Part shown: positions 1 to 8,615 of the stretch, piece after piece | Layout: every line of letters starts with the position of its first letter | Position numbering within the stretch: the first letter of the stretch is position 1 | Origin: Candidatus Wukongarchaeum yapensis | GTDB lineage: Archaea; Asgardarchaeota; Wukongarchaeia; Wukongarchaeales; Wukongarchaeaceae | Assembly (NCBI GenBank): GCA_016840425.1 | Contig: JAEOSI010000083.1 | Coordinates: forward strand, 1-8,615 | Reading direction: 5' to 3' | DNA length: 8,615 bases | The notes under the pieces: generated by a model | Databases searched by the model: none | Told to the model about the DNA's origin: nothing | Seen by the model: the letters and a program-made list of their open reading frames with translations, nothing else | Program-made: the position numbers and the translations under genes

Positions 1-1155
1 TTGTGCCCATAAAAGTATGCTGAAAGTTATGCTTGCACCAAAACGAGCGAAGGATTTAGCACTGATCCGTTTTTTCTTCATTTTTTCGCCTTCAAGAAGA
101 TCTTTGTTAACCATAGCTTGGATGGCGTCTTTAGCCATTTCTTCAGACATTCCCGTATCTTGGCTAACTTTTTCAGGAGTAATTTCTGCTTCAGGATTTT
201 CCTTTTGTCTTTCTATAAGCTTAGAAATAGCTTCTCTGAACTTTTTCATCTTTAGGCTTATAACGGTAGCGAGGCCTACACCGCAAGCAATACAGAATTT
301 TGCATCATAGGGAACTTCTATCCAACATTCTCCACAACGGTTTGTAATAATATGTCTTGAGGCTCCTGCTATTTTTCGGGCGGAAATATCTGTTCCTTTT
401 GCAATGGCTTGAACAAAAGTGTTATCCATCCCGAAGGGTTGACTACCTGAGAGGGATGAAGCACTTGAAGCACCTGCCCCACTTGTAACAAGACCAACTG
501 CGCCAACCGCAGCAATTACCGTGGCAACAGCGGCAATAGCTCCCACAACCGTTGTTAAAGGATTCCCTTCTAAATTAATATAGAACGTTTTCGGACCCCA
601 TAAAGTTATTTCAGCAGGGGCTCTTGAACTAACGCTCTCTTCCATGAATAGCGATGAACTGAGTTCTTCGCCTATAAGCTCAACTTTTAACTTGTAAACG
701 CCTACAGTGAGATATTCGAGATTTATATCAAGATCTGCTTCTTCCAAGTTTATGGTATCATTATCATGAATGTTGTTATGTTCTACCGGATCTACTACTA
801 TTCCAGGTACATCTGCTTCATATGAAGGAAGGTCTGCGCCAGCATAGGTAACTGTTATCTTGATATAGTTTGCTCTTACCGCGGGGCCCTCTTTATAGGT
901 TATGTTATACTCAACGAAGATGTCTTCGCTTGGGTCTATGTCGATGGCGTTTCCTGCAGAACCTGCTTTAAAGATGTCCATTTTTTCTCCGTCTCCCTGC
1001 CATATGTAGATGTTGATGTCCCACTCGCCAACGCCTCTAGGCGTTATTTGTTGGTCTTTAACACCGTTACCGTTTTGAGAAGCACTTATTGTCAAGAACG
1101 CTAGGAAAAGCAAGAATATTAATAACTTATATTTTGGTCGGTTATTTTTTCCCAT
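1..1155 (-). CDS. Partial (3'-truncated) receptor-like membrane protein: signal peptide, beta-rich ectodomain, TM helix, CxxC-x10-CxxC zinc ribbon, probable HTH/winged helix
   Basis: Translated by hand: ATG at 1155 opens a 385-codon frame with no stop before base 1, which is why the track lacks it. MGKNNRPKYKLLIFLLFLAFLTISA (signal peptide-like); NIT and NDT sequons; TM TVVGAIAAVATVIAAVGAVGLV (~487-555); CGECWIEVPYDAKFCIACG (283-336); EITPEKVSQDTGMSEEMAKDAIQAMVNKDLLEG (~88-189). Confidence 0.85.
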   Translation of the reverse strand, partial: MGKNNRPKYKLLIFLLFLAFLTISASQNGNGVKDQQITPRGVGEWDINIYIWQGDGEKMDIFKAGSAGNAIDIDPSEDIFVEYNITYKEGPAVRANYIKITVTYAGADLPSYEADVPGIVVDPVEHNNIHDNDTINLEEADLDINLEYLTVGVYKLKVELIGEELSSSLFMEESVSSRAPAEITLWGPKTFYINLEGNPLTTVVGAIAAVATVIAAVGAVGLVTSGAGASSASSLSGSQPFGMDNTFVQAIAKGTDISARKIAGASRHIITNRCGECWIEVPYDAKFCIACGVGLATVISLKMKKFREAISKLIERQKENPEAEITPEKVSQDTGMSEEMAKDAIQAMVNKDLLEGEKMKKKRISAKSFARFGASITFSILLWAQ

Positions 1156-1310
1156 ATTAAACACGGCCAAAAAATGATTATTTATGATTATACAAAATTT
1201 ATCATAAAGTTATTGGATAAAATATTTTATTAATTTTTGTTAGAATGGTAAGTTTTTAAAGTTGAATCAAGATAAGTTTAATGAGCGGTTTTTGAAGGTT
1301 TTGATTCTTT
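1156..1310. promoter_or_regulatory. Divergent promoter region
   Basis: Very AT-rich gap between divergently oriented genes, containing TATA-like stretches such as AAGTTTTTAAA (~1250-1260). Exact elements cannot be assigned. Confidence 0.4.
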
Positions 1311-2045
1311 ATGTCTTGGGAAGGCAGATCTGTTGTGATACTTGGCGGAGGAAATTTTGGAACCCGGGCCCTTGAATTTCTTAAGGAAAAGGGTTCTAGG
1401 ATCGTTGTTATTGATCTTTATCCTGAGTGTAAAGCACAAAGTTTTTTGGATCGCGAAGTTAGAGACGTAATGGTTCTTGAGCAGCTTGAAAACGGTGAAG
1501 CGGTGTTTTTAAAGAGTGATGGGGTAGTTGAAGCTTTAAAACTCCTTAAAAACGGTATTATACCCCACATGATCGTGCCCGCAATCCCGGTCCATACAAC
1601 CGCGATACTCGTGCTTGAGACGTTAAAAATGGAGGGGCTTGAAGTTAAACCTTTTGAAGAAAAAACAAGGGAAGTTGCGATTAGAATACCTGAAGACCTA
1701 ATAATTACTTTGGATGAAAAAAATGCCATCATTGTTACCAGCTTTATGCAAGATCCTCAAGGTTGTGATCCTAACTGTATACCTCCTCCCGATCATTGTA
1801 GCGTTACTAAAAGACCCAGACCTGTACCAATGTTTGATATCTTGAGGGAAGCCCTTAATGATCAAGTAGATTTTGGACGAGTTTTAGAGTCTGAACAAAT
1901 TGGAAGCGGTGTTGGAGGTTATTATGGCCAAGATCTTTACGGGATCCTTGAAGATTTGAAAAGAGAAAAGAGAAAAGATTTTTCTATCGGTATTGGGACT
2001 GCTTGTACTTGTCACGGTGTGGTGAATTTTTTTAAGATAAGTTAA
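1311..2045 (+). CDS. Uncharacterised NAD(P)-binding Rossmann protein (TrkA_N-like N-terminus) with Cys/His-rich C-terminal domain
   Basis: VVILGGGNFG glycine-rich loop followed by an acidic strand end (IVVID); IVPAIPVH; C-terminal CDPNCIPPPDHC, SEQIGSGVGGY and TACTCHG motifs. Confidence 0.8.
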   Translation: MSWEGRSVVILGGGNFGTRALEFLKEKGSRIVVIDLYPECKAQSFLDREVRDVMVLEQLENGEAVFLKSDGVVEALKLLKNGIIPHMIVPAIPVHTTAILVLETLKMEGLEVKPFEEKTREVAIRIPEDLIITLDEKNAIIVTSFMQDPQGCDPNCIPPPDHCSVTKRPRPVPMFDILREALNDQVDFGRVLESEQIGSGVGGYYGQDLYGILEDLKREKRKDFSIGIGTACTCHGVVNFFKIS

Positions 2046-2121
2046 CATTTTTCCCTCTTATTAATGGGTGTTTTAGTGTTTTTATAGGATTTTTTAATTG
2101 GCATAATTGTTGGTGTTTTTA

Positions 2122-2736
2122 ATGGTTGCAGGAAGTAGTAGCGAGGAAAAAGATTTACAAAACGTTTTTAGGTATTTAGGAGGGTTGCAAGGCGTTGTTG
2201 GAGTTGCTGTTTTAGATCAAAATCAGCAGGAAACCGTTTTAAAGTTGGAAGAAAAAGCGATGGAGAACGTTTTAGGCGGTATGGGAAAAGGAAAAAATGA
2301 AGGTTTAAAAGAAGCCCTCTCAAAAAGCATAGTTTTGGCCATGTTCACAGATATGAAGTTTTACGTTAATTTTCCACCACATATTGATACTATGAAGCTT
2401 ATTTGTAAAGGAGAGGTTGTTGGAGAGACCACGACAGATCCTGTAAAACTTGAAAAATTCAAAAAGGACCCTGACATGATTGTTATCAGCGACTTTTTTG
2501 CCTTAAAAAAAGGGGCTAAGATCAACAAGCAAGCCTTTGAATGTGGAGACGCATATTTTCTGTTTTCCCCCATCCGTGCTGAAATTTTTGCAGAAATACC
2601 TGAAATAACAGACCATGTCTTATCTATTCCCTCGCCTCCAGTATTTGACTTCATAAAGAAAGAATTTGAGAATGAAATTGATTTTTCCGACCCGCAACTT
2701 GCAGTTATGATATTGGGATTAGACCTTAAAACCTAA
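2122..2736 (+). CDS. Hypothetical soluble archaeal protein
   Basis: Long ORF with protein-like composition. ATG 2122 is preferred over the track's TTG 2107 because GGTG (2112-2115) precedes it. Motifs NEGLKEALSK, FPPH, GEVVGE, SIPSPP. No function recognised. Confidence 0.75.
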   Translation: MVAGSSSEEKDLQNVFRYLGGLQGVVGVAVLDQNQQETVLKLEEKAMENVLGGMGKGKNEGLKEALSKSIVLAMFTDMKFYVNFPPHIDTMKLICKGEVVGETTTDPVKLEKFKKDPDMIVISDFFALKKGAKINKQAFECGDAYFLFSPIRAEIFAEIPEITDHVLSIPSPPVFDFIKKEFENEIDFSDPQLAVMILGLDLKT

Positions 2737-2813
2737 CAGTTTAGGATCTAAAGCGGGTGTTTTTTGTCTAGATTACGTTTAAATTTGTTCTTTTAGGTAT
2801 AGATAAGTGATTG

Positions 2814-3377
2814 TTAGAGATAAGTGATTATTAAGGTTATTAGGAGTAGAGTCCCGATCAAGTCTCCTATAGTGGTTACCGTGGGGATCGTGAAGTTGTC
2901 AGGGTCAAGACCGCGGGAATAAGTCATTTTTGCTGCAAAAAGCCCTATAAACATCATAAGAATTGTCGTGACTATTCCTGAAAAAGCCACAATTAAAATG
3001 AAGTTTGAAAAAGTGACATTTATTTCAAAAAAGATTGAAGCCACAGCTATTCCAATAAATGCAAGGAATAAGAATCCTGTGAAAGCTACAAGCACCATGC
3101 TTATCATATTCAAAAAGAGGACTTTGTAAGGCTTAAAATCGTCATCGATTTCACCCACATAGAGGCTAGAGGTTATCCTAGAAGTAAAAACACTCGCTAA
3201 ACTACCAGACATATTTATGAAAGCTGGAAGGATCAGAAGAATAATGGAGTATTTTTCGATTATGTTTCCCGCAAAACCTTCTAAAAAATTACCCGTAACC
3301 ATTGAAAATATGATTATGAAGGTAAGAAAAGGCAAGCTCTCATTAATAATTGCCTGAGCATCATAATATCTTTCCAT
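2814..3377 (-). CDS. mgtE: MgtE/SLC41 integral-membrane Mg2+ transporter domain (second half of split pair)
   Basis: About five hydrophobic segments; PAFINMSGSLASVFTSRITS and DPDNFTIPTVTTIGD match the MgtE Px6GN and PDx4Px6D motifs; AGGAGG ribosome-binding site upstream; no CBS domains. Confidence 0.9.
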   Translation of the reverse strand: MERYYDAQAIINESLPFLTFIIIFSMVTGNFLEGFAGNIIEKYSIILLILPAFINMSGSLASVFTSRITSSLYVGEIDDDFKPYKVLFLNMISMVLVAFTGFLFLAFIGIAVASIFFEINVTFSNFILIVAFSGIVTTILMMFIGLFAAKMTYSRGLDPDNFTIPTVTTIGDLIGTLLLITLIITYL

Positions 3378-3392
3378 CTTCTTAACCTCCTA

Positions 3393-3989
3393 TTAAGGCA
3401 ACCATCCAGAGATGGACAATGTAAACTTGGCTACTATTAGTAAGTATATTATTGTTAGAATGTCCCCCACAACAGATAGAGCAGGTATTGTGACATTATC
3501 GGGATCAAGACCAAGATGGGAGGAGTATGTCGCAATGAAAACCGTAAACCCAACTTGGCTCACCCCAGCCAAAGTTGAAGTTAAAACAGCTATCAAAATA
3601 AATTCTAGTAAACTCATATGTTTAAAGCCGAGCAAAATACTGCTTATAAACGCTAAAACTCCAAGAGAAAAACTCATTAGGAGACCCAAAGATACCGATG
3701 CTTTAACATTCTCTCTCACGTCTTCATTAAACTTGTCTTCCCAGCTTACAATACCCAAATGGATAGCAGAACCTAAACGCTGACCCAAAGCTCCGCTAAT
3801 ATTCCCCCTAGCTTCCATCAACCCTGGAACGATTATGAACAAACCTGGAAGGAGTTCATAAAAATCTTCTATACCTATTAAAAACACTCCTACCCATATC
3901 TCAGCCACAATAGTTACAAGTATTATGGGGGCAGTCTCCTTATAAGTCGTTAACACCAAATCTTTCTCAGACAAGAAAAAAACCCCCAC
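3393..3989 (-). CDS. mgtE: MgtE/SLC41 integral-membrane Mg2+ transporter domain (first half of split pair)
   Basis: PGLMEARGNISGALGQRLGS and DPDNVTIPALSVVGD motifs; about five TM segments. The start could be GTG 3989 or TTG 3974. Confidence 0.9.
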   Translation of the reverse strand: MGVFFLSEKDLVLTTYKETAPIILVTIVAEIWVGVFLIGIEDFYELLPGLFIIVPGLMEARGNISGALGQRLGSAIHLGIVSWEDKFNEDVRENVKASVSLGLLMSFSLGVLAFISSILLGFKHMSLLEFILIAVLTSTLAGVSQVGFTVFIATYSSHLGLDPDNVTIPALSVVGDILTIIYLLIVAKFTLSISGWLP

Positions 3990-4002
3990 AAAATAGATTT
4001 AA

Positions 4003-4329
4003 CTTGTTCGGCGAAAAGTCCCCCTGCGACAGCTGGGGATGAAAACCGAAACACATTTATGTTTTTCACCGTAGTATATCTTTTTATGCCCGACTAGATG
4101 GAAGCATATCTTCTAATAAATGACCAGTCATCACATCATAAGGCTATATCTCCGCCGTGAGCAACTGCCCATTTTTGCAAGAATTCTCCTAAAAAAGGGA
4201 TAGTAGGAACCATGAGAAACCCGCAAGCTTTCGAAAGCCCATAAGTGGACGAAGCATCGCTTTTGGTGACAAAGTGAGAACACTATAGAAAGCTGGAAGC
4301 CCCATCCAATAGGGTGGGAAACATGCCAC
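4003..4329 (+). mobile_element. Internally deleted, non-autonomous IS200/IS605 (IS1341/tnpB-type) element, MITE-like
   Basis: Left-end hairpin CCCCTGC-GACA-GCTGGGG (4021-4038) followed by ATGAA; right-end GGAAGC-CCCATCC-AATA-GGGTGGG hairpin (4301-4318) ending ...CCAC (4329); a tnpB-like mini-ORF lies between them. Boundaries are approximate. Confidence 0.7.
4120..4203 (+). pseudogene. tnpB: tnpB remnant (N-terminus fused to C-terminus by deletion)
   Basis: MTSHHIIRLYLRREQLPIFARILLKKG*: RLYxxxEQ has the spacing of the TnpB N-terminal RLYPxxEQ motif, and ARILLKKG resembles the C-terminal AAxNILxxG motif. Confidence 0.55.
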
Positions 4330-4445
4330 TAACATAAACAAACAAGAAAAAATTATCAAAATAAAAACAAGGTAATCATATAAAAACATTCTAACTTCTA
4401 AAATGAAAAAAAATGCGGGAGAAAAGAAAGAAAAAGTTTTCCTCA

Positions 4446-4482
4446 CTTTAAAGAAAAGAAAAAAGAGGGCGTTAGAGCCCCT
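4446..4482 (-). terminator. Possible terminator downstream of the mtrH-like gene
   Basis: On the minus strand a weak GGGC/GCCC stem (4467-4480) is followed by a long T-rich tract (TTTTTTCTTTTCTTT). Confidence 0.3.
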
Positions 4483-4567
4483 ATAAAAGGCTTTTTTAAT
4501 CTGTTTTTCTGGTCTTTTTGGATTTTATCATTGATATTTTGTGGGGGAGAAGTTTAGCTTACATTTG

Positions 4568-4681
4568 TTTAGCTTGTTCCACGAAATCTGGGAAAAGTAC
4601 AGCTAATGGGTGTTTCTCACATCATCGATTTAGCTTGTTCCACGAAATCTGGGAAAAGTACAGCTAATGGGTGTTTCTCAC
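4568..4681. repeat. Exact 53 bp direct repeat (4568-4620 and 4629-4681) separated by 8 bp
   Basis: tttagcttgttccacgaaatctgggaaaagtacagctaatgggtgtttctcac occurs twice with spacer atcatcga; it overlaps the 3' end of the mtrH-like gene. Confidence 0.98.
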
Positions 4682-5600
4682 TGGGGGGTAGTGTTTTTTC
4701 GGTTCCATATCTCAAGGTTGCTAGGATAGAGTCAGCAACTGCACATGTAGGAAAGAGCCACGCATTATTTTCAATTGCGCCATAGAGTAAGAAGTCGCAA
4801 TAGTATATCGCGGTTATAGCATGGCCTGCTGAGTCTATTCCTTCAAAAACAGTTTTGCCCCAGATCTTCTTTACTGATCTCTTTTTCTCAAGGTTTTCAG
4901 GGTCAGGTAATCTCCAGGCGTCACTGCCGTTAGATGGAGCGCAGCCAGCCGGCCAGCCGTATTTTTCTTTAACTAAATGGTTAGCGAGCATTGAATAGGC
5001 TATTAAAGGCACGGTTAAAACAGAAGTATCTATTAACAAGTTTGTAAACCCTGCGTCTTGGGCGGCTTTTATTAATTTTTGATCAAGTAGTGTGATACGA
5101 CCTTGTGGGCTTGGATCTTCTGTGTTGAAAGCGACCAGTAATGCATTAGATAGTTTTAGTTCTTTAAGCGTGTCTATTTCAGACTGCAAATCTTCACTCC
5201 AAGGAGCTATACTGTTATAAATCACTCTGCCTTTTAACCCAGCTTCTACTGCGTACTTTGCTCCTCCCAGTTTGGGGGGTACTTTCCAAGCATCGATCAT
5301 TATTGGCCAGTCGCAATGGGAAGCAACAAAATCGATGTATTTTTCCATCTCTTCTGGGAAATTAGCGACAACATCAATACAGGCAGAAATCCCGTACCTG
5401 TCGCACATCTCGTCATGGTGAGCAAGAAGTTCTTCAGCGCGTGCTTTATCAAAAGTACCTTCCTTTCTTTTCCCTACAATAGAGTGACCGCTGTAAAACA
5501 TAGTACCGATCATAAATATTGGATTTTCTCCGGGTTTTCCTCCAACTTTTAACCCGCCTATATCTAAAACTTTTTGAGGCGTTTTAATTTCTATACACAT
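4617..5600 (-). CDS. mtrH: MtrH-family methyltetrahydromethanopterin/methylcorrinoid methyltransferase (stand-alone, MtrH/MtgA-like)
   Basis: IGGLKVGGKPGENPIFMIGTMFYSGH N-terminus, IMID, IYNSI, LLIDT, GCAPSN and DFLLYGAIE motifs of the MtrH pterin-binding barrel. ATG 5600 preferred over GTG 5612 because GAGGTGA lies 8 nt upstream. Confidence 0.9.
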   Translation of the reverse strand: MCIEIKTPQKVLDIGGLKVGGKPGENPIFMIGTMFYSGHSIVGKRKEGTFDKARAEELLAHHDEMCDRYGISACIDVVANFPEEMEKYIDFVASHCDWPIMIDAWKVPPKLGGAKYAVEAGLKGRVIYNSIAPWSEDLQSEIDTLKELKLSNALLVAFNTEDPSPQGRITLLDQKLIKAAQDAGFTNLLIDTSVLTVPLIAYSMLANHLVKEKYGWPAGCAPSNGSDAWRLPDPENLEKKRSVKKIWGKTVFEGIDSAGHAITAIYYCDFLLYGAIENNAWLFPTCAVADSILATLRYGTEKTLPPSEKHPLAVLFPDFVEQAKSMM

Positions 5601-5799
5601 TTGAGGGTTCACCTCTCGTTAAGAAAGTTTTTATGAAGAATAGTAAACAAGGTTTTTTTTAACTTTCCTTGTTTCTCATTTTTGAGAAGTATACGCCCTT
5701 ATTAAATCTTATCTACTATGAGGAACGAAATATTCAAGTTAAATGAATTAGTAAGTAAAGCTGGGAAGTTTTTGGTTTGTGAAAAAGGAGGATTTTTTG
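5601..5799. promoter_or_regulatory. Divergent promoter region between mtrH-like gene and the dynactin-like pair
   Basis: AT-rich gap between divergent starts, with a ribosome-binding motif on each side (GAGGTGA on -, GGAGGA on +). TATA/BRE positions are uncertain. Confidence 0.4.
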
Positions 5800-6330
5800 A
5801 TGATAATTGAGAACCGAGGGAAAAAGCCTACTGTTTCTAAAACAGCCTTTGTTGATGAAGAAGCGAAAGTTATAGGGAATGTGATCATTGGTGATCATAG
5901 TTATATTGCGCCTGGGGCTGTGATTCGTGGCGACCTTGCCCGGGTGGTTTTAGAAAACTATACCGCAGTGCAAGATGGCACCTTACTATATCCTGCAGAA
6001 CATTTTATGGACGGTTTGATGGAGCATAAAGAGATTTTGATTGGTTCTCATGTTATTATAGGGAAATATTGCATTATTCAAGCCACCTATGTTGGTGATG
6101 CTGTTTTTATAGGATCATCAAGCGTTCTCGACAGGGAATGCCAGATTAGTGATGGAACCGTTGTTGCCGCAGGTACTGTTGTTCCTCCTTGGATGATTGT
6201 TCCTCCCCGCGTCGTTGTTGGCGGTCAACCTGCAAGAGAATATAGACGCTTATCGCCAGGAGACGTGGAAAAACAGAGGGAAAATGCTGAAACTTATTCA
6301 AAATTTGTCGAAAAAGTTTTGAAAAGATGA
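5800..6330 (+). CDS. Left-handed beta-helix protein, gamma-CA-like but lacking the Zn histidines; dynactin p25 (DCTN5)-like
   Basis: Hexapeptide repeats; IRGDLARV, IGSHVII, VVPPWMIVPP and GGQPA motifs; Tyr, Lys and Gln occupy the three gamma-CA His positions. GGAGGA (5787-5792) supports ATG 5800. The fold call is secure; the p25 assignment is less so. Confidence 0.75.
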   Translation: MIIENRGKKPTVSKTAFVDEEAKVIGNVIIGDHSYIAPGAVIRGDLARVVLENYTAVQDGTLLYPAEHFMDGLMEHKEILIGSHVIIGKYCIIQATYVGDAVFIGSSSVLDRECQISDGTVVAAGTVVPPWMIVPPRVVVGGQPAREYRRLSPGDVEKQRENAETYSKFVEKVLKR

Positions 6331-6364
6331 AAAAATTTATTGTTTTTTGGATGGAGCGATTCTA

Positions 6365-7519
6365 ATGCCTTCTGAATATTTATGCAAGGTTTGTGGAAGG
6401 TTTTTTGAGGAGTTTTACGATTACTACTGCTCAGCATGCCAGCATATTATATGTGAGAAATGCACCAACAGTCAGCCTTGGACATGGCCTTGCGTTAAGT
6501 GTGGTTGGGCGGCTAAAACTAGAGCTGAAGCGATAAATAACGATTATGCATGCCCCAACTGTTATGTTTGCCCTTATTGTAAGGCGCCTGTAGACATAGT
6601 ATCTGAGAAAACGTTTGAAGGAGAGCCAAAGTTTGTTTTTAAGTGCGGTTATTGTCTTTGGAATTCAGGCATTGAGACTATAGATTCGAAATGGCATATT
6701 GAAGCTTTATCTGAAGAATGGTTAAGGAAAAAAGCAGAATCAGTAGATTTGCCAAGATTAAGTTTAAGAGAGGTGCCGACATTTCTTTGCTCTCTTTGCT
6801 ATTCAACCCTTGTCTCACCTAAGGGAAGTACTGAAAATTTAATGGCAAAGATTTTTCCCCGCGTAACTTTAAGGCTCTATCATGCTTTAATAATGGGTGT
6901 TGAGGAAGAGGTAGAGATAACTGTTAAAAATACACGTCCAAAAAACGTCAATCTGCGCTTTGATTGGAGAACTGAGGGCATACCTGTAAAAATAGCAAGC
7001 CATACACGTTCCCATGATTTCGATTTTTCGGGTTTTGAAAAAGAAAAAAAACTTAAATTGATTTTAAAACCTGAAGAATATGGAAGTTTTTACATAATAG
7101 GGGAAGTATGGTTTTCTTTTGAAGAATTATCCTTAGGTCAAGCAACTACACATATCAGGCTTGGTCCCATATACGTCGTCCCAAGAATTACTGTTACAAA
7201 AGAGTTACCAGGCTTTATAGAGACTGGAAAGGAGACCATTATGAAGGTGAGAATTACCAATGAAAGTTCAAAAGACGTAACCCGTGTTATCATTGAAGAA
7301 GGAACTTTACCCGAAGATATGCGGGTTTTAGGGGATGATTTCTTCTCAATACCAAGACTGGCCCCGAATGAGACTAAAGAACATTCTTATAAAGTAGTTT
7401 TTGAAAAACCAGGACGATACAAAATCCCCCCATCAAAAATCCGTTTAAAAATCCCCATAATAGATCCTAATCGCTTGATAGAAATAAGAAGTAACTCCCT
7501 AGAACGCTTATTGACATAA
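6365..7519 (+). CDS. Dynactin p62 (DCTN4)-like multi-zinc-finger protein with beta-sandwich and an extra C-terminal Ig-like domain
   Basis: 16 Cys in 8 CxxC pairs with p62 spacing (CxxC-x4-CxxC-x9-CxxC...AEA...CxNCxxCPxC...CGYCxWxS...CxxCxxxLxxP...PxVx...TxxN...LGP). GGAG at 6353-6356 supports ATG 6365. Confidence 0.85.
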   Translation: MPSEYLCKVCGRFFEEFYDYYCSACQHIICEKCTNSQPWTWPCVKCGWAAKTRAEAINNDYACPNCYVCPYCKAPVDIVSEKTFEGEPKFVFKCGYCLWNSGIETIDSKWHIEALSEEWLRKKAESVDLPRLSLREVPTFLCSLCYSTLVSPKGSTENLMAKIFPRVTLRLYHALIMGVEEEVEITVKNTRPKNVNLRFDWRTEGIPVKIASHTRSHDFDFSGFEKEKKLKLILKPEEYGSFYIIGEVWFSFEELSLGQATTHIRLGPIYVVPRITVTKELPGFIETGKETIMKVRITNESSKDVTRVIIEEGTLPEDMRVLGDDFFSIPRLAPNETKEHSYKVVFEKPGRYKIPPSKIRLKIPIIDPNRLIEIRSNSLERLLT

Positions 7520-7672
7520 ATTAAAAGAAATTGGAATTTTGGCTACAGTCTACAATCCGGTGAAGAAAAAATTTTAATTATGTGTACTATCTTCATTTTT
7601 GCCTAGATCTTTCGTTTCATTTTTAAATTCTAAACTTTTCTTATCTCATTCCCGAGAAAGGAGAGAAATTGA

Positions 7673-8131
7673 ATGCCAATTATACGTAAAGCAACCTTAG
7701 AAGATATTGATGAGCTGGTTAAACTTAGAATCGAGTTAATACGTGAGATAAGTGAAGTTGACGAGAATTATATGTCAAAATTAACTGATGCAATCAGAGA
7801 GTATTTTACCGCTAAAATGCCAGAGAACGAGTTCCTAGGCTGGGTTGCCGAGGATGAAGGCAAGATTATCGCAAGCTCCGGCTTGTTGTTCCACGAAAAA
7901 CCTCCTATTCACGGAAATCTGACAGGCAGAGAAGCTTATATTATGAACATGTACACGCTTCCCGAGTGGCGGAACAAGGGAATAGCAACGAAATTATTAA
8001 AAGAAATTATCAAATTTATTAAGGAAACAAACGTGCGACGCATTCGCCTCCATGCTACCGAGGCTGGTAAGAAGGTCTATGAAAAGATGGGGTTTGTTTT
8101 GGTCTCATCAGAAATGATATTAGATTGCTAA
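7673..8131 (+). CDS. GNAT-family N-acetyltransferase
   Basis: IRKATLED N-terminus, AYIMNMYTLPEWRNKGIATKLL acetyl-CoA motif A, LHATEAGKKVYEKMGF; AAGGAG upstream. Confidence 0.95.
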   Translation: MPIIRKATLEDIDELVKLRIELIREISEVDENYMSKLTDAIREYFTAKMPENEFLGWVAEDEGKIIASSGLLFHEKPPIHGNLTGREAYIMNMYTLPEWRNKGIATKLLKEIIKFIKETNVRRIRLHATEAGKKVYEKMGFVLVSSEMILDC

Positions 8132-8495
8132 GGAAGACTTCTCATCAGTATTTTATCATGGTCTTATATTGGAAAGGATTTGATTATTAAAAATCATTAA
8201 GGGGGAGGGAGGGCGGATCCACCATATTAAAAGACGATATAAAATACCGAATGGACCCGCCATTAATTCTTTAGTATTAGGATTTTATAAACGTTTCCTT
8301 ACTCTTTATTGTTTTATTTGATGTTTATTGAGGGTCTGTGTGATGATTTCGGTTTTTAGATATTAATTGTTTTTTGGATCCCTTATTTTTTCATTTTAGA
8401 ACTTTTTTGAGGGTTTATTCTGGTTTTTTTTTGAAAAATTATTAGCCATATGATTTTTAAGGGCTAATGTGTTTTTTTGATCGGAGTGTGATTTG

Positions 8496-8615
8496 TTGGC
8501 GGGTATTGATGTTGATCCTGAAGGTTTGTTTTTGAGGATTAGGAATCTTTTAAATCAGCACCATGATTTATTCTCTTTTGCTATTCCGCTCATTGCTAGT
8601 GAAAACATTGTTAGT
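8496..8615 (+). CDS. glyA: Serine hydroxymethyltransferase, 5' fragment (runs off window)
   Basis: Open frame from TTG 8496 (alternative TTG 8493) reads (M)AGIDVDPEGLFLRIRNLLNQHHDLFSFAIPLIASENIVS; LIASEN is the SHMT N-terminal signature; GGAGTG at 8483-8488. Confidence 0.8.
   Translation, partial: MAGIDVDPEGLFLRIRNLLNQHHDLFSFAIPLIASENIVS

Follow-up and report, generated by a model that had tools for sequence, protein, structure and literature searches.

To our knowledge, the dynactin subunits p62 and p25 have been regarded as exclusive to eukaryotes. Subunit p62 (DCTN4; PF05502; 6ZNL chain Y, 9B7J chain K) has a zinc "saddle" followed by a beta-sandwich, and p25 (DCTN5; PF21711) is a left-handed beta-helix with a C-terminal helix, a fold found also in the gamma-carbonic anhydrase (gamma-CA)-like proteins (CamH/YrdA/PaaY/CaiE; 1V3W, 6SC4). 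Within dynactin, p62 provides most of the hold on p25, burying 2746 Å2 of surface, the saddle wraps Arp11, and the surfaces of p62 and p25 are adaptor-binding sites (PMC8047447); according to Lau et al. (2021), the long helix and disordered loop that follow the saddle make the contact with beta-actin and form adaptor site 1. The family description of DCTN4 gives eight CxxC motifs, of which the fifth and sixth alone are parted by a two-residue spacer and the eighth lies far downstream (Hammesfahr & Kollmar 2012, PMC3583065). Neither "prokaryote" nor "archaea" occurs anywhere in this survey of dynactin evolution, and our full-text literature searches found no paper tying DCTN4 or dynactin subunits to archaea.

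The window, by which we mean the whole 8,615-nt stretch of DNA analyzed, carries on its forward strand a gene for a left-handed beta-helix (LbH) protein followed by a gene for a zinc protein with 16 Cys residues, laid out as follows.

5786..5791, + strand: Shine-Dalgarno-like AGGAGG, 8 nt 5′ of the LbH ATG (sequence reading)
5800..6330, + strand: LbH gene, 176 aa, p25/DCTN5-like left-handed beta-helix (ATG at 5800, TGA at 6328-6330)
6331..6364, + strand: T-rich intergenic spacer, 34 nt (sequence reading)
6353-6356, + strand: GGAG in the spacer, 8 nt before the zinc protein ATG
6365..7519, + strand: p62-like zinc protein gene, 384 aa (ATG at 6365, stop at 7517-7519)
6365..6799, + strand: p62-like zinc "saddle", residues 1-145, eight CxxC motifs (Cys invariant in orthologues, DCTN4 spacing, hhalign, shuffles)
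6800..7183, + strand: p62-like beta-sandwich, residues 146-273, completing the p62 core (VIA-align, AFDB matches, hhalign)
7184..7519, + strand: extra Ig-like (TRAP-beta/DUF11-like) domain of the p62-like protein, residues 274-384 plus stop (VIA-align; no counterpart in the DCTN4 alignment)

The two genes share one orientation across a 34-nt gap (6331-6364), exactly as an earlier note on this DNA had described them, and the separate ribosome-binding sites that it had assigned to them are the AGGAGG at 5786-5791 for LbH and the GGAG at 6353-6356 for the zinc protein. An alternative upstream TTG start for the zinc protein lies at 6347; we placed the start at 6365 because all orthologues begin at a conserved "MP.EY.C" N-terminus. 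The junction between the LbH and p62-like genes is only 3-10 nt in Odinarchaeia. The pair is a putative operon. Rfam and tRNA scans found no RNA genes in the window.

Our main reading, to which we assign a probability of roughly 0.6, is that the operon encodes a p62/p25-homologous module whose two proteins would dock on each other and which eukaryotes would have inherited, a grip on an actin-fold protein being its less likely part; the p62-p25 interpretation put forward in the earlier note is supported. This two-gene, intron-free archaeal version would be a new pair among the Asgard eukaryotic signature proteins, and it offers a minimal system for probing the role of the pointed-end complex before dynein. 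The archaeal p62-like protein resembles p62 in having a p25-like LbH partner, and differs from DCTN4 in being operon-encoded in a host without dynein.

The two genes were found side by side in all 7 Odinarchaeia genomes, in 2 of the 3 from the class to which the window belongs and in one further MAG, and nowhere else among 400 Asgard genomes. The pair is thus patchily distributed, with 9 of the 400 positive, in two classes only; its absence from the other Asgard genomes therefore calls for many losses or a transfer. Wherever the zinc protein is present its gene adjoins an LbH gene, save in one genome cut at a contig end, and the order LbH then p62-like is kept between the two Asgard classes at approximately 30% identity. 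The earlier note had allowed for a pair that is not kept in relatives and for a eukaryotic or chimeric contig; besides this conserved synteny, the contig is of archaeal origin, and a closed Odinarchaeon genome of 1.4 Mb carries the pair as well. Within the genus Odinarchaeum the pair is preceded, directly upstream and in like orientation, by two Roadblock/LC7 genes, while its 3′ end is overlapped by a gene for a HAD phosphatase; neither kind of neighbor is conserved in the window or in family f28.

The zinc protein is truly homologous to dynactin subunit 4, though distantly so. Its CxxC Cys pairs fall at residues 7/10, 22/25, 30/33, 43/46, 63/66, 69/72, 94/97 and 142/145, the fifth and sixth motifs being the only two parted by a two-residue spacer, and the spacing (8, 13, 19-20, 3, 3 and 19-25 in the archaeal proteins; 8, 13, 18-23, 3, 3 and 22-30 in eukaryotic DCTN4) is common to both up to the seventh motif, as are conserved non-Cys residues around the motifs. 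The published DCTN4 description (PMC3583065) applies to it; the one gap that departs from eukaryotic DCTN4 lies between motifs 7 and 8, which are 43-48 residues apart in the archaeal proteins (48 in the zinc protein of the window) versus 113-218 in DCTN4; owing to this short interval the archaeal proteins lack the long helix and disordered loop of DCTN4, and the zinc protein has one short helix (117-126) in that place.

An exhaustive phmmer search against 1.84 billion representatives returned 24 matches, the first 6 being archaeal orthologues and the others almost only eukaryotic DCTN4. Of these others, 15 were scanned against Pfam; Dynactin_p62 was the best family for every one and exceeded its cut-off for 12, and their sources are fungi, ciliates, Amoebozoa, Blastocystis and Lithocolla. 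Real DCTN4 sequences scored 40-62 bits as compared with means of 5-11 and a maximum of 35 for shuffles with the Cys positions fixed (z of 5.6-9.4), and none of 200 such shuffles reached the real score for any sequence, which rules out a chance Cys pattern as the source of the likeness. The "p62-patterned" zinc protein of the earlier note has the eight CxxC motifs, the DCTN4 spacing up to the seventh, and a similarity far above chance. In a whole-genome search with the eukaryotic DCTN4 profile, the zinc protein gene was the sole match (E of 1e-20); the same profile detected the gene in genomes G000, G399 and G299, and did not find it in Odinarchaeon G304.

Overall identity to DCTN4 is approximately 17%, and the Pfam Dynactin_p62 model (PF05502), which also produced weak matches in 3 of 14 control genomes, gave the zinc protein 19.3 bits (E of 5.6e-4) over residues 26-107 only, short of the 25.3-bit cut-off, for which reason we file it as a distant homologue and not as a Pfam member; its orthologues scored 19.6 and 24.0 bits or had no score. 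A single-sequence phmmer search of the PDB yielded insignificant zinc-finger matches only, and a word-indexed protein search retrieved one relative. Zinc-ribbon proteins of about 500 aa (family f30) and about 800 aa (f21/f22) were considered as orthologues and set aside, as they have no LbH neighbor and differ in architecture.

Profile and structural comparisons both returned the significant match to DCTN4 that the earlier note's proposal would predict. Profile-profile alignment by hhalign gave a probability of 99.1% with an E of 1e-18 (2e-4 over 75 columns with the C-terminal part alone), the archaeal profile matched DCTN4 among PDB sequences with an E of 1.7e-7, the next match being at 3e-3, and the AF2 model of the zinc protein (pLDDT 86) had 9b7j_K, a DCTN4 chain, as its best Foldseek match in the PDB (E of 2e-13). 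The five best matches of the model in the Swiss-Prot part of AFDB were all DCTN4, from five mammals, covering query residues 3-273. VIA-align superposed model residues 1-273 on residues 6-460 of 9b7j_K with a Z of 16.0 over 254 aligned residues, a loose superposition (rmsd 8.9, or approximately 9 Å; TM approximately 0.4) in which the zinc saddle and beta-sandwich fold are colinear and the high rmsd reflects a different domain orientation; for the sandwich parts, any tandem Ig-like protein scores Z 11-15. The zinc protein thus has the DCTN4 architecture of four Cys4 sites from eight ordered CxxC motifs followed by a beta-sandwich. Its additional C-terminal Ig-like domain, not present in DCTN4, resembles TRAP-beta over residues 274-384 (8rjc_6; VIA-align Z of 15.4, rmsd 1.9), with a Pfam TRAP_beta score of 17.8 bits that is under the cut-off of that family.

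For the interaction that the earlier note had postulated between the two proteins, complex prediction passed its mark weakly, with a score of 0.32 (runs of 0.01, 0.32 and 0.37) versus 0.01 for the best control, a pass that may stem from the predictor having learned a like complex, as p62-p25 has already been solved. Among solved complexes 58 of 80 attain the mark, as do 2 of 110 mismatched pairs; passes at scores of 0.60 or less account for just 7 of the 80 solved complexes plus both passing mismatches; at least 85% of contacts agreed among runs, and partner pLDDT was at least 87. By analogy with p25 on p62, the LbH protein would probably dock on the zinc saddle and beta-sandwich. It is less likely than not that the complex would grip an actin-fold protein through the conserved saddle, the simplest candidate being the pointed end of the Asgard actin filament, as a cap or adaptor platform. 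We know of no pointed-end capper for Asgard actin, and a link to actin, if true, would therefore matter for archaeal cytoskeleton biology. Tentatively, the p62-p25 module might have bound the pointed ends of Asgard actin filaments, serving as a cap or cargo platform, before Arp1, Arp11, p27, dynein and microtubule transport arose, and have been recruited into dynactin later.

A rather unlikely but substantial alternative accepts the p62/p25 homologues and their complex and denies them an action on actin, making them a general docking platform, for instance for Roadblock/small-GTPase signaling or membrane cargo, with the link to an Arp filament arising in eukaryotes only. Such a platform would suit the adaptor-binding role of the p62 and p25 surfaces in dynactin, the absence from archaeal p62 of the helix-loop that touches beta-actin, its extra Ig-like domain, and the Roadblock/LC7 and HAD phosphatase genes flanking the pair in the Odinarchaeum genus. 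Those flanking genes, however, are missing from the window and f28, and the saddle, which is the part that wraps Arp11 in dynactin, is the best-conserved portion of the p62-like protein.

Turning to the second subunit, the LbH protein stands closer to DCTN5 than any other prokaryotic protein sampled, and the metal site of gamma-CA has been lost from it. The three Zn-ligand His positions are occupied by Y64, K89 and Q94, in agreement with the earlier note's "His-less" beta-helix, and each of the 11 operon-linked LbH proteins reads Y/K/Q here in place of His, whereas 111, 111 and 104 of 128 aligned family rows have His at these positions; DCTN5 likewise lacks the triad, with K/Q at the second and third positions in some of its members. 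An insertion of 8-9 residues around residues 65-78 is shared with DCTN5, matching it in site and roughly in length, and is missing from gamma-CA-like proteins, and a C-terminal helix (residues 153-175) is also as in DCTN5. On the Pfam DCTN5 model (PF21711), whose cut-off was also passed in 1 of 14 control genomes, the LbH protein scored 57 bits, the cut-off being 40, with 56-66 bits for the Odinarchaeia partners, 21-35 for the nearest gamma-CA-like proteins and 136-178 for true DCTN5. In an unrooted tree from a quick search, sampled without DCTN6 and with the archaeal and DCTN5 groups on long branches, the 11 archaeal LbH proteins and 5 DCTN5 formed one clade, as sister groups, apart from 111 others (SH-aLRT 98.7, and 95.7 with the insertion and His columns removed). 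Between the two families that the earlier note had proposed to tell apart, the protein is nearer to DCTN5 than are the other gamma-CA-like proteins sampled.

We consider it improbable that the LbH protein instead works as a gamma-CA/PaaY/CaiE-family enzyme alongside a zinc protein that has no kinship to p62 and acts as an accessory or regulator, any dynactin likeness being at the level of domains only. The LbH protein does have the fold and length of gamma-CA-like proteins, and raw similarity leans that way, with E of 1e-26 (31-38% identity) for gamma-CA-like proteins versus 7e-15 (26-35% identity) for DCTN5, the best PDB matches being gamma-CA-like and the LbH protein retaining more gamma-CA-like similarity than DCTN5 does. 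The highest model scores (70-91 bits) were likewise to the NCBIfam gamma-CA, PaaY and CaiE models, yet every one was far under its cut-off, the metal ligands are replaced throughout the operon-linked set, and both the DCTN5-type insertion and the DCTN5 clade argue otherwise; the homology of the zinc protein to DCTN4 is, moreover, independent of the LbH protein. Unlike gamma-CA-like proteins, this LbH protein is always paired with a p62-like gene. Fold comparison of the LbH model (AF2, pLDDT 78) left p25 (Z 20.9) and gamma-CA (Z 21.6) tied, with no separation.

Acquisition of the genes by an Odin-related lineage from an early eukaryote, which would make them uninformative on a pre-eukaryotic origin and would fit their patchy distribution, is the least probable reading of all, given that the genes are unlinked in eukaryotes and would have had to arrive together as a tight operon, that archaeal LbH is less derived than DCTN5 (branches of 0.29 versus 1.92 from their shared node), still strongly gamma-CA-like and a single protein in place of the p25/p27 pair, and that between motifs 7 and 8 the archaeal p62 is without the insertion found eukaryote-wide. 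Under the main reading of an inherited p62/p25-homologous module, eukaryotes would have received the two genes, gained p27 when the LbH protein was duplicated, and acquired the helix-loop insertion, Arp11/Arp1 and dynein in later steps. Some of the machinery that links dynein to cargo may accordingly predate eukaryotes, a direction of descent that we infer, the trees being unrooted. The LbH gene is single, with no adjoining paralogue of p27 (DCTN6), as opposed to the p25/p27 of dynactin, and it becomes directly testable whether p25/p27 arose when a catalytically dead gamma-CA-like protein was duplicated. Actins of circularly permuted form, two of which lie on contigs C97 and C20 of the genome, were tried as a conserved partner and rejected, their full-length permuted matches being confined to the window's genus; the actins of Odinarchaeia and f28 are of the ordinary form only.

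Direct reading of the open reading frames bore out the two co-oriented genes that the earlier note had described, each with its own ribosome-binding site and separated by a 34-nt spacer:

5800-6330, plus strand: left-handed beta-helix (LbH) gene, 176 aa, AGGAGG 8 nt ahead of the ATG
6365-7519, plus strand: p62-like gene, 384 aa, GGAG 8 nt ahead of the ATG

An alternative upstream start of the p62-like gene is possible (TTG at 6347), and 6365 was taken as the start because the N-terminus is conserved there in all orthologues. The window is the entire 8,615-base contig C68, which belongs to a metagenome-assembled genome of 2.16 Mb and 92% completeness. The pair has archaeal genes as neighbors (an MtrH-family methyltransferase encoded on the opposite strand, a pair of MgtE-domain genes, and a GNAT acetyltransferase), and close relatives of the contig were recovered in a metagenome of sulfate-methane transition zone sediment. 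The stretch carrying both genes is present in 20 public DNA runs from approximately 12 studies (marine sediment, marsh, and mangrove) and is therefore no artefact of a single assembly.

Judged by sequence, the p62-like zinc protein is a homologue of p62 (DCTN4). The expected profile match to DCTN4 was found, although the Pfam Dynactin_p62 model scored the protein at 19.3 bits, under its 25.3 cut-off; this model also has weak matches in 3 of the 14 control genomes. When 1.84 billion representative proteins were searched exhaustively with phmmer (E ≤ 1e-3), 24 hits emerged, comprising six archaeal orthologues followed mostly by proteins aligned to residues 4-110. Dynactin_p62 was the best Pfam family for all 15 scanned non-orthologue hits, 12 of them above cut-off (up to 620 bits), with members from Phalansterium, Blastocystis, Kuraishia, Tetrahymena, Lithocolla, and Cryoendolithus. 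Against all PDB sequences, a profile of 12 archaeal sequences ranked DCTN4 first (E 1.7e-7), ahead of a PolD zinc finger (3e-3). When the archaeal profile was compared with one built from ten eukaryotic DCTN4 sequences, the match had a probability of 99.1% (E 1e-18, 98 columns), and the segment linking the eighth CxxC to the first sandwich strands aligned separately (E 2e-4, 75 columns). Conversely, the sole match of the eukaryotic DCTN4 profile in the whole genome, searched in six frames, was the p62-like gene (E 1e-20, a score whose size is partly circular since the eukaryotic sequences were chosen via the window protein).

Because Cys-rich motifs can inflate such scores, we shuffled the non-Cys residues of 13 eukaryotic DCTN4 zinc regions with every Cys fixed (200 shuffles each). 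Scored with the archaeal profile, the shuffled sequences had means of 5-11 bits and never exceeded 35, whereas the real regions scored 40-62 bits (z 5.6-9.4) and were equaled by 0 of 200 shuffles in each case; approximately 40 bits are thus owed to non-Cys residues. The proposed p62 pattern also held in layout, the eight CxxC motifs matching DCTN4 in order and spacing except between motifs 7 and 8. Exactly eight are invariant in the archaeal family, with motif-start gaps of 15, 8, 13, 19-20, the doublet (fifth and sixth CxxC, two-residue spacer), and 19-25; DCTN4 has 8, 13, 18-23, the doublet, and 22-30, with several absolute positions identical. Only the spacing of motifs 7 and 8 differs greatly, at 43-48 residues in archaea and 113-218 in eukaryotic DCTN4. 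The corresponding segment of dynactin is a long helix plus disordered loop, extending to beta-actin and providing adaptor site 1 (PMC8047447).

A structural match to DCTN4 was likewise recovered, with a loose superposition. For the AF2 model (pLDDT 86.3), the best Foldseek match in the PDB was human DCTN4 (9b7j_K, E 2e-13), with three further dynactin entries among the first nine; unrelated proteins, with tandem beta-sandwiches, came no closer than 2e-9. The five top Swiss-Prot AFDB hits were all DCTN4 (query 3-273 vs 10-460). VIA-align of model residues 1-273 with chain residues 6-460 aligned 254 residues (Z 16.0, rmsd 8.9 Å), and this high rmsd, with a TM of ~0.4, indicates that domain orientation differs between the model and DCTN4. 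With the sandwich alone, Ig-like proteins already attain Z 11-15, so the structure backs p62 homology but is no proof. An additional Ig-like domain at residues 274-384 lies outside DCTN4 coverage (TRAP-beta, Z 15.4, rmsd 1.9).

For the LbH protein, raw scores favored a gamma-class carbonic anhydrase (gamma-CA): 90.7 bits with NCBIfam, far under the cut-off of 250, and E 1e-26 for PDB entry 1V3W compared with 7e-15 for DCTN5 and 1e-5 for DCTN6. Fold comparison did not discriminate between the families (p25 Z 20.9, gamma-CA Z 21.6). The protein is nevertheless p25 (DCTN5)-like on four counts. The beta-helix is His-less, as first noticed, with Y/K/Q at the zinc-ligand positions in 11 of 11 operon-linked proteins; His occupies the three positions in 111, 111, and 104 of 128 aligned rows, and DCTN5 has R, K/Q/N, and Q/S. 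The operon-linked proteins share with DCTN5 an insertion at the same site and of about equal length, absent from the inspected His-bearing gamma-CA-like rows. Operon-linked proteins score 56-66 bits with Pfam DCTN5 (cut-off 40), compared with 21-35 for the nearest gamma-CA relatives. Finally, operon-linked LbH and five true DCTN5 sequences form one clade (SH-aLRT 98.7; 95.7 with the insertion and His columns removed) in an unrooted maximum-likelihood tree (LG+C20+F+G4; 127 sequences sampled by query similarity, DCTN6 left out, quick search without bootstraps), with long branches on both the archaeal and DCTN5 sides.

Among 400 Asgard genomes, full-length p62-like orthologues are confined to three families. 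All 7 genomes of the class holding Odinarchaeum have one. The small class to which the window belongs has them in 2 of its 3 genomes, and the remaining one (91% complete) gave no match. Orthologues at NCBI are all named "hypothetical protein", under Candidatus Odinarchaeum yellowstonii LCB_4, Candidatus Odinarchaeia archaeon, and Promethearchaeota archaeon. The synteny survey that had been suggested found the LbH gene directly upstream of the p62-like gene in every locus with flanks (3-34 nt apart or overlapping), and one more NCBI MAG has the same arrangement; the remaining neighbors are not conserved. Only in the Odinarchaeum genus is the pair immediately preceded by two co-oriented Roadblock/LC7 genes. 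A downstream HAD hydrolase is restricted to Odinarchaeia; in the Odinarchaeum genus its gene has a 4-nt overlap with the p62-like gene at the latter's 3′ end:

L008:3129-3928 and L008:695-1387, minus strand: Roadblock/LC7-LbH-p62-HAD layout, repeated in loci L009-L011

Two other protein groups are not orthologues of the p62-like protein. Proteins of ~500 aa (family f30; loci L013:1204-2688, L016, L029) carry N- and C-terminal zinc ribbons along with beta-sandwich domains of the TRAP-beta/NEW3-like type, and align weakly with the p62-like protein over its length (22% identity), but lack the eight-CxxC layout and an LbH neighbor. Proteins of ~800 aa (Asgard families f21/f22; L048:1594-3996, plus strand, in genome G143; L038, L039) have an N-terminal zinc module related to that of p62, with per-genome profile E values of 1e-6 to 1e-11. 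Several winged-helix/PCI domains come after it, with weak E3_UFM1_ligase and DDRGK hits; the three loci read showed no LbH neighbor.

The zinc and LbH proteins are homologous to p62 and p25, respectively; the LbH protein has lost the catalytic site, and gene order is conserved. In dynactin, p62 is the main holder of p25 (2746 Å2; PMC8047447), and the archaeal proteins may form a similar heterocomplex. The predicted interaction passed its mark with agreeing runs, but at a low score: 0.32 (runs 0.01, 0.32, and 0.37; best control 0.01), graded as weak support, with at least 85% contact agreement and partner pLDDT of at least 87. Of 80 solved complexes 58 reach this mark, as do 2 of 110 mismatched pairs; at scores of 0.60 or below, it is reached by only 7 of the 80 and by both passing mismatches. 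Since the p62-p25 complex is already solved, a pass may reflect the predictor's prior exposure to it. More speculatively, the conserved saddle (residues 1-145) might grip an actin-fold protein. Odinarchaeia match a permuted-actin query in two or three pieces, which fit a single ordinary actin gene, and this actin would be the simplest partner. Permuted actins in the window's genome were rejected as a conserved partner, being genus-specific (full-length matches only in the window's own genus among the 400 genomes):

Contig C97, L042:1-1713, minus strand: circularly permuted actin, actin ~69-408 then ~5-69, long C-terminal extension
Contig C20, L043:172-2433, minus strand: circularly permuted actin, same order, long C-terminal extension

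The C-terminal hydrophobic stretch of the 753-aa permuted actin looks membrane-spanning.

The archaeal forms look less derived than the eukaryotic ones, given the short LbH branch, strong gamma-CA likeness, lack of the helix-loop insertion, and single LbH gene, a reading of descent qualified by the patchy distribution and unrooted tree. That two unlinked eukaryotic genes landed jointly as an operon is unlikely. A search of full-text literature, outside most subscription journals and supplements, yielded nothing on dynactin or DCTN4 in Asgard or archaea.

Elsewhere in the window, a 390-aa ORF truncated by the contig end (1-1170, minus strand) has a weak double-zinc-ribbon match and, by its hydrophobic stretches, looks like a membrane protein. 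A 209-aa ORF (2107-2736, plus strand) matched neither Pfam nor NCBIfam. The ~630 nt between the MgtE and MtrH-like genes (3990-4616) hold only short ORFs and have a strong A-over-T skew in composition, and neither an Rfam family nor a tRNA was detected there. The adjoining genes at 2814-3377 and 3393-3989 (minus strand; 187 and 198 aa) encode one MgtE transmembrane domain each, so this divalent-cation transporter appears split across two chains.

Follow-up and report, generated by a model that had tools for sequence, protein, structure and literature searches.

The window analysed here, the whole 8,615-nucleotide stretch of archaeal DNA, carries a pair of adjacent forward-strand genes whose products resemble a gamma-carbonic anhydrase (gamma-CA) and the dynactin subunit p62, respectively (Table 1). 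The open reading frame of the first gene comprises 176 codons, from an ATG at 5800 to a TGA at 6328-6330, and its product is referred to here as P0001. It is not certain that the pair is co-transcribed, as the run of six T residues in the spacer between the two genes is a possible archaeal termination signal. The remainder of the window encodes an MtrH-family methyltransferase (4617-5612, reverse strand), two half-size MgtE-domain membrane proteins side by side (2814-3989, reverse strand), a double-zinc-ribbon membrane protein extending past the window edge (1-1170, reverse strand), a GNAT acetyltransferase (7673-8131, forward strand) and two ORFs without a clear family (1311-2045 and 2107-2736). 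No paa or cai genes were found around P0001 in the window. This DNA occurs in metagenomes of marine sediment, marsh and mangrove.

Table 1. Features of the beta-helix/p62-like gene pair (positions in the window)
Feature	Position	Strand	Basis or remark
Shine-Dalgarno-like AAGGAGG, 8 nt 5' of the P0001 ATG	5785..5791	+	read from sequence
P0001 gene, gamma-CA-family left-handed beta-helix, 176 aa	5800..6330	+	ORF and translation
IRGDLARV motif (R43, D45, L46)	5923..5946	+	RGD common to gamma-CAs and DCTN5
QD motif of P0001	5971..5976	+	sequence
Tyr64 at first Zn-ligand His column	5989..5991	+	alignments; nearly invariant within clade
P65-I81 segment, 17 residues, beginning with invariant Pro65	5992..6042	+	alignments
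Lys89 at second Zn-ligand His column	6064..6066	+	alignments
Gln94-Ala95 at third Zn-ligand His and next Gly	6079..6084	+	alignments
VVPPWMIVPPRVVVGGQP, final beta-helix turns of P0001	6178..6231	+	resembles DCTN5; gamma-CAs less closely
C-terminal alpha-helix, gamma-CA type, residues 153-175	6256..6324	+	AF2; aligns with 1V3W and 6SC4 helix
Spacer from beta-helix gene to p62-like gene, 34 nt; T6 run, GGAG 8 nt before ATG 6365	6331..6364	+	sequence
Dynactin-p62-like protein gene, 384 aa, conserved partner gene	6365..7519	+	phmmer, hhalign, AF2/Foldseek

A first-pass annotation of this DNA had described P0001 as a catalytically dead gamma-CA-like protein that looks intermediate toward the dynactin subunits p25 (DCTN5) and p27 (DCTN6). 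The AF2 model of P0001 (pLDDT 84.8) consists of a beta-helix and a C-terminal helix, the latter modelled with low confidence (pLDDT 50-59). Pfam analysis returned Hexapep matches and a match to DCTN5 (PF21711; DCTN5 is, for example, chain V/W of 5ADX, 6ZNL and 7Z8F). This match scores 57.1 bits, above the gathering cut-off of 40, and spans positions 33-151 of the 182 in the model, so it is not full-length and the N-terminal DCTN5 segment is absent. P0001 is the sole PF21711 match in its 92%-complete genome and, as the only small gamma-CA-type protein encoded there, is no redundant paralogue accompanying an active enzyme; the other hexapeptide proteins of this genome are larger transferases. 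A second small beta-helix (p27-like) gene was not found in the 92%-complete genome, and a 241-aa protein on contig C182 that was considered as a p27-like candidate was rejected as a generic acetyltransferase of the NeuD/PglB type.

Alignment of P0001 to the Pyrococcus structure 1V3W and 120 homologues placed Y64, K89 and Q94 at the three Zn-ligand columns (equivalent to Cam His81, His117 and His122), exactly where the first-pass annotation had read the loss of the three histidines. An HHH triad is present in 104 of the 120 retrieved homologues, and all 11 sequences of the YKQ type belong to the P0001 clade, whose members come from three Asgard families and without exception (11/11) read Y/A-K/R-Q in these columns, with A and R occurring once each. 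Across the 11 orthologues, which share 38-89% identity, there is little or no variation at Y64, K89, Q94, P65 and E67 (Q94 being invariant in the clade), and comparison of P0001 with a same-genus orthologue gave a dN/dS of 0.13. Conservation of the replacement residues across three families, together with this ratio, marks P0001 as a maintained rather than a decaying gene. Restoration of a metal site from other residues is unlikely, given that only H76 of its three other histidines (H68, H76 and H84) is conserved in the clade. P0001 scores below threshold against NCBIfam models for gamma-CA (NF050158, 90.9 bits versus a cut-off of 250), PaaY (TIGR02287, 84.7 versus 319.6) and CaiE (NF010150, 70.3 versus 305). 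Judged by these sequence features, the protein is predicted to have neither a catalytic zinc nor carbonic anhydrase activity, and the enzyme-to-scaffold transition that the first-pass annotation envisaged would fit both the lost triad and the purifying selection on the residues that replaced it.

A word-indexed protein search returned three close relatives (87-97% identity) followed by ordinary gamma-CAs at no more than 38%, and genome searches recovered orthologues scoring 142-178 bits against P0001, compared with at most 101 bits for ordinary Asgard gamma-CAs. These orthologues are found in three families of Asgard archaea (Promethearchaeota), namely f1 (the genus of P0001), f28 and f29, the last of which includes a closed 1.42-Mb genome (CP091871, assembly GCA_001940665.2) that we take to be that of Odinarchaeum yellowstonii LCB_4. 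A scan of genome contigs for related loci yielded one more Asgard locus, the rest being bacterial gamma-CAs, and no haloarchaeal 6SC4-type protein. Wherever upstream sequence is present, the beta-helix gene lies directly 5' of the p62-like gene on the same strand, with 12-45 nt between them. The flanks beyond the pair vary: MtrH in this window, Fae-Hps (plus Mch) in f28 and Roadblock in Odinarchaeum, where four Roadblock/LC7-family genes lie immediately 5' of the pair (CP091871, L004:1611-3380). Roadblock genes were considered as part of the module and rejected, as they are absent beside the pair in this window and in f28. Eukaryotic contamination was likewise rejected, because the pair occurs in a closed archaeal genome and among archaeal genes (MtrH, MgtE). 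None of the papers in the library searched reports an archaeal p25 or p62, or the Asgard gene pair.

Full-length orthologues of the p62-like protein (370-385 aa) are encoded in all genomes of these families (2/2 in f1, 3/3 in f28 and 4/4 in f29) and in these only among 400 genomes of the phylum. The protein itself has a sub-threshold match to Pfam Dynactin_p62. When 1.84 billion proteins were searched exhaustively with phmmer, the small family of the protein itself came first, followed by weaker matches in the N-terminal part (E-values to 2e-6). When ten further phmmer matches were scanned with Pfam, seven eukaryotic and three from the protein's own family, all seven of the weaker eukaryotic matches proved to be Dynactin_p62 proteins. 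In keeping with this, hhalign matched the p62-like protein to eukaryotic p62 with a probability of 99% (E = 5e-18) over 97 columns, limited to the N-terminal zinc-ribbon region. The best Foldseek match in the PDB for its AF2 model (pLDDT 83.4) is human dynactin p62 (9B7J chain K), other high-ranking matches being 7Z8F_Y, 8PR4_Y and 6ZNL_Y. Distant p62-like matches were seen in other Asgard families (L016, L018, L019 and L022 in f30; L017-L036 in f21-f23). In ORFs of 458-520 aa one half, C-terminal or N-terminal, is matched, whereas those of about 800 aa are matched in the N-terminal zinc-ribbon part alone; all are without an adjoining beta-helix gene.

Comparison with solved structures showed that P0001 is most similar to archaeal gamma-CAs, scoring 96.6 bits against Pyrococcus 1V3W and 94.7 bits against Halobacterium 6SC4, followed by mammalian DCTN5 (59 bits) and DCTN6 (28 bits). 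A profile of the P0001 clade searched against the PDB gave 131 bits for 6SC4, 86 for DCTN5 and 51 for DCTN6. DCTN5 scored 53 bits with an equally deep profile of canonical gamma-CAs, and a DCTN5 profile reached at most 74 bits with gamma-CAs, with DCTN6 absent from its top 60. As P0001 still has greater raw similarity to archaeal gamma-CAs than it has to DCTN5, "intermediate" is a fair label for this archaeal variant. Foldseek analysis of the P0001 model ranked 6SC4, 9QEV and 1V3W best and DCTN5 40th, and the ESM-Atlas language-model features of P0001 pointed to gamma-CA clusters only; both were discarded as discriminators, as they do not separate p25 from gamma-CAs for this fold. Among fetched sequences, PF21711 scores were 21-28 bits for canonical gamma-CAs, 45-66 bits for the P0001 clade and 136-178 bits for true DCTN5, in which the match spans positions ~10-180. 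The 40-bit cut-off is no membership test on its own, given that active H-H-H gamma-CAs with a long loop reach 44 bits and that the cut-off is also exceeded in one of 14 control genomes.

The motifs singled out by the first-pass annotation (IRGDLARV, QD, Pro65 and VVPPWMIVPP..GGQP) are all present in P0001, and of the DCTN5 motifs that it drew on for comparison, IIRGDLANV and RPP are seen in a fetched sequence, Ptychodera DCTN5. This protein is 31% identical to P0001 in an alignment of 119 residues without gaps, and a DCTN5 of protist type (P0006) shares 38% identity with P0001 over 143 residues. Leu46 of IRGDLARV is found in 100% of DCTN5 sequences and 8% of gamma-CAs in the alignment, and QA, as at positions 94-95, is common to many DCTN5 proteins. 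At the former ligand columns, DCTN5 has R in the first, Q/K/N/E in the second and Q/S/N in the third, together with the 17-residue Pro-initiated segment. Around IGSH.IIGK.CIIQA, P0001 is closely matched by a DCTN5 subgroup with R-K-Q in these columns, whose assignment to eukaryotes rests on an RNA polymerase I subunit encoded on the contig of one of its members. In total, seven consensus residues of the clade are common to DCTN5 and rare in gamma-CAs (V40, L46, Y54, P65, G72, C91 and A95), three of which lie outside the triad/loop region, while one residue common to DCTN5 and gamma-CAs is missing from the clade.

The P65-I81 segment matches its DCTN5 counterpart in length and exceeds that of canonical gamma-CAs by 7-8 residues, such that 17 residues separate the first His column from Gly82 in P0001 versus 9-10 in most gamma-CAs. 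The first-pass annotation had taken this long loop as a likeness to DCTN5; its presence and length bear this out, but it is not specific to p25. A loop of the same length occurs in the active 6SC4 and in P0019 and P0028, all of which retain the histidines, so the loop is not diagnostic.

To investigate the evolutionary relationships of these proteins, a tree of 106 sequences was constructed with IQ-TREE (LG+C20+F+G4 PMSF) from 11 clade members, 25 diverse DCTN5 sequences, 59 H-H-H gamma-CAs (five of them loop-bearing), five other Asgard H-H-H gamma-CAs, five Asgard H-T-H forms and one Asgard H-K-Q form (L043, f31); DCTN6 and 6SC4-type haloarchaeal gamma-CAs are missing from this set. Deep branching within ordinary gamma-CA or PaaY clades, which the first-pass annotation had named as the outcome that would speak against it, was not seen. 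Instead, the clade and DCTN5 formed a split with support of 99/88 (UFBoot/SH-aLRT) in the full alignment, which lacks the DCTN6 and 6SC4-type rows. Support was 99/92 when residues 62-95 (triad and loop) were removed and 99/94 when DCTN5 was cut to six short-branch members. In the full alignment, the split that additionally takes in the H-K-Q form received 99/95, and the one that takes in both H-K-Q and H-T-H forms 99/94. With the clade removed, DCTN5 joined the other degenerate Asgard forms (SH-aLRT 91).

DCTN5 itself is monophyletic (100/100), with the archaeal clade outside, and its stem branch is long (1.7-2.4), so long-branch attraction among degenerate sequences is possible. An AU test did not reject the best of the trees in which DCTN5 falls outside the Asgard degenerate forms (delta lnL 10.8, p = 0.34). 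Kinship with DCTN5 as proposed at first pass is backed by the split and by the adjoining p62 homologue, but with a position of DCTN5 just outside the Asgard group still compatible with the data. We therefore regard the Asgard clade as nearest to p25 among the prokaryotic relatives sampled, as its sister or near-sister; exact sisterhood is no more than probable.

Two further groups of Asgard beta-helices appear in the tree. A stand-alone form (L043:1414-1965, forward strand; genome G310, f31) has H-K-Q in the ligand columns and a 19-residue loop, diverges immediately below the group formed by the Y-K-Q clade and DCTN5, and could represent an earlier stage of metal-site loss; its neighbours are a coiled-coil gene on the 5' side and NIF3 on the 3' side, with no p62-like gene. 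A large Asgard clade (L049-L066, f33; for example L056:1432-1959) has the second Zn-ligand His alone replaced (H-T-H), carries the motif IRGDQASV and is placed between ordinary gamma-CAs and the degenerate forms.

We consider it probable that P0001 is a gamma-CA-derived, zinc-less and non-enzymatic structural subunit, the nearest prokaryotic kin of p25 in our sampling, and that the p62-like protein is its most likely partner. A non-catalytic partnership is suggested by the maintenance of the homologous pair in three families under purifying selection. A competing account, which we regard as unlikely, holds that P0001 is an ordinary gamma-CA-like paralogue that has degenerated and taken on a different role, regulatory or otherwise non-catalytic, that its grouping with DCTN5 is an artefact of convergent loss and long branches, and that its neighbour has no more than a zinc-ribbon module in common with p62. 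Gamma-CA is indeed what overall similarity, the fold ranking and the embedding favour, and this account can also draw on the AU result, on the confinement of the hhalign match between the neighbour and p62 to 97 N-terminal columns, and on the ladder from HTH through HKQ and YKQ to DCTN5, which tracks rising degeneracy in the way that attraction can yield. However, the grouping with DCTN5 persists both without the triad/loop columns and with DCTN5 subsampled, derived residues common with DCTN5 are found outside the metal site, and the whole-length model of the neighbour matches p62 best in the PDB. Moreover, the two adjacent genes are, independently, closest to subunits of one and the same eukaryotic subcomplex.

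It appears improbable that P0001 is still an enzyme, whether with a rebuilt metal site or with a metal-independent thioesterase or acyl-transfer activity as in PaaY-like hexapeptide proteins. The RGD and QD motifs are kept in its genus, His68, His76 and His84 lie near the former Zn site and purifying selection is strong, all of which an enzyme would explain. Against this, H76 is the one conserved histidine of the three, QD becomes ED or EE in other clade members, DCTN5, a known non-enzyme, likewise keeps RGD, and the gamma-CA, PaaY and CaiE scores of P0001 (91/250, 85/320 and 70/305) are far under the NCBIfam cut-offs. Acquisition of the gene pair by Asgard archaea from a eukaryote via horizontal transfer, for which it could be said that the nearest named relatives of both genes are eukaryotic, is barely credible: DCTN5 is monophyletic to the exclusion of the archaeal clade, the archaeal proteins retain gamma-CA-type N and C termini and have neither the N-terminal extension of DCTN5 nor its insert after RGDLA, other Asgard forms (H-K-Q and H-T-H) branch below the clade, and the pair occurs in three families, including a closed genome.

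Cryo-EM structures of dynactin (5ADX and 6ZNL) show p62 wrapped around the pointed end of the Arp1 filament, where p25 and p27, two metal-less beta-helices, are docked as a cargo-targeting module. By analogy with this pointed end, the zinc-ribbon and beta-sandwich domains of the p62-like protein would serve to bind a filament of the actin family or some other target. The beta-helix protein would attach to the p62-like protein and provide an adaptor or recognition surface, with the conserved Lys89, Gln94 and Tyr64 occupying the former metal pocket. Physical binding of P0001 to the p62-like protein, like any link to actin, is thus something that we infer from dynactin. A role at a filament end is conceivable, because the genomes that carry the pair encode actin and, in the genus of P0001, two further actin-family paralogues. 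These paralogues, found besides canonical actin (445 bits), are two long ORFs (582 and 753 aa) that lie at G000:C97:541-1704 and G000:C20:3187-4386 (both reverse strand) and likewise on contigs C7 and C20 of genome G399. In both, the segment matching Pfam Actin 69-408 precedes that matching 5-69, as if the actin fold were circularly permuted.

Dynein and dynactin are regarded as eukaryotic inventions, and the Asgard pair suggests that part of the dynein-cargo machinery predates eukaryotes. The first-pass annotation had gone further and raised the possibility of an ancestor that preceded the duplication into p25 and p27. We advance this only tentatively, and with more doubt than confidence, as a putative state in which P0001 and the p62-like protein would make up a primordial pointed-end module capping or decorating Asgard actin-family filaments. 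If true, the cargo-targeting end of dynactin would be older than both dynein and eukaryotes. An Asgard pair related to two contacting pointed-end subunits would add a module to the eukaryotic signature set, and would provide a datable enzyme-to-scaffold transition, in which gamma-CA gave way to H-T-H and H-K-Q forms, then to the Y-K-Q type and finally to p25. Two small archaeal proteins that are easy to express would also make the origin of dynactin directly testable.

Comparison with known systems places P0001 between two of them. Like DCTN5/p25, it is a gamma-CA-derived left-handed beta-helix without the His triad, with a 17-residue Pro-initiated segment and IRGDL, GK/GQ and QA motifs; the two align free of gaps over about 120-143 residues at 31-38% identity, and both are paired with p62, genetically in the case of P0001 and physically in that of p25. 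Unlike DCTN5, P0001 has no N-terminal extension and no insert after RGDLA. Both of its termini are still of the gamma-CA type, QD is retained in its genus, and it is archaeal and operon-like in gene arrangement. By sequence and by fold (97-131 bits, Foldseek rank 1), P0001 is matched best by CamH-type gamma-CAs (1V3W and 6SC4), which share its size, N terminus, RGD and QD motifs and C-terminal helix. Halobacterium 6SC4 also has a loop of the same length, which begins with His-Pro. P0001 differs from these enzymes in that all Zn ligands are replaced and that it forms a separate clade with a p62-like gene.

The gamma-CA fold is also used as a structural subunit, with ligands partly lost, in the CAL subunits of complex I in plant and protist mitochondria and in the CcmM domain of carboxysomes. 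These are homologous to P0001 at 50-85 bits but belong to other complexes and lineages, stay within the ordinary range of gamma-CA similarity and have no p62-like link. DCTN6/p27 (PDB 3TV0) belongs to the same fold family and scores 51 bits with the clade profile, better than with the DCTN5 profile, but is much more distant from P0001 than DCTN5 is. The resemblance to PaaY, CaiE and YrdA noted at first pass holds for general family, size and both termini, yet P0001 is far under the PaaY and CaiE equivalog cut-offs and lacks a paa/cai context, and YrdA keeps the His triad that P0001 has lost. P0001 is therefore filed neither under gamma-CA, as its metal ligands are replaced, nor under PF21711, as its match is not full-length: it looks most like a CamH-type gamma-CA and, by analogy, would work most like p25.
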